Assembly (NCBI GenBank): GCA_965203355.1
Contig: OZ241889.1
Coordinates: 3,424,001 to 3,488,000, forward strand
Direction of reading: 5' to 3'
DNA: 64,000 nucleotides
Source: Candidatus Latescibacterota bacterium
GTDB lineage: Bacteria > Latescibacterota > UBA2968 > UBA8231
Numbering within the stretch: position 1 is the stretch's first letter; each line of letters starts with the position of its first letter. The notes under the pieces are model-generated. The model was not told where the DNA came from. It did not search any database and was given only the letters and a program-made list of their open reading frames with translations. The position numbers and the translations under genes were made by a program. Below, piece by piece: positions 1 through 64,000 of the stretch.

Positions 1-295
1 AGAGGCGTGCGCGGCGCACCCGCCCTTCGCGCGTGCGCTCAATTTTGGCGATGCGCGGCGAGTGCAGAGGAAAGATGCGCTCAATGGCGATGCCCTGAGT
101 GATTTTGCGCACGGTAAAGGTCTCTTGGATGCCGCTGCCTTTGCGCTGGATGACGGTTCCCTCAAAGATTTGGGTGCGTTCCTTGTCGCCTTCGATGACG
201 CGCACGTGGAGGCGCACGGTGTCGCCCGCGCTGAATTCAGGGAGATCGGTTTTGAGTTGGTCCGCGGTTAGTTCGCGCTGGATACTTGCGTCCAT
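1..295 (-). CDS. rplS: 50S ribosomal protein L19 (3' end outside window)
   Basis: Translated by hand from ATG at 295: [64 protein letters not shown]...ERIFPLHSP. Lies downstream of trmD. Confidence 0.97.
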
Positions 296-311
296 TGTAT
301 CACCTTGTTTG

Positions 312-1052
312 TTACGGGGCTTTTTCCAGCCCTTGCTCCCGCCAAGTGGCGATGAGTTGTTGTTCTTCTTCGTCGAGTTCGATCTGTTGCAGCAAGTCGG
401 GCCGGCGCGCAAACGTGCGCCGCAAGGCTTGGCGTCGCCGCCAGTGCTCTATGCGCTCGTGGTCGCCGGAAAGCAGGGCATCCGGGACGCGCTGCCCGCG
501 GAATTCAACTGGCCGCGTGTACCAAGGGCAATCGAGTACGGCCTCTTGGAACGAGTCGTCCAAGGCCGAAGAGAAGTTGCCCAAAACGTTGGGTATGAGC
601 CGCACCACCGCGTCGATGAGGACTAGGGCGGCCGGCTCGCCGCCAGTGAGCACGTAGTCGCCGATTGAAATTTCTTGGTCGATAAGCCCAGTGCGAATCC
701 GCTCATCTACTCCTTTGTAATGCCCGCACAACAGCACCAACCGCTCCGCTAGCGCCAGTTCGACGGCGAGGGCTTGATTGAGCGGCTGGCCGTCGGCCGT
801 CAGGTAAATGCAGCGGCCAGCCGCGAGGCCCCGCTCCTGCCAAAGCTGGTACACCGGCTCGGGCTTGAGGACCATGCCGCCGCCGCCGCCGTAAGGCGCG
901 TCATCCACGGTGCGGTATGCGTCGGTCGCACAATCGCGCGGGTCGTGGGTCTCGACGGTCAACAGGTTGCGGGCGATGGCGCGGGCCATCATGCTGGTCG
1001 CCAACGGCGAGGTAAAGAAATCTGGAAAGAGGGTTACGATGTCTATTTTCAT
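312..1052 (-). CDS. trmD: tRNA (guanine37-N1)-methyltransferase
   Basis: Motifs [28 protein letters not shown] and [11 protein letters not shown]; conserved operon position. Confidence 0.98.
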
Positions 1053-1558
1053 GGCTCAAATAGCGCTTCAATGCCTCGCACGACGACCCGCCCCGGCGCG
1101 ATTTCCACGACAAAGTCGCCGACAGCCGGCACGAGGGCTTCGCCTTTAGGTCCGCGGACCACGTAAACGTCGGTCGTCGGCATGGATAAGACCTCGACGA
1201 TGCGACCCAATGAGTGCCCCGCCGAATTGACGACCGCGCAATCCACAATGTCGTCGATGTAGTGCGTGCCTTCCGGTAGGGGATCGCGCTGGTCCGGGGC
1301 GATGGTAACGTAGCCACCGGCCAGCATGGAACGCGCCTGTTCGGGCGAGTCAATGCCCGCGAATTTGAGCAACAAGCTCTTGGCATCTGTGCGCCAGCAC
1401 TCGAGTTCGAGCGGCTGGTCGGCTCGGCCCGCGCATTGGACGACGACGCGCCGCAGGTCGCTGAAGCGCTCGACGCGGTGCGTCAGGGCCTCGGCCCGGA
1501 CTTCGCCGCGCACGCCCCACGGGCGGGAGATATAGGCTACGGCGACGCGCCCAGCCAT
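1049..1558 (-). CDS. rimM: Ribosome maturation factor RimM
   Basis: N-terminal PWGVRGEV and C-terminal PRC barrel (DVYVV...LVPAV); located between rpsP and trmD. Confidence 0.93.
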   Translation of the reverse strand: MAGRVAVAYISRPWGVRGEVRAEALTHRVERFSDLRRVVVQCAGRADQPLELECWRTDAKSLLLKFAGIDSPEQARSMLAGGYVTIAPDQRDPLPEGTHYIDDIVDCAVVNSAGHSLGRIVEVLSMPTTDVYVVRGPKGEALVPAVGDFVVEIAPGRVVVRGIEALFEP

Positions 1559-1570
1559 GCGGTGGTCCCT

Positions 1571-1939
1571 CTATTTTTCTTCTGGCTCGCCCGATTCAGC
1601 GGCTGCTTGCTCGGCGGGCACTGCCGCCGCTTGCTTGCGCCGGCGCTTGGGCTTGTCGCCAGCGAGGGCGTCGGCGCGCACCCGGCCTGCTTGGCCTTTC
1701 CAGCGGGCCAAGACTCCTTGGCTGTGGAAGAGGTCGGCGACGGTCTCGCTCATCTGCGCCCCTTTGTTGAGCCACTCAATGGCCCGCTCTTCGTCGATTT
1801 TGACGCTGGCGTGCAGGGGGTCGTAGAGGCCCACCTCGGCGAGGGTGCGGCCGTTGCGGGCGACGCTGGCGTGGGTGGCGACGATCCGGTAGTAAGGCTG
1901 TTTGCGTTTGCCTATTCTCTTAAGGCGAAGTTTGACCAA
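1571..1939 (-). CDS. rpsP: 30S ribosomal protein S16
   Basis: MVKLRLKRIGKRKQPYYRIVA...VGLYDP...WLNKGAQMSETV. Confidence 0.98.
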   Translation of the reverse strand: MVKLRLKRIGKRKQPYYRIVATHASVARNGRTLAEVGLYDPLHASVKIDEERAIEWLNKGAQMSETVADLFHSQGVLARWKGQAGRVRADALAGDKPKRRRKQAAAVPAEQAAAESGEPEEK

Positions 1940-1964
1940 TGCTATTCTCCTTGGCGAAGGATGC

Positions 1965-3293
1965 CTAGCCCACGAAGGGCTTTTTCATTTTTAAGCGACC
2001 GCCTTTGGCGCGGCCCATTTGCCTGAGCATTTTCTGCATCATTTGGAATTGTTTGACCAACTGGTTTACCTCCTGAACGGTCGTGCCGCTGCCGCGGGCG
2101 ATGCGCTTGCGGCGGCTCCCGTTGAGAATTTTGGGTTGAACTCGCTCTTGGCGGGTCATGGAATTGACGATGGCCTCGACTTGCGTGAACGCGCTGTCGT
2201 CGATCTGCATGTTCTTGGTGGCCTTACCGGCTCCGGGAATCATGCTCATGAGCTGGTCGAGCGGCCCCATGCGGCGCACGGCTTGCAACTGCGAAAGGAA
2301 ATCTTCAAAAGTGAAAGAGGCCCGGCGGAGCTTTTCTTCTAGCTGTTTGGCTTTGTCGCGCTCCATGGCTTGCTCGGCCTTTTCCACGAGCGAGACCACG
2401 TCGCCCATGCCGAGGATGCGCGAGGCCATGCGGTCGGGGTGAAAAGACGCTAGGTCTTCGATTTTTTCGCCCGTGCCGACGAACTTGATCGGCTGGCCGG
2501 TGACGGCGCGTATCGACAGGGCCGCGCCGCCGCGGGCATCGCTGTCGAGCTTGGTTAGGATGCAGCCGGTAAACGCGAGACGCTGGTTGAAGCGGGCGGC
2601 AGTCTCTACCGCATCTTGGCCCTGCATGCTGTCGGCGACAAAGAGAATCTCATGCGGCTCAACGGCCTGCTGGATGCGGTCCAACTCGTCCATCATCTCT
2701 TCGTCGATACTCAGGCGGCCCGCCGTGTCTATGAGCGCGATGCTGCGATGGGTTTGTCGAGCTTGGTCGATGCCGCGGCGACAGATGGCGACTGGATCGA
2801 CGCCTGCGGGCTGGCTGAAGACGGGCACGTTGATAGAGGCCCCTAGCGATTGGAGCTGGGCTACGGCTGCCGGGCGATACACGTCGGCGGCAATCAGTAG
2901 TGGTGGGCGACCCCTTTCCTTGAACTGGCGGGCCAACTTGGCGGCCATAGTTGTCTTGCCACAGCCCTGTAAGCCGACGAGCACGACGACGGTGGGTGGG
3001 TACTCGGCGAGGTTGAGCGGGCTGTTGTTGCCCCCGAGCAAGGCGATGAGTTCGCTGTGGACGATTTTGACTAGCTGCTGGCCCGGGGTCAGGCTCTTGA
3101 GGACATCTTGGCCGAGGGCTTGCTCTTTGATCCGCTGAATAAAGTCCTTGGCGACTTTGAAATTGACGTCGGCTTCGAGCAGAGAGCGACGAATTTGGCG
3201 CAGCGTATCGTCGATGTTGCGCTCGGTGATGCGCCCCTGCCCGCGGAGCGAGCGGAATAGGTCGTCAAAGCGTTCGCTGAGTCGGTCAAACAT
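1965..3293 (-). CDS. ffh: Signal recognition particle protein Ffh
   Basis: Start trimmed to MFDRLSERF. Contains GLQGCGKTT, DTAGR, TKLD and a Met-rich M domain (SRRKRIARGSG). Confidence 0.98.
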   Translation of the reverse strand: MFDRLSERFDDLFRSLRGQGRITERNIDDTLRQIRRSLLEADVNFKVAKDFIQRIKEQALGQDVLKSLTPGQQLVKIVHSELIALLGGNNSPLNLAEYPPTVVVLVGLQGCGKTTMAAKLARQFKERGRPPLLIAADVYRPAAVAQLQSLGASINVPVFSQPAGVDPVAICRRGIDQARQTHRSIALIDTAGRLSIDEEMMDELDRIQQAVEPHEILFVADSMQGQDAVETAARFNQRLAFTGCILTKLDSDARGGAALSIRAVTGQPIKFVGTGEKIEDLASFHPDRMASRILGMGDVVSLVEKAEQAMERDKAKQLEEKLRRASFTFEDFLSQLQAVRRMGPLDQLMSMIPGAGKATKNMQIDDSAFTQVEAIVNSMTRQERVQPKILNGSRRKRIARGSGTTVQEVNQLVKQFQMMQKMLRQMGRAKGGRLKMKKPFVG

Positions 3294-3383
3294 GGGCCGA
3301 TGCGTCGAGTGGTAGAATGGGACAAAGAAGTCAAAATATAAATTTAATATATAGATATAGCAACAGAAGCCGGTCTGCCGATA

Positions 3384-3490
3384 GTGGTACGTTTTGAAAT
3401 TTAGCTTTACTCCCGTTGCACGGGTCGCTCTCGCTCGGCCTGAGCCGCGGCGACCCAAGCCCGATCTCAACCGTACCGCGACAATTGGAG
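3384..3490 (+). repeat. Dispersed ~100-bp MITE-like repeat, copy 1
   Basis: Core AGCTTTACTCCCGTTG...CCCAAGCCCGA..TCAACCGTACC.CGACAATTGGAG, shared with 8931-9019 (direct) and ~33365-33450 (inverted). Imperfect terminal inverted repeats GTGGTACG / CGTACCGC and an internal GGGTCGC/GCGACCC stem. Confidence 0.75.
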
Positions 3491-3617
3491 ATTTCAAAAC
3501 GCATCACGACCGAATGATTTGGCGGTGCAGGGTAGTTGCCGACTTTGACCATAGAAATGGGACCCGGCAGCGGTGGGGGGGCAAACCAGTGCGCTGTCTA
3601 ATTTCTAACATGGACAT

Positions 3618-3869
3618 CCCAGAACATCGGGGTCCCATTTCCGTGCCTTGCGGTGTCGCGTGTGCTACTTGAGCAGCAGCATCTTCTGGACGGCGAGGAA
3701 GTCGCCGCCCGCTCGCAAGTGGTCCTGTAGGCTGTCGATCTGACGTTCATAAGAAAATGGGACCCCAGAACATCGGGGTCCCATTTCCGTGTCTTGCGGT
3801 GTCGTGGATGTTACTTGAGCAGCAGCATCTTCTGGACGGCGAGGAAGTCGCCGCCCGCTTGCAAGCGGT
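3618..3869 (-). repeat. Tandem duplication (period 146 bp) of the 3' end of surface protein A plus its terminator
   Basis: 3665-3723 repeats 3811-3869 and encodes HLRAGGDFLAVQKMLLLK*. The flanking CCCAGAACATCGGGGTCCCATTTCCGTG is also duplicated. Confidence 0.92.
3751..3786 (-). terminator. Intrinsic terminator of surface protein A
   Basis: Perfect 12-bp stem AAATGGGACCCC/GGGGTCCCATTT with an 8-nt loop, about 25 nt after the stop; U-rich 3' side on the minus strand. Confidence 0.8.
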
Positions 3870-6800
3870 AGAAGTACATCCCCGACGACACGCTCTGGCC
3901 GCTATCGTTGGTCGCGTCCCACTCCACCGCGTAGCGACCGGCACTCTGATGCTCGGCGACCAGCGTCCGAATCGGCTGACCCAACACGTTATACACGGTC
4001 AGCCCCACGTCCGCCGCCTGCGGCAACGCATACTGAATCGTCGTCTGCGGGTTGAACGGGTTGGGATAGTTGGCTGCCAGCGAGAACACAGCCGGGCGCG
4101 TCTGCACCGAAATCGGCGCGGGCAATGCCAGCCGGTTGAAGCCCAACGCCCGGTCATACGTCTGGCTGTCGGTGATTTCGAGGGTCGTGTGCTCGATCTC
4201 GGTCGTCGGCCGGAAGACTAAGCGCAGCATCAGCTCGCCATCGGCAACGACATCGCCGTGCGCGGCTACCGTCAACACGCCCGCTTGGTCGGCCAGTACC
4301 TGCGGCGTAGCGAATGCGCTATCGCCCAGCGGCTGATCGGTCTGCGCCTCGACGAAAGTTAGCTGGTCGGCGTCATACGCTATCTGCAAGCCGTAGCCTT
4401 TGACCGCTACGAAGTCGGTCAACCGCACATTAACGACGAAATCCTCTCCCACGCTCGGCAGGGCTGTCGGCGCGTCCAGATACAGCCGCGCATCCGCATT
4501 CAGCCCGGCCTGCAACGCCACCGGCTTGCCAGCGCCGCTGTTGAACCGATCGAACAACGAACCGAGGTCGACAAAATCCAGCATCGCGTTGATTGTAATC
4601 GTGAACATCAGCGAGACGCTTTCGTCGCCCGCTATGGCCGTGTAGGTGACCTCAACGGCCCCATCGGTCGCCGCTTCCGGCGTCCCGGAAATCGTCCGGG
4701 TCGCCGCGTCAAACGACAGCCCGGCTGGCAGACCCGACACGCTATACGTGATGGCTCCCTCGCCGCCCAGTGCCATCGGCAGTTCCAACGAGTGAATCGC
4801 CGTGCCCGCCGTATAGGCATGTGCGGCAATCGAAGCACCCTCGACGAAAGACAAGGGAATCATCATCTCCTTATCGTCCATCATGCTGCGGTCCGTGTCC
4901 GTCAGCACCAGCGTCGCCGAACCCGCCGTCAAACCCGGTATCATCGCGTTGATCACAATCGTCTCGTCACCTTCGGCCATGCCGTCGGCTGTCGGATCAA
5001 CCAACAGGCGGGTCGAACCCATAATCGAACCGGCGGCAATGGTAATCGTTGGATCGAACAGGGCCGAGTAGTCCGTGTCGCGGGTGGCACTACTCGAAAT
5101 CTCATCAATCGAAACGGTCGCCGTGGCGTCCTCGGCCAACGGCTTGCCGTCCAGCGCGGCCATGACCATTACTTCCGTCAACTCGGCGGACTCGCTGAGC
5201 GCGCTCGGCATCACCGACACGACCAAAGACGTGCTGGCGGTCTCGTCGTCGGAAATCCGCAAGTCCACCTGCCCCCAGCCGCCCGAAGACACCGCCCGGA
5301 TCCCCAAGTGCTTATGACCGTCCGCCGAAGCGTTGTCAATCGGCGATAGGAAAAGCGTCGTCGAACCGACCTTTTCCCCGGCCGCAATGGTGATCGTCCC
5401 CGCCAACGTCGCGGTGTAATCCACGTCGCGGGTGGCCATCGCGCCGCTGGCGGGCGGCACAATCGTGAAGCGGACCGTCTCAGCCGCCGGAGCCGCCTCT
5501 GACAAGGTCGCTGTAATTCGGATTTCAGCCGTGTCGCCGTTTTCGCGCACGGCCGATTGCGAAGCCATCACACTGGCGACGCCCACGGTGACCGGCGGGG
5601 CCTCGCTGACCGTGATGGTGAAGGTCTTTGCGCCGCTATCGCCGTCGCCATCGATCACCGTATAGAAGACTTCCGACATACCCGCCATCGTCGGCGTTCC
5701 CGAAAGCGTCCGCGTCGCCGCGTCAAACGACAGACCCATCGGCAGGTCCGACGAGACCCTGTACCGCAGCGTTCCTTGGCCGCCCGTCGCCGCGGGCAAC
5801 ACCGCGCTGAACGCTTGACCTACCGTCGCTTCAAAGGCTAACGCCCCAGCGCCGAAACTCGGTCGTCCCGTGTCCGCGGGCGTATCCGAAGAACCAGAAT
5901 CATCCGTCATCGCCGCGTCTTTCAGCGTAATCTTCGCGGTGCTGACGGTGATCTTGTCGGCGTCTTGGTTCTTGAGATTGTCCGTGAGTTGCTTGATCGT
6001 GATCGTCTCGTCGTTGTCGTCTTTGCCGTCGTTGACCGGCTTGATCGTGATCGTCGTCGAGCCGGTGATCGCGCCGTGCGGAATCGTCAGCGAGCTAAGT
6101 GCTGCCGTGTAATCAACGTCCCGCGTCGCCGACTTGTCCGGCGTCCGATCCACGACCAAGGTGATCGTCGCCGCCGCGTCGAGCACCTTGCCGTCTAACG
6201 TGCCCGTAACCGTAACCGTCGTCGCCCCGGCGTCCTCTTTGATTTCACTCGGATTGACCGACAGCGTAATTTTTTCGCTCAGCGTCTCATCATCCGTGAT
6301 CGTGAACGTCTCCTCCTTCATCTGATCTTTTTCGTCGCCGACCTTCGCTTTTACCGTGAACGTCCACGGATCATTCTTACCGCTGTTGTTCGTCGGGGTG
6401 ACGCGCAGCATGGCCGTGCCTTTGGTGTCGCCGGCCGGGATCGTCAAGCCCTCAATGACCTCCACCTCGTAATGCACATCGCGCGTCCCGGAAGAACCCG
6501 GCGTAATCTGAAAGTCCACCGTCTTAGAGCCGGTTAAGGCCGCCGCCAATTCAACGTTCATCGCAACGTCCGTCGCCCCGCTTTCCTCGCGGATCGTCGC
6601 CGGACTCAGCGTAAATTTTTTGATCTGCGCCACCGCAACGTCCTCAACCGTGATGATGCCCGGATTGACCTTAATACGAACGACAAAAGAGTCCACATAC
6701 TTTAGCGTTACGGCCGCATCTCCGTAATTCCTCTGGAAAGTATCGCCGAAGTCGTTATCGCCGTTAAAGTCGATTTGATAACCATGTGAGACTTTTCGTT

Positions 6801-8310
6801 TGGATGGTACCTCGGTGATGCCAGGACCGCCGGTGGTCCAATCAGCGCACGTTTGTGGGTTCGAATCCGTTGCATCGAATAAGCAGAGACCTACCTCCGA
6901 TACTACCTTACCCTGGGGCACCACATACTCATCTAAAAGATCGCCATCCGCGAAAAGGTCGATCCCCAAGTCTGCTTCTACCAAGACGGTCCCCGCAGGT
7001 ACGACATCGGAATCTTTATAACTCGTATTTTGGTAATCCCACCCAAAAAACCCATCACCCTCTGGGTCTGTTCCAATATCCCCATCGCCGTTTAAGTCTA
7101 TACCGATACTTCGGAGGGTCTTTGTGGAGCCTTTAATAAATTGGTCGATATAAGTATTGCTATACTTCATAGCCTCTACTAGAGTCGTGCCTTCTGACAG
7201 GGTAAAACCATCGTCATCAAAGCTACCATCAAGATTAAGGTCGATCCGGACCCGCCGCCCCTCACTGTTCTGCCGTTTTAACTTCAGAATCAGCGTATCA
7301 CTACTGGCCTTCAGCACGATCTGGCCCGCCTTATCTTTCGGATCGAGAGTGAACGTAGTCGTCCCTTCAATCTTACGCCGCGGAACGGTCAGCTTCCCCA
7401 GACCACTAAGCGAGTAATGCACATCGCGCGTCAACGTATCGCTGGCAGCCCCCTTGCCCTCAACAATAGCCAATTGGGTTTCAAGGGTTTCAAGGGCTTG
7501 GGTCTTAAACGCACGGCCATCCAACGTCGCCGTCAATTCAATCGGAGTCGCATCCGCCTGCTTGCTGAGCTTGGACGGCTTAAAAGAAAGGTCGATGTTT
7601 TCGGACAACATCTCATCGTCAATCAGCTCCACATACATTCTCGAATACGTTTTTGTGTATACCTTGAAGCGTATAACAGGATGCTCACCGCCAATATATT
7701 CGTCAGACCGTTTGAAACCAGTTTTATATTTACCACTTTCAAACCGAAACATGATAGGGATATTACCTCCACCGACTAAATCCTCGTTGTTGGCTGGTCG
7801 AGCAAAGCCGTCGTCTTCGAGATTACGCTGAGTTGCAGTTAAATCAATAAAGATAGGCAAAGCCGGACTCATAGCCTGCCTCTCATAGTGATTCCATACT
7901 TTTCTTGTGACATCGGCCTCTGTGGCTGTGGGTGAGGTTGTGAAAGGTCCGACTCGCTTATTGTCTATCGGGGTTATGGTCAGCGTTCCAGTCGCCTTTT
8001 TCTCGCCCTTCTTAATCACGAAATTGGGGGTGGATAAGGTGAAGAAGCCGCCGAGATACTTTGAATAGGGACGCTCATCATCAAAAAGCATCGCAACGCG
8101 AATATCTTCGGTCGCCGCCTTCCCATCCTTTGTTTCTAAGGTCACCGTAATATCTTGTGCCCCCCTGTCCTCGCGGATCAAAACCCGGTCAAAGGAGACG
8201 AATAGGCTATCTTGGGCCGTGGCTTCCCCGGCCAACAGCAAGCTGGCCGCTAGCAACAAAGGCACAAACGCCAACCGCGGCATCGGCACGGACAACTTCG
8301 CATGTATCAT
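3811..8310 (-). CDS. Giant secreted surface protein A (1499 aa): signal peptide, Calx-beta-like and putative Ig (He_PIG-like) repeats, DxxxDG Ca-binding loops, cohesin-like domain, FlgD/T9SS-A-like C-terminal sorting domain
   Basis: Signal peptide ending AGEATA-Q, repeated TRDVDY/LPxGLSFDAATRTxSGTP motifs, and C-terminal NYPNPFNPQTTIQY...GMYFYRLQAG...KMLLLK. Domain names are assigned by motif recognition only. Confidence 0.88.
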   Translation of the reverse strand: MIHAKLSVPMPRLAFVPLLLAASLLLAGEATAQDSLFVSFDRVLIREDRGAQDITVTLETKDGKAATEDIRVAMLFDDERPYSKYLGGFFTLSTPNFVIKKGEKKATGTLTITPIDNKRVGPFTTSPTATEADVTRKVWNHYERQAMSPALPIFIDLTATQRNLEDDGFARPANNEDLVGGGNIPIMFRFESGKYKTGFKRSDEYIGGEHPVIRFKVYTKTYSRMYVELIDDEMLSENIDLSFKPSKLSKQADATPIELTATLDGRAFKTQALETLETQLAIVEGKGAASDTLTRDVHYSLSGLGKLTVPRRKIEGTTTFTLDPKDKAGQIVLKASSDTLILKLKRQNSEGRRVRIDLNLDGSFDDDGFTLSEGTTLVEAMKYSNTYIDQFIKGSTKTLRSIGIDLNGDGDIGTDPEGDGFFGWDYQNTSYKDSDVVPAGTVLVEADLGIDLFADGDLLDEYVVPQGKVVSEVGLCLFDATDSNPQTCADWTTGGPGITEVPSKRKVSHGYQIDFNGDNDFGDTFQRNYGDAAVTLKYVDSFVVRIKVNPGIITVEDVAVAQIKKFTLSPATIREESGATDVAMNVELAAALTGSKTVDFQITPGSSGTRDVHYEVEVIEGLTIPAGDTKGTAMLRVTPTNNSGKNDPWTFTVKAKVGDEKDQMKEETFTITDDETLSEKITLSVNPSEIKEDAGATTVTVTGTLDGKVLDAAATITLVVDRTPDKSATRDVDYTAALSSLTIPHGAITGSTTITIKPVNDGKDDNDETITIKQLTDNLKNQDADKITVSTAKITLKDAAMTDDSGSSDTPADTGRPSFGAGALAFEATVGQAFSAVLPAATGGQGTLRYRVSSDLPMGLSFDAATRTLSGTPTMAGMSEVFYTVIDGDGDSGAKTFTITVSEAPPVTVGVASVMASQSAVRENGDTAEIRITATLSEAAPAAETVRFTIVPPASGAMATRDVDYTATLAGTITIAAGEKVGSTTLFLSPIDNASADGHKHLGIRAVSSGGWGQVDLRISDDETASTSLVVSVMPSALSESAELTEVMVMAALDGKPLAEDATATVSIDEISSSATRDTDYSALFDPTITIAAGSIMGSTRLLVDPTADGMAEGDETIVINAMIPGLTAGSATLVLTDTDRSMMDDKEMMIPLSFVEGASIAAHAYTAGTAIHSLELPMALGGEGAITYSVSGLPAGLSFDAATRTISGTPEAATDGAVEVTYTAIAGDESVSLMFTITINAMLDFVDLGSLFDRFNSGAGKPVALQAGLNADARLYLDAPTALPSVGEDFVVNVRLTDFVAVKGYGLQIAYDADQLTFVEAQTDQPLGDSAFATPQVLADQAGVLTVAAHGDVVADGELMLRLVFRPTTEIEHTTLEITDSQTYDRALGFNRLALPAPISVQTRPAVFSLAANYPNPFNPQTTIQYALPQAADVGLTVYNVLGQPIRTLVAEHQSAGRYAVEWDATNDSGQSVSSGMYFYRLQAGGDFLAVQKMLLLK

Positions 8311-8800
8311 GACTCAACCTCCTGAAGGAAAGCATCGCCCAAGGGCGAAAGGGAAGGGATAGAAGAAAATGGACTTAGCCGTAGAACTAAGCCGCTGCGT
8401 TCTTGCGTTTTTGCTACCGTTGAGCAAGACGAATCCCGCGCGGCGAGCGCGAGGCTACGACGTCGTCGGCCGATAACCGCGAGGCTACCGAGAATGGGGT
8501 TCGTTTGTGATGTGGATGGGTGGCCACTGACCACTGACCACTGGTCAGCGGGGCTTACCGACGCGGCCGGGCAGAATAAGGCCGTTTCCCGCTTCCGTAG
8601 AGGAAGGGGAGCGAGGCAAATAGGTTGGTGAGTGAAGCTAGGGCTTAATGCCCAAGAAAATTCGGGGGGGGGGGTAAGTGTTTGTTTTTTAACGACTTAT
8701 GACGATCAAGTCTCGACGTTATCGCAAGCGTAGAACAAGGCACCGCCATCAGCACCGCTCCCGGCGATGGCGTTCTTTGTGCTATTGACGTTGTGCCCAT
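8307..8800 (-). CDS. Leader ORF of surface protein A, currently frameshifted at a C11 tract (51 aa as sequenced; 164 aa ending in an ATGA overlap with the main start if C12)
   Basis: ATG 8800 gives MGTTSIAQRTPSPGAVLMAVPCSTLAITSRLDRHKSLKNKHLPPPPNFLGH* (stop 8645-8647). One extra C continues as EFSWALSPSFTHQPICLAPLPLRKRETALFCPAASVSPADQW...LQEVES*, homologous to ORF 32910-33245. Confidence 0.6.
8521..8548. repeat. Heptamer repeat TG(G/A)CCAC x3 followed by inverted unit TGGTCAG
   Basis: tggccac tgaccac tgaccac tggtcag; includes the palindrome CTGACCA-C-TGGTCAG. Confidence 0.7.
8664..8699. promoter_or_regulatory. G11 homopolymer followed by imperfect palindrome TAAGTGTTTG-N5-TAACGACTTA
   Basis: Read directly. 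The same arrangement (G12 plus palindrome) occurs at 33102-33138. Confidence 0.75.
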
Positions 8801-8894
8801 GTCCTGTTAATCCGACTAAGAATGCCGCCAGCGGCCGAGGTTCTATAACCCAAACGCAACGCGCCGCTGTGCGCTGTGAATTTCACACCTAACG

Positions 8895-8924
8895 ATTATA
8901 CAACCTCAGTTAAACGTTTGTCAA
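8895..8924 (-). promoter_or_regulatory. sigma70-type promoter of cassette A (TTGACA-N18-TATAAT)
   Basis: Perfect consensus boxes on the minus strand; equivalent TTGACA-N18-TAAAAT at 33327-33356. Confidence 0.8.
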
Positions 8925-8930
8925 ATGTAG

Positions 8931-9019
8931 GTCGTGGTTTTTGAAACTTAGCTTTACTCCCGTTGGATCGCCCCGGCTCCACCCCAAGCCCGACCTCAAC
9001 CGTACCACGACAATTGGAG
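8931..9019 (+). repeat. Dispersed MITE-like repeat, copy 2
   Basis: Bounded by the inverted 8-mers GTCGTGGT / ACCACGAC; shares the core with 3384-3490 but has an internal deletion. Confidence 0.75.
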
Positions 9020-9028
9020 GTTGCCCGG

Positions 9029-9679
9029 TCAGCCGCGCAGGTCGGCGATGACGCTGGCTGGGTCTTGAGCACCGAAGATGGCGGAGCCGGCCACTAAGCG
9101 CTGGGCACCAGCACGGCGGCAGGCGGCTGCGTTGCCGGGATGGACGCCGCCGTCGATACCGACGGACACGGATAGCCCTCGGCGCTCGATTTCCGCGCAC
9201 AGATCGCGGATTTTGTCGAGGGCGGTGGGTTGGAAGGGCTGGCCGCCAAATCCCGGCTCCACGGACATGATCAAGGCCGAGTCGAGTTCGTCGAGATGGG
9301 GATAGAGGGCGGAGACAGGCGTTTGGGGGTTGATCGCAAGGCCGCACTGGAGACCGCGCTGGCGGATGGCGCTGAGGACGGCCCGGAGGTCGGATTCGAT
9401 TTCCACGTGGACCACGAGCGAGTCTGCGCCCGCTTCTTTGAAGGGGCCGATAAAGGGCAAAGGGTCTTGCAACATCAGGTGCGTGTCGAGTTCGAGGCGG
9501 GTAGTTTGGCGCACGGCCGCGACGACCGGCAGCCCAAAGCTGATGTTGGGGACGAAGTGCCCGTCCATTACGTCGAGATGGAGAAAGTCAGCCCCGCCGC
9601 GCTCGACGCGGCCGATGTCCTCGGCCAGGCGGGCAAAGTCGGCGGCCAAGAGCGATGGGCCGATGCGCAGGGTGCTCAC
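9029..9679 (-). CDS. rpe: Ribulose-phosphate 3-epimerase
   Basis: PSLLAADF, HLDVMDGHFVPN, MSVEPGFGGQ, DGG and VAGSAIF motifs. GTG start at 9679 with GGAGG upstream. Confidence 0.97.
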   Translation of the reverse strand: MSTLRIGPSLLAADFARLAEDIGRVERGGADFLHLDVMDGHFVPNISFGLPVVAAVRQTTRLELDTHLMLQDPLPFIGPFKEAGADSLVVHVEIESDLRAVLSAIRQRGLQCGLAINPQTPVSALYPHLDELDSALIMSVEPGFGGQPFQPTALDKIRDLCAEIERRGLSVSVGIDGGVHPGNAAACRRAGAQRLVAGSAIFGAQDPASVIADLRG

Positions 9680-10449
9680 GGCTCCTCCCAACGGTCAAAG
9701 GCATCTGGCTTCGGGGGGGGAGCCGCGGCACTGACGACGAGGTCGATGCGGCTGTGACGTGGGATGCGCTGCTCGCTCGTAGGCTCTTGGGCTAGGACCG
9801 TGCCGCTGCGCTTTTGCTCGTCGACGCGCTTGGCGATGTGGCCGATGCGCAACTCGTATTTGCGCAAGGTGTCCGCCACGGCTTTGATGGACAGGCCGAT
9901 TAGATGCGGGACGCGCTTGAGGGCGGTGGGTGGTCCGTTGCTGATTTGGAGATCAACCGCACTATCGCGCGCAAGCTGAGCACCGGCGGGCGGCGACTGC
10001 CCGACGACCGCGCCTTCGGGGAGGGCGTCTGAAGAGCGGTAGAGAATTTGGCCGATCGCTAGCTGGTTTTCCTCTAGTTGCAAACGCGCCTCGCGCAGGC
10101 TAACCCGGCGTACATCGGGCACCTCGTAGTAGCGCGGTCCTTTGCTCACGGTCAAGACGATGCGCCGCCCTTCTTTGACCAACTGGCCGCCACTGGGATC
10201 TTGATCGACGACCGCGGCCGGGGGAACGGTTTCGTGGTGTAGCGAATCGCCGATGGTCATTTTCAGGCCAACTTCTTCGAGCCGGGCCGAGGCTTCGGAC
10301 GCGAAAAGGCCCTGGAGGGTGGGGACTTGGACGCTGGGCGTGTCAACTAAATACGGCATGATGACCACGTCGAGCAGGAGGAGGGCGATGATGCCAGCGG
10401 TAGCAGCACCCGCCGCGAGCAGGCCCAAGTGGCGCAGGATCTTTTTCAC
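9676..10449 (-). CDS. PASTA-domain membrane protein (3 PASTA repeats)
   Basis: N-terminal TM helix, then three VPxLxG...QxP..G..V...S.G repeats. Start trimmed to GTG at 10449. Confidence 0.88.
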   Translation of the reverse strand: MKKILRHLGLLAAGAATAGIIALLLLDVVIMPYLVDTPSVQVPTLQGLFASEASARLEEVGLKMTIGDSLHHETVPPAAVVDQDPSGGQLVKEGRRIVLTVSKGPRYYEVPDVRRVSLREARLQLEENQLAIGQILYRSSDALPEGAVVGQSPPAGAQLARDSAVDLQISNGPPTALKRVPHLIGLSIKAVADTLRKYELRIGHIAKRVDEQKRSGTVLAQEPTSEQRIPRHSRIDLVVSAAAPPPKPDAFDRWEEP

Positions 10450-11765
10450 GATGGGCAACGCTTTGTGATGCGCGCGGCAAAACTGCCGTCGTGGCCGTGT
10501 CGGCCCGGTATGGTCAGAACGTAGCGCCCAGCCCAAGGTTGGGCCGGGAAGTGCGTGTCGGCGCGCTCTAGCTGTGCCGTTGGGGTTTGCTTTAAGAAGC
10601 ACTCGACAATGGCCTCGTTTTCCTCCTCTTCCAAGCTACAGGTGCTATACACCAAGACGCCGCCGGGGCGCAGGTGCTCGTAAGCGCGTTGGATGAGTAC
10701 CTGTTGCCGCGTGGTCAATGCGGCTAACTCGGTGGGTTTGCGCCGCCAGCGGGCGTCTGGTCGCCGTCCGAGTACGCCCGTGGTGCTACAGGGCACATCG
10801 GCGAGGACGCGGTCGAAGGTGCCGCACCCAGGGGTCGTGCCGTCGCGGGCTATGGGGCGGATGGCCCGCAGCCGCAAGCGTTGGACGTTCTCGCGCACCC
10901 GCTTCAGGCGCGACAGCGAAATGTCGGCTGCTACGACCCAGCCGCGGTCGGCCATGGCGATGGCCGCTTGCACGGCTTTGCCGCCGGGTGCGCTGCACAG
11001 GTCGAGTAGGCGTTCGCCCGGCTGGGGGTCGAGCAGGGCCACGGCCAAGCCGGCGTTGGGGTCTTGGACTTGAAACTGCCCTTGCTGGTATGCGCGTGAG
11101 GCAAAGAGGTCCGCGCCGTTTGTCGCTCGATAAAAGCCCGGCCTCGCCTCGACTGGGACTAGGTCGAGTTCAGCGGCGGTTGCGCGGCTAGCGCGCAGCG
11201 AATTGAGATAGATGTTGAGCGGGGCGGGCTGGTTGTTGGCCGCGAGCAAAGGTTCGGCGATTGCGCGGCCCCAGCGGCGGACCCAGCGCTCGACCAACCA
11301 TTCGGGATGGGAATGGTACACCGCTAGGTAGCGCGTCAGGGTCTGCTGCTGATCGGGGTAGCTTATCCGCGTGCGTTGGCGCAGCAAGTTGCGGAGCACG
11401 GCATTGACTAGCGACGCGACGCCTTGGTGCGCCAAGTGCTTGGCTAGCTCGACCGAGGTATGGACGGCTGCGGACTGGGGTACGCGGTCGAGCCAGAAGA
11501 GTTGATAGGTGCCGAGGCGCAGGATGTGGCGCGCCCAAGGCGAGAGTTGGGCGACCGGACGCGCACAACAGGTGGCGATGATCCAATCGAGCCGCTTCTG
11601 CCACCGCACCACCCCGAGGACTAGCTGGCGGGCGAAGCGCACGTCGCGGTTGATCGGCAAGCGGGCGTCGAGTGCTCGCAGCAGTTCGTCGAAAGGGCGG
11701 GCTTGCTGCTCTAGGTCGCGGAGGAGGCGTACCGCCGCCAGGCGGGCTGGATCGGAAAAACGCAC
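10446..11765 (-). CDS. rsmB: 16S rRNA (cytosine967-C5)-methyltransferase RsmB/Sun
   Basis: NusB-like N-terminus, SHPEWLV, DLCSAPGGK, DVPCS and YSTCS motifs. Confidence 0.93.
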   Translation of the reverse strand: MRFSDPARLAAVRLLRDLEQQARPFDELLRALDARLPINRDVRFARQLVLGVVRWQKRLDWIIATCCARPVAQLSPWARHILRLGTYQLFWLDRVPQSAAVHTSVELAKHLAHQGVASLVNAVLRNLLRQRTRISYPDQQQTLTRYLAVYHSHPEWLVERWVRRWGRAIAEPLLAANNQPAPLNIYLNSLRASRATAAELDLVPVEARPGFYRATNGADLFASRAYQQGQFQVQDPNAGLAVALLDPQPGERLLDLCSAPGGKAVQAAIAMADRGWVVAADISLSRLKRVRENVQRLRLRAIRPIARDGTTPGCGTFDRVLADVPCSTTGVLGRRPDARWRRKPTELAALTTRQQVLIQRAYEHLRPGGVLVYSTCSLEEEENEAIVECFLKQTPTAQLERADTHFPAQPWAGRYVLTIPGRHGHDGSFAARITKRCPS

Positions 11766-11768
11766 GGC

Positions 11769-12977
11769 TCAGCGCAAGAGGAGCATGGCGCGGTGTAACT
11801 CGGCCGAAGCCGTGCGCAGGCGGTATATGTAGAGGCCGCTGGCCGCGGGTGCGCCGGTTGCCGACTGGCTATCCCAGTGGACCACGTGCCGCCCTGGGGG
11901 GGTGCTCGCCGCAAAGGGCGTGGCCACCTTTTGACCTATTAGGTTGAAGATGTCGATCTGGGCAAACTGAGCGCCGCCGCCGGGGATGGCGAAGGGGATA
12001 GTGGTGCCGGCGTTGAAGGGATTGGGGTAGTTCTGCGCGAGGATGAGGTCGCGCGGCAGCGCGAAGCCGGACGGCTCTGAAACGGACGTGGGAAGGTCTC
12101 CCCATACTACTCGGTTTTCGGCGCACGAGCCTTCGGCGCAGGTCTTGAAAATGAGCGTGGTCGCCTGTTCGGCGTCGAGGAGCAGATAGGTCTGGCCGCG
12201 CTCATCGCTAGTGGTCGTCACCTGCTGGGTTGCGCCGGCCGGGATGGGGATGGCCTCGTCGTTGACGAGTGCGTATGCCGGCCCGGTGCCGGGATTGGTA
12301 ACGTCCCAAGTAAAAGACGCGCCAGGGCGGAAGTGTCCAGTTTGCAAGAGGCGCGCCGACACGAGGATTTCGCCGGCGCTGCTGTCGGCCACGCTGCCGG
12401 TACCGGCCGCAGAAAAGGAGGGGTTTTGCCCGACCGAGCGAAAGAAAATGCCATCCGGCAAAGCCTGCCCGTCGCCATCGCAGTAATTGCGCAAGAACGC
12501 GACTTGGGGGCGGATGTCGTCGCGCTCATTAAAGGAAGGCCCGATCGACACCACGTCGAGGTAGATGTCTATGGGTGTGGTGGGGCTGATAGAGTCGGCC
12601 AAGGTGAAAGCCATGCTGACGAGATGGCCCTCGCCCTCTATCCCGGCCCCGCCGAGGGTCGCGATGCCCCATTGAGCGGTTTGGCCTTTTATCTGCGGTG
12701 GCCCCGGAGCGACAAAGGAATTGGCCCGCGCTGTCTCGCCTAGTGCGCCCGCGATGGAGGCGATCGCGTTGGCAGGTTCCCAGCTAAATTCTAACTTGAC
12801 TTGGCGTACGCCGCTCATGTTGCGTGCCGAGACGCTGAACTCCACCGTGCTATCGGCGACAAACCCGCAAAAAGGACCTTCTTCACCAATGAAGATTTCG
12901 GCCTCTGCATTGGGACCAGCGGCCGCGAGGCCAGGCAACGCGATGGCGCCGAGGAGGGCTATATAGCAGAGTAGCAT
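11769..12977 (-). CDS. Secreted protein with cohesin-like N-terminal region and FlgD/T9SS-A-like C-terminal domain
   Basis: Signal peptide and C-terminal LAQNYPNPFNAGTTIPF...ASGLYIYRL...MLLLR. Confidence 0.8.
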   Translation of the reverse strand: MLLCYIALLGAIALPGLAAAGPNAEAEIFIGEEGPFCGFVADSTVEFSVSARNMSGVRQVKLEFSWEPANAIASIAGALGETARANSFVAPGPPQIKGQTAQWGIATLGGAGIEGEGHLVSMAFTLADSISPTTPIDIYLDVVSIGPSFNERDDIRPQVAFLRNYCDGDGQALPDGIFFRSVGQNPSFSAAGTGSVADSSAGEILVSARLLQTGHFRPGASFTWDVTNPGTGPAYALVNDEAIPIPAGATQQVTTTSDERGQTYLLLDAEQATTLIFKTCAEGSCAENRVVWGDLPTSVSEPSGFALPRDLILAQNYPNPFNAGTTIPFAIPGGGAQFAQIDIFNLIGQKVATPFAASTPPGRHVVHWDSQSATGAPAASGLYIYRLRTASAELHRAMLLLR

Positions 12978-13238
12978 GCCCTTTACCTAAGTGATTGAGT
13001 TGGGAAAATACAGCGAGTAAATGTACGCAACGCTAGCGTCTAGGCAAGCGCACCGGCCCGGCCTTGAGCGGTTTTTGTGATGGTCTAAGCGGCACCAGAC
13101 AATACATTCAGAATCGAGTTACGGGCCAGGTGCTGCGCGTCCATCCCAGCCGCCATGCGCTCGACTTTTCGGGGCGAACAGACCGGGGCGGGTGGGTCGC
13201 TCGTCGGGTGCTTTTATGTGCGCGGGGATGCGGTGTGA

Positions 13239-13266
13239 CTGACCACTGACCACTGGCTACTGACCA
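13239..13266. repeat. Heptamer repeat (CTGACCA)n, 4 units
   Basis: ctgacca ctgacca ctggcta ctgacca; same unit as at 8521 and 32951. Confidence 0.7.
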
Positions 13267-13459
13267 CCTGCTTTTACGAGACGTTTCTAAAGCGGCCAGA
13301 AAGTGTTATGCTATTTCATGGCCGATGTTGGGATTTTCACCCAAGCGAAATCGGCCCAATTACCCGATACCCCTTTTCATTATAGTGCTTGTAGTGTATC
13401 GCGAAAAATTTGACGCAGCCATCCTCGGAGCCTTGTCGCTCCGCCTGACCTAAATACGT

Positions 13460-15139
13460 ATGCGCCGTTATCCCGTCTGGAATGTCCTTTGCGACGATCC
13501 GTACGACAGCTTGATCGATGCCCTGCTCGCCAGCCGCGGCCTGACCCGCGCCGAATTGCAAGTCGGTCCTGAAGCCCTGCATCCGCCCGAGCAAATGCAG
13601 GACATGGGCACTGCGGTGGCGCGTCTAGAACGCGCCGTGCGTAAGCGCGAGAAGATCGTCGTGTACGGCGATTACGATGTCGATGGGATTTGCAGCACCG
13701 CCGTGCTGATGGATTTTCTCGAGCGCGTGGGGGCCGACTGCGATTGCCTGTTGCCCGATCGCCACAAGGACGGATATGGCCTCGAGCCGCCAGGGGTCGA
13801 GCGTGCCATAGCAAAGGGCGCGTGCGTCATCGTCACGGTTGACAATGGCATCTCGGCCTACAAAGCCCTAGCGTTGGCTGAGATGCGCGGCGTGGAGGTC
13901 GTCGTCGTCGATCACCACCAGCAGCTCGCCGAACTACCGCGCGCGCTTGCCATCGTCAACCCCAATCGCCGCGATTGCGCGTATCCGTTCAAGGGCTTGG
14001 CCGGCGTCGGCGTCACCTTCAAGCTAGTGCAGGCCCTCAGCACAGCCTTTCTCGCCGGGGAGGAGCGCCGCCGCTATCTCAACGAACTGCTCGACCTCGT
14101 GGCCTTGGGAACGGTGGCCGATCTCGTGCCCGTGCTGGGGGAAAATCGCCTGTTTATCCAGCGCGGCCTGCAGATCTTCCAGCACACCAAACGCTTCGGG
14201 CTGCGCGCGCTCAAGCAGGTGGCCAGCTACCGGGACCAGCCCCTCGATGCTGCCAGCTTGGGTTTTCGCTTGGGCCCGCGGATCAATGTCGCGGGTCGTT
14301 TGAAGACGCCCGATATAGCACTGCGGCTTTTGCGTTCGACAAGCGAGGGGGAGGCTGCGCCGTTGGCCGACGAACTCAATCGGCTCAATTCCCAGCGGCA
14401 GGCGTGGCAGCGCGAGGGCATACGGGAGGTCGAGGAACAGGTCGGCTCGGAAGAGGATGTGGCGGATCGCATCATCGTGGTGCTGGGGGAGTGGAATTTG
14501 GGAATCATCGGCCTGTTGGCCAGTACGTTGTGCGAAAAATACGCCCGCCCCGCCGTCGTGTGTAGCCAAAGCGGCGCCCACGGCCTCTGCGTCGGCTCGG
14601 CGCGGAGCATCCCGGGCTACGACATCAGCGCTGGCATCCACGCCTGCCAAGAACACTTGCAGAAGCACGGCGGCCATCCGGCGGCCGCGGGTTTTTCGCT
14701 CGCCGTGGATGCCTTTGAGCGCTTTCGCCTCGCGCTGACCGATCACGCCAACGCCCACATTAGCACCGAGGACCTGCAACCGGCCTTGGACATTGACTTG
14801 ATGCTCAACCCGGTCGATTTGACGCTGGACACGGTGGAACAACTCGCCACGCTAGAGCCTTTTGGCACCGGCCTTCGGCGGCCGGTTTTTGCCCTGGCGG
14901 ACTGTCGGGTCGTTTGGGCGCGGCAGATCGGCACCGATGGTCGCCACTTCAAGGCCGAATTGGAGGTAGAAGGTCGCCGCTGTGTGGCGCTGTGGTGGAA
15001 CCAAAAAAACCTCGCGGATCAGGTGCGGCCGGGCGACCGGCTGAGTGCGGCTTTCGAGTTGGAGGTAGATACCTATGCGGGCGATGGTGCCGTGCAGATG
15101 GTGCTCAAGGATTTGTACTTGCAGGAGTCGGTAGCCTAG
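13460..15139 (+). CDS. recJ: Single-stranded-DNA-specific exonuclease RecJ
   Basis: YGDYDVDG, TVDNG, DHH, LGTVAD, GSARS and GGHPAAAG motifs. Confidence 0.96.
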   Translation: MRRYPVWNVLCDDPYDSLIDALLASRGLTRAELQVGPEALHPPEQMQDMGTAVARLERAVRKREKIVVYGDYDVDGICSTAVLMDFLERVGADCDCLLPDRHKDGYGLEPPGVERAIAKGACVIVTVDNGISAYKALALAEMRGVEVVVVDHHQQLAELPRALAIVNPNRRDCAYPFKGLAGVGVTFKLVQALSTAFLAGEERRRYLNELLDLVALGTVADLVPVLGENRLFIQRGLQIFQHTKRFGLRALKQVASYRDQPLDAASLGFRLGPRINVAGRLKTPDIALRLLRSTSEGEAAPLADELNRLNSQRQAWQREGIREVEEQVGSEEDVADRIIVVLGEWNLGIIGLLASTLCEKYARPAVVCSQSGAHGLCVGSARSIPGYDISAGIHACQEHLQKHGGHPAAAGFSLAVDAFERFRLALTDHANAHISTEDLQPALDIDLMLNPVDLTLDTVEQLATLEPFGTGLRRPVFALADCRVVWARQIGTDGRHFKAELEVEGRRCVALWWNQKNLADQVRPGDRLSAAFELEVDTYAGDGAVQMVLKDLYLQESVA

Positions 15140-15168
15140 AGCGCCCGGCGAAATTGGAGAATGCAAAC

Positions 15169-16377
15169 GTGATAAGTTCCCAGTACACGCAGGAATTGTG
15201 CATCCGGGATAGCGACGCCAAGATCGTCCTCCTGGTCGTCGATGGCTTAGGCGGGTTGCCGCATCCCGCCACGGGCAAGTCCGAGCTGGAGACGGCCCAG
15301 TTGCCCAACTTAGACGCGCTGGCCAAGGGGGGCACCTGCGGCCTGCTCTCGCCGTTAGGGGGCGGCTTTACTCCGGGCAGTGGCCCGGCTCATTTGGCTC
15401 TTTTTGGCTACGATCCTTGGCAGAACCAGATCGGTCGCGGTGCTCTTTCGGCGCTTGGCTTGGGGCTGGACTTTGCCCCCGGCGACGTGGCGGCGCGTCT
15501 CAACTTTTGCACGGTAGATGCGGCGGGCCGAGTCTGCGACCGCCGCGCTGGCCGCATCCCCACGGAAAAAGGTCGCCAGCTCTGCGAAGTGTTGAGAGAA
15601 ATCCGAGTGCCCGGGGTGGAGGTGCAGGTCGCCGCTGAGATGGAGTATCGCGCGGGCGTGGTGTTTCGCGGCGCGGGCTTGGGCGACCAAGTCTCGGATT
15701 CGGACCCGCAGGTGACGGGCGTATCGCCCAAGCCGCTGACGGCGCTCGCGCCCGCTGCCGAGCGCACCGTCGAAGTGGCCAATGCCTTTTTAGCGCAAGC
15801 CGCTGTATTGCTCGCCGACGAGCATCCGGCCAACATGGTGTTGCTGCGGGGGTTTGGTCGCTATCCAGAGCTGGCGTCAATGGACGAGGCGTACGGGCTG
15901 AAGGCGCTGGGCATTGCTGGGTATCCCATGTATCGCGGCGTGGCCGGTGCCGTGGGCATGGATGTCGAAGCGGTCGGTTGGGACCTCGAATCCGAATTCT
16001 CGGTGCTCGAAAGCCGCTATGCGGACTACGACTTTTTCTACGTTCACGTCAAGAAGACCGACAGCGCGGGCGAGGACGGCGACTTCGACTTGAAGGTGCG
16101 GCTGCTGGCGGAGTTGGATGCCTACATTCCGAGGTTGCTCGCGCTGCAACCCGAGGTGCTCATCGTCACCGGCGACCACTCGACCCCGTCCATTATGCGC
16201 AGCCACAGTTGGCACCCCGTGCCCACGGTCATCGCTGGCCCGTGGGCGTTGGCCGACGCGGCCGATGAATTTTCTGAACGCGGTTGCAGCGCCGGCTGTC
16301 TCGGAATCGCGCCGTCCACTAGCTTGATGGCACTCGCTTTGGCCCACGCGCGCCGGCTCGACAAGTTCGGTGCTTGA
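15169..16377 (+). CDS. apgM: 2,3-bisphosphoglycerate-independent phosphoglycerate mutase (ApgM/archaeal type)
   Basis: VDGLGG, TPGSGPAHLALFGYDP, DRRAGRI and TGDHSTP...HSWHPVP motifs. GTG start trimmed. Confidence 0.92.
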   Translation: MISSQYTQELCIRDSDAKIVLLVVDGLGGLPHPATGKSELETAQLPNLDALAKGGTCGLLSPLGGGFTPGSGPAHLALFGYDPWQNQIGRGALSALGLGLDFAPGDVAARLNFCTVDAAGRVCDRRAGRIPTEKGRQLCEVLREIRVPGVEVQVAAEMEYRAGVVFRGAGLGDQVSDSDPQVTGVSPKPLTALAPAAERTVEVANAFLAQAAVLLADEHPANMVLLRGFGRYPELASMDEAYGLKALGIAGYPMYRGVAGAVGMDVEAVGWDLESEFSVLESRYADYDFFYVHVKKTDSAGEDGDFDLKVRLLAELDAYIPRLLALQPEVLIVTGDHSTPSIMRSHSWHPVPTVIAGPWALADAADEFSERGCSAGCLGIAPSTSLMALALAHARRLDKFGA

Positions 16378-17227
16378 GATGATCGCGCCTCTGCGCATTG
16401 CCCATCGCGGCGCGTCTGGTCCGGGGTTGGCACCCGAGAACACCTTGGCCGCTTGCGAAAAGGCACTCCAGATCGGCGTTGACATACTCGAAATCGACGT
16501 GCGCGCCACCCGCGACGGCCAAGTCGTGGTCCTACACGACGCAACCCTTGATCGGACCACCGATGGCACCGGCCTAGTCGCCCATCTCTTGGGCGAGGAA
16601 GTGCGCCAATTCGATGCGGGCCGCTGGTTTAGCGCAGATTTTGCTGGCGAGCGCGTACCCTTGCTCGAAGACGTACTCGACTTGGCGCGGAACCAAGCCC
16701 TCGTACTGATAGAGATCAAAGCCGACGGCATGGCCGAGCGCGTCCTACAGGTGATTGAAGCGGCCCATGCGGTCGAGCGCGTCATGGTGCAGGCGTTCAA
16801 TCCGCAAACCGTCCGGCGACTCAACTTGCTCGCGCCGACCTTGCCCACCGCGCTGTTGGTCGGTCAGTTGCCGACGACGCCCTCGCGAGTGCGGGCGCGC
16901 CGCCTCGTGCGCCAAGTGCTGCGCGTGGGGGCCAACGCGCTGGCCATGTGGTACGCGGCATTAACCCCGCCCTTCCTCGAAGAGATGCGCCAGCGAGGCA
17001 TTGCGGTCTGGGCTTGGACCGTTGACGAGGATATTGCCATGCGCGACCTGGCGACGATGGGGGTGCAGGGGATCATCACCAATCGGCCAGACCAGCTGAA
17101 TCGAGTGCTCGACGAACTGGTCGCCGACGGGCCCCTGGGGCCGCCGTTGGGCCGGCGCATCAAGCGCAGTCGCTGGGGTCGCCGCCGCCAATGGCGCAAG
17201 CTCCAAGCGGCCAGGCGGGGCCGCTGA
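16370..17227 (+). CDS. Glycerophosphodiester phosphodiesterase family protein
   Basis: IAHRGAS..APENT, EIDV, HDATLDRTT, IEIK, WTVD and GIITNRP motifs. Confidence 0.93.
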   Translation: MLEMIAPLRIAHRGASGPGLAPENTLAACEKALQIGVDILEIDVRATRDGQVVVLHDATLDRTTDGTGLVAHLLGEEVRQFDAGRWFSADFAGERVPLLEDVLDLARNQALVLIEIKADGMAERVLQVIEAAHAVERVMVQAFNPQTVRRLNLLAPTLPTALLVGQLPTTPSRVRARRLVRQVLRVGANALAMWYAALTPPFLEEMRQRGIAVWAWTVDEDIAMRDLATMGVQGIITNRPDQLNRVLDELVADGPLGPPLGRRIKRSRWGRRRQWRKLQAARRGR

Positions 17228-17235
17228 GATCGCAG

Positions 17236-17442
17236 ATGCTCTACACCTTATTGGCGGTATTGCTGCTGGTTGTCGTGGTGCTGAAGTTCTGGTCGCCTTG
17301 GGGCCAGCGCTGCCCTCAGTGCCAAACGCGCCGGGAGGATGCGGAATATCCCTTGTGTCCGAATTGCGGGTGGATTTACGAAGTGCCTGGGGAAGAAGAC
17401 GATGATTTTGCGCAGGACGCCGACGAAAACGCGAAATTCTGA
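17236..17442 (+). CDS. Small membrane-anchored zinc-ribbon protein
   Basis: Hydrophobic N-terminus, CPQC...CPNC and an acidic tail. Confidence 0.7.
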   Translation: MLYTLLAVLLLVVVVLKFWSPWGQRCPQCQTRREDAEYPLCPNCGWIYEVPGEEDDDFAQDADENAKF

Positions 17443-17558
17443 AGGGGGTGCCGCTGCGCTGTCGCGCCCTGTTTGCGCTTGACAATACCTTGTACTTCCC
17501 TTTAGATTGTCTCTGATATTATAGAGGTACAGAACGTTCAAACTCAGGAAGGTGAACC

Positions 17559-18182
17559 ATGAAAATGCGGGCAATATCGCTGTTTGTCGCCGTCGCGGTT
17601 TTGGCCGGCTGCGACGACCCTCCCACAGCCGAACTCGACGCAGCCAAGCAAGCCCTTGACGCGGCTCGGGCTGCCGACGCCGAGCGCTTTGCCGCCAGCG
17701 AGTACTCGGCGGCGCAACGTGCGTACAGCGAAGCCGAGACAACGACCCAAACCGAAGACGAGCGTTTTTTCTTTTTCAAGAACTTTGAGCAGGCGCGGGC
17801 GCAAATCGCCGATGCCAAGAGCAAGGCCACACAGGCCGAGTCGGCCGCGCATGCCGAAAAGGAACGCCAGCATGCGGCCGCTGAAGCCGTGATTGCCGCG
17901 GCCCAAGACGCGATCACCGCCGCATACACTAGCCTAGAGGAAGCGCCGTCCGGCAAGGGCACAGAAGCCGATATTGAGGCCCTGCAAGCCGAGTTAAGTG
18001 CCGCCGAAGCCGATATAGACGCGGCCAAAGCCGCACTGGACAGCGAGAATTTCTCCAATGCTGAGTCCCTCGCCGGCAACGCGGATCTGAAGGCTACCGA
18101 GGTCGCCGACGGTGTGATAGTGGCCGTGGACAAATACCACGCGCTAGTCGAGAAGATGCGCCCTTGGTACGAGCGCTTCTGA
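17559..18182 (+). CDS. Ala-rich helical lipoprotein (DUF4398-like)
   Basis: Lipobox LAGC and PTAELDAAKQALDAARAADAERFA repeats. Preceded by a TTGACA-N18-TAGATT promoter-like site (17479-17508). Confidence 0.8.
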   Translation: MKMRAISLFVAVAVLAGCDDPPTAELDAAKQALDAARAADAERFAASEYSAAQRAYSEAETTTQTEDERFFFFKNFEQARAQIADAKSKATQAESAAHAEKERQHAAAEAVIAAAQDAITAAYTSLEEAPSGKGTEADIEALQAELSAAEADIDAAKAALDSENFSNAESLAGNADLKATEVADGVIVAVDKYHALVEKMRPWYERF

Positions 18183-18192
18183 GCGTGCGCCC

Positions 18193-18786
18193 TTGCGTGC
18201 TTCAATCACAGGCGGCCGGGAATTGCTCCCGGTCGCCTTATTTTTTTTCGCGCTGCTGTGGGCCTCCCCGGCGGCGCATGCGTCCGCGCTCTGGTTGGAA
18301 CATCAGCGCCTATTGCAAGCCGTTGAGCACCACGCGCTAGCTACGCCCTACATCGTCATTAATACCCAAGACAATCTAGTCCTGCTCCGCGACGGAGAGC
18401 AGGTGTTGCGCCAAGCCGCTTGTGCAACGGGCAGCGGGCGCAAACTCGAAGGGGCCAAGCGGTGGCATCGCTGGACCTTCGACACCCCCAAAGGCCGCTT
18501 TGCCATCCGCCGCAAAGTCGCCGATCCCCTGTGGACTCGGCCGACTTGGTACTTTATCGAAAACGACGAGGAGATCCCCATTTTCGCCGAAGATCCGCGG
18601 CGATTCCAACGCGGGGTCTTGGGCGCGTACGCCTTGTACTTCCTCGAGGATTTTATGATTCACGGTACGCTCTTTGAAATCAACTTGGGCAAGAGCATCA
18701 CCCACGGCTGCGTCCGGCTGGGCAGCGAGGACTTGGAATACCTGTACGAAGCCGTCGAAATCGGCTGGCCGGTCTTTATCTACTGA
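18193..18786 (+). CDS. L,D-transpeptidase (YkuD family)
   Basis: TPKGRF and catalytic IHGT...THGCVRL motif. Confidence 0.92.
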   Translation: MRASITGGRELLPVALFFFALLWASPAAHASALWLEHQRLLQAVEHHALATPYIVINTQDNLVLLRDGEQVLRQAACATGSGRKLEGAKRWHRWTFDTPKGRFAIRRKVADPLWTRPTWYFIENDEEIPIFAEDPRRFQRGVLGAYALYFLEDFMIHGTLFEINLGKSITHGCVRLGSEDLEYLYEAVEIGWPVFIY

Positions 18787-19307
18787 TGAAGTACCTAGCG
18801 TTGTTCTGGGCCTTGGCGTGTGGCGCGAGTGCGGCGTCGGCCGAAGACTTGGCCTATGTCAACGCCGCGCTGCGGGCTTGGTTGCAGGCCATAGAAGCGG
18901 ATGCGCCGTACTTGCTGGTGGATCGGGGTGGGGATGAGTTGCGGCTGATGCACGGGAGGGCGCTCTTGCGGCGCGTACCGCTCGTGGCTGATTCCCTCGG
19001 CGCGCAGCCGTCAGTGCAATCCTCGCTTGTGGCCCGGTTGCGACGCTACCGCCCCAGCAATCCTTGGCAGAGCTTGGTGCCCAGCCCTTTCGATTGGGAG
19101 CAGAACTTGGTTGCCGATGCCGCGGCCACTAGTGCCCTGTATTTTGCGAGCGGTCTGCTGATCTACGCCAGCCCGGCGTGGCATCGCCCCAGTGCTCTAG
19201 ACCTGCAAATTGGCGTTGCTGATTTGCGCGCGTTGTACAATGCCTGCGGCCCGGGCACAACGCTCGTCGTCCTGCCCGCTGACTGGAGAAAGAGGTCGCG
19301 GCCGTGA
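18786..19307 (+). CDS. Secreted hypothetical protein, probable catalytically dead YkuD paralog
   Basis: Signal peptide. Similar to the upstream gene (PYLLVD, ALYF..GLLIYA, DLRALY...GT.LVV) but lacks the His/Cys catalytic residues. Confidence 0.6.
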   Translation: MKYLALFWALACGASAASAEDLAYVNAALRAWLQAIEADAPYLLVDRGGDELRLMHGRALLRRVPLVADSLGAQPSVQSSLVARLRRYRPSNPWQSLVPSPFDWEQNLVADAAATSALYFASGLLIYASPAWHRPSALDLQIGVADLRALYNACGPGTTLVVLPADWRKRSRP

Positions 19308-20590
19308 CCTTGCATTTTGGCACGGCGTCGACCGACATCACGCCGCCGGTCGGCATTGCAATGGGCGGGTACTGGGGGCGGCGGTCCGGGGCCACGCACA
19401 TCCGCGACCGCCTCATGGCCAAGGCCCTCGTCTGCGGCTGTGGCGCAACGCGGGTCGCTCTTGTCGCCGTCGATTTGGTGGGATTGGATGCGAGTGTTGT
19501 GCGGGCCATACGGGAGCGGGTCGCACGCGCCACGGGCATTAAAGGCGCGGCCATCATGGTCTGCGCGTCCCACACCCACTCCGGCCCGCTAACGTTCCCC
19601 TTCCGGGGTATGGGGCGCATGGACAGTCGCTACTTGGAACAGGTTGTGGACGCCGTGGTCGAGGTGGTGGTAGCGGCGGACGCCGACAGCCGGCCGGGCC
19701 GTTTGTACTATGCGCGTCCCAAAGTGCAGATCGGCATCAATCGCCGCGAGCCGCACCCGCAAGGTACGCGGATTGGACAGAATCCCGCGGGTCCGGTCGT
19801 GCCCTACGCACACGTGCTGCGCTTTGTTGCTGCCGATGGCCGCGGGGCTACGCTCTTCCATCACGCCTGTCATCCGGTGGTCTTGGGCCATGACAATCTC
19901 AAGATCAGCGGCGACTTTGCCAGTGCGGCGGTGCGCCACATTGAGGAGCAGACCGGCGACGAGGCTCTCTTTGTCAACGGGGCGTGTGGCGACGTCAATC
20001 CGCGGATCACCAACGGCTCTTTTGCCGATGTCGAGGCGTTGGGGCAGGCGTTGGGACAAGCCGTTTTGGAAGGACGGGCTGCGGCTACCCCCTTGGAAGT
20101 TTCAGGGATACACTGGGCGCACGAGCGGTTGGATTTGCCGCTACAGCCCCCGCTGTCGCGCTGTCGCGCTGAAATCGAGCAACTCAAAGGGCACTTGCGG
20201 GTGCGTTTGGCGCGGGGCGATGAGATGTCCAAGGCGCGGCTCGCATGGGCTATAGCTATGCGCGGATGGGTGCAGGCTGGCGCGGTACGCGCTCGAGTGC
20301 AGCCCTTTGAGATGCAGGCGTTGGCTCTCGGCGAGTTGGTGCTTTTGGGGCTGGAAGGGGAGCTCTTCGCCCGCTATCAGCTCGACTTGGAGGCTGCGCA
20401 TGGACCAGCTGTCTTGTGCGGCTTTGCTAATGGCTGCGTTGGTTACGTGCCCACGGCCGACGAGTACGTGCGCGGCGGTTACGAGATTGACTTGGCCTAC
20501 AAGGTTTATCCGAGCGTGCAGATGATTGCGCCGGCGAGCGAGGCGCTGATACGGCAGCGCGCCGCGGCGTTGATCGCAAAGGTGCGTTAG
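19304..20590 (+). CDS. Neutral/alkaline ceramidase-like hydrolase
   Basis: DITPP.G..MGGY, ASHTHSGP, HACHP, NGACGD and GYVPT..EY..GGYE motifs. Confidence 0.82.
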   Translation: MTLHFGTASTDITPPVGIAMGGYWGRRSGATHIRDRLMAKALVCGCGATRVALVAVDLVGLDASVVRAIRERVARATGIKGAAIMVCASHTHSGPLTFPFRGMGRMDSRYLEQVVDAVVEVVVAADADSRPGRLYYARPKVQIGINRREPHPQGTRIGQNPAGPVVPYAHVLRFVAADGRGATLFHHACHPVVLGHDNLKISGDFASAAVRHIEEQTGDEALFVNGACGDVNPRITNGSFADVEALGQALGQAVLEGRAAATPLEVSGIHWAHERLDLPLQPPLSRCRAEIEQLKGHLRVRLARGDEMSKARLAWAIAMRGWVQAGAVRARVQPFEMQALALGELVLLGLEGELFARYQLDLEAAHGPAVLCGFANGCVGYVPTADEYVRGGYEIDLAYKVYPSVQMIAPASEALIRQRAAALIAKVR

Positions 20591-20754
20591 CTTACGGAGT
20601 CTTTGACAGGGTTATTTTAGGCGGTGGTGTTATCTTGTAAATTGTGAGGTATAACCAAACTAAAGGAGCTATTGCTATGACACTTGAAGATCAATCGGCC
20701 TTCGGTGGTTTGGAATAGCGCGCTTTCACCGCTTCACCGCAACAGGGAGGATGT

Positions 20755-21429
20755 ATGCGCGATCTAGCAGAGCTCTACGATCAAGTTCCGGCGACGCGGT
20801 GTGCGGGTTCGGGCGATTGCTGCTGGCTCACCGACGAGGAGTTCGGCAACTACTACGCCACCATGTTTCCGCTTTACCAGGTCGAATACGTCCACATCGT
20901 CGCCTATGTGGAGCAGCACTTTTCTCCGCCGCGTCGCCAAGAGTTGCTGCGCTTTACCGAGGAGCGGCCCCGCCGCTGTCCCTTTCTCGGCGCGGACCAT
21001 AGCTGTACCATCTATCCGGTGCGCCCGCTGATTTGCCGCACGTATGGGGCGATGAATCCGGTTTCGATTGCCCGCCAAGCCATGGCGCATCAGGACGCTT
21101 TACCGACGGCACAGATCCGAGCCTTTGTGCGGCGCGAAGCCGGCATGGTATGTCCGCGGGTGGCGGTGCTCGAGCCGGAAAAGGTCGCACGGCACGCCCG
21201 CATGCTCATCGAAGGGACGTACGAGCGCGAATTGGCGCGGCTCAGCGGCGAGGTGGCGTTGGCTGGCGCGGCGCGCAAACGGCTCTTCCAACAGCTTACC
21301 AGCCGAAAAGAGTGGCCGCTGCGCTGGTCTTGGGGAGGCTTTAATGCGCTGCGCTTTGCGCCGCTAGCGTGGCTGCGCCAGCATTTTGCCGCGTATTGGA
21401 AAAGGGCCGAGCTTGTCAATGGCAAATGA
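20755..21429 (+). CDS. YkgJ-family cysteine cluster (CxxCxxCC-like) protein
   Basis: CAGSGDCC, CPFL and CTIYPVRPLICRTYG motifs. Confidence 0.8.
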   Translation: MRDLAELYDQVPATRCAGSGDCCWLTDEEFGNYYATMFPLYQVEYVHIVAYVEQHFSPPRRQELLRFTEERPRRCPFLGADHSCTIYPVRPLICRTYGAMNPVSIARQAMAHQDALPTAQIRAFVRREAGMVCPRVAVLEPEKVARHARMLIEGTYERELARLSGEVALAGAARKRLFQQLTSRKEWPLRWSWGGFNALRFAPLAWLRQHFAAYWKRAELVNGK

Positions 21430-21588
21430 CGCGAAGGGAGACGGCACCCATGCAGCTTGGGTTGCCGCGGCCGGCGCGTAGATTGGCCGCAAAACGACCC
21501 GCTGGCGCGAGGAACACGCGAACCCCATGCCGCGCCCGTCTGCCGAGTGGATCGCTGCCGAAGATCACCGCTTGGGCCGGCGTGCGAG

Positions 21589-23046
21589 TTAGCCGCTGAG
21601 TTTTCCCAACAACCCCCAACCGCTGACAGCGGCCGAGGCGATCAGGACCAAGGTCGAGATCACCGCGCCGATGAGCACCGAGGCGTGGGTGCGGTAGGCG
21701 GCGGGCAGTTTGAAGTTGAGATAGATCGCTGCCACCATCATTATGGCAATGGCCAGATTGGCGATGAGGAAACCGGCGATCTGGGTCAGGATGTCGAAGG
21801 GGATGTTGTGCCAGACGATGAGCATGGTGGCGGTGAAGATGTAGAGGCAGATGACGCGCTTGATCGTCTGGTATTCCCAAGTGCGGTCTGGCCAGCGGGC
21901 GGCGAGAAACTCTTGCGCGACGCGGGCGTAGATTTCGGGCAGGGCTTGCAGGGTGCCCCACAGCGCAGCGAGGATACAGACGTAGTAAATCCACACCAAG
22001 CTCGGATGAATTTGCCGCCAGACGTGGGCTTGGTGCGTCAGCAGGTTCCAGCCCTCGAAGCGGGTTTCGAGCGGGAAGAGCACGGCCGCCCCGGAAATCA
22101 TAAAGGCCCCGGTGACGATAAAGAGGACCAGGGCCCCCAGCGCCACGTCCCAACGCAGCGGCGACACGCGCTGCCGCAGGTGGCGAGTTTGCTGGGGATC
22201 GTCGGGTAGGTAGTCGATGCCCTGGCTGCGGGCGGCGCGGTCGCGGATGGCCTCGATATCTTGGTGGCCGGTCAGCCCCCACTTGTGCAGGCCGATCCAG
22301 TTGGCGTAGGCGATGTAGCCGATGACCGAGCCCCCGACGTAGCCAAAGGTGGTGCCCAACGTCAGCAGCGGATGCGCGATCGCGTCCTCGGGTGCCCACG
22401 CTGGAAAGGGCGGTAAGTCGCCAAAGCGGAAGGTCCCCACAAGGGCTGAGATAAAGTCTGGACGCACGATGAGGGTCCCGACGATGGTGCCCGTGACTAG
22501 AATCCCACAGATGATGAGTTGTTGCTTTTCGAGGCGTTCAAAGGACAGGCGGATGCCAAAGAGCAGCGCCAAGGCAACAAAGGCCGAAGTTATGGCGTTT
22601 TCCCAGAAGACTTCTTCCTCGCCAGCGGGCAACATGTCGCGCAGCAAGAAGTGAAAGAGATCGCCGCAGGGTTTGGAGATGGGCACCCAAGCGAGGGGCG
22701 CGCCGATCATCTCAAACAGCAAGATGGTCAACAGCAACCATCCGCGCGGCCCCGGTAGGCGCACGAGGCGGTGGCCGATCAGTTCGCCGCTGACGGCTGT
22801 GTAGCGGCCGATCAGATAGGTGAAGAAGACGCCCTTGACCAAGCAACTGAGCAAGACCATCCACAGCAAGCCATAGCCGGCCCACGCACCGGCCCGCACC
22901 ACGACGATGGTCTCGCCGGCGCCGATAGCGACCGAGGCGACGATGGCGGCCGGGCCAAAAACCGCGAGCATCCCGAAGAGTTTCTTCAGGGACCAAGTTT
23001 GGGCAAAGACGCCTTCGGGCGGTGGGATTTCTATTTTGTCTCCCAT
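21589..23046 (-). CDS. Nramp-like divalent metal/solute transporter
   Basis: GPAAIVASVAIGAGE...GAWAGYGLLW and many TM helices. Start trimmed to MGDKIEIP, which follows AGGAG. Confidence 0.8.
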   Translation of the reverse strand: MGDKIEIPPPEGVFAQTWSLKKLFGMLAVFGPAAIVASVAIGAGETIVVVRAGAWAGYGLLWMVLLSCLVKGVFFTYLIGRYTAVSGELIGHRLVRLPGPRGWLLLTILLFEMIGAPLAWVPISKPCGDLFHFLLRDMLPAGEEEVFWENAITSAFVALALLFGIRLSFERLEKQQLIICGILVTGTIVGTLIVRPDFISALVGTFRFGDLPPFPAWAPEDAIAHPLLTLGTTFGYVGGSVIGYIAYANWIGLHKWGLTGHQDIEAIRDRAARSQGIDYLPDDPQQTRHLRQRVSPLRWDVALGALVLFIVTGAFMISGAAVLFPLETRFEGWNLLTHQAHVWRQIHPSLVWIYYVCILAALWGTLQALPEIYARVAQEFLAARWPDRTWEYQTIKRVICLYIFTATMLIVWHNIPFDILTQIAGFLIANLAIAIMMVAAIYLNFKLPAAYRTHASVLIGAVISTLVLIASAAVSGWGLLGKLSG

Positions 23047-23271
23047 TATTGCTCCTATTGTAATAACATCTGACCGAGGCGCAAACTGCCGAGCCTGCAT
23101 TCCATCCTGTGGTAAGAGAACCCACCGCGTCCGAGGCTGTCTTGTTTTTTGCCTATTAGGCAGTCGGGCGGAGATGATGCGTGGGTTCCCTTGTTTTCAG
23201 ATTGAGCAGCTACCAAAGGCAAGGAACGAACATCAGCCGGGTGAACTGCTTTTTGGATATTTGGCTGAGGA

Positions 23272-24285
23272 TCAAACGCCACCAGCGTTGGTGAGTAAAT
23301 CAATGACAGCCGCGCGCCGATCCTTGTCTTTCACCTTGGAGCGCAACGCCATCGCTAGCGGCGTCTGACCCGCATCGTCTTTGGCGTTGACTGCGGCCCC
23401 ATGGTCGAGCAGCAAGGCGACGATTTGGTCGAATCCCGCTTTGGCGGCGCAGTGCAATGCCGTCTGCCCCTTGTAGTTCCCAACGTTGACGTCGGCTCCA
23501 CGGTCGAGTAGGTCGCGTACGCGCTGGATATTGCCGCCGCGGTCGCCGCGCGATTGGAAGACAAGGGGTGGCCAACCGCCCTCGGCGCGATCCACATCCA
23601 CAGCGACGCCGTGCGCGGTCAGCAATTCGATGATCTCGGCATTGACAATGCCGGAGCGAGGGGCCTCAGCGTGCGTTGGATCGGCCCCGGCGTCGAGCAG
23701 GGCCTTGAGGATGTCGGCGCGATCCCGCCACACGGCAAAGCGGATCAGCCCGCTGCTGTACGGCCGCGGATCAGCCCCTCGCTTCAATAGCATCGCGACG
23801 ATGGCGAGGTGCCCGGCACTGACGGCGTAGTGCAAGACCGTCATGCGGAAACTGGAACCGTGCTGTGCTTTTTCTGCCGTTGCTAGCGCTGGTTCGCGGT
23901 CGAGATAGCCAGCGACTGTATCGTCCTCGCCGAGAAAGGTTGCGGTGTAAATGTCGGTTGTGGCGCCGCGTGTCAGCAGGCGGTCGGCGACCGCGTGATG
24001 GCGCTTGTGGTGCGCGGCGCAGTAGGGAGAGATTTCGACGAGCAGCGGCGTGAAGTGACAGCCACAGGCGTGGATGTCAGCACCGCGATCAAGCAGGTAA
24101 TCGACCATGGCCAGCCGCCCCCGATACGCAGCTTCCCACAACATGGTGCGGCCGTGCGAACCAATGCGGCTGATCCATGCAGGCTCCTGCGCCAACACGG
24201 CTTGGACCGTTTGGCGGTCGCCGCGTCCAGCCGCCGCGACCGCGACCTTGAGAAAATCGCTAACTTTTCCCGCCAGAATCGACAC
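23272..24285 (-). CDS. Ankyrin repeat protein
   Basis: Repeated GxTxLHxAA..G...IV.LLL..GAD motifs. Confidence 0.92.
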   Translation of the reverse strand: MSILAGKVSDFLKVAVAAAGRGDRQTVQAVLAQEPAWISRIGSHGRTMLWEAAYRGRLAMVDYLLDRGADIHACGCHFTPLLVEISPYCAAHHKRHHAVADRLLTRGATTDIYTATFLGEDDTVAGYLDREPALATAEKAQHGSSFRMTVLHYAVSAGHLAIVAMLLKRGADPRPYSSGLIRFAVWRDRADILKALLDAGADPTHAEAPRSGIVNAEIIELLTAHGVAVDVDRAEGGWPPLVFQSRGDRGGNIQRVRDLLDRGADVNVGNYKGQTALHCAAKAGFDQIVALLLDHGAAVNAKDDAGQTPLAMALRSKVKDKDRRAAVIDLLTNAGGV

Positions 24286-24650
24286 TGTTGGTTGACCTTA
24301 TGGACTATAGTAATTCCAAGTCATCTTGCGGCGGACAGGCGCGGATGGTAAAAACCCGGATTCCTGGACTCGTTGAAGCCCTGATTGTTGGTGGCCGGGC
24401 GCATGATAGTTCTCTTGGCGTTGGTTTTATAAAAGCCAAACCTGCCGCACGGCGTGGTGTCGGCAGCCTGTTGAGCCGTATGAAACTAAGCTGGCTCAAC
24501 CCTGTCAAGGATTTATTCGCCGCGACAAGGGTTGAACCATTGGAGCTGTCTAAGTTAAGTTCTCATATGCGAATATAGGTTTAAGTCGCATGGTTCAATG
24601 CTAAAATGGACAATGCGCTATGCGATAAAAATCAAGAGTCTGGAGGAAAA

Positions 24651-25223
24651 ATGGTTCTCAGTGACCGCGTGATTAAGACGCTACTGGCAGAGGGCAAAAT
24701 CGTCGTCGATCCGCTGGGGGAGCGGTGCATTCAGCCCGCTAGCGTTGATGTTCATCTCGACAAACACATTCTCGTGTTCCGCAACTCGCGCCGCCCATTC
24801 ATCGACGTGCGCGAGGACTTGAGCGACCTGACTGAAATGGAGGCGATCGGCGATCAGCCCTTTATGCTGCATCCGGGCGAGTTCGTACTGGGCAGCACCC
24901 TTGAGACGATAGCACTGCCGAATGACTTAGTGGCGCGGCTAGAGGGCAAGAGTTCGCTGGGGCGTATCGGGCTGCTGATTCACTCGACTGCGGGATATGT
25001 GGATCCCGGCTGGCAGGGACATCTGACGCTGGAACTGAGCAATGTGGCGAACCTACCCATCACGCTGTATCAGGGCATGAAGATCGGGCAGCTCTCGTTC
25101 CTACAGCTATCGACGCCAGCCGATAGCCCCTACGGTTCGCCGGGGTTGGGCAGCAAGTACCAGGGACAGACCGCGCCCACGGCCAGCCGCGCCTATCGGG
25201 ATTTTGCGGACGGCAAAGGTTAG
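24651..25223 (+). CDS. dcd: dCTP deaminase
   Basis: [32 protein letters not shown] and SKYQGQ motifs. Confidence 0.96.
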
Positions 25224-25384
25224 CAACTCCATCCGCGTCTTTTTGGTCCATGTCCATGGGGCAACTTGGCTCACCCGCCCCTTGCTGTTGGAAGAGATGG
25301 ACCCGATTCGTTGAATTGGATCGCTTGAGATGGATTTACTACGCCCTCTCAGTCGTTGACCAGTCTCGGCTCACGAGCACCTCT

Positions 25385-25624
25385 TCATGGCTTTCTAGCG
25401 GCTCCTCGGTCCGCGTCTTCTACACGGCCTATACGTTCATCACGGGTTGCGTCAAGATCGAACAGCGATGGGATGTCGTCCACGTCAAGATCGAATAGCT
25501 GTAGGATGTCGTCCACGACCGTATTCTCGAGTTCGTCCCCGATCCTTTTGGGCGGGTCTTTATCCAGCGTACGAACCGTATAGCGGTGGCCATCTTTTCC
25601 CGTAACTTGAAAAGCCGTAGTCAT
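25385..25624 (-). CDS. Small hypothetical protein (possibly a gene remnant)
   Basis: 79-aa ORF MTTAFQVTGKDGHRYTVRT... occupying an otherwise empty gap; no family recognised. Confidence 0.4.
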   Translation of the reverse strand: MTTAFQVTGKDGHRYTVRTLDKDPPKRIGDELENTVVDDILQLFDLDVDDIPSLFDLDATRDERIGRVEDADRGAARKP

Positions 25625-25666
25625 TATGCCCACTTCAAATGTCCCTGCATACCAAAAGAAAAAATC

Positions 25667-26092
25667 ATGACCAAAATCCTCTTCCTTTGCACTGGCAACT
25701 CCTGCCGCAGTCAAATGGCCGAAGGCTTTGCCCGCGCCCTAAAATCCAATCGGTTTGAAGCCTACTCAGCCGGAATCGAGACCCACGGCCTCAATCCCAA
25801 CGCCGTCCAAGTGATGGCCGAGGTCGGCATTGATATCTCGGATCAGCAATCGACGCATGTTGACCATCTCAGCCACATCGACTTTGACTGGGTGGTCGCG
25901 GTCTGCGATCACGCGGCCGAACAGTGTCCTGTTTTTCCGGGGTGCGCTCGGATGGTGCATCGGGCTTTTGACGATCCGCCCAAGCTAGCGCGAGATGCGC
26001 GGAGTGCCGAAGAGGCATTGGGGGCGTATCGGCGGGTGCGCGACGAGATTGGTGCTTATATCGAGACCTTGCCCGAGGGTTTGGCGGGTTAA
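25667..26092 (+). CDS. arsC: Arsenate reductase (LMW-PTP fold, thioredoxin type)
   Basis: CTGNSCRSQMAEG, VC...CPVFPG and FDDP motifs. Confidence 0.9.
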   Translation: MTKILFLCTGNSCRSQMAEGFARALKSNRFEAYSAGIETHGLNPNAVQVMAEVGIDISDQQSTHVDHLSHIDFDWVVAVCDHAAEQCPVFPGCARMVHRAFDDPPKLARDARSAEEALGAYRRVRDEIGAYIETLPEGLAG

Positions 26093-26144
26093 ACGCGCTT
26101 GTTCGGCGGTGCTCTTGACCAGCGGCAGTAGCGAGGGCCGGGGA

Positions 26145-26753
26145 TTAAGGCGCGTCGGTGGGAGGTTGTCCAATAGAGACGATGCGGCGGAAGGTGAGGT
26201 TGAGGCGCAGGTCGCACGGGCGTTGGGTCTTGGGAACTTGGTGCTGCCAGTGGGATTGGGTTGGGCCGCGCATGATGAGGAGTGCGCCGTGCCCGAGGGG
26301 GATTTCGACCGGGGGGTGAGCGCGGTGTTTGTGTCGCAGGAGGAAGCGCCGCGTCCCCCCCAAACTCAGCGAGGCGATCGTCGGGTTGGCTCCCAACTCT
26401 GGCTCGTCGTCGCTGTGCCAGCCCATGCTGTCGCGACCGTCGCGGTACTGGTTGAGCAGGACGCTGTTGAAGGGCGAATCAGCGGCGGCTTCGATCCGCG
26501 TCTTGAGGTCTAGCAGCGGCGCAGTCCACGGGCATGGTTCCAGCGCCAGCCCCGAATAGGCGTAGTGGGCTGCTGGGGAGCCGTGCCAGGCTGAAAGACG
26601 CGGCGCGGGATGCTTGCGGCCAAAGATGACGACGTGGTGCTGTTGCCACTCAATGCCGTCCAATAGTTGTCGCGTGAATTGGTCGGCCTCGGCCGAGGGC
26701 AAAAAGTTGGGGGCGTAGCGCAGGTCGCCATCCGGGAGGGGAATGGCCCTCAT
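26145..26753 (-). CDS. AlkB-family 2OG-Fe(II) dioxygenase (ALKBH2/3-like DNA repair)
   Basis: FNSVLLNQYRDGRDSMGWHSDDE, WQHQVPK and RLNLTFR motifs. Confidence 0.93.
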   Translation of the reverse strand: MRAIPLPDGDLRYAPNFLPSAEADQFTRQLLDGIEWQQHHVVIFGRKHPAPRLSAWHGSPAAHYAYSGLALEPCPWTAPLLDLKTRIEAAADSPFNSVLLNQYRDGRDSMGWHSDDEPELGANPTIASLSLGGTRRFLLRHKHRAHPPVEIPLGHGALLIMRGPTQSHWQHQVPKTQRPCDLRLNLTFRRIVSIGQPPTDAP

Positions 26754-26769
26754 TTCACTGTGTAGCCGA

Positions 26770-26904
26770 GGTCGTCCGGTGGGCTGTTTAGTTCTTGACA
26801 TTGGCAATAGAAATGGGACCCGGCAGCGGTGGGGACGGCGGGTCGTCCGGTGGGCTGTTTAGTTCCTGACATTGACAATAGAAATCGACATTAACAATAG
26901 AAAT
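26770..26904. repeat. 45-bp direct repeat (period 71) plus a third partial unit at the downstream edge of cassette B
   Basis: GGTCGTCCGGTGGGCTGTTTAGTTCYTGACATTGRCAATAGAAAT at 26770 and 26841; partial GACATTAACAATAGAAAT at 26887. 26797-26834 matches 3541-3578. Confidence 0.85.
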
Positions 26905-27045
26905 GAGACCCCAGAACATCAGGGTCCGATTTCCGTAACTCGCGGTGTCGTGTGTGCTACTTGAGCAGCAGCATCTTCTGGATGTCGACAAACGCTTCAC
27001 CTGCCTGCAAGCGGTCCGTAGGTTGTCGATCGGACGTTCATAAAG

Positions 27046-27083
27046 AAAATGGGACCTCAAACCGAAAATTGAGGTCCCATTTT
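27046..27083 (-). terminator. Terminator hairpin within the tail array
   Basis: Perfect 15-bp stem AAAATGGGACCTCAA/TTGAGGTCCCATTTT, with a compensatory change relative to the 3755 hairpin. Confidence 0.75.
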
Positions 27084-27191
27084 CGTAACTTGCGGTGTCG
27101 CGTGTGCTACTTGAGCAGCATCTTCTGGACGGCGAGGCAATCGCCGCCCGCCTGCAAGCGGGCCGTAGCCTGTCGATCTGACGTTCATAAG

Positions 27192-27224
27192 AAAATGGGA
27201 CCCCAGAAAACTGAGGTCCCATTT
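27192..27224 (-). terminator. Intrinsic terminator of surface protein B
   Basis: AAATGGGACCCCAG-AAAA-CTGAGGTCCCATTT. The single mismatch becomes a U-G pair in the minus-strand RNA. Confidence 0.78.
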
Positions 27225-27254
27225 CCGTAACTCGCCAACATCGTGTCGCGTGTG

Positions 27255-30200
27255 CTACTTGAGCAGCAGCATCTTCTTGATGTCGAGGAAATCACCGCCC
27301 GCCTGCAAGCGGTAGAAGTACATTCCCGACGACACGCTGTGGCCACTATCGTTGGTCGCGTCCCACTCCACCGCGTAACGACCCGCCGCCTGATGCTCGG
27401 CGACCAGCGTCCGAATCGGCTGACCCAACACGTTATATACGGTCAGCCCCACGTCCGCCGCTTGCGGCAACGCATACTGAATCGTCGTCTGCGGGTTGAA
27501 CGGGTTGGGATAGTTGGCTGCCAGCGAGAACACGGCCGGGCGCGTCTGCACCGAAACCGGCGCGGGCAATGCCAGCCGGTTAAAGCCCAACGCCCGGTCA
27601 TACGTCTGGCTGTCGGTGATTTCGAGGGTCGTGTGCGCGATCTCGGTCGTCGGCCGGAAGACTAAGCGCAGCATCAGCTCGCCATCGGCAACGACATCGC
27701 CGTGCGTGGCTACCGTCAACACGCCCGCTTGGTCGGCCAACACCTGCGGCGTAGCGAATGCGCTCCCGCCCAGCGGCTGATCGGTCTGCGCCTCGACGAA
27801 GGTCAACCGGTCGGCGTCATACGCTATCTGCAAGCCGTAGCCTTTGACCGCCACGAAGTCGGCTAACCGCACATTAACGATGAACTCCTCTCCTACGCTC
27901 GGCAGGGCTGTCGGCGCGTCCAGATACAGCCGCGCCTCCGTATTCAGCCCGGTCCGCAGCGGCACCGGCTTGCCCGCCACGGCCACGCTGCGACCGAAAT
28001 GGTCGGCCAACACGAAGAAGTCGTCGAAGTCAATCGTCCCATTCGGGGCCAAGTCAAACGCTGGATCAAACCCCGCGTCGCCTGCCGTCAAGCCGAAGCG
28101 GTCCGCCAACACGAAGAAGTCGTCGAACCCAATGCGAGCATCCGCGCCGAACAGCCCCAACAGAGCCTGCCCTTGGCTATCGGCCACCCGATTGCGCACG
28201 GCTAACGCGGTATGCTCGACCGAACCGGTCTCGTTGTCTAAGTCGAAGGGCCGCACCTGATAGGTGTAATGCACGCCATGCTGCGCCGTCTCATCAACGA
28301 AGGACGCTACCCCGGACGCCACCTCGGCGACCACGGAAAACGCTTCGTCTCCCACGGCGCGGCGGTAGATGCGGTAGCCATGTACGCCCACGACCGGCTC
28401 GACCGGCGCCGGGCCCAAGGCACCAGCTACGACTCCTTGCAGCACCTGATCCGATGGCGACAGTGTCCACGTCAGCGCGATGCGACCGCCTTGATCGTCC
28501 GGCGCATCCAACACCTGCAACGCTGGCACGGCCAACGGCGCGATGTCGTCGGTCGCCCGCACGGCCTCGGCCGTCCAAGTAATCGACGAACTCAGCACGT
28601 TACCGACGACATTTAGCTTCGGTGCCACGCCGCGAGCGTAGGCTAATGCTTCCGGCAGCAACGATGCCAACACCGGACCCTCACCGCCCTGCGCGGCAGC
28701 GCGGCTGGCTTGCAGCGTCGCCGCCATCTGCGCGTAGGGCTGCGTCAGGTCGTCCGCCTCGACGAACACGGCTTTGGCCATCGTGTGCGTGGTGCGGCCA
28801 CCTTTTTCGGCGGCAATGCCCCAGCGCGTCGAGACGTTGTCCAGCGTCGCCACGATGGCGCGGCCCATCGCTACGCCGGGCACGGCATCTACTCGCGCCC
28901 ACGGCACCATCTCATTTTCCAGCACCGGCAACGCACGGAAAATGCGATAGCCGTCCAGCGACTTATGATCGGCCGATAGCTCCCAAGACAGCATCACGAA
29001 ACCGCCTTGGTCGCCTTGGCCGTCCGCACCTTTGTAGTCCTCGGCGACCAGGTTTGTCGGCGCCGACAGCGGCGGCTCCACCACCGCCATGCTCAACGGC
29101 AGCGACTGACTCGCGCCGCTGGCATCTACGACCGTGTAGGTCGCAACCGTCTCGCCCATCACCGTCGGCGTCCCGGAAATCGTCCGGGTGGCCGCGTCAA
29201 ACGACAGTCCCGTCGGCAGCCCCGACACGCTATACGTCAGCGGCGGGGTGCCCCCGGAGACCGCCGGCAACGTCAGGTTTGCCGGCACGTTAATGGTGAA
29301 TTGAATCATGTTGTCGGTGTGCGAATCCGCCGGATTGGCCTTGCCAGCACCGCTGTTGAGACCGAACAACGAACTCAGGTCGCCAAAGTCCAGCATCGCG
29401 TTGATGGTAATCGCGAACGTCAGCGAGACGCTTTCGGCACCAGCCATCGCCGTGTAGGTGACTTCAACGGCCCCATCGGTCGCCGCTTCCGGTGTCCCGG
29501 AAATCGTCCGGGTCGCCGCGTCAAATGACAGTCCCGCTGGCAGATCCGACACGCTATACGTGATGGTGCCTTCGCCGCCTAACGCGACCGGCAGCACCAA
29601 CGGCGTAATCGCCGTGCCCGCCGTGTAGGTGTGTGCGGCAATCGAAGTGCCCTCGACGAAAGCCAAGGCGATCATCATATCCTTATCGCCGTCCATATTG
29701 TCGTCCATCATGCCGCGGTCCGTGTCGGTCAGTACCAGCGTCGCCGAACCCGCTGTCAAGCCGGGCAGCATCGCGTTGAGCACAACCGTCTCGTCGCCTT
29801 CGGCCATGCCGTCGGCGACCGGATCAACCAACAGGCGCGTCGAACCCATGATCGAACCGGCCGCAATGGTGATGGTCGGATCGAACAGGGCCGAGTAGTC
29901 CGTGTCGCGTATGGCACTACTCGAAACCTCATCAATCGAGACGATGGCGGTGGCGTCCTCGGCCAGCGGCTTGCCGTCCAGCGCGGCCATGACCATCACT
30001 TCCGTCAATTCCGCCGACTCGGGGATCGCGCTCGGCATCACCGACAGCACCAAAGACGTGCTGGCGGTTTCGTCGTCGGAAATGCGGATGTCCACCTGAT
30101 CCCAACCGCCCGAAGACACCGCCCGAACCCCCAAGTGCTTATGACCGTCCGCCGAAGCGTTGTCGATGGGCGATAGGAAAAGCGTCGTCGAGCCGACCTT

Positions 30201-32897
30201 TTCCCCGGCCGCAATGGTGGCGGTCCCCGCTAACGTCGCGGTGTAATCCACGTCGCGGGTGGCCATCGCGCCGCTGGCCGGCGGCACAATCGTGAAGCGG
30301 ACCGTCTCGGTGGCCGAAGCCGCTGCCGACAAGGTCGCCGTAACTCGGATTTCAGCCGTATCGCCGTTTTCGCGCACGGCCGATTGCGAAGCTACCACGC
30401 TGGCAACGCCCACGATGACCGGCGGAGCCTCGCTGATGGTGATGGTGATGGTTTTTATCCGGCCATCGCCGTCGGCATCGAACGCCATGTAGACGATCGA
30501 GGACATGCCCGCCATTGTCGGCGTCCCGGAAAGCGTCCGGGTGGCCGGGTCAAACGACAGCCCGGCCGGGAGGTCCGACGTGACGCTGTACATCAGCGTT
30601 CCTTGGCCGCCTGTGGCGGCGGGCAACACCTCGCTGAACGCTTGCCCTACCGTCGCTTCAAAGGCTAATGCACCGTCGCCAAAGGTCGGTCGTCCCGTGT
30701 CCGTGTCCGCGGGCGTCTCGGAAGAATCAGAATCATCCATCATCGCCGCGTCTTTCAGCTTGATCGTCGCGGTGCTGACCGTGATCTTCTCGTCGTCTTG
30801 GTTCTTGAGGTTGTCCGTGAGCTGCTTCAGCGTGATCGTCTCGTCGTTGTCGTCGGTCCCGTCATTGACTGGCGTAATCGTGATCGTCATCGAGCTAACG
30901 ACCTCGCCGGCCGGAATCGTCAGCGAGCCAAGCACTGCCGTGTAATCCAGATCCCGAATCGCCCTCTTTTCAGCCGTCCGATCCAAGCCCAGCGTGATCG
31001 TCGCATCCGCGTCGAGCACCTTGCCGTCTAACGTGCCGGTCACCGTGACGGTCGTCGCCCCGGCGTTTTCTTTGATCTCACTCGGGCTGACCGACAGCGT
31101 GATGTTTTCGCTCAGCGTCTCATTGTCCGTGATCGTGAACACCACCGAATCCATTTGAGACGCTTCATTGCCGACCTTCGCTTTCACCTGGAACTTCCGC
31201 GGCTCATTCTTACCGCTGTCGTCCACTGGCGTGACGCGCAGTGTCGCCGTGCCCTTGGTGTCGCCCGCCGGGATCGTCAAGCCCTCAATCACATCCACCT
31301 CGTAATGCACGTCGCGCGTCCCACCCCCCGACACCGCCGTAAGCTGAAAGTCCACCGCCTTCGCGCCGGTTAAGGCTTTCTCCAATTCAACGTTCATCGC
31401 AACGTCCATCGCTCCGCCTTCCTCGCGGATCGTCGCCGGACTCAGCGTGAACGCCTTGAGCGTCGCAACCGCAACGTCCTCAATCGTGATGGTGCCCGAA
31501 TTGACCGTAACCGGAAAGGCAAAAGAGTCCATGTGCTTTAACGTGTCCCCAGTACCGAACGTGTAAGCCAAGCCGCCATCGCCGTCAAAGTCGATGGCAC
31601 CGACTCTCTTTACTGAGGATTCGCTTCCTGCGATTTTGTCTCCGCTTGCAGGGAATAGGTAGAGACCTACTTCCGTTAATACGCTATCGGCGGGCACCAT
31701 ATAGGTATCCAAATAATCGCCATCCCCGAAAAAGTCGATCCCCAAGTCTTTTTCTACCAAGATGGTTTTCGCCGGGACGAAGTCGGATTCACCGAAACTG
31801 TCATTGCTAACCGTAAACCCAAAATACTCATCACCATCTGTGTTTGTCCCAACATCCCCATCGCCGTTAAAGTCCACTCCGTAAATAGTGTTATTCCCAC
31901 TGGTGCTTTCAGGCGCAGTGGCGTTTTCGGGTATGATATAATCATCGCCGTCAAAGGTCCCATCAAGGGTCAAGTCTAGCCTTACCTGCTTGCCCTTATG
32001 CATCCGCCTGTTGATCTTCGCCGTCAGCGTAGCATTCTGAGGCCCAATTATGATCGTGCCGGCCTTATCTTTCGGATCGAGGGAGATCGTAGTCGTCCCG
32101 TCGATATGCCGCTTCGGAACGGTCAACTTACTCAGCCCAATCGAGTAATCCACATCGCGCGTCAATGTACCGCCAGAAACAACCAAGAGAGTTCCAAGCT
32201 CTTGGGTCGTCAACGCGCTGCCATCCAACATCCCCTTCACTTCAACCGAAGTCGCATCCGCCTGCTTGCTGAGCTTGGCCGGCTTGAAAGAAAGGTCAAT
32301 CTCCGTGGGCACCTGATCGTCATCAATGATTTCAATATAGAAGACGCCAGTAGCAGTAACAGTACTACTCTCTCCCGCAGTATTTCCCTCAGTATAGCCC
32401 GGGGTGGTTTGGCCTTTTAAGGCGATGTTTCCAGTAGAACCCCCTATATCAACAACGATGGGAATATTAGGCCGCATTTTAACCTTAGACGTATCGACCG
32501 TACCCGTTATGGTCAGGGTATCAATATCCACTGAAGCGTCGCCCGAGCTAGCTCCGATCAGAGCATTGTTTGTCGGGGTTACGGTGATAGTCCCGGTCGC
32601 CTTGCGCTCGCCCTTCTTAATCACCAAAGAGGGGAAGGAGATTGTGAATAAATTGTTGAGATAGCGGGACGTGACACCGACGAGACTCATCGGAAGATAA
32701 AGATCGCCCTTCGCCTTCGCGTCAGCCGTTCGCAATTCGGCTGTTATCTCAATATCTTGCGCCCCTCCATCCTCGCGGACGGAACGCCGATCAACGGATA
32801 TGTCGATATTCTCGGTCTGAGCCATAGCCTCGCCGGCCAACATCAAACTGGCAATCAGCAAACAAGGAAAGGTAAAAAGCCGCGTGTGCGTACTCAT
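27255..32897 (-). CDS. Giant secreted surface protein B (1880 aa), paralog of A with extra Ig, FN3-like and EF-hand/dockerin-like modules
   Basis: Signal peptide ending AGEAMA-Q. C-terminal half nearly identical to A; extra segment carries IGFDDFFVLADRFG / IDFDDFFVLADHFG. Same C-terminal sorting domain. Confidence 0.9.
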   Translation of the reverse strand: MSTHTRLFTFPCLLIASLMLAGEAMAQTENIDISVDRRSVREDGGAQDIEITAELRTADAKAKGDLYLPMSLVGVTSRYLNNLFTISFPSLVIKKGERKATGTITVTPTNNALIGASSGDASVDIDTLTITGTVDTSKVKMRPNIPIVVDIGGSTGNIALKGQTTPGYTEGNTAGESSTVTATGVFYIEIIDDDQVPTEIDLSFKPAKLSKQADATSVEVKGMLDGSALTTQELGTLLVVSGGTLTRDVDYSIGLSKLTVPKRHIDGTTTISLDPKDKAGTIIIGPQNATLTAKINRRMHKGKQVRLDLTLDGTFDGDDYIIPENATAPESTSGNNTIYGVDFNGDGDVGTNTDGDEYFGFTVSNDSFGESDFVPAKTILVEKDLGIDFFGDGDYLDTYMVPADSVLTEVGLYLFPASGDKIAGSESSVKRVGAIDFDGDGGLAYTFGTGDTLKHMDSFAFPVTVNSGTITIEDVAVATLKAFTLSPATIREEGGAMDVAMNVELEKALTGAKAVDFQLTAVSGGGTRDVHYEVDVIEGLTIPAGDTKGTATLRVTPVDDSGKNEPRKFQVKAKVGNEASQMDSVVFTITDNETLSENITLSVSPSEIKENAGATTVTVTGTLDGKVLDADATITLGLDRTAEKRAIRDLDYTAVLGSLTIPAGEVVSSMTITITPVNDGTDDNDETITLKQLTDNLKNQDDEKITVSTATIKLKDAAMMDDSDSSETPADTDTGRPTFGDGALAFEATVGQAFSEVLPAATGGQGTLMYSVTSDLPAGLSFDPATRTLSGTPTMAGMSSIVYMAFDADGDGRIKTITITISEAPPVIVGVASVVASQSAVRENGDTAEIRVTATLSAAASATETVRFTIVPPASGAMATRDVDYTATLAGTATIAAGEKVGSTTLFLSPIDNASADGHKHLGVRAVSSGGWDQVDIRISDDETASTSLVLSVMPSAIPESAELTEVMVMAALDGKPLAEDATAIVSIDEVSSSAIRDTDYSALFDPTITIAAGSIMGSTRLLVDPVADGMAEGDETVVLNAMLPGLTAGSATLVLTDTDRGMMDDNMDGDKDMMIALAFVEGTSIAAHTYTAGTAITPLVLPVALGGEGTITYSVSDLPAGLSFDAATRTISGTPEAATDGAVEVTYTAMAGAESVSLTFAITINAMLDFGDLSSLFGLNSGAGKANPADSHTDNMIQFTINVPANLTLPAVSGGTPPLTYSVSGLPTGLSFDAATRTISGTPTVMGETVATYTVVDASGASQSLPLSMAVVEPPLSAPTNLVAEDYKGADGQGDQGGFVMLSWELSADHKSLDGYRIFRALPVLENEMVPWARVDAVPGVAMGRAIVATLDNVSTRWGIAAEKGGRTTHTMAKAVFVEADDLTQPYAQMAATLQASRAAAQGGEGPVLASLLPEALAYARGVAPKLNVVGNVLSSSITWTAEAVRATDDIAPLAVPALQVLDAPDDQGGRIALTWTLSPSDQVLQGVVAGALGPAPVEPVVGVHGYRIYRRAVGDEAFSVVAEVASGVASFVDETAQHGVHYTYQVRPFDLDNETGSVEHTALAVRNRVADSQGQALLGLFGADARIGFDDFFVLADRFGLTAGDAGFDPAFDLAPNGTIDFDDFFVLADHFGRSVAVAGKPVPLRTGLNTEARLYLDAPTALPSVGEEFIVNVRLADFVAVKGYGLQIAYDADRLTFVEAQTDQPLGGSAFATPQVLADQAGVLTVATHGDVVADGELMLRLVFRPTTEIAHTTLEITDSQTYDRALGFNRLALPAPVSVQTRPAVFSLAANYPNPFNPQTTIQYALPQAADVGLTVYNVLGQPIRTLVAEHQAAGRYAVEWDATNDSGHSVSSGMYFYRLQAGGDFLDIKKMLLLK

Positions 32898-32909
32898 GAT
32901 CTCACTCCT

Positions 32910-33245
32910 TTAGAAAAGGGAAACGGGATAGAAGAAAATGGACTTAGCATTGGTCGGTGGTCGGTGGTCAGTGGTCAGTGGCCAGTGGTCGGTGGGGCTT
33001 GCTGACGCGGCCGGGCAGAGCAAGGCCGCGTCTCGCTTCCGCAGGGGAGCGCGGAGAATGGGTTGGCGAATGAAGCTATGAAGCTCAATGCTCCAGAAAT
33101 CGGGGGGGGGGGGTAAATCATTGTTTTTTAACGACTTATGACGATTGAGACTCGGCGTTATTTCAAGCGTAGAATAAGACACCGCCATCGCATCGAGCAC
33201 CGCTCCCGGCGATGGCGTTCTTTGTGCTATTGACGCTGTGTCCAT
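32910..33245 (-). CDS. Leader ORF of surface protein B (111 aa), in frame through a C12 tract, stopping at the RBS of the main gene
   Basis: MDTASIAQRTPSPGAVL...HKSLKNNDLPPPPDFW...SFIRQPILRAPLRKRDAALLCPAASASP; ends TAA-AGGAG-7nt-ATG. Homologous to 8307-8800. Confidence 0.62.
   Translation of the reverse strand: MDTASIAQRTPSPGAVLDAMAVSYSTLEITPSLNRHKSLKNNDLPPPPDFWSIELHSFIRQPILRAPLRKRDAALLCPAASASPTDHWPLTTDHRPPTNAKSIFFYPVSLF
32951..32992. repeat. Heptamer repeat TGGYCRG x6
   Basis: tggtcgg tggtcgg tggtcag tggtcag tggccag tggtcgg, inside the leader ORF. Confidence 0.85.
33102..33138. promoter_or_regulatory. G12 homopolymer followed by imperfect palindrome TAAATCATTG-N5-TAACGACTTA
   Basis: Read directly; equivalent to 8664-8699. 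Confidence 0.75.
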
Positions 33246-33326
33246 GTCCTGCTAATCCGCCTAAGTGTGCCGTGCGGCGGGGGTTCTATACCCAAACGCA
33301 ACGCGCCGCTGTGAATTGCAACGCAT

Positions 33327-33356
33327 ATTTTATGAATTTTAGTAAAGGCTTGTCAA
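33327..33356 (-). promoter_or_regulatory. sigma70-type promoter of cassette B (TTGACA-N18-TAAAAT)
   Basis: Positionally equivalent to the cassette A promoter. Confidence 0.72.
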
Positions 33357-33364
33357 GTGTAGGT

Positions 33365-33450
33365 TTGGCGCGGCCCGTTTTCGGTCGGGCTTGGGTCTTC
33401 GGGGTTCAGGCCGAGCGGGGGCGACTCGTTCAACGGGAGTAAAGCTGCGT
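33365..33450 (-). repeat. Dispersed MITE-like repeat, copy 3 (inverted)
   Basis: Reverse complement reads AGCTTTACTCCCGTTGAACGAGTCGC...GCTCGGCCTGA...GACCCAAGCCCGA, matching copy 1. Confidence 0.7.
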
Positions 33451-33534
33451 TGCAAATTCTTCGCAACAAAGCAATTCAGCGCTTGAGTTAGCGGCTTGAC
33501 GGACGCCTATGCACTAGGTTCTTTCGGCCAATTT

Positions 33535-35889
33535 TTAGTACGCCACGGCGATGGTGCGGAGCGCGGTGTCCTCGCCGGCGTCGGCCCCCAGATTGACGCG
33601 CAGGACGTACAGACCGGGGGCGGTGCTCGCTCCGTCGGCGGCGCGGCCATCCCAGGTGAAGAGGCGTTGCGAGCCTTCAGTGCCTGGCGTGAGAGCCGCT
33701 ATCTGGCGTCCGGCTAAGTCGAAAATTTCCACCTGTGGCTCGCTCCCTTCCACTTTGAAGGCGACGAATCGCACTTCGAGTTGGTCGTTGATGCCGTCGC
33801 CGTTGGGGGTTACGGTGGCCGAGGCCAGTTGCAGGTCGCTGATGAGTTGGCTGCGGCTGGTCAGTTCGGGCAGCATGACGACGTTGGAGCGGCGTTTGGC
33901 CGCCTCGACCGACTGCCACAGGCCCGGTGCGTTGCTCGATCCGAGGTCGAGGGCAAAGACGGTGGCGTTTTGCAGCAGGCGGGTCGTGAATCGCACTTGC
34001 AGCGAGTCGCCGGAAACCACCTGCGGCAACGCGATGAACAGCGAATCGGCTTGCATGTCCAAGGTGGCTGGAACGACCTGTTCTGCGCCGACCCGCACCG
34101 ATACGCTTTGGAGGTCAACCGGCTCGGGGACCGTAAAGCGCATCAGGTCGAAGCCGCTGTCGAGTTCGTCGGCCTCGGGCCAGAGGGTGTAGGTAAAGTG
34201 CGTGTCTTGGTTGGGGCTGGCCTCGCGAGGGACGACGCTGCCGCGTGCGCCTTGGACTAAGGCGTTTTCGTACTCGACGGAAACCGAACGGACGGTCGGG
34301 GCGACCGCGGGGTCGTCGGTGGCGAGGATCATCTCCAGCCACATGAAGCGGCGAGGGCTGGCCGATTTGAAGGACTCACCGGAAAACTGGTACACGTTGC
34401 TCCAAGCGTCCCAATCCTCGCCGACCACCAGCGTGGTGTCGATGGAACCGCGCAGTACTTTGGGCGAACTCTTCCATTTTTCTTCGGTGATTTCTTCGCC
34501 GAGCTTATTGTGGAACGCAAAGACCGACGACAGCCCGTTGCCCGAACGCGAGCGCAGTTGCATCCGGGTGCCCGGCGGCAGGTCGGCGTCCCAGTGGAGC
34601 GCCTTGATGACTTTGGGCCGCCCATCGCCAGCTTCCTCGCCGAGGTTGATAAAGGCCGACTGCAACTCGACTTGAGCCGGATAACCCGGAGAGAACAACT
34701 GCATTTCGCCCCACTTGACGATGCCCCACCCCCTACAAGTGACGCCGTGCCAGAACAGGTAGCGAGCCTTGCGCGGCGCGAACAGGTAGCGCATGTAAAG
34801 CAGGTTGTCGGCGTTGGGATCCAGATGCGTGAAGACCTGTTCGTAATCGACGTTTTCGGGCACTTCGACGAGGGGGGCGGTGCCCGTGGCCGGGGTGCCA
34901 TCGGAAAAGAGGAGGGTGTGCCCGGGCCCGGTGCCGGAGATGGTAAAGCCCAAGGTGCCTTCGTCGGGCTGCATGGAGTAGATGAACATTTCGTCGATAA
35001 AGAACGTCGCGCCTAAGTCGGCGCGGAACCACGTGCCGCCTTCGGTCCATTCCGCCAGCGTACCGCGACAGTCGGTGACGGTGTTGTTGGTATTGAGGTT
35101 GGCGTCGAAGAGGTTGAAGGTGGATCCAGTGCCATCGCCTTCGACGAAATTGCCGCGCTGGCTGGTGCCGATGGCGATGTTGTCGCCGATGCCGATGACC
35201 TCGATTTCGGCGATGGCGGCGTCGGCGTTTTGCTCTTCGGAAATGATTTGGATGTACTGGATTAGCTGATAGTGGTCGCGCTCGGCCGGCGTTACGTTCA
35301 AGTCCGGGTCGATCACGAGGGCGCTGTCGCGGCCGGCGTAGCGCAGCGGGATGACGATTTCGGATTCGGCGTTGGGGCGCGTGGTGCGGAAGGCTTGGCG
35401 ATAGAGAAAGAGGTCGTCCGTAGCCGAGATCCGTACGCCCGAAGTGGTAAAGACGCGGAATTGACGGAACGGGCGCGCGCCCGCTTGGTCCGGGAATTTC
35501 AGGCGAATCTCACGGGCCAGGGCGGCGCGGCCTAGGTCGATGGTGATAAACCAGTCCTCGCGGGCGTCGTCCGGGCTGGGTTGCCAATAGGTGGTTGGGT
35601 CGCCGTCGATGGCCAGCCGAGCGTCGGCCTCGTTAGAGCCGGCTTGCCAGACGCCGCCAGCGACCGCATCGCCGCGGGTGCGGGTCTCGTGGACGAAGCG
35701 GTGCGCGTCCGCGACGAGGTTGATGTCCTTGCGGAATTTGACGAGCGAAAGCTGTCCCTGCTCGCCGACTTGGATCAAGCCGAAGGGCTGTTGCCATTGG
35801 GTCCATTCCTCGGTGCTGTCGAAGGAGAGCATGTCGGCCGCGAGTGGGGCTGCTAACACGAGGCCGGCGATGATGGCGCGTCGCATCAA
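33535..35889 (-). CDS. Secreted protein with discoidin/F5-8-like region and FlgD Ig-like (gliding-motility-associated type) C-terminal domain
   Basis: Signal peptide, AIDGDPTTYW...IDLG, and C-terminal TPNGDGINDQL...WDGR..DG...PGLY...IAVAY. Confidence 0.82.
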   Translation of the reverse strand: MMRRAIIAGLVLAAPLAADMLSFDSTEEWTQWQQPFGLIQVGEQGQLSLVKFRKDINLVADAHRFVHETRTRGDAVAGGVWQAGSNEADARLAIDGDPTTYWQPSPDDAREDWFITIDLGRAALAREIRLKFPDQAGARPFRQFRVFTTSGVRISATDDLFLYRQAFRTTRPNAESEIVIPLRYAGRDSALVIDPDLNVTPAERDHYQLIQYIQIISEEQNADAAIAEIEVIGIGDNIAIGTSQRGNFVEGDGTGSTFNLFDANLNTNNTVTDCRGTLAEWTEGGTWFRADLGATFFIDEMFIYSMQPDEGTLGFTISGTGPGHTLLFSDGTPATGTAPLVEVPENVDYEQVFTHLDPNADNLLYMRYLFAPRKARYLFWHGVTCRGWGIVKWGEMQLFSPGYPAQVELQSAFINLGEEAGDGRPKVIKALHWDADLPPGTRMQLRSRSGNGLSSVFAFHNKLGEEITEEKWKSSPKVLRGSIDTTLVVGEDWDAWSNVYQFSGESFKSASPRRFMWLEMILATDDPAVAPTVRSVSVEYENALVQGARGSVVPREASPNQDTHFTYTLWPEADELDSGFDLMRFTVPEPVDLQSVSVRVGAEQVVPATLDMQADSLFIALPQVVSGDSLQVRFTTRLLQNATVFALDLGSSNAPGLWQSVEAAKRRSNVVMLPELTSRSQLISDLQLASATVTPNGDGINDQLEVRFVAFKVEGSEPQVEIFDLAGRQIAALTPGTEGSQRLFTWDGRAADGASTAPGLYVLRVNLGADAGEDTALRTIAVAY

Positions 35890-35898
35890 AATCTCCTC

Positions 35899-37947
35899 TT
35901 AGTAAGCGATGCCCAAAGGGCGTAACTGAGGGGCGGCGGCAAATTCCGAGCGCAGGTTTAGGGCCGTCAGGTAGAGGCCGGGCGGTAGCCGCTGGCCTGT
36001 TTCGTCGCGACCATCCCAGCGCAGGCTCTGCGGCCCGGCGTTCTGCAAGCCAGCCTCGACGAGGGCCACGCGCCGCCCGTCGAGGCTATAGACCTCGAGG
36101 ACGACGGGCACGGGCTCGGGCAGGCGGAACAGCGAATAGGCCACGTGTAGCTGGTCGTTGATGCCGTCGCCATTTGGCGTGAAGACCGCAGCGGAAAAGG
36201 TCAGGTTCTGGATGAAGGCGGTTGGTTGCGCCGTGGTGCCGAGCACGCGCAGGCTGTTGGTCGAGAGGTCCGCGCCGACATCGGCGCCGACCACCGGCTG
36301 GGGCAGCACGTCGCGTTCGCTGTCTAGTACCTCGCTCTGAAAGGTGGTCGCGAATTCAAATATCTCGGTGCCAAAGACGATGCGGATGGGCGGATTGTTG
36401 GCGCGCGTGATGCGCTCGGGCAGGTGGATGAGCAGGCCCTCGGGCTCTTGGATGACCTCGGCCGGCGGCGTTTCCGTGCGGCCCTCGCCTAGTTGCAGGC
36501 TTTTGAGTTCTGTTTGGTGCCCGGTGCGAATGCGCAGCAGGTCGAAGCCGGGGGCATTGACGGCGGCAAAATCGGCTTGGAGGTCGCAGACGAAGGCGAT
36601 GGCTTGGCCCAAGGGGACTTGGGTGATCCCGCCGACGGGCTGGGGATCGTCCAGCGGGGCCACTTCGCCGCGCACGGAGGCCGCCAACAGCGGGGCGGTT
36701 TCGATCCACAGGGAGTCGAGGCGCGCGAAGTCGTCGAAGGAATCGCTCTCCAGGGTGACGCGGAACTGCAAGTAGGTGCCGTTGCGCAGGTTGATCGGCT
36801 GGCCCGATTCGACGAAAGGGGCAGACCAGAAGGTCCAGTTGTCGGCATCGTAGCCAATGGAAGCGCGTACGCCCGGCTTGGGCTGGCGCTCGGTCAGGTC
36901 GTCGGCCGCGGTGACGCGCACGAAGCGCGTACGCAGGGCGTTTTCGTAGTGGTCGCGCGATACGACTCGCTCCAGGCCGGTGTCCATGTATTCGTGATAG
37001 ACGGTCGGGTCGTCGTCCATCCCGGTGCGTACTTCGATCTTAACTTGCGCGGCTGCGTCGGGCGTTTCCACTGGAGTTCCATGGACCATGCGGAATTTCG
37101 TCGCCTGCCAGAACAGCCGCCCAAAATTCACGGGCGCGCCCAGGTCGGTTATTTTGGTTTTGTAGATGGCCTGTCGCGGCACCCCTCGAGCGAAGATCTG
37201 GAACTCGCTAATCGAGCCGATGAGGGCGATGGCGACGTTACCGCTTTTGGCTTGAGCGTCCTCGTCTAAGAGCGAAAGCGTCCGACGGTAGCGGAAGAAG
37301 CGCAGGTACTGGCGGGTGAAGTCAACGCGCACGTGGGGCTCGAAGTTGGATTTGGTGTTGGTGATGACGGTGGAGAGCGGGTTGACATTGCCTTCGAGCA
37401 CCGGGGCTTCGGGCGCGACCGAAGCGGTCACCTGAAAGGCGGGAACAAAGTCCGTTTCGAGGGGCGTGCCGTCGGAGCGAAAGCCCTCGCTGGGCGGAAT
37501 AAAACCAAAAGCCACCGCTGGCACCGACACGGCCAAATCCATGGTAAAGGTTTCCTTTTCGATGCGGTCGGCTTTGGGCGGGTTATAGGTTATAGGATCG
37601 CCATCGATGAGCCAGGAGCCGTTTTCCGAAGGGTCGGGTACGCCGTGGTTCCACTTCCACATCCGCGGCGTTTCGCCGTCGAGGTAGTCGAAGACGCGGT
37701 CGCTGGGGTCGCGCCAAAAGGCCCAGTTGTCGATGTGGGAAAGAACCGTTTCATCCAGCGTGAAGTACGTGGGCTGGATGGCACCGGGGGCGGTTGCGAA
37801 ATCCACGAAGAGGCGCGTGGTGTCGTTTTCACTCCAAGACAGGCCGTTGCCGCCTAGCTGCCAGTGGGCGATCTGGGCGGTGGTGCTTTGCGATGAGCTT
37901 AGAATGGACCAGGCCACGAGCCCGATGGCGATTGAGACGCGGCGCAT
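35899..37947 (-). CDS. Secreted protein, paralog of the downstream gene, with FlgD Ig-like C-terminal domain
   Basis: Signal peptide and FTPNGDGINDQL...WDGRDETGQRLPPGLY...GIAY. Confidence 0.82.
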   Translation of the reverse strand: MRRVSIAIGLVAWSILSSSQSTTAQIAHWQLGGNGLSWSENDTTRLFVDFATAPGAIQPTYFTLDETVLSHIDNWAFWRDPSDRVFDYLDGETPRMWKWNHGVPDPSENGSWLIDGDPITYNPPKADRIEKETFTMDLAVSVPAVAFGFIPPSEGFRSDGTPLETDFVPAFQVTASVAPEAPVLEGNVNPLSTVITNTKSNFEPHVRVDFTRQYLRFFRYRRTLSLLDEDAQAKSGNVAIALIGSISEFQIFARGVPRQAIYKTKITDLGAPVNFGRLFWQATKFRMVHGTPVETPDAAAQVKIEVRTGMDDDPTVYHEYMDTGLERVVSRDHYENALRTRFVRVTAADDLTERQPKPGVRASIGYDADNWTFWSAPFVESGQPINLRNGTYLQFRVTLESDSFDDFARLDSLWIETAPLLAASVRGEVAPLDDPQPVGGITQVPLGQAIAFVCDLQADFAAVNAPGFDLLRIRTGHQTELKSLQLGEGRTETPPAEVIQEPEGLLIHLPERITRANNPPIRIVFGTEIFEFATTFQSEVLDSERDVLPQPVVGADVGADLSTNSLRVLGTTAQPTAFIQNLTFSAAVFTPNGDGINDQLHVAYSLFRLPEPVPVVLEVYSLDGRRVALVEAGLQNAGPQSLRWDGRDETGQRLPPGLYLTALNLRSEFAAAPQLRPLGIAY

Positions 37948-38017
37948 GAAGGCTCTCCTTTGCCGAGCGAAAGTTAGCGAAAGAAGCTAACAATATAATG
38001 ATAATGCGCGGAATATC

Positions 38018-38255
38018 ATACGCTACGGCGATGGTGCGGAGAGCGGTGTCGTCGTTTAGATCAATGCGACAGAGGTAGGGGCCGGGCGGCACGGGTCGTG
38101 CGTCCGTTTCAAGTGAAGATGTCGGTGGTCGAAGTCGCTAGTTCGGCGAGAGCGCAAATGCGCGGGGTGTGCGTTGCCCGACCTTGAAGGCGACGACGCG
38201 GATAAGCACTGCGTCGTTGATGCCGTTTGGCGATAAGCGGGCCGATGCCCGTGCG
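38018..38255 (-). pseudogene. Eroded C-terminal fragment of a third FlgD-domain paralog
   Basis: ASARLSPNGINDAVLIRVVAFKV...* and PPGPYLCRIDLNDDTALRTIAVAY match the end of 33535-35889. Internal stop and deletions; no N-terminal part. Confidence 0.78.
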
Positions 38256-38298
38256 CGAATCCCTTGGGAGATAGAAAAGCTAAATACGCAAAAGCGGC

Positions 38299-39519
38299 CT
38301 AAACCCCGAATGGCACCAGCCAATCCTCTTCAATCCCTAGGTCAAAGCCCGGTCCGCGCGGCGCGAATTCCAGATAGCTATCTTGGGGCACCAGTGCCCC
38401 GGGCTCGGCTACCTCGGCCAGCGGAATCCCCGGATCCGAGCCGATGTAGTATTCGCCCCAAGGCGTGTTAGGCATCGCCCAAGTCAAGTGCTGGCCATAG
38501 GGGTCTCGCCCCCCGCCGTGGAGGCAGACTTCGAGGCCAGCGGCCTCGGCGAGGTGGCAGATTTTGATACAGGCGGTCAGCCCGCCGACCCAGTGAATGT
38601 CGGGTTGTAGTACGTCGAGGGCGCGGTGCTCAATCATTTGCTGATAGGGGTAGTGGGTGTAGAAGTGTTCGCCGCTGGCCAGCGTTTGCCAAGGCAGGCA
38701 CTCTTTGAGTTTGATGTGACTTTTGACGTCTTCGGGGATCAGACATTCCTCCAGCCAGCGCAGCTTGTAGGGCCTGAGACGCTCGGCTAGGCGGACGCTG
38801 TATTCGACGTCAAAGGCCATGTAGCAGTCGAGCATCAGTTCGCAGTCGTCGCCGACTAGGGCGCGGACTTCGGCGATCCGCCGCTCGTTTTGGTCCAGGC
38901 CCCACAGGCCATCGGCCGGGCCGTATTGGCAGGGGAGTTTGAAGGCTCGGAAGCCCAGCTCGCGGTACCAATCGACGTCGTCGCCGGTGGCGTAGGTGAA
39001 GATGCGCTCGCGGGCCGGGCCGCCGATGAGCTGGTACACGGGTTTTTGTTGCAGCTTGCCAGCCAAATCCCACAGGGCCAGGTCCACGGCGCTGATGGCG
39101 ACGGTGGCCAGGCCGACGGTGCCGAAGGGTTTGGAGACGCGGAACATCAGGTCCCACAATTTGTCGATGGCTAGGCAGTCTTCGCCTATGAGGATGTGGG
39201 CGAAGGCGTCTTCGATTACAGCGGCAACAGGCCGACCCGCGCCCGTGCCCAAGCCCCAAGTGCCGTCCTCGGCTGTGACTTTGACTGCGAAGCCGGGCCA
39301 GTGCCGGGCGGCGTAGAGTTGACGCCGAGGCTTGAAGCGCGGAAAGCGCGACATCGGGTTGGCTACTTCGATTTCGGTGGGCCAAGCCTTGCGGCGCGGT
39401 TGGCTCTGCTGTGCGGGAGCGGTCGAGGCCGAGAGCGTCGAGCCTGCTTGGGCGCGGGTACGGGGCGAAGGGCTGTCCGGGCGTTGGATGCGGACTAGGT
39501 CGATGGATTTGATTTTCAT
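38299..39519 (-). CDS. Mandelate racemase/enolase-superfamily dehydratase (L-rhamnonate dehydratase-like)
   Basis: ISAVDLALWDL.GK, LMLDCYM, WLEE, SGEH and QPDIHWVGGLT motifs. Confidence 0.88.
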   Translation of the reverse strand: MKIKSIDLVRIQRPDSPSPRTRAQAGSTLSASTAPAQQSQPRRKAWPTEIEVANPMSRFPRFKPRRQLYAARHWPGFAVKVTAEDGTWGLGTGAGRPVAAVIEDAFAHILIGEDCLAIDKLWDLMFRVSKPFGTVGLATVAISAVDLALWDLAGKLQQKPVYQLIGGPARERIFTYATGDDVDWYRELGFRAFKLPCQYGPADGLWGLDQNERRIAEVRALVGDDCELMLDCYMAFDVEYSVRLAERLRPYKLRWLEECLIPEDVKSHIKLKECLPWQTLASGEHFYTHYPYQQMIEHRALDVLQPDIHWVGGLTACIKICHLAEAAGLEVCLHGGGRDPYGQHLTWAMPNTPWGEYYIGSDPGIPLAEVAEPGALVPQDSYLEFAPRGPGFDLGIEEDWLVPFGV

Positions 39520-39626
39520 TTTTTAGATGCCTCAGATCTGAGTTATTTGCTGCGGGCAATTAGGTACAGTCAACTTCGATTAGCAAGTGGCTGGGGTGCT
39601 TGGTCTCTTGTTGTTTGTATTCCTTG

Positions 39627-39701
39627 CAGTACGTGCCGGTGGCTGACAAACTTTACGATGATCATCTTGAAACCCTGCAAAAGGAAGGATTGATCCCATG
39701 A
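39627..39701 (+). pseudogene. C-terminal remnant of a RelE/HigB (Gp49-like) toxin
   Basis: QYVPVADKLYDDHLETLQKEGLIP*, with the stop overlapping the antitoxin start (ATGA). The upstream body is missing. Confidence 0.65.
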
Positions 39702-40033
39702 GCGGACCCCGTCCCTTTAGTGAGTTGACCAAAGATTTCACGCCGGAGCGCCAGCGGCGCATTGAGGCGAAAAAGGCTGAGTTGCGGGCTGCCATGCCGC
39801 TGCACGAGCTACGGCAGGCACAGGCTATGACCCAAAAGGCACTGGGCGAAACCTTGGCGGTGAACCAACCTGCCATCGCCAAGATGGAACGGCGGACGGA
39901 TATGTACGTCTCGACCCTGCGATCCTACATCGAAGCACTCGGCGGACGGCTGAAGATCGTCGCTGAGTTTCCGACCGGCGAAGTTGCAATAACTAACTTC
40001 TCGGACGCGGGCCGCGACGAAAGCGGCCGGTAG
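39698..40033 (+). CDS. XRE-family HTH protein, HigA-like antitoxin
   Basis: LHELRQAQAMTQKALGETLAVNQPAIAKMERRTDMYVSTLRSYIEALGGRLKIVAEFP. Confidence 0.9.
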   Translation: MSGPRPFSELTKDFTPERQRRIEAKKAELRAAMPLHELRQAQAMTQKALGETLAVNQPAIAKMERRTDMYVSTLRSYIEALGGRLKIVAEFPTGEVAITNFSDAGRDESGR

Positions 40034-40035
40034 CT

Positions 40036-41460
40036 TTAGTCCTTGTCTTGTTTTTTTGCTTGTCTGATCATTTTCTGCAAGAATTTTACGGTATCATCAG
40101 TATGATCTAATTGTTTAATAGGAACAGTAAGAGTTTTTCCATCCACTTGAACGCTGATGTCGCTATGCGTCATCCGAAACCGCATCACCCTTCGCGTATC
40201 AACTCGAAACTTCCTAACGCCGTTGATGACTTCCTCTTCCTGAAAATTACAAAAAGAAGTTTCTCGGCAATCCTTTCTTATCCTACTAATACGGTGCTCC
40301 ATGAAATAGACCTGAACTAAGTTTTGAAAATCACGCACATCCGCTATAGTAGCTTGGGCTGCCTGATAAACAATGCCATGGGATGGCGGGACGAGAGAAC
40401 ACCAGCGAATAGACTCATCTGCGATGGTATTAATACGTTGAACTATTTGGGACGCTATCTCAAAATTCGCATCTTCCAGCTCACCGAACCAAGCAGCCAT
40501 GCGTTTCACTCCAATATGGTACTCCTGCGCTATTTGTAGTTCCATGATGTGCGCGACCGCATCGCCGGGAAAGTCCTCGACAAACTTGTTGTACTCGTGG
40601 ATAAGGGGCAAAATGCTGGGTTCAAAATCCTGAGACAATTCCAAGACGGCATTCGGAATCTCTTCCTTCTTTATCTTCTCTGCTTTCCCCGCTTGAAGGG
40701 CAGCCCCAACAAGGCTACCGACAGCAACCGCAGCCCCAGCAGCTTGGCCTGCCTTGTCGTTGCTGCCGATTGCGCCCGCCGCACCCGCCGCCGAAGCAAG
40801 CCCTAACCCTAAAGCTGCTGCGTTTGCTTCTGATGCAGCAATTGCTTTGCCCATTATGACATCAAATGAGCGTTGCTGCTGTTGCCAGTAAGACTCCATT
40901 CCGTCTTTATACAGCATGAATCGGTACGACATAGCCTTTTTAGCCGCATCTGTCCCCGGAAATTCCGTTGTGATCTTATCGTACCACTCGCGCGCCATAG
41001 CAAGCTGATTGATATGGGAAGTGTATATGCTCCACTGTTTCGGCGGGTCCCACCAAAACTGAGCGTTGAGAAGGTAGGATTGAGCCAGCGCATCGCTCGT
41101 CTCGTCCTCGGCGATCTCAAGGACCAAGGCATTAAAATCTTCCAAAAGGTATTTAACCCCCGCTGATACAGTCCGGCCTTTTTCTGTATTGGGAAACTCG
41201 TCAATAAGCAGATTCCACGTTTCAGTAGCTAGCCCTATGTCTTTATTGTTGAAAGCGATCAGCCCAAGCTGATACAAAGCGTCTGCCTTGTCCTCTTCGC
41301 GGGCCTCGTCGTTATATAGCACGTCGATAAAGGCTCGCTTTGCATCCACTTCAAGGCCGTGCATCTTGAGCATGAGGCCGCGACTAACCGATGGCTCAGC
41401 ATAACTAGGAATGGACCAAGCGATCATCAGCATGGCCACTGGGATAAAGAGGTGTTTCAC
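40036..41460 (-). CDS. Exported TPR-like protein with an internal glycine-zipper-like hydrophobic segment
   Basis: Start trimmed to GTG (VKHLFIPVAML). KADALYQLG...LIDEFP and YDKITTEFPGTDAA are TPR-like. Visibly more A/T-rich than its neighbours. Confidence 0.72.
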   Translation of the reverse strand: MKHLFIPVAMLMIAWSIPSYAEPSVSRGLMLKMHGLEVDAKRAFIDVLYNDEAREEDKADALYQLGLIAFNNKDIGLATETWNLLIDEFPNTEKGRTVSAGVKYLLEDFNALVLEIAEDETSDALAQSYLLNAQFWWDPPKQWSIYTSHINQLAMAREWYDKITTEFPGTDAAKKAMSYRFMLYKDGMESYWQQQQRSFDVIMGKAIAASEANAAALGLGLASAAGAAGAIGSNDKAGQAAGAAVAVGSLVGAALQAGKAEKIKKEEIPNAVLELSQDFEPSILPLIHEYNKFVEDFPGDAVAHIMELQIAQEYHIGVKRMAAWFGELEDANFEIASQIVQRINTIADESIRWCSLVPPSHGIVYQAAQATIADVRDFQNLVQVYFMEHRISRIRKDCRETSFCNFQEEEVINGVRKFRVDTRRVMRFRMTHSDISVQVDGKTLTVPIKQLDHTDDTVKFLQKMIRQAKKQDKD

Positions 41461-41609
41461 GGTATGTCTCCTTTGGGCTGCTGGTGGAATGCGGCTATAG
41501 GACCTGAACTGTCGCGGTGGAAGCAAATTGGTGCGGCCCTCAGAAGCGTTTTTCGCGGTCTCAGCGATGAGCATTGCCTTGCGGCGCGACATGCTTCTAA
41601 ACGCCAGCT

Positions 41610-42674
41610 TCACCCGTTCCCGCCCCACGCCAGTGCTTCGGCTTCGGCGGCTGACAGGGTGAGATTGGCTTCGGCGGCTGACAGGGTGAGATTGGCTTCG
41701 GCGGCGGTTGGCTCTTGCCACTCGGAGAGCAGGTCGGCCAATTCGGCGAGGGAAGCGGTTGTCAGCAGGCGGCGGCGCAACCCGGAGGCGCGAGGCAGGC
41801 TTTTGAAGTAGAGCGCGAGGTGCTTGCGCGTCTCGCGGACGCCGACGCGCTCGCCTTTGTACGCGGCCATCAGGCGTAGCTGCTCCAGCGCCAAGTTGAC
41901 GCGCTCGGAAAGGGTGGCGCCGCTGCGGCCGGAAAAGAGCCAAGGATTGGCCAGGGCCGCCCGACCGACCATGACCGCCGCGCAGCCTGTCTCCCGCTGC
42001 ATGAGGCGGGCGTCGTCGAGGGTAAGCACGTCGCCGTTGCCGATGATGGGCAGGGCGGTGGCTTCGACGGCGCGGCCGATCCAGGGCCAGTTGGCGCGGC
42101 CCTTGTATTTTTGCACGACGGTGCGGGCGTGGATGGCTACGGCCTTAGCGCCGGCGTCCTCGCAGCGGCGCACTACTTCGAGGATGTTTATCTGCTCTTC
42201 GTCCCAACCGAGGCGCGTCTTGACGATGACTGGAACCGAGACCGCTTTGACCGTGCGCTCGACGGCTTGATAGAGCCGATCGAGATCGCGCAAATAGGCC
42301 GCGCCGCAGCCTTTGGCGACAATTTTGGGAACGGAACAGCCAAAATTGATATCCACCACTTGCGCGCCGCGCCGCTCGAATTCCCGCGCCCCATTGGCGA
42401 TCAGGTCGATGTCGTTGCCGTAGATTTGCGCGGCCAGCAGCGAGATGCCCGTGTCGGCGTAGATGGGCGCGTCGGAAAAGTCGAGCATCTGCATGCTCTT
42501 GCGCGAGCGAATGGCGATGGTGCGGCAGTTGATGAATTCAACCCCGACCAGCCGCGCTCCAAGGCGCGCGCAGATCAGGCGAAAGACCCAGTTGCTCACC
42601 CCGGCCATGGGAGCGAGGGTGAGGATGGGCATGTCTTCCTTGAAGGGACGGAGCTGGTGGGGGCCGAGTTGCAC
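41610..42674 (-). CDS. dusB: tRNA-dihydrouridine synthase (DusB-like)
   Basis: LAPMAGVS, DINFGC, KTRLGWD, IHART, IGNGD and VMVGR motifs. Confidence 0.88.
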   Translation of the reverse strand: MQLGPHQLRPFKEDMPILTLAPMAGVSNWVFRLICARLGARLVGVEFINCRTIAIRSRKSMQMLDFSDAPIYADTGISLLAAQIYGNDIDLIANGAREFERRGAQVVDINFGCSVPKIVAKGCGAAYLRDLDRLYQAVERTVKAVSVPVIVKTRLGWDEEQINILEVVRRCEDAGAKAVAIHARTVVQKYKGRANWPWIGRAVEATALPIIGNGDVLTLDDARLMQRETGCAAVMVGRAALANPWLFSGRSGATLSERVNLALEQLRLMAAYKGERVGVRETRKHLALYFKSLPRASGLRRRLLTTASLAELADLLSEWQEPTAAEANLTLSAAEANLTLSAAEAEALAWGGNG

Positions 42675-42678
42675 GAAC

Positions 42679-43002
42679 TTACAGTGGATTTTCCATTTGC
42701 AGCCGGGCGGCGATGGCTTTTTCTCGTTCAGCCTCGGCGATCAGGCCCTTGCGCTGGTAGAACATGGACAGGCTGGTGTGGACGAGGAAGTCGTCGGGGT
42801 CGTACTCGGCGGCCTTTTGCGCCGCGCTGAGTGCTTGGTCGAGGTCGCCCAACTGCTCGTGGCAGTGCGCCATCGCTTGGTAGGCATCGGCAAACTGTGG
42901 ATCCAGGGCGATGGCTTGGGCTAGATCGTCCAAGGCACCGGCAAAGTCTCGCTGGGCAAATTTGTTCATGCCGCTCTTGTAGAGGGCCGTTTTGTCGGTC
43001 AT
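42679..43002 (-). CDS. Small tetratricopeptide repeat protein
   Basis: AIALDPQFADAY...AAEYDPDDFLVHTSLS; start trimmed to MTDKTAL. Confidence 0.85.
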   Translation of the reverse strand: MTDKTALYKSGMNKFAQRDFAGALDDLAQAIALDPQFADAYQAMAHCHEQLGDLDQALSAAQKAAEYDPDDFLVHTSLSMFYQRKGLIAEAEREKAIAARLQMENPL

Positions 43003-43117
43003 GGCGTGCGCCTGTTTGGGGTGAATTGTCGATGTTGGACCATTCAAAAAGTAGCGCAAAGTAGTATATTGATGCAATGGCGTCAGGCGTGGGGATTGAA
43101 CGAATAAAGGAGGATTT

Positions 43118-44212
43118 ATGTTGCACTGGGCCTTGTTGGGCGCGGCCTTGCTGGCCGCTGTTGCCGAGGGGCAATCGCGCTTCGACATCGACTACGTAGA
43201 AAGCATTGAGCCGCGAAGTTATGTGGCATATCGCACGGCTGGAGCCATCGACATTGACGGCAATCTCGACGAGCCGTCTTGGCTGCGGGCGGATTGGACC
43301 GAGCCTTTCGTCGATATCGAGGGCGAGCGACGGCCTGTACCGCGCTTGCAGACGCGGACCAAGATGCTGTGGGACGACGAGTATTTATACATTGCCGCCG
43401 ATTTGGAGGAGCCGCACGTGTGGGCTACCATCGACCGGCGCGACGCAACGATCTACCAAGAAAACGACTTTGAGGTCTTTATCGACCCGGACGGCGATAC
43501 GCACCAGTACTACGAGTTTGAGATCAATGCCCTCGGCACGGAGTGGGATTTGTTGATGATCAAACCCTACCGCGACGGCGGCCCCTACATCAGTGCTTGG
43601 GACATCGCCGGTCTGCAAACGGCCGTGCGGGTGTGGGGCAGCCTCAATGACCCCACGGACGCGGACCAGGGCTGGTCGGTGGAGATGGCCTTCCCGTGGG
43701 CCGTACTGGCCGGTGCTACGTACAAGAAGGTGCCGCCGGTGGATGGCGCTCAATGGCGGATCAATTTTTCGCGCGTCCAATGGGCCTTGGCCATCGACGC
43801 GGGCCAGTACATCAAGGTAGAGGACCACAGCCCGGACAACTGGGTCTGGTCGCCGCAAGGGTTGGTGAACATGCACTACCCGGAAAAGTGGGGGTTCGTG
43901 CAGTTTGCCACTGAGGTCGTCGGGCGGCAAGCAGTGTCCTTTCGCCCGGCCGCGGCCGAGGAGGCCAAGCGCGTTTTGCGCGGGATCTACTATCGCCAAC
44001 AGCGGTTTCGCCGCGCACGCGGCTACTACGCGGCTAGCTTGGACTCGCTTGGCATGGAAGCGCAGGTCTTGCGGCACTTTAGCTGGCCGCCGGTCATCCA
44101 AGTGACCGACCACCAGTTTGAGGCGCACTTAGAGGAAACCGTCGATTTGGACGAGGATGGCCAGATCAACCGCTGGCTCATCCGTGCGGACTCGCGCACT
44201 TGGCGCGATTAG
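43118..44212 (+). CDS. Carbohydrate-binding family 9-like protein
   Basis: IDGNLDEPSW, LWDDEYLY, NDFEVFIDP, YYEFEIN, WRINFSRV and NWVWSPQG motifs. Confidence 0.88.
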   Translation: MLHWALLGAALLAAVAEGQSRFDIDYVESIEPRSYVAYRTAGAIDIDGNLDEPSWLRADWTEPFVDIEGERRPVPRLQTRTKMLWDDEYLYIAADLEEPHVWATIDRRDATIYQENDFEVFIDPDGDTHQYYEFEINALGTEWDLLMIKPYRDGGPYISAWDIAGLQTAVRVWGSLNDPTDADQGWSVEMAFPWAVLAGATYKKVPPVDGAQWRINFSRVQWALAIDAGQYIKVEDHSPDNWVWSPQGLVNMHYPEKWGFVQFATEVVGRQAVSFRPAAAEEAKRVLRGIYYRQQRFRRARGYYAASLDSLGMEAQVLRHFSWPPVIQVTDHQFEAHLEETVDLDEDGQINRWLIRADSRTWRD

Positions 44213-44288
44213 GGCCGTTGCCGCGCCGCCGAAATCGCCCTATACTGCCTTGTCCATAGCCAAGAACCACGTTGCCAAGGAGGCCCTT

Positions 44289-44774
44289 GTGAAGAACGGA
44301 AAACAGATACTCTTGCTCGCCTGTTGTCTTTTGGCTCCAGTCGCGCCGCTGGGGGCGCACTGCGAGATTCCCTGCGGCATTTATGGAGACGAGGCGCGTT
44401 TTGCCGCGCTGGCGGAAGATCTGACGACCATTGAGAAGGCCATGATCGAGATCGCGAGGCTGGCTGGCCAAAGCGATGACCATATCGTAAGCGAACTAGC
44501 TCGGATGATGGACGCAAACCAACTAGCTCGGTGGGTGGCGAGCAAGGAAGAACACGCCAACAGAATCCAACACGTCGTCGCTCAGTATTTTATGACGCAG
44601 CGGCTCAAGGAAGTGGAAGCAGGCGAGGAGGGAAGGGCCGCATACACTGAGAAACTGGTGCTTTTGCACAAGATGCTCCGGGGGGCCATGAAGTGCAAGC
44701 AGACGGTGGATGTGCAGGAGGTGAAGAAGATGCGGACCTTGTTACACGAGTTTAAGCACGCCTATCAAAACTAA
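44289..44774 (+). CDS. sodN: Nickel superoxide dismutase precursor with signal peptide
   Basis: Ni-hook HCEIPCGIY, plus RWV..KEEHA, YFMTQR and KCKQT motifs. Confidence 0.92.
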   Translation: MKNGKQILLLACCLLAPVAPLGAHCEIPCGIYGDEARFAALAEDLTTIEKAMIEIARLAGQSDDHIVSELARMMDANQLARWVASKEEHANRIQHVVAQYFMTQRLKEVEAGEEGRAAYTEKLVLLHKMLRGAMKCKQTVDVQEVKKMRTLLHEFKHAYQN

Positions 44775-44796
44775 CGCCTTCCCCAGCCGCGCTGGC

Positions 44797-44838
44797 GAAA
44801 GCCTCGTCTCCCTTTGTGGAGATGGGGCTTTTTGTTTT
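44797..44838. terminator. Probable bidirectional terminator between convergent sodN and the lamin-tail gene
   Basis: AAAGCCTCGTCTCC-CTTTGT-GGAGATGGGGCTTT followed by TTGTTTT. Confidence 0.75.
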
Positions 44839-47800
44839 AGCGGAGGAGGATGAGCTTGGCGTAGCGCGGGGAACTATGTTCGATGCCGAAGCGGATGAAG
44901 TACGGACCGGTGGCCACCCAATGACCGCGATTGTTGCGGCCATCCCATTGCGTCTGGTGGGTGCCGGCGTAGAGCGGCGCGTCCACCAGCGTGCGCACCC
45001 GTTGCCCTTGGACGTTGTAGATGGCCACGTGGACGGCGGCGGCTTGGTTGAGTTGGAAGCCGAGGTGGGTAGTGGCGTTGAAGGGATTGGGCCACACTTG
45101 CAGCAAAGGGGCCGCTGCCAGTGCGGGTTCTACGGCGCGTCCGGGTGAGCAAGGGGCCTGAGTCGGCGAGGCGGTTTGGTGTGGGACGAAGGGGCCACCG
45201 GCGGGTGGGGAGCGGACGAGGGATTGGGCGGCGGGCCAAGCGGGGTGGGCAACGCTGGCGACGATGTAGCCCGTGTTGTCGATCAGGTAGATGGCTTCAC
45301 CCGTGTTGGTCAGGCCGTCGCCGATCTTTCCGTCGTCGGTATAGACCGGGGCCGTGAATCCCGTGGGACTGCCGCCGCCAAAGAGGACGACGCACGAGCC
45401 CGGGGCAATGGTGGCATTGGGTGGAAAGCGAAAGTAATCGTGGAGGGAGGCGGAGTCGCCCAACTGCCAACTCGCGAGGGAAATGGCTTCGGGACCGGCG
45501 TTGTAGAGTTCGATGAATTCGTCTTGATGGGGATCGTAGTGTCCGTCTTGGTTGGCGTCGCCGTCGGGCCCGGTGGGTGGGTCGGCGAATACTTCGCTGA
45601 TGAAGAGGGCATAGGTGGGTCTGGGCGGCGGTTTGGGCAGATCGGAGCGAGTCTGCTTCTTGGGGGCGATTCCGGGCGAAAAGGGAAGCTCGACCGGCGA
45701 GACGGTTTTGTGCGGGACCAACGCGCCATCATCGGGTGGTATGCGGACGAGGGATTGGGCGCTGGGCCACGTGGCGTGCGCCAGGAATGCGACCTCGTCG
45801 CCGCGGTCGTTGATTAGATGGATAGACTCGCCGGTGTTGGTCAGGCCGTCGCCGATTTTTCCGTCGTCGGTATAGACGGGGACGGTGAATCCCGTGGGCT
45901 TGCCGCCGCCGAATAGGACGACGTACGAGCGCGGGGCCATGACCGCGTCGGCTGGGAAGCGGAAGTAGCCACTGAGCGGGCTAGCGTCGCCGAGCCGCCA
46001 GCCCGCTAGCGAAACGGGCACAGACCCGTCGTTGTACAGTTCGATAAACTCGTCTTCGTGCGGATCGCGCCGACCATCTCGATTGGCGTCGCCAGCCAGG
46101 CCGGAAGGCGGGTCGGCGAGCACTTCGCTGATGGACAGCGGATAGGTCAAAATAGGCCGGACTTCTGGCGCGTGCCCGACTGAAAAAGGGGCTCCACGCG
46201 GCGAGACGGTTTTGTGCGGGACCAACGCGCCGCCGCCCGGTGGAATGCGGACCAGGGACTGGGCATTGGGCCACGTGGCGTGCAAGAGACGCGCGGCCTC
46301 ATGGCCATGCTCGTCGATCAGGTAGATAGACTCGCCGGTGTTGGCTAGGCCATCGCCGATTTTTCCGTCGTCAGTATAGACGGGGATGGTAAATCCCAAA
46401 GGCTTGCTGCCGCCGAATAGGACGACGTACGAGCGCGGCGCAATGACGGCCTTGGCCGGGAAGCGGAAGTAATCGCTTGGGGATCCGGCATCGCCCAGCC
46501 GCCAGCCCGCGAGGGAAATGGGGGCCGGGCCGGCGTTGTAGAGTTCGATAAATTCGTCTTCATGCGGGTCGTACTGACCGTCGCGGTTGGCGTCGCCGAC
46601 CGGGCCCTCGGGTGGGTCGGCGAGCACTTCGCTGATGAAGATCGGATAGGTCAAAATGGGCCGCGTGGTGGGGGCGTGCCCGGGCGAAAAGGGCAATTCG
46701 GCCGGCGAGGCCGTTTGGTGTGGGACGAAGGGGCCGCCGTTGGGTGGGTTGCGGACGAGGGACTGTTTGCGGGGCCACTCGTCGTGCGAGACGACATCGA
46801 TTTCGTGGCCATTGTTGTCGATTAAGCGCACCTCCTCCCCCTTGCCGGTTAGTCCGTTGCCGATTTTTCCGTCGTCAATATAGACGGGGCTGGTGAATCC
46901 CGTGGGCTTGCCGCCGCCGAATAGGACGACGTACGAGCGCGGGGCAATGACCGCGTCCGCCGGAAACTGGAAGTGGTTCTTCAGTGCGGTGCTGTCGCCG
47001 AGCCGCCAGCCAGCGAGGGAAATGAATGCCGATCCGGCGTTGTAGAGTTCGATGAATTCGTCTTCATAGGTGTTGCGCTGGCCGTCTCGGTTGACATCGC
47101 CAGCCAACCGCAAAGGCAGGTCCGCGAGCACTTCGCTGATGAAGAGGGGATAATGCGGTTTGGGGATGATGTGCGTGTGCCCGGGGGAGAAGAGGGCCTG
47201 GGTCGTCGAGACGTCTTTGTGCGGCGCCAATGCGCCGCCGTCGGAGGGATGGCGCACGAGGGATTGGTCGCTGGGCCAGTTGCCGTGCGAGATGACATCG
47301 ATTTCGTGGCCATTGACGTCGATTAGGCGTACCGCCTCCCCCTTGTTGATTAGCCCGTTGCCGATTTTTCCGTCGTCAATATAGACGGGGACGGTAAATC
47401 CCGTGGGCTTGCCGCCGCCGAATAGGATGATGTACGAGCGCGGGGCAATGACCGCATCGGCCGGAAACTGGAAGTGGTTCTTCAGTGCGGTGCTGTCGCC
47501 GAGCCGCCAGCCAGCGAGGGAAATGGGCGCGTCTCCGGCGTTGTAGAGTTCGATGAATTCGTCTTCATAGGTATCGCGCTGGCCGTCTCGGTTGGCGTCG
47601 CCCGCGTCACCGGAAGGCGGATCCGCGAGCACTTCGCTGATGAAGAGGGGATAGTCCGGTTTGGGGATGATGTGCGTGTGCCCGGGCGAAAAGAGGGCCT
47701 TGACCGTCGAGACGTTTTTGTGCGGCGCCAATACGTCGCTGTCGGAGGGATGGCGCACGAGGGACTGTTTGCTGGGCCAGTTGCCGTGCGAGACCACCGC

Positions 47801-48208
47801 GATTTTCGTGCCCGTTTCGTCGAGCAGGCGTACCACCTCGCCGCCATTGGTCAGTCCGTTGCCGATTGTTCCGTCGTCAACATAGACGGGAACGGTGAAT
47901 CCGGTGGGCTTGCCGCCGCCGAAGAGAACGACGTACGAGCGCGGGGCAATGACCGCGTCCGCCGGAAACTGGAAGAAGTCGTCCGGTGCGGTGCTGTCGC
48001 CGAGCCGCCAGCCAGCGAGAGAAACGGGCGTGTCTCCAGTGTTGTAGAGTTCGATGAATTCGTCTTGATAGGTGTCGCGCTGGCCGTCGCGATTGGCGTC
48101 GCCCGCGTCCCCAGAAGGCGGATCCGCGAGCACTTCGCTGATGACGACCGCGGCTTCGGCGATGGATGAGCAGCCAAGCAGGATGACGAAGAATAGGAGA
48201 TGGGCCAT
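44837..48208 (-). CDS. Secreted protein with six tandem lamin-tail-like domains and a FlgD/T9SS-A-like C-terminal domain
   Basis: Six ISEVLADPP..GDANRDG...EDEFIELYN repeats (~167 aa, ~501-530 bp period) and C-terminal WPNPFNATT...WDGRNNRG...LILLR. Confidence 0.9.
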   Translation of the reverse strand: MAHLLFFVILLGCSSIAEAAVVISEVLADPPSGDAGDANRDGQRDTYQDEFIELYNTGDTPVSLAGWRLGDSTAPDDFFQFPADAVIAPRSYVVLFGGGKPTGFTVPVYVDDGTIGNGLTNGGEVVRLLDETGTKIAVVSHGNWPSKQSLVRHPSDSDVLAPHKNVSTVKALFSPGHTHIIPKPDYPLFISEVLADPPSGDAGDANRDGQRDTYEDEFIELYNAGDAPISLAGWRLGDSTALKNHFQFPADAVIAPRSYIILFGGGKPTGFTVPVYIDDGKIGNGLINKGEAVRLIDVNGHEIDVISHGNWPSDQSLVRHPSDGGALAPHKDVSTTQALFSPGHTHIIPKPHYPLFISEVLADLPLRLAGDVNRDGQRNTYEDEFIELYNAGSAFISLAGWRLGDSTALKNHFQFPADAVIAPRSYVVLFGGGKPTGFTSPVYIDDGKIGNGLTGKGEEVRLIDNNGHEIDVVSHDEWPRKQSLVRNPPNGGPFVPHQTASPAELPFSPGHAPTTRPILTYPIFISEVLADPPEGPVGDANRDGQYDPHEDEFIELYNAGPAPISLAGWRLGDAGSPSDYFRFPAKAVIAPRSYVVLFGGSKPLGFTIPVYTDDGKIGDGLANTGESIYLIDEHGHEAARLLHATWPNAQSLVRIPPGGGALVPHKTVSPRGAPFSVGHAPEVRPILTYPLSISEVLADPPSGLAGDANRDGRRDPHEDEFIELYNDGSVPVSLAGWRLGDASPLSGYFRFPADAVMAPRSYVVLFGGGKPTGFTVPVYTDDGKIGDGLTNTGESIHLINDRGDEVAFLAHATWPSAQSLVRIPPDDGALVPHKTVSPVELPFSPGIAPKKQTRSDLPKPPPRPTYALFISEVFADPPTGPDGDANQDGHYDPHQDEFIELYNAGPEAISLASWQLGDSASLHDYFRFPPNATIAPGSCVVLFGGGSPTGFTAPVYTDDGKIGDGLTNTGEAIYLIDNTGYIVASVAHPAWPAAQSLVRSPPAGGPFVPHQTASPTQAPCSPGRAVEPALAAAPLLQVWPNPFNATTHLGFQLNQAAAVHVAIYNVQGQRVRTLVDAPLYAGTHQTQWDGRNNRGHWVATGPYFIRFGIEHSSPRYAKLILLR

Positions 48209-48354
48209 GCCCGTGCTTGTGCAAAAGGCGGGCCAATCTGTTGGCTATACTGTTATTTGTTTAGAAACAAATAGTTGCGACTGGATACGTACTTTTTATG
48301 TCCGGCGACAATGGCCCCTTTAGGATACAGCGGCGCAGCCTGCGGGTAACACTT

Positions 48355-49269
48355 TCAGACCCAGCGATAGGTGCGAGCACCGCGACTGGAGACGCGGGCG
48401 AATTTCCAAGCCGTCAGCCACTCTTGGCGATCGCGGATTACCAGTTCGGGATGCGCTTGGCTGCGGACGAGGAGACCGGGCAGGTGGGGTCGGCCATTGG
48501 GCTTGCGCGCGTCGTTCCAGCGCAGGTCCATACTCCAGCGAATCGCGTCCGAGCGGTTGGGTTGGCTGCCGTGCGGGGTGCGGCAGTGGATGGCGATTAG
48601 GCCACCGCGTTGGACCGGGATGGCGACCGGGGCCCAAGGCGGCAGTTCTGCGGGCGCGATCGCAAAGCTGCCGCCTTGGTCGGCGGGCGGGCGCACGTGC
48701 CGTCGCAGCGGCTCTTGGTGGCAGCGGGGATAGATCATCAAGGTGCCGTTTTCTTCGTGGGCATCGACGAGGGGGATCCAAGTGGTGACGACGAGGGTGT
48801 CGTCGGCTTCGGGCAACAACACGCCGAGGTCTTGGTGCCAAGCAGTGGAGCGCGCCCATTCGCTTTGCGAGAAATGGCCGGCGTACTCGTCGCTAGCCGG
48901 GACTTTGGCGCGGATATGCTGGCAGGAATTGGCGTAGATTTCCGGGCCGATCAGGGATTCGATCAGGTCGAGCAGCCGGGGGTTGTGTAAAAAGGCGAAG
49001 ATGTTAGGCCCCAAATTGGCGGGGAAGTTGATACCGGCGGTGGCGCTGGCGTCGGCTTTCGCGAGGGGAATCAGGCGTTGGGCAAAAGGCAACTCGGCAT
49101 AATCGCGTTCTATTTTGCCGGTGGCCAACAGGCGTTGGGCCGCTTGATCGACGATTTGCTCTAGTTCCGCTTGGACTGGATCTAAGTCTGCGGGTGCCAA
49201 GGCGTCGGGCACGTGGACGTAGCCCTCGGCGTGGAAGAATGCGAGTTGCTCCGAGCTGAGGCCGGGCAT
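48355..49269 (-). CDS. Phytanoyl-CoA dioxygenase (PhyH) family protein
   Basis: F...GY, TAWHQD, WIPLVDA..ENG and HGSQPNRSD.IR motifs. Confidence 0.92.
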   Translation of the reverse strand: MPGLSSEQLAFFHAEGYVHVPDALAPADLDPVQAELEQIVDQAAQRLLATGKIERDYAELPFAQRLIPLAKADASATAGINFPANLGPNIFAFLHNPRLLDLIESLIGPEIYANSCQHIRAKVPASDEYAGHFSQSEWARSTAWHQDLGVLLPEADDTLVVTTWIPLVDAHEENGTLMIYPRCHQEPLRRHVRPPADQGGSFAIAPAELPPWAPVAIPVQRGGLIAIHCRTPHGSQPNRSDAIRWSMDLRWNDARKPNGRPHLPGLLVRSQAHPELVIRDRQEWLTAWKFARVSSRGARTYRWV

Positions 49270-49277
49270 GGTGCCTT

Positions 49278-50204
49278 TTAGAAGGTGCCGATGATCGAGA
49301 CCCGATGGATTTGGCCTAAGTCGGGCGAGGACGAGTAGGCGTAATCCATGGCGTAGCGGTTCATGCTCAGGCCGGCCCCGGCACTCAGGCCCAGCGACTC
49401 TTCGCCTTGGCTGCTGGTCTGTTGGGTGGTGTAGCCGGGCCGGACATAGAGGCCGGCGGCGAGTTGGATCTCAAGGCCGAAAGCTAGGTAGGAGTCGTTG
49501 TCGTTGGGCAGGTTGAAATCGGCGACCAAGAGCACGGGCACCGGCATGTGCGCGAGGTGATGGGCCAGGCCCAAGCGGATGTGTACCGGCAGCGAGTCCT
49601 TGAAACCCTCGGTGTAGCCAGAGCGCACAAAACCAAGGTTGGCGATGGCCGCGCCGAGCGTCGTGCCGGCGACCGGTGCGCGGACCAGGATGCCTAGATC
49701 GGCGAGATAAGCGTCGGAAGAAAACTCGGCGATGTTTGAATAGACGGCTTTTAGATTGGCCCCTACGGCCAGCCAGTCCGGCCCGAGCTGTTGGGCGATA
49801 GACAGATAAGCGGCGAGGTCGGTCGCCGAGAAGGTCCCTAAATCGCGCCCTTCCGCATCGGTGCGCCACAAGTCGCCGTAGGATACGTAGTGGACGCTTA
49901 GGGCGTGTACGCGCGGCCCGTTGGGCGCGGCGATAGAGGCGAAGCCAGCTTGCGAATCAACGAGATAGCTGTTGTAGGCAAGCGCGGCGGTGCGCTCTCG
50001 CAAGCCGAAGAGTCCGGCGGGATTCCAGGCCGATGCCTCGATGCTGCCAGACACGGCCGCGTAGGCCCCGCCGAGTGCGGCCGCCCGGGTGCCGACGCCG
50101 ATCTTGAGAAAGTTGAAACCCGTGGTGCCGGCGTTGGGGCTGATCGCACGAGCCGGCGTCAAGGTCGAAAGTAGGATGCAGGCCGCGAGGGCACAGTATC
50201 TCAT
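49278..50204 (-). CDS. PorV/PorQ-family outer-membrane beta-barrel
   Basis: FNFLKIGVGTRAAALGGAY...WNPAGL and C-terminal DYAY...LGQIHRVSI..F. Start trimmed. Confidence 0.85.
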   Translation of the reverse strand: MRYCALAACILLSTLTPARAISPNAGTTGFNFLKIGVGTRAAALGGAYAAVSGSIEASAWNPAGLFGLRERTAALAYNSYLVDSQAGFASIAAPNGPRVHALSVHYVSYGDLWRTDAEGRDLGTFSATDLAAYLSIAQQLGPDWLAVGANLKAVYSNIAEFSSDAYLADLGILVRAPVAGTTLGAAIANLGFVRSGYTEGFKDSLPVHIRLGLAHHLAHMPVPVLLVADFNLPNDNDSYLAFGLEIQLAAGLYVRPGYTTQQTSSQGEESLGLSAGAGLSMNRYAMDYAYSSSPDLGQIHRVSIIGTF

Positions 50205-50220
50205 GGTTGGTCTCCAGATT

Positions 50221-51666
50221 TCAGGCGGCTGCCTGTTCGAGGGCATAGGCTGCGCCCAGCAGGCGCGCTTCTGCGAGGGGCGGGGCCAGCAGTTGGACGC
50301 CAATGGGCAGGCCGCTGCGGCTGTGGGCAAAGGGCACGGATATGGCCGGAAGGCCGGCGAGGTTGACCGAGGCCGTGTAGATGTCGTTGAGGTACATCTG
50401 CAAGGGATCGTCGAGTTGTTCGCCGAGGCGGAAGGCGACGGTCGGGGCCACGGGCGAGACCAGCACGTCGCATGCTGCAAAAGCGCGGGCAAAGTCTTCG
50501 CGGATCAGGGTGCGGACTTGCTGGGCCTTGCGGTAGTACGCGTCGTAGTAGCCGGCGCTCAGGGCGTAGGCCCCGAGCATGATGCGGCGCTTGACCTCGG
50601 CGCCGAAGCCCTGGCTGCGCGTTTGCCAGTACATCTCCGGTAGGTCGGCGCTGCCCTCGGCGCGATAGCCGTATTTGACGCCATCGTAGCGCGCGAGATT
50701 GGCCGATGCTTCAGCCATGGCGATGATGTAATAGGTACTGATGCAGTATTCGGGGTGGCCAGCTACAGGCAGCTCGACATCCACGCACTCGGCGCCTGCA
50801 TCCACCAGGGCGTTGGCGGCATTTTGTGCTGCAGCGGCTACTTCCGCGTCGAGGGCGGCGGGAAAATGCTCGTGCGCCAAGCCCACTTTTAGGCCGCGGA
50901 CCTCTCGGTTGAGCGCGGCTCGATAGTCCGGTACTGGCGCGGTGCTGGCAGTCGAGTCGCGGGGATCGTGCCCGGCGATGGCTTGGAGCAGGAGCGCGGC
51001 GTCTTCGACATCTTTGGTCACCGGGCCGATTTGGTCGAGCGAAGAAGCATAGGCGATGAGTCCGTAGCGCGAGACGCGGCCGTAGGTGGGCTTGAGCCCC
51101 ACGACGCCGCAGTAGCTGGCCGGTTGCCGCACGGATCCGCCGGTGTCTGAGCCGAGGGCGAGGATGGTCGCGTCGGCGGCTACGGCCGCGGCGGATCCGC
51201 CGCTGGATCCGCCCGGTACGCGCTCGGGGTCGCGGGGGTTTAAGGTGGGGCCGAAGTACGAGTTTTCGCCGGACGAGCCCATGGCGAACTCGTCCATGTT
51301 GGTCTTGCCGATGAAGACCGCGTCGGCGTCGCGCAGCCGCTGGACGGCCGTGGCGTCGTAGGGGGCGATGAAGTGCTCGAGGATTTTCGAGCCGCAGGTA
51401 GTGCGCCCGCCGCGTACGCAAAGGACGTCCTTGAGGGCCAAGGGAATGCCGGCCAAAGGCCCCAAAGCCGCGCCCGCGGTGCGCCGCTGGTCGATGTCAT
51501 CGGCGCGGGCTAAGGCTCCCTCTGGATCTAGGCTGATAAAGGCGTTGAACTGGCCGTTGATTGCGCTGATGCGGTCGAGCGTAGCCTCGACTAGCTGACG
51601 AGCGGTGATGTCTCCTTGTTGCAGGCGCGCACTGAGTTCGTGGGCGGTGGCTTGGTTGAGTGCCAT
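50221..51666 (-). CDS. gatA: Glu-tRNA(Gln)/Asp-tRNA(Asn) amidotransferase subunit A
   Basis: [44 protein letters not shown] and EVKRRIMLG motifs. Confidence 0.97.
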
Positions 51667-51669
51667 GGG

Positions 51670-51921
51670 TTAGGAATCGGCTTGATCCCGGTCCTGGTCC
51701 TTGGCCTTGTCTTTGGCCTGAGGCTCGGTCTGGGCCGGCGGGGCCGTAGGGGCCGTAGGCTTGGGGGCCTCGATTTCGTCCTGCACGTCGCGCATAGCCG
51801 TGCGGAACTCGCGGATGCCCTTGCCCAAGCCCTGCGCCATCTCGGGGATGCGCTTGGCACCGAAGATAAGCAGAATGACGACGAAGATGATGAGTATTTC
51901 CCAATGGCCCATACCGAACAT
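51670..51921 (-). CDS. tatA: Twin-arginine translocase subunit TatA/E
   Basis: MFGMGHWEILIIFVVILLIFGAKRIPEMAQGLGKGIREFR. Confidence 0.95.
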   Translation of the reverse strand: MFGMGHWEILIIFVVILLIFGAKRIPEMAQGLGKGIREFRTAMRDVQDEIEAPKPTAPTAPPAQTEPQAKDKAKDQDRDQADS

Positions 51922-51945
51922 GGCTCTAGCTCCCAAAAGATGTTT

Positions 51946-52227
51946 TTAATAGCTGTGGCGGAAGTAATACCAGCCAACGAAGAGTCCTAACACCGTGATT
52001 AGGTTGAACTTCAGCGAGAGGTCAAACTCAAAGGACAGGATGACGAAATTGAACATGTGCGGCCCGATGGAATACTCCACATAGCGCAAGAGGGCGATTT
52101 CGACGATGGTGTCGGAGCCGAATAAGGCGACGAGGATGAACCGGAGCATCTCACCGGCGAGATTGGCGCCGATCATCGCAGTGAAAAGGATGAAAATGAG
52201 GTGGCTGATGGGTTTGTTGTACGACAT
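51946..52227 (-). CDS. Small membrane protein (DUF4321-like)
   Basis: Two TM segments and a F...LKFNLITVLG motif. Confidence 0.65.
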   Translation of the reverse strand: MSYNKPISHLIFILFTAMIGANLAGEMLRFILVALFGSDTIVEIALLRYVEYSIGPHMFNFVILSFEFDLSLKFNLITVLGLFVGWYYFRHSY

Positions 52228-52233
52228 GGAGAT

Positions 52234-52941
52234 TTAGGCATGTTGGGTGACGGAACCGTGCATAAGCCGGAAAATCCAGCGCAAAGGCCCGGAGAAGACG
52301 TACACGAGAATCATGGGCAAGAAAAAGATGTCGTCGTAAATGAGCAGCCCGACCGTGGCGATGAAGTAAAGCTGTTTGAAGCGGTCGCTGAGGGAGGCGC
52401 CGCGAAAATTGGGCACACTGTCGTAATTGAGCCGACTGACCATCAGGAAGGACAACACTAAAATCAGCAGCACGGCCAGCGGCGTGGCATGGGGAATGGG
52501 CCATGCTTTGACAAAAACCACGTATTGGGTGAGGCAGACCGCGGCCGTGGGAATGGCCAGTCCGAGGTAAAATTCGTCGCGCTCACCGTCGAGGTTGAGC
52601 GTGTTAAAGCGGGCCAGACGCATGGCACCGCATAGCAGAAACACAAAAGCCAGGGCCAGCCCCCAGCCGGTCGGCAGGTGGGACTGAAGGTGGGCCTGAT
52701 AGATGATGGCAGCGGGCACGACGCCAAAGGTGCAGGCATCGACGATGGAGTCGAACTGGAGCCCAAACATGGAGTCTCGGCCCATGACCCGGGCGAGTTG
52801 GCCGTCCATTTTGTCGAATACCGCGCCCAAGAAGATGAGCCACGCGGCTGTCTCGTAGCTGCCGTTAAAGGCGTAGTACAGGGCGAGGAATCCGCAAAAT
52901 AGGTTGCCGATGGTGAACGCGGTGGGTATGAACTGCCTCAT
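52234..52941 (-). CDS. pssA: CDP-diacylglycerol--serine O-phosphatidyltransferase
   Basis: FTIGNLFCG, DKMDGQLAR...G.QFDS..D...FGVVPA and RLARFN motifs. Confidence 0.88.
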   Translation of the reverse strand: MRQFIPTAFTIGNLFCGFLALYYAFNGSYETAAWLIFLGAVFDKMDGQLARVMGRDSMFGLQFDSIVDACTFGVVPAAIIYQAHLQSHLPTGWGLALAFVFLLCGAMRLARFNTLNLDGERDEFYLGLAIPTAAVCLTQYVVFVKAWPIPHATPLAVLLILVLSFLMVSRLNYDSVPNFRGASLSDRFKQLYFIATVGLLIYDDIFFLPMILVYVFSGPLRWIFRLMHGSVTQHA

Positions 52942-52960
52942 TTTCGCATCCTTCCTGCCG

Positions 52961-54064
52961 CTAGCGCCGCATCCGATAGGGACGCTCTTCAAGGGTCAGG
53001 TCTAGATTGTAGTGCCCGTTGTGGCGCGTCACGCCGAGTGCCGCTACTTCGCCAACGCGCAAGCCGCGCAACGCGACAATGGCCTCGTCGGCGCTGCGGA
53101 TCTGCTCGTCGTTGACGGCGACGATCACGTCGCCGCTTTCGAGGCCCGCTAACTCGGCCGGACTGTCGCGTGCCACCCGCACAACTAGGGCTCCATCGGT
53201 GGAATCGAGTTGTAGGTACTCGGCTAGATCCGGGGTGATGTCTTGGACGGCCAAGATGCCGGTCCAAGCGCGCCGCGCTTGACCGTGCTGGCGAATTTCC
53301 GCCAAGAAGCTCGCAGCCGTGTCAATGGGAATGGCGAAGCCAATGCCAATAGAGCCGCTGTCGTATTCGCTGCCGGTGTAGATAAAGCTGTTGATGCCGA
53401 TGACTTTGCCATCGGCATTGACGAGCGGACCGCCGCTATTGCCTCTGTTGATGGCCGCATCGGTCTGAATCATGTCTTGGTAGTAGTAATCGCCTTGGGG
53501 TTGGGAAAAGTCGCGATCTAGGGCGCTGACGACGCCGACACTGACGGTAGGCCCCAAATCGAAAGGGTTGCCAATGGCAATAGCCCATTCGCCGACGAGA
53601 ATATCGCCCGAAGTCCCGAGCGGCGCAACCGGCAGATCGCCTCCATCTACCTTGAGAACGGCGAGGTCGAAGTTGAAGTCAGAGCCTACGTAGCGGGCCT
53701 CAAAGGTGCGGCCGTCGGGCTCGGGCAACGAGGCTGTGATCTGCTGTAGCTGACGCCGATCGCCGATGACGTGGCTATTGGTGAGAATGTACCCCTCGCG
53801 ATCGACGATAAGTCCCGAGCCGGTGGACATGCGGTGTTGATCTTGGGGCACGTAGTAGAACGGCGAGAAAAAATGCCAAAAAGGATCGCTGCGCTGCCGG
53901 TATAGATTGTAGACGCGCTTTTGGTAGCGCACGTGGAGACTGACGACCGCGGGCTGGACCCGCTCTACGGCCTGCACGACGGCTGTGCGGCGCGATTCCC
54001 CAATGGACGCGCTGGCGTGATTCAGCGCTAATACCAGCAGAGCAAGTGAGCAGAGCAAGTGCAA
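52961..54064 (-). CDS. HtrA/DegP-like serine protease with one PDZ domain
   Basis: GSG, TNSHV, DLAVLK, IQTDAAINRGNSGGPL and a C-terminal PDZ domain. Confidence 0.95.
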   Translation of the reverse strand: MHLLCSLALLVLALNHASASIGESRRTAVVQAVERVQPAVVSLHVRYQKRVYNLYRQRSDPFWHFFSPFYYVPQDQHRMSTGSGLIVDREGYILTNSHVIGDRRQLQQITASLPEPDGRTFEARYVGSDFNFDLAVLKVDGGDLPVAPLGTSGDILVGEWAIAIGNPFDLGPTVSVGVVSALDRDFSQPQGDYYYQDMIQTDAAINRGNSGGPLVNADGKVIGINSFIYTGSEYDSGSIGIGFAIPIDTAASFLAEIRQHGQARRAWTGILAVQDITPDLAEYLQLDSTDGALVVRVARDSPAELAGLESGDVIVAVNDEQIRSADEAIVALRGLRVGEVAALGVTRHNGHYNLDLTLEERPYRMRR

Positions 54065-54144
54065 GGTTGGACCTCAATTGGGATGAGTAATAATATAATC
54101 ATAATACATAGTGGCAAGTACCGCACAGCAGCTCTGTAGTGCTA

Positions 54145-54450
54145 CTAGTTCGGCGCGGCCCCGCCTAGGCGCAAAATGGCATCAAAGCGATCGTTTTTGG
54201 CGGCCTTATTCCTTTTGACAAGGCCGCATTTAGTACAGCGGTGGACGAGGATGTAATCGCCGCGTTTGATGGCAAAACCCACCGGCTCCATCAAGCCGCG
54301 ACAGCCCTCGGCGCGGTCGCCTGGGTTTACATCAACGTGTTGGCTCCAGAGGCATTCGGGGCAGTGGTTGGTGTAGCCGTTGCCCTGCGCGGAAAAGCCA
54401 CAGTTTTTGCAGGTAAAATTTTCGCGCTGCCGCTGGAATTTTTTGCCCAT
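54145..54450 (-). CDS. RNHCP domain protein
   Basis: F.C..CG...TNHCPECLWSQHVD..PGDRA..C.GLMEP...HRC.KCG...N. Confidence 0.9.
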   Translation of the reverse strand: MGKKFQRQRENFTCKNCGFSAQGNGYTNHCPECLWSQHVDVNPGDRAEGCRGLMEPVGFAIKRGDYILVHRCTKCGLVKRNKAAKNDRFDAILRLGGAAPN

Positions 54451-54455
54451 TTACA

Positions 54456-55214
54456 CTAGACCATGTCTGCGCTAAAACGGCCATCGGGATACGCCACCCA
54501 CAATAGGCAGAGACCACGCGCCGGCGCGGTGACCCCGGCTGTGCGGCGGTCGCCGCTGGCGAGCAGGTCGGCGATGGACGTCGGCGGCCTCGTGCGGCGG
54601 CCAATTTCGACCATCGTGCCAACGAGGATCCGCACCATGTGGCGGAGGAAGCGATTGGCCTCGATTTCAAAGACCAGTTCCGGGCCGCGTTGGGACCAGC
54701 CCGCGTCGAAGACGCGACAGATGGGGTGCGCGGGCACGGGATCTTGTTTGCAAAAGGCCCCAAAAGCGCGTTCGCCGCAGAGTGCGCGGGCGGCCGCGGC
54801 CATGCGATCCAAGGATAGGGCTGAATAACAGGTCCACACCTGAGTGCGGTTGACGGCTGCCTTGCCTTGGTGGATGCGGTAGCGATAGCGCTTGCGGGTT
54901 GCGCTGTAGCGGGCGTGAAAATCCGCCGCGACTTCGTCGGCGGCGCGCACGGCAAGGTCTGGGGGCAGGAGCCCATTGAGGCTGCGGAGCAAGCGGTTTG
55001 TAGGCAGCCGGGCTTCGGTCTGGAAATGAGCTACTTGCCCGAGCGCATGGGTTCCTGCGTCTGTACGACCCGCGCCGATGAGGCGGACCGGCTCTTTGAG
55101 TAGGATGCGCAGGGCTTGTTCGAGCGCGTCTTGCACGGTGCGGCCGCTCTTTTGGCTCTGCCATCCGACAAAGCAAGTCCCGTCGTACTCGATTACCAAG
55201 CGCAGCGTCCGCAT
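54456..55214 (-). CDS. truA: tRNA pseudouridine(38-40) synthase
   Basis: IEYDGT.F.GWQ, GAGRTDAGTHA.GQ, FHARY, FLRHMVR and TAPARGL motifs. Confidence 0.96.
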   Translation of the reverse strand: MRTLRLVIEYDGTCFVGWQSQKSGRTVQDALEQALRILLKEPVRLIGAGRTDAGTHALGQVAHFQTEARLPTNRLLRSLNGLLPPDLAVRAADEVAADFHARYSATRKRYRYRIHQGKAAVNRTQVWTCYSALSLDRMAAAARALCGERAFGAFCKQDPVPAHPICRVFDAGWSQRGPELVFEIEANRFLRHMVRILVGTMVEIGRRTRPPTSIADLLASGDRRTAGVTAPARGLCLLWVAYPDGRFSADMV

Positions 55215-55218
55215 CGCC

Positions 55219-56019
55219 CTAACGCAGATAGAGCACGAGCCCAACCAAGCCCAGGGCCGCCAAGGCGAACAAGCCATCGGCCGGGCCAAAGCGCAGCGGG
55301 CGATAATGGGTGCGCTCCGCTCCGCTGGCGTAGCAGCGACTCTCCATGGCCAAGGCGAGGCGGTCGGCCCGCCCGCAGGCTGCGACGAGGAGGGGCGCGA
55401 GGAGGGGCACGAAGTTTTTGATGCGGCGCGGAAAAGAGCCACTAAAATCGGCCCCGCGCGCTAGTTGGGCTTTGTGCAGGCGCTCGGCCTCGTCGAGGAG
55501 CACCGGGATAAACCGCAGGGCAATGGCGATCATCAGCGCCATGTCGCCCGCCGGAAACCCGAAGCGGCGCAAGGGATTAAAGAGGTGCGCTAGGCCGCTG
55601 GTTATCTCCAGCGGTGCGGTCGTCAGCGTCAAGAGTGTGGCGGCGACGATGGCGGCGGCTAGTCGCGCGGTGAAAAAGGCCCCCAAGCGCAAGCCCTCGG
55701 CGGTCAGAACGTGGTCGAAAAAGGGCAACGGCAAAACGGGCCGACCGGGCGTGAGCAGCGCGTGGAGGCCAAAGGTGAACAAGAAGAGCCAAGCAAAGGT
55801 TTTGCACTGGCGCAGGACGAGGCGCCAAGGCACCCGCGCCAGGGCGGTCGCGCCGAGCAGGAAAGCCCCAAGCAGCAGCAGGGCGAGTGCGTTGGGGGTG
55901 GCAAAGATCGCCAGCGTCAGCGCGAAAACAGCGCCTAACTTGGTGCGCGGATCGAGGCGGTGGATCGGCGAGTTGAGCGCGATGTAGCGGCCGAGCGCGA
56001 TGTCCGGCAAAAAGGCCAA
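55219..56019 (-). CDS. ecfT: Energy-coupling factor transmembrane component EcfT
   Basis: SPIHRLDPRTK, IALRFIP, AQLARG and LALAMESRCY motifs. Confidence 0.9.
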   Translation of the reverse strand: MAFLPDIALGRYIALNSPIHRLDPRTKLGAVFALTLAIFATPNALALLLLGAFLLGATALARVPWRLVLRQCKTFAWLFLFTFGLHALLTPGRPVLPLPFFDHVLTAEGLRLGAFFTARLAAAIVAATLLTLTTAPLEITSGLAHLFNPLRRFGFPAGDMALMIAIALRFIPVLLDEAERLHKAQLARGADFSGSFPRRIKNFVPLLAPLLVAACGRADRLALAMESRCYASGAERTHYRPLRFGPADGLFALAALGLVGLVLYLR

Positions 56020-56022
56020 GGG

Positions 56023-56988
56023 CTAGGGCAAGAAGCGGTTGGTGAAGGCCGCCGTGGCGTTCACGACGCCCTCTTTGAGCAGGCCAGCGGCCACCATTTG
56101 GTCCAATAGCTCCTGCCAGCGCTGCAAGGTCATGTGCCCGAGGCCGTGCTGCCGGGCGACCGGATCGAGAATCATATCGAGGGATTCGGCGGCTCCGTAG
56201 GCGAGAATGTCCATACCCATCTCGGGGTTGAGGCCGTTGATATGGCGGTTCGTCGCCTCGGGCGCGGCGAGGTATTGCTCCCAGCCTCGGACGCTGGCGC
56301 GGACTGCGGCCCGGACGAGTTCAGGCTCGGTGGCGATGCGCTCGGCGGTGGTAATGAGTACGCTGGCATAGGGGTTGAAGCCGGTGTCGGCTACGAGCAG
56401 GGCCTTGGGATCGCCGCCTTTGGCCCGGGCGACGAAAGGCTCGCTAAAGACGTAGCCCTGCTGGGCGAAATGCTCGTCCGCGAGAAATTGGGTCACATTG
56501 CCGGGATAGGGGACAATAGCGACGCCTTCAAACGGGTATTTCCAGCGCAGATAGTGCGAGAAGGCCGGGCGTTGCGACAAGGCCAAGGTCATGTTTTTGA
56601 TTTGTGCAATGGAGTCGATACCGGAGCGCGCGTGGACCATGATGCAGCGCGGGTTGATCTGGTAGGACGCCATGAGCGCGACCACCGGGATCTGTTGGGC
56701 GCGGGCGTACAGAATGTCGTCGGCGTTTGTTATGCCAAAGGCGACCGCGCCGGTGGCCACGCGCTGGATGACCGGCGCGTCCGGGCCGCCGCCGAGGATT
56801 TCGACTTCAACGCCGTTTTCCTCGTAATAGCCGTGGATTGCAGCGGCGTACAAGCCGCCGTGTTCGGCTTCTGGGAACCAGTTGAGCGCGAGTTGAACCT
56901 TGGGCCGGGCCTCGGCTTTGGGGGCTTCTTTTTCGGCGGCGCAGGCGACGAGTGCGAGGAAGGCCGCCAAGAGTGCGTGTTTGAACAT
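56023..56988 (-). CDS. ABC transporter substrate-binding lipoprotein (NMT1/THI5-like)
   Basis: Lipobox LVAC and LNWFPEAEHGG.Y.A...GYY. Confidence 0.88.
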   Translation of the reverse strand: MFKHALLAAFLALVACAAEKEAPKAEARPKVQLALNWFPEAEHGGLYAAAIHGYYEENGVEVEILGGGPDAPVIQRVATGAVAFGITNADDILYARAQQIPVVALMASYQINPRCIMVHARSGIDSIAQIKNMTLALSQRPAFSHYLRWKYPFEGVAIVPYPGNVTQFLADEHFAQQGYVFSEPFVARAKGGDPKALLVADTGFNPYASVLITTAERIATEPELVRAAVRASVRGWEQYLAAPEATNRHINGLNPEMGMDILAYGAAESLDMILDPVARQHGLGHMTLQRWQELLDQMVAAGLLKEGVVNATAAFTNRFLP

Positions 56989-57020
56989 CGCGTACATTCC
57001 CTTCGCAAGGGTGGAAGTTT

Positions 57021-57803
57021 TTACTGGGGCGCGCCCGTCCAGCGTCTGAGCAAGAAAGTACTCAAGCGGCCCACGGTGGTAAATAGCCCCAAGCCGAGCA
57101 ACGTGCAAAACAAAATGCAGGCGAACAAGTAATCGGTTTTGGCCTGGCCGTTGGTCAGGATGATCAAGTAGCCGAGGCCAAAGTCCTCGGTGCCGTAGCC
57201 GGCGAAGAACTCGCCGACAATCGCGCCGATGACCGACAGGCCGCTGGAGATGCGGGCCCCGACGAGCATCTGGGGGACCGCGCCCGGGACGCGGAGCTTG
57301 AACAGCACTTGCCAGCGATTGGCCTTGTTGAGCGCGAAGAAGTCGAGTATGTGGGGATCAACGCGCGTCAGGCCATCGGTGGTGTTGGCGATGATCGGGA
57401 AGAGGGCGATGATGAACGAGACGGCCACCACGCCTTGGAGACCGTAGCCGATCCAGAGGATGATCAGCGGCGCGATGGCTACGATGGGCATGGTCTGCAA
57501 GAAGATCGCGTATGGATAGAGGCTGCGCTCGATGAGGCGCGACTGGGAAAACAGCAGGGCGACCAAAAAGCCAAAGGCAAAACTGAGGATAAAGCCCAAG
57601 AGCGCCCCTGACGCCGTCAGCAGGGTCGCCGACAGCAGCCGCGGCCAGTTGTCGGCGATGGCTTGGGCCACGAGCAAGGGGCCAGGCAGCAGGAAAGGTT
57701 TGATCTCGAAGAGCGAAACCGCGCCTTGCCACGCGCAGACAACCAAGGCGAAAAACAGCAGCGGGGGTAGGGCGTTGGTCGTTAGGGATCGCAGTCGTTT
57801 CAT
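57021..57803 (-). CDS. NitT/TauT-type ABC transporter permease
   Basis: QTMPIVAIAPL, FPII.NT and GAIVGEF motifs. Confidence 0.9.
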   Translation of the reverse strand: MKRLRSLTTNALPPLLFFALVVCAWQGAVSLFEIKPFLLPGPLLVAQAIADNWPRLLSATLLTASGALLGFILSFAFGFLVALLFSQSRLIERSLYPYAIFLQTMPIVAIAPLIILWIGYGLQGVVAVSFIIALFPIIANTTDGLTRVDPHILDFFALNKANRWQVLFKLRVPGAVPQMLVGARISSGLSVIGAIVGEFFAGYGTEDFGLGYLIILTNGQAKTDYLFACILFCTLLGLGLFTTVGRLSTFLLRRWTGAPQ

Positions 57804-58540
57804 GGCGCGTCGGCGTGGGCGAGTTGGCGCGAAATCTCGCTGGTTATGCGGACGAATTCAGCCGTGCCGCGCAAGGGCGGCGTGCGCGGATAGGGAAACG
57901 GGATTGGGATGTCGGCGAGGATGCGGCCGGGGCGCGCACTCATCACGAGGACCCGCTGGCTGAGGAACGCGGCTTCGGCGACGCTGTGGGTGACGAAGAG
58001 GCCGGTCCAGCGGTCTTCTTGCCATAGGCGCAAGAGTTCCTCGTTGAGCCGCTGGCGGGTGATTTCGTCGAGCGCACCAAAAGGTTCGTCGAGGAGCAGG
58101 ATCTGCGGGCGGGTCACTAGGGCGCGGGCTATGGAGACTCTCATGCGCATACCGCCGGAAAGCTGGGCTGGATACGCCGCGGCAAAATCGGTTAGGCCGA
58201 CCAGTTCAAGCGTCTGAGCGACGCGCTCGGCCGCGGCTTCGCGGCGCAGCTCTAACGGGAGGGTGATGTTGTGCGCGACCGATCGCCAAGGCAGCAGCGT
58301 GGCATCTTGGAAGACAAAGGCGAGGCCGAGCGCGTCGTGGCCCGCCACGCGCAGTTGGCCGCTGGTGGGCGCGTCGAGGCCCGCCACGAGGCGGAGGAAG
58401 GTGGATTTGCCGCAGCCAGAAGGGCCGACGATGGAGACAAATTGACCGCGGCCAATGGCCAAGTTGAGGTCGCGCAGGGCTTGGACCCCAGCGGGGAAGT
58501 ACTTGTCAAGCCCGGCGGCGACGATTAGCGGAGGCTCCAT
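57800..58540 (-). CDS. NitT/TauT-type ABC transporter ATP-binding protein
   Basis: GPSGCGKST, LSGGM and LLDEPFGALD motifs. Confidence 0.93.
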   Translation of the reverse strand: MEPPLIVAAGLDKYFPAGVQALRDLNLAIGRGQFVSIVGPSGCGKSTFLRLVAGLDAPTSGQLRVAGHDALGLAFVFQDATLLPWRSVAHNITLPLELRREAAAERVAQTLELVGLTDFAAAYPAQLSGGMRMRVSIARALVTRPQILLLDEPFGALDEITRQRLNEELLRLWQEDRWTGLFVTHSVAEAAFLSQRVLVMSARPGRILADIPIPFPYPRTPPLRGTAEFVRITSEISRQLAHADAP

Positions 58541-59467
58541 TCAACCTCGGGGATGATAGGTCTTGTGGACCTCTTTGAGGTAGCTGAGGTCGAGGTGCGT
58601 GTAGATTTGGGTCGTGGAGATGTCGGCGTGGCCCAACAGTTCCTGCACGGCGCGGAGATTGGCGCCGCCTTCTAACAGGTGCGTGGCAAAACAGTGGCGC
58701 AGGGTGTGCGGGCTTATCGCCCGGCCTAGGCGGGCCTTGTCGCTGGCCGTTTTGATGATCTTCCACACGCTCATCCGCGAGAGCGGCCCGCCTTGGGCAT
58801 TGAGAAAGACGTGGTCGCTTGCGTCGGGCCGGGCGAGGTGTGGGCGGCCTTGGCGCAGGTAGCGCTGGAGGGTGCGCGCATCTTGGGCGGCGATGGGCAC
58901 GATGCGCTCGCGCCGGCCGCGGATGCGGATGAGGCCCCGCGTCAGCAGCAGGGCCTCCTGTTGCAGCGCGGTCAGCTCGGAGACGCGGATGCCGGTGGCG
59001 TAGAGCACGGCGAGGATGGCGCGGTCGCGCTGGCCCAGCGGCTCGTCCGGGTCGGGCGCGGCGAGCAGGGCGGCGATTTCCGCGACCGAGAGCACGTCGG
59101 GCAGGCGGCGTTCCAGCTTGGGCGAGTCGAGGAGTTCGGCTGGATTGTGCGACAGCACGCCCTTGAGCAGTAAGTATTGGTGGAAGCGCTTTATTGAGGT
59201 GAGGTTGCGGGCCATGGTGGAAGCCGTTAGGCCGGCCTCGCGCAGGGAGTGGAGCAAGCGGGCGATGTGCTGGTGTTGGACGGCTTCTAGACGCTCGACG
59301 CCTTGGGCCGACAGGTGGTGCAAGTAGCGGTTGAGGTCGCGGCGATAGGCGTCGAGGGTGTTGGCCGCCAGTCCATGGTCGCGCTCCATGGCCTTGAGGA
59401 AGCGCTCGCAGGGGACGGACAGGGCCGCTGGCAGCGGGTGTTCAGGCGTGGATTTCGGGCGAGCCAT
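58541..59467 (-). CDS. xerD: Site-specific tyrosine recombinase XerD
   Basis: NTLDAYRRDL, LYATGIRVSEL, SPHTLRHCFATHLL.GGA.LR.VQELLGHADISTTQIYTH. Confidence 0.9.
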   Translation of the reverse strand: MARPKSTPEHPLPAALSVPCERFLKAMERDHGLAANTLDAYRRDLNRYLHHLSAQGVERLEAVQHQHIARLLHSLREAGLTASTMARNLTSIKRFHQYLLLKGVLSHNPAELLDSPKLERRLPDVLSVAEIAALLAAPDPDEPLGQRDRAILAVLYATGIRVSELTALQQEALLLTRGLIRIRGRRERIVPIAAQDARTLQRYLRQGRPHLARPDASDHVFLNAQGGPLSRMSVWKIIKTASDKARLGRAISPHTLRHCFATHLLEGGANLRAVQELLGHADISTTQIYTHLDLSYLKEVHKTYHPRG

Positions 59468-61292
59468 GGTCCGGGCCGTTGAGATGAGCGAGCAAGGCGT
59501 CGGCCTGTTTGCGGCTAAAGCCGGGCAGGGCGGCGATTTGCTCGGCTGGCGTGGCGGCGATGCGCTTGACCGAGCCAAAGGCCACGAGCAGGGCCTTGCG
59601 CTTTTGCGGGCCGATGCCGGGGACGCGGTCCAACGCCGAACTGAGCGCACTCTTGGCGCGTTGCTGGCGGTGGTTTTTGAGCGCGAAGCGGTGGGCTTCG
59701 TCGCGCAGCATCTGCAACAGGCGCAGGCTGGCCGAGGTCTTGGGCAGCCGCAGGGGCTCGCGCTGGCCCGGCAGGAAGATTTCCTCAAAGCGCTTGGCCA
59801 GGCCGACGACGGGTTGATCGGCGCGGTCTAAGGCGTGTAGGGCGGCGACGGCACTGGCGAGCTGGCCCGGGCCGCCGTCGATGAGCAACAAATCGGGCTG
59901 TGGCTCGTTGCGCTCGGCCAGGCCGCGGAAGCGGCGCAGGACCACTTGGTGGATGGCCGCGTAGTCGTCGGGCCGGGCGAGGTCGCGGATTTTGAAGTAG
60001 CGGTACTGGCTGCGCTTGGCCCGGCCGTCGATAAAGCAGACCACCGAGCCGACCGGGTGCGCCCCTTGGAAGGTGGAGATGTCGATGCCTTCGATGCGGC
60101 GGGGCGGAGCCGCTAGTTGCAAGTCGCGCTGGAGCGCATAGACGGATTGAGGGATGCGGTCGCGCTTGAGCTCGCGCTTGAGTTGGCGTTCAGCGAGGAG
60201 CTGGGTGGCGTTTTTGGCGGCCATGTCGATCATCTGCGCCTTGGCCCCGCGCTGGGGGGTGGCTAGCGCGACCTTGCCGTCGGCCTTTTGCGACAGCCAA
60301 GCGGCCATGGCGTCGGCGTCTGCTAGCGGCTCTGGCAAGTGGATCTCGGGCGGGACAAAGTCGTTTTGCAGGTAGAATTGCCGCGCAAAAGCCGAGAGGA
60401 TTGCTCCGTCTGAGGACTCCATGATCCCGCCGAGGAAATGGTGCTTTTTGCCGAGCAAGCGGCCCTCGCGGATTTCGAGGACGCTGCAACAGGCTTCGTC
60501 GTCGCTGCGGGCCAGGCCGAGGACATCGCGGTCCACGAGGTCGTCGAGGACGACCTTTTGCCGCGCCCGCATGGATTCTAGCGCGTGGATCTGGTCGCGG
60601 AAGCGGGCGGCTTGCTCGTAGCGCATGTCGGCCGCGGCCTCGCTCATGCGCTTTTGCAGCTCGCGGATGACTTCGGCGTTCTGGCCGCGCAAAAAGCGCA
60701 CGGCCCGCTCAACGGTCTTGCGGTAGTCGTCGGCCGAGACGAGGTCTTCGCACGGCCCTTCGCAGCGCTTGATGTGGTATTCGAGGCACAGCCGCACCTT
60801 GTCGGCGGGCAACTGGGCGTTGCAGGTGCGGATGGGAAAGACCTTGCGCATGGTGTCGATGGTGGTGTGCATGGCGCGGACATTGCTGTACGGGCCGAGG
60901 TAGCGCGAGCCGTCGCGGACTACGTCGCGCGTGGCGAAAATGCGGGGGAAAGGCTCGGCCGTGATGCGGATGTAAGGGTATTTCTTGTCGTCTTTGAGCA
61001 GGATGTTGTAGCGCGGTTTGTGGGTGCGGATTTGGGTGGCTTCGAGGATGAGGGCTTCCTGCTCGCTACTCGTTACGATGTAGTCGATGTCGGCGATGTT
61101 GCGGACTAAGGCTTTGAACTGACGCCGGCCATCGCCGCCCGACGTGCGAAAGTACGAGCGCACCCGGTCGCGCAGGCTTTTGGCCTTGCCGATGTAGATG
61201 ATCTGCCCGTCGCGCCTTTTCATAATATAGATGCCGGATTCAGTGGGCAGGGCGTCGAGTTTGAGGCGCAGATCTTCGGATAGATTCTTCAT
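59442..61292 (-). CDS. uvrC: Excinuclease ABC subunit C
   Basis: GIY..YIGKAK.LR.RV.SYF (GIY-YIG), DDKKYPY, IEGIDIS, PDLLLIDGG.GQ, RDEAHRFA and an HhH motif. Start trimmed to MKNLSEDL. Confidence 0.97.
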   Translation of the reverse strand: MKNLSEDLRLKLDALPTESGIYIMKRRDGQIIYIGKAKSLRDRVRSYFRTSGGDGRRQFKALVRNIADIDYIVTSSEQEALILEATQIRTHKPRYNILLKDDKKYPYIRITAEPFPRIFATRDVVRDGSRYLGPYSNVRAMHTTIDTMRKVFPIRTCNAQLPADKVRLCLEYHIKRCEGPCEDLVSADDYRKTVERAVRFLRGQNAEVIRELQKRMSEAAADMRYEQAARFRDQIHALESMRARQKVVLDDLVDRDVLGLARSDDEACCSVLEIREGRLLGKKHHFLGGIMESSDGAILSAFARQFYLQNDFVPPEIHLPEPLADADAMAAWLSQKADGKVALATPQRGAKAQMIDMAAKNATQLLAERQLKRELKRDRIPQSVYALQRDLQLAAPPRRIEGIDISTFQGAHPVGSVVCFIDGRAKRSQYRYFKIRDLARPDDYAAIHQVVLRRFRGLAERNEPQPDLLLIDGGPGQLASAVAALHALDRADQPVVGLAKRFEEIFLPGQREPLRLPKTSASLRLLQMLRDEAHRFALKNHRQQRAKSALSSALDRVPGIGPQKRKALLVAFGSVKRIAATPAEQIAALPGFSRKQADALLAHLNGPDHGSPEIHA

Positions 61293-61475
61293 CAGAAAGC
61301 GATACAGGTTGACATAATCGCAACGAGGATAAGCGTTTTGTTGGGGGGCGTCAAGATGGGCGATAGACGCCGCCGTGACGCGATAGACGCTCTTGCAGAA
61401 TCTTGACAGCCGGGCCGCTTGCGGCTTGGTTTCCAGCGCGTGGAGGAAGGGAACGTCCGCTACCCAGAACATGCC

Positions 61476-64000
61476 ATGAAGCTCGAAGACCTCCAAGTCA
61501 ATGCGGCCGTGCGCGGCATCCTGTCGGACAGCCTAGTCGCGGTCGTCAGTGTGCAGTGGTTCGGCTCCGAAGCGCTGGAACTGACCTACAAGACGCCGAC
61601 CGGCAAAGTCGCCAATGAGTTGCTCTATCGACGCGACGAGGCCCGGCTGGAAATCATGGAAGCGGGCCGGCCTTGGAGCTTTGATGGCGATGGCGCGTTG
61701 TTCCGCTTGGTCTCCGAAGCACAGCGGATCCGGCTCGCGCACCTTTTCGATCCAGTGCTCGCGGTTCACACCTCGGTGGTGGAGCCGCTGCCGCACCAGA
61801 TCACCGCGGTCTATGAATCCATGCTGCTGAGGCAGCCCCTGCGCTTCCTGCTCGCCGATGATCCCGGAGCCGGCAAGACCATTATGGCCGGATTGCTGAT
61901 CAAGGAATTTATCGCGCGTGGTGACTTGCAGCGCTGCTTGGTCGTATGCCCCGGCAGCCTCGCCGAGCAGTGGCAGGACGAGCTCTATCGGCGTTTTCAG
62001 TTGCCATTCGAGATCGCGACCAACGACAGGCTTGAGGCCGCACGCACCGGCAATTTTTTCCTCGAAACGAATCTGGTGATCGCCCGCCTCGACAAGCTCG
62101 CCCGGGCCGAGGACGTGCAGCAGAAGTTGCAGGCCCCTGATTGCCGATGGGACCTGGTGGTATGCGACGAGGCCCACAAGATGTCGGCCACCTTCTTCGG
62201 GGGCGAGGTCCAGTACACGAAACGCTACCGGCTCGGCCAGTTGCTGTCCTCGCTGACGCGGCATTTCCTGCTTATGACCGCTACGCCCCACAACGGCAAG
62301 GAGGCCGACTTCCAGCTCTTCATGGCCTTGCTGGACGGCGACCGCTTTGAAGGTCGTTTCCGCGATGGCGTGCATAGGGCCGACGTCTCGGACTTGATGC
62401 GGCGCATGGTCAAGGAGAACCTGCTGAAGTTCGATGGTACGCCCCTGTTTCCAGAGCGGATCGCGTACACGGTGTCGTACAGGCTCTCGGAAGAAGAGGC
62501 GCATCTCTACCAATCCGTTACCGACTACGTGCGCGACGAGTTCAGTCGCGCTGAGCAGCTCGGAAACGACAAGCGGGCCGGTAACGTTGGCTTCGCTTTG
62601 ACGATCCTCCAGCGTCGCTTGGCCTCGTCGCCGGAAGCCATCTACCAGTCTTTGCGCCGCCGCCGCGAGCGACTAGCAAGCCGGTTGCGCGCGCTCGAAG
62701 TGCTGCAACGAGGCCATGAGGCGGCGACCGCCTTGGCGACCGCTGGGCCTAAGCTGGACCCGGAGGACCTCGATGACCTCGATGAGGCCCCGGACAGCGA
62801 GGTCGAGGCCGCCGAGGCGGAAATCCTCGATCAGGCCACGGCCGCCCGGTCTATCGCCGAACTCAAAGCGGAAATCGCAACCCTGCGATCGCTGGAGGGC
62901 TTATCACTCCGCGTGCGGCGCAGCGGTGCCGACACCAAATGGCGCGAGTTGGCCAGCCTGCTCGGCGCGATCTTCACGGCGGGCGGGCTAGCCGGCCAGA
63001 TTGCCGAGCCGGACGTCCCCTACGGTGCTGGAGCGATTCCAAAGCCGCGGTCGTCGCCGCGGCAGAAACTCGTCATCTTCACCGAGCATCGCGACACGCT
63101 GAGCTATCTCGCGGACCGCATCACCACGCTGCTTGGTCGCCCGGCCGCGGTCGTCGTGATCCACGGCGGCCTGGGGCGAGAAGACCGGCTCAAGGCGCAG
63201 GAGGCCTTCCGCCACGACCCGGCGGTCCAGGTTCTGCTGGCTACCGACGCGGCGGGCGAGGGCATCAACCTCCAGCGGGCGCATCTGATGGTCAACTACG
63301 ACCTGCCTTGGAATCCGAATCGGCTGGAGCAGCGGTTTGGTCGCATCCACCGCATCGGGCAAACCGAGGTCTGCCATCTGTGGAATTTGGTGGCTCGCGA
63401 GACGCGGGAAGGCGATGTCTATCGCAAGCTGCTGGACAAGCTCGAACAGGCCCGCCAGTCGCTGGGCGGCCAGGTCTTTGACGTGCTCGGCAAGCTGCAC
63501 TTTGCGGGCCGCCCGCTGCGCGACCTGCTGGTCGAGGCGATCCGCTACGGCGAGCAGCCCGAGGTTCGCGCCCGCCTGACCACGGTCGTCGATAATGCGC
63601 TGGATCGAGTGCATTTGCAGAGCCTGCTCGAAGAGCGTGCTCTCGCTCATGACGCGCTGGATGCGCGCCGGGTTCAGCGCGTCCGGGCGGACATGGAGCG
63701 CGCGGAAGCGCGTCGCCTGCAACCGCACTACATCGAGTCTTTTTTTTGCGCGGCGTTTCAGCGGCTCGGGGGGGTGGCCAAGCAACGCGAGCCGCGGCGC
63801 TACGAAGTCGCGCACGTACCAACGCCGATCCGCAACAGGGACCGGCTGATCGGGATCGGGGAGCCGGTGCTGCCTCGCTACGAGCGGATCGCCTTTGAGC
63901 AGTCTTTGGTGTCGCCGCCGGGCCAGCCGCTGGCGGCCTTCGTATGCCCGGGTCATCCGTTGCTGGACGCGGTGATAGACCTGACGCTGGAGCGCGACCG
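61476..64000 (+). CDS. SNF2/RapA-like helicase (3' end outside window; absent from the ORF track because no stop lies in the window)
   Basis: Hand translation: MKLEDLQVNAAVRGI...EPLPHQITAVY...LLADDPGAGKT...CDEAH...TATPHNG...IFTEHRDT...ATDAAGEGINLQ...NYDLPWNPNRLEQRFGRIHRIGQ. Confidence 0.93.
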   Translation, partial: MKLEDLQVNAAVRGILSDSLVAVVSVQWFGSEALELTYKTPTGKVANELLYRRDEARLEIMEAGRPWSFDGDGALFRLVSEAQRIRLAHLFDPVLAVHTSVVEPLPHQITAVYESMLLRQPLRFLLADDPGAGKTIMAGLLIKEFIARGDLQRCLVVCPGSLAEQWQDELYRRFQLPFEIATNDRLEAARTGNFFLETNLVIARLDKLARAEDVQQKLQAPDCRWDLVVCDEAHKMSATFFGGEVQYTKRYRLGQLLSSLTRHFLLMTATPHNGKEADFQLFMALLDGDRFEGRFRDGVHRADVSDLMRRMVKENLLKFDGTPLFPERIAYTVSYRLSEEEAHLYQSVTDYVRDEFSRAEQLGNDKRAGNVGFALTILQRRLASSPEAIYQSLRRRRERLASRLRALEVLQRGHEAATALATAGPKLDPEDLDDLDEAPDSEVEAAEAEILDQATAARSIAELKAEIATLRSLEGLSLRVRRSGADTKWRELASLLGAIFTAGGLAGQIAEPDVPYGAGAIPKPRSSPRQKLVIFTEHRDTLSYLADRITTLLGRPAAVVVIHGGLGREDRLKAQEAFRHDPAVQVLLATDAAGEGINLQRAHLMVNYDLPWNPNRLEQRFGRIHRIGQTEVCHLWNLVARETREGDVYRKLLDKLEQARQSLGGQVFDVLGKLHFAGRPLRDLLVEAIRYGEQPEVRARLTTVVDNALDRVHLQSLLEERALAHDALDARRVQRVRADMERAEARRLQPHYIESFFCAAFQRLGGVAKQREPRRYEVAHVPTPIRNRDRLIGIGEPVLPRYERIAFEQSLVSPPGQPLAAFVCPGHPLLDAVIDLTLERD

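Follow-up and report, generated by a model that had tools for sequence, protein, structure and literature searches.

Two giant surface protein genes, A and B, lie in the window, that is, the whole stretch of 64,000 nt of Latescibacterota DNA that was analysed, and every feature of the two loci is on the minus strand. Giant surface protein A (3811..8310) consists of 1499 aa with He_PIG and FlgD_ig domains and a C-terminal Por_Secre_tail domain, and giant surface protein B (27255..32897) consists of 1880 aa. Both genes have their own strong Shine-Dalgarno sequence (AGGAGG, 8-nt spacing), read from the sequence at 8318..8323 for gene A. The earlier note had proposed that the leaders start at sigma70-like promoters, and a sigma-70 scan agreed: TTGACA-18-TATAAT (8895..8924) in leader A and TTGACA-18-TAAAAT (33327..33356) in leader B match 12 of 12 and 11 of 12 consensus positions, respectively, and are called promoter-like on the consensus match only. 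They were the sole sense-strand sites found in the scan and lie about 220 nt upstream of a poly-C tract in each leader.

In the present phase of locus A, an upstream ORF of 51 codons (8645..8800) runs from an ATG at 8798-8800 to a TAA at 8645-8647. It passes a core motif, CATAAGTCGTTAAAAAACA-N5-TTA (8675..8701), directly 5' of a tract of 11 C residues (8664..8674), which gives poly-Pro codons whatever the frame. One C more or two C fewer would select a long post-tract frame of 118 codons (8307..8663), whose TGA (8307-8309) overlaps the main ATG (8308-8310) as ATGA; with C12, the upstream ORF would be 164 codons long. The remaining two post-tract frames stop after 5 and 7 codons. Within the long frame lie a heptamer repeat of 2.9 copies (8524..8543) and, 62 nt before the main ATG, a terminator-like hairpin with a T-rich tail (8372..8393). 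At the equivalent position, the leaders of another Candidatus Latescibacterota genome (G001, see below) have a hairpin with a different 3' arm.

At locus B, the tract has 12 C residues (33102..33113), preceded by the core motif (33114..33140), and the upstream ORF is in its long phase (32910..33245; 111 codons). Its TAA (32910-32912) abuts the AGGAG (32905-32909) and ends 12 nt upstream of the main start. The other two post-tract frames stop after 4 and 41 codons. Inside the upstream ORF is a heptamer array of 6.4 copies (32951..32995; CTGACCA on the sense strand), inverted relative to that of locus A. The upstream ORF in the window has a poorly spaced Shine-Dalgarno-like AGGA, separated from the ATG by 1 nt. 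Under the switch model set out below, C11 would place locus A in the OFF phase and C12 would place locus B in the ON phase. The coordinates, tract lengths and ORF ends agree with those of the earlier note, including the 164-codon frame that one added C would open at locus A, and the heptamer repeats it described are real. Its statement that the other two frames stop early holds at locus A, but at locus B only for the frame of 4 codons and not for that of 41.

The two leaders are about 85% identical, with one pre-tract indel of 6 nt and post-tract indels of 1, 2 and 6 nt, as had been described, whereas the first 140 CDS codons show 41% amino-acid identity and a pS of 0.54. The leader is far better conserved than the adjoining CDS between A and B.

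We compared these leaders with other genomes of the phylum. G001, a metagenome-assembled genome, has 13 full leaders that are 77-80% identical to those of the window, each preceding a paralog of the same giant family. The leader ATG is conserved in all 15 family leaders (window plus G001). In more distant genomes, the core motif is the sole part of the leader that matches; among 167 genomes, 26 have it followed by poly-C, one of them in as many as 36 copies, whereas the reversed control gave a single match. The motif keeps its nucleotides even at loci where the ORF reads it in a different frame (G023, G025). A -1 frameshift site, UUA AAA AAC, was considered and rejected, being at odds with the loci in which the motif is read in a different frame. 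Among 76 loci, 59 are of the upstream-ORF type and 15 carry motif and tract in the 5' end of the main CDS, which is the classical arrangement of a phase-variable gene. The downstream products include fn3, cadherin-like, Calx-beta, LRR, WD40 and T9SS-tailed proteins, a PEGA lipoprotein, HlyD, GT2 glycosyltransferase, GDSL/SGNH hydrolase and arylsulfotransferase; they are of the sort usually phase-varied. An exact 23-mer of the leader had no match in the genome-contig and metagenome-contig collections searched, and a later metagenome scan found one contig. The 111-aa ORF of locus B had no relative among called proteins of 61-195 aa. No part of the window matched Rfam 15 at the gathering score, and the leader gave only a chance-level snoRNA match (E 0.18).

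At 74 of the 76 loci, an ORF that begins with ATG runs into the tract, and in 33 of these that ATG lies 42-44 codons upstream of the tract. The pre-tract frame is free of stops in all 15 family leaders, whereas each of the other five frames has stops in 14-15 of the 15. Within this close family alone, a test of stop avoidance gave P 0.21, which is not significant. The pre-tract frame has no stop in any of 14 diverged sequences, compared with 35 and 42 in the other two sense frames; when the columns were permuted, 0 of 5000 permutations stayed stop-free, with a mean of 31 stops. These comparisons indicate that the pre-tract frame is kept open by selection. The in-frame pN/pS is 0.93 in the close family and 0.82-0.92 in the wider set, the same as out of frame, and changes are spread over the codon positions (22/28/23 and 52/56/58). 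Thus, the upstream ORF appears to be conserved as a frame, with a peptide free of amino-acid constraint. Of the 'conserved leader ORF' of the earlier note, the frame is borne out; the peptide is not, its pN/pS of about 0.9 equalling that of the out-of-frame controls.

The tract is pure poly-C in all 15 family leaders (C11 and C12 in the window, C12-C21 in the 13 G001 paralogs), and it stays pure while the flanks diverge by 20-40%. Over 74 loci, the length ranges from 7 to 24, with residues modulo 3 of 25/25/24; interrupted tracts occur at a few loci, for example, L077, L075, L060 and L026. Orthologous loci also differ in length (L025 C14, L061 C12, L028 C12, L034 C15). The ratio of ON to OFF among upstream-ORF loci is 17:43, near one third ON. 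The loci thus combine a long uninterrupted homopolymer with lengths that differ among copies and orthologs over three phases, as in contingency loci. MutS is encoded, so the tracts are not in a repair-deficient background. On the window leader, many distinct Logan contigs pile up at 90-99% likeness, and there are joints that skip 144-490 nt. At 8663, two additional bases are present in one contig each from X1 and X2, which may come from locus A or a paralog, and in X3 no contig covers 8560-8643; Logan contigs are unable to show minor length variants.

We then consider the frame that follows the tract. In the long phase, 12 of the 15 family leaders end in an ATGA overlap, and locus B, with its stop 12 nt upstream, raises this to 13; L007 and L012 reach ATGA through a frame other than the homologous one. 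The earlier note had proposed to test in paralogous leaders whether a single phase of the tract gives a frame that ends at the main RBS; the test was passed here, and the result extends to independent gene families in other genomes. Compared with dinucleotide shuffles, a frame ending within 50 nt of the main start was found in 8 of 9 discovery families (P 4e-6), 4 of 5 hold-out families (P 0.003) and 12 of all 14 independent families (P 2e-8), with representatives and main starts partly chosen by eye. Both other frames stop at once in only 7 of the 14 families (P 0.08). When a uniform script was run on all 76 loci, the frame ended within 50 nt of the main start in 41 of the 59 upstream-ORF loci and within 20 nt in 33. 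By this automatic rule, 18 of the 59 failed; six further loci passed on inspection. Exceptions, with their offsets, are L013 (+119), L015 (-118), family F9 (-78, -223), H5 (-71) and L024 (+92), as well as L083 and L093; of these, L024, L013 and L015 are failing members within families F7 and F1. For a single leader, an open frame from tract to start appears in 9-28% of dinucleotide-preserving shuffles and is not significant, because the leader is pyrimidine-rich and stop-poor. The significance comes from the comparative data only. An upstream stop a few nt from the downstream start, as in translational coupling, is present in the long phase. The proposal of a switch in a separate upstream ORF that leaves the main CDS intact is supported as an architecture by the family tests and the stop-free pre-tract frame.

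The architecture, its conservation and selection across families and genomes, and the diversity of lengths over three phases are established by these sequence comparisons. We consider it probable that a modular switch, acting by translational phase variation, stands before each giant gene. A small upstream ORF would start at the conserved ATG, usually 42-44 codons before the tract, and would pass the conserved A-rich motif into the pure poly-C tract. Since the tract would be slippage-prone, its length would set the frame of the ribosomes leaving it. In two phases, translation would stop within about 4-12 codons; in the third, it would continue for 60-130 codons across the entire leader and end on or next to the main start, with an ATGA overlap, a stop that falls between the Shine-Dalgarno sequence and the ATG, or one lying a few codons to either side. 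The upstream ORF is presumably translated, the tract probably switches at a high rate within populations, and the main gene would be fully expressed in the long phase only. Ribosomes crossing the leader would block the loading of Rho, or the formation of a terminator hairpin, on the C-rich untranslated leader, and termination-reinitiation would deliver or unmask ribosomes at the main start. Rho is encoded in all three genomes checked (G001, G146, G007), and the leaders mostly contain more C than G. Terminator-like hairpins within the long frame are present in only 9 of 18 leaders examined, so intrinsic terminators are not the general mechanism. The main genes have strong Shine-Dalgarno sequences of their own, so coupling is not obviously needed.

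The frames may instead be incidental, the leader being a non-coding 5' UTR or DNA element whose poly-C and flank act as RNA or DNA: they might be bound by a protein or a G-rich small RNA, form one side of a long hairpin, or serve as spacer within a promoter of an unrecognised type. We regard this as unlikely. It would accommodate the nucleotide conservation of the core motif whatever the reading frame, which the switch model leaves unexplained, and a pN/pS of about 0.9 in all frames. RNAalifold also pairs the post-tract GAUUUUCUUGG with the main Shine-Dalgarno region and predicts a pyrimidine/G-rich hairpin; covariation is almost absent (2 and 3 compensatory pairs) and Rfam gave no match, and, given how little covariation there is, we claim no RNA structure. 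A tract acting outside any frame would not explain a pre-tract frame without stops in 14 diverged sequences against the mean of 31 under permutation, the long frame that ends at the main start in 12 of the 14 families, or the use of the same module to open the main CDS at 15 loci. A related reading, that duplication had passed on a non-coding leader in which the ORF is incidental, was based on the 13 substitutions that separate A from B and on a pN/pS near 1; it was dropped after the wider comparison.

Leader repeats do have precedents. In M. catarrhalis uspA1, a poly-G tract lies in the 5' UTR of a large adhesin gene. The heptamer repeats in the 5' UTR of H. influenzae hmw1 and hmw2 are described as acting via a leader hairpin and RNase III (PMC12721329), and the G-repeat of H. 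pylori tlpB as a target of RepG (PMC8295292). As in these cases, the repeat here belongs to a long leader that precedes a giant surface protein, and the window leaders also carry heptamer repeats and predicted pyrimidine/G-rich hairpins. The known repeats work, however, by RNA structure or sRNA pairing with the repeat outside a translated frame, whereas here the tract lies within an ORF at 74 of the 76 loci, and the long frame of that ORF is linked to the main start. Promoter poly-C tracts are known from Bordetella fim2/fim3 and meningococcal porA/opc. These are likewise poly-C of similar length in a surface-protein multigene family with one tract per copy, but they lie between promoter elements (-35 or activator site and -10), whereas the promoter-like hexamers here lie about 220 nt upstream of the tract and not around it. 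A promoter around the tract was sought by eye and by scan, and no fitting -35/-10 pair was found.

The tract could also matter as poly-proline in every frame, as a stalling or attenuation sensor of the mgtL/mgtP type (EF-P or prolyl-tRNA), with length variation as a by-product. Its CCC runs would give 4-8 prolines in any phase, and Rho is present. Attenuation controlled by an upstream ORF is described for mgtA/mgtL, mgtCBR/mgtP, tna and topAI-toiL, and for mgtA and mgtCBR it is Rho-dependent with proline codons (PMC12360218). The loci here resemble these systems in that translation of a leader ORF with proline codons would decide transcription into the main gene; those upstream ORFs, by contrast, respond to physiological state and not to a heritable change of frame. 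Any base would do at the third position of a proline codon, but the tracts are pure C in nearly all 74 loci, which argues for selection on the homopolymer itself. A proline sensor would, moreover, need no frame-specific layout with one long frame to the main start and short others, and the even spread of phases and the in-CDS versions fit the switch. We find this account doubtful and give it a slim chance. That the tract lengths are assembly errors or inert homopolymers with no switching is very improbable: homopolymer length is error-prone in long-read and k-mer assemblies, and Logan contigs break at the tract, but independent assemblies of 26 genomes among 167 contain both motif and tract, against one reversed-control match, the tract remains pure between diverging flanks, and the surrounding architecture does not depend on exact length.

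The translational phase-variation switch has its closest relatives among contingency loci with repeats in the 5' end of the CDS, such as Neisseria pilC and opa, the Campylobacter poly-G genes and Haemophilus lic1. As in these, a slippage-prone tract would shift the frame of surface-structure genes at many loci per genome, and 15 of the 76 loci here have the exact in-CDS form. Unlike these, 59 of the 76 have the tract in a separate upstream ORF, with the main CDS intact in every phase, and all loci here share a conserved 27-nt flank; we know of no such shared flank in classical contingency loci. The general principle of homopolymer and short-repeat contingency loci has been described (e.g. PMC3546556). 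In Neisseria meningitidis siaD, a poly-C frameshift is reported to cause Rho-dependent polarity (Lavitola et al. 1999, cited in PMC3025981). As in siaD, an out-of-frame tract here would lead to a premature stop, naked RNA and transcription termination, which is the polarity step proposed for these leaders; in siaD, tract and terminator are in the structural gene, whereas here a dedicated leader frame of 60-130 codons would serve. Phase switches that expose a rut site are described for fim and for C. difficile flgB (PMC12360218). They share with the present loci the stochastic ON/OFF behaviour, but, as that source presents them, they use DNA inversion and not a homopolymer. A literature search of limited scope yielded neither an account of a repeat tract within a dedicated upstream ORF nor any report of phase variation in Latescibacteria. 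To judge from the sequences, poly-C in an upstream ORF looks like a new kind of random on/off switch.

More speculatively, the 27-nt motif with poly-C may be a portable cassette, recruited repeatedly before or into surface, secretion and glycan-modifying genes in a Latescibacterota lineage, and the motif may be the cis-site of a dedicated trans-acting factor, active on RNA or DNA, by which switching or read-out would be set or coordinated for every copy in the cell. We attach a low probability to this extension. If true, it would mean a centrally governed, genome-wide set of up to 36 stochastic switches.

To our knowledge, repeat-slippage phase variation is known almost only from cultured pathogens, with the tract in the gene or the promoter. 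The present phylum, which is uncultured, appears to rely on one standard module: an upstream ORF with a fixed motif and poly-C, and a long frame that is linked to the main start. The module leaves the structural gene untouched and has been copied ahead of dozens of genes whose products are surface and eukaryote-like repeat proteins. Should this be confirmed, it would be a new wiring of a heritable stochastic switch into translation-transcription coupling. It would also provide a sequence signature for spotting such switches in metagenomes, and the surface variation of uncultured bacteria would become testable by read counting alone.

Giant genes A (3811..8310, minus strand, 1499 aa) and B (27255..32897, minus strand, 1880 aa) are paralogs, both with He_PIG/Calx-like repeats and a FlgD_ig/Por_Secre_tail C-terminal domain. 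Upstream of each gene is a leader of 450-600 nt with a strong sigma-70-like site at its 5′ end (TTGACA-18-TATAAT at 8924..8895 in leader A, TTGACA-18-TAAAAT at 33356..33327 in leader B). Both leaders carry a homologous ATG-started ORF that enters a poly-C tract. Tract A (8664-8674) is C11, and upstream ORF A ends after 51 codons. Tract B (33102-33113) is C12, and upstream ORF B runs for 111 codons, its final TAA abutting AGGAG. With one C added at locus A, the selected frame (the long frame) stays open for 118 codons, and its TGA overlaps the main ATG. The factual statements of the earlier note that we checked were borne out except one: the other frames had been said to stop early at both loci, which holds at A, whereas at B one stops only after 41 codons.

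Heptamer arrays (CTGACCA type) lie in opposite orientation in leader A (8524-8543) and leader B (32951-32995), with a 20-base stretch common to both; since the unit is 7 nt, a change in copy number would shift the long frame too. No array of this type was found in the leaders of the related genome G001. About 130 nt of leader A (8395-8520, minus strand), containing the direct repeat GTAGCCTCGCG twice, are missing from leader B. Most of this segment is also present in the G001 leaders, so B has apparently lost it. A third T9SS-tailed protein (33535-35889, minus strand, 784 aa; F5/8 type C, CHU_C/FlgD_ig) is encoded upstream of leader B, its end about 180 nt from the promoter-like site; it has no leader of this kind of its own, and the preceding ORF is 10 nt away.

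At the single locus, the long frame is not beyond chance: the leader is pyrimidine-rich after the tract, and 9-28% of dinucleotide-preserving shuffles also had a frame without stops all the way to the main start. Between A and B, the pre-tract ORF showed 13 substitutions with no codon-position bias (pN/pS 1.08). Our first reading from these substitutions was a non-coding leader, which later comparative data went against. Identity between A and B was about 85% in the leader versus 41% in the adjoining first 140 giant-gene codons (pS 0.54), which argues for constraint on the leader.

An exact leader 23-mer had no match in genome contigs or metagenome contigs. A protein-based scan found G001, a complete Candidatus Latescibacterota MAG chromosome with 16 leader matches, 13 of them full leaders 77-80% identical to those of the window. 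All 13 precede paralogs of the same giant family as A and B and carry a pure poly-C tract of 12-21 nt. When A and B were included, the leader ATG was kept in 15/15 and the pre-tract frame was free of stops in 15/15, with stops in the remaining five frames in 14-15 of the 15. The earlier note had proposed to look in paralogous leaders for a frame reaching the main gene, and such a frame was found: in 12 of the 15 leaders its stop, TGA, shares bases with the main ATG (ATGA). The three others are B (stop 12 nt upstream) and loci L013 (119 nt inside the gene) and L015 (118 nt short). At L007 and L012 the frame reaching ATGA differs from the homologous frame, indicating that the region is stop-poor. 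Immediately upstream of one G001 giant-gene leader, a leucine-rich-repeat protein with a T9SS-type tail is encoded (L001, 9100-10000).

Outside G001, with 40 relatives compared, just a core of about 50 nt matched: CATAAGTCGTTAAAAAACA, five variable bases, TTA and poly-C. A pattern search detected this core in 26 of 167 genomes of the phylum (36 copies in G146, 14 each in G001 and G007, 9 in G145), and the reversed pattern, used as a control, matched once in all over the 167 genomes. The downstream genes vary by locus and mostly encode secreted or surface repeat proteins (fn3, cadherin-like, Calx-beta, LRR, WD40, LDL-receptor-B with dockerin, T9SS tails). Further products are PEGA lipoprotein, HlyD-family, GT2 glycosyltransferase, GDSL/SGNH hydrolase, arylsulfotransferase and GSDH-type proteins, and one dynamin-family GTPase. 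In G023, G025 and some others, another frame runs through the motif (...ISRSKTVIYPPPP vs ...HKSLKNNxLPPPP). Within the core (27 nt 5′ of the tract), TAA stops occur in both non-ORF frames (CA-TAA-G, GT-TAA-AA), and these stops just before the tract may explain part of the motif conservation. In G023, with its ORF in another frame, the motif variant GTTTAAAAAC abolishes the stop in that frame. At L021 of G007 (~1540-1700), the core is tandemly duplicated; copy 1 has C21 and copy 2 a decayed tract, TCCCATC.

An ATG-started ORF enters the tract at 74/76 loci, and its ATG lies 42-44 codons upstream of the tract in 33 loci from at least 10 genomes. When 14 diverged pre-tract ORFs were aligned, the reading frame had 0 stops and the other two sense frames 35 and 42. 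All sequences stayed stop-free in 0 of 5000 column permutations (mean 31 stops). What had been described as a conserved leader ORF is thus kept as a stop-free frame, but the peptide is not conserved: pN/pS in frame was 0.82-0.92, the same as out of frame, and changes by codon position were 52/56/58. The stop-free frame, the constant motif nucleotides and the equal pN/pS indicate that selection acts on frame and motif, not on amino acids.

After the tract, one long frame extends for 60-130 codons, and in many loci the other two end within 4-12 codons. A uniform script classed the 76 loci as upstream-ORF type (59), in-CDS (15) or without a main gene (2). The long-frame stop fell within 50 nt of the main start in 41/59 and within 20 nt in 33/59; six more loci, at which the start rule of the script misjudged, qualify by inspection (L028, L034, L042, L026, L081, L090). 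The frame ends in an ATGA overlap in the giant family, the HlyD family (L028, L034, L042), L032, L040 and L043, and in a GTGA overlap at L067. Its stop lies between the Shine-Dalgarno sequence and the ATG at L025, L026 and L061; 4-45 nt before the start at L089, L046, L070, L033, L060, L035, L072 and L023; and 10-44 nt after it in the G146/G145 LRR lipoprotein family, L045, L073 and L078. Because paralogs are not independent, one representative per downstream gene family was tested against dinucleotide shuffles. The long frame passed the main-start test in 8/9 discovery families (Poisson-binomial P 4e-6), in 4/5 hold-out families, found only once the hypothesis was fixed (P 0.003), and in 12/14 overall (P 2e-8), failing in F9 and H5. 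Both other frames stopped at once in 7/14 families (P 0.08).

In the in-CDS loci, motif and tract lie inside the main ORF, a few to about 40 codons in and before the signal peptide (for example L036, MNKNNNLPPPP... into a glycosyltransferase, and L058, L087, L094, L098, L099). A tract within the CDS is the classical contingency-gene arrangement, which argues that the module serves to switch frames. L053, L076 and L056 (G108, G114) have two ATGs in different frames, 14 and 2 codons before the tract, so two of the three phases would give the full protein. At L099, on a metagenome contig (~4260-4420), a canonical GGAGG stands 8 nt before the upstream-ORF ATG; at C9 this ORF continues in frame into the main protein, and a second frame ends in an ATGA at the ATG of the signal peptide, which lies 28 nt beyond the tract.

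Tract lengths were 7-24, with residues mod 3 of 25/25/24, and differed between orthologous loci of different genomes. By phase, 17 upstream-ORF loci were long and 43 not long. This is the pattern that freely switching tracts would be expected to give; a pattern of lengths does not show switching directly. A few loci have interrupted tracts (L077, L075, L060) and would therefore be locked. Four sequencing runs with the region were compared as Logan contigs. One contig each in X1 and X2 had two extra bases at the tract, locus A and a paralog not being distinguishable there. In X3 and X4, the 5′ portion of giant gene A (7636-8055) was covered at far lower contig depth than the neighbouring upstream gene (9064-9800); these depths weakly hint that giant gene A is not in all strains.

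The components of this arrangement are known: repeat slippage, Rho polarity caused by a frameshift in siaD (as cited in PMC3025981), uORF attenuation and invertible switches exposing a rut site (PMC12360218), and repeats in the leaders of adhesin genes (hmw, PMC12721329; tlpB/RepG, PMC8295292). The literature searched yielded no homopolymer in a dedicated upstream ORF with a long frame tied to the main start, and no flank motif common to all such tracts of one genome.

In the long phase (ON), the whole leader would be ribosome-covered, and translation would terminate at the main start. The other phases (OFF) would leave 200-380 nt of RNA, mostly richer in C than in G, untranslated. Rho is encoded in 3/3 genomes checked, and 9/18 leaders have, within the long frame, terminator-like hairpins ending in T-rich tails, among them leader A (8393..8372); L043 has two strong ones. 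RNAalifold predicted pairing between the main Shine-Dalgarno sequence and the bases that directly follow the tract, with no covariation. The C-over-G untranslated RNA, Rho, the hairpins and this pairing favour polarity (through Rho or a hairpin terminator) together with termination-reinitiation. Poly-proline stalling may contribute additionally, and MutS is present. The interpretation offered in the earlier note is supported as an architecture. We regard the full mechanism, a phase-variable upstream-ORF switch of the main gene, as fairly probable. On this reading, locus A would be OFF and locus B ON.
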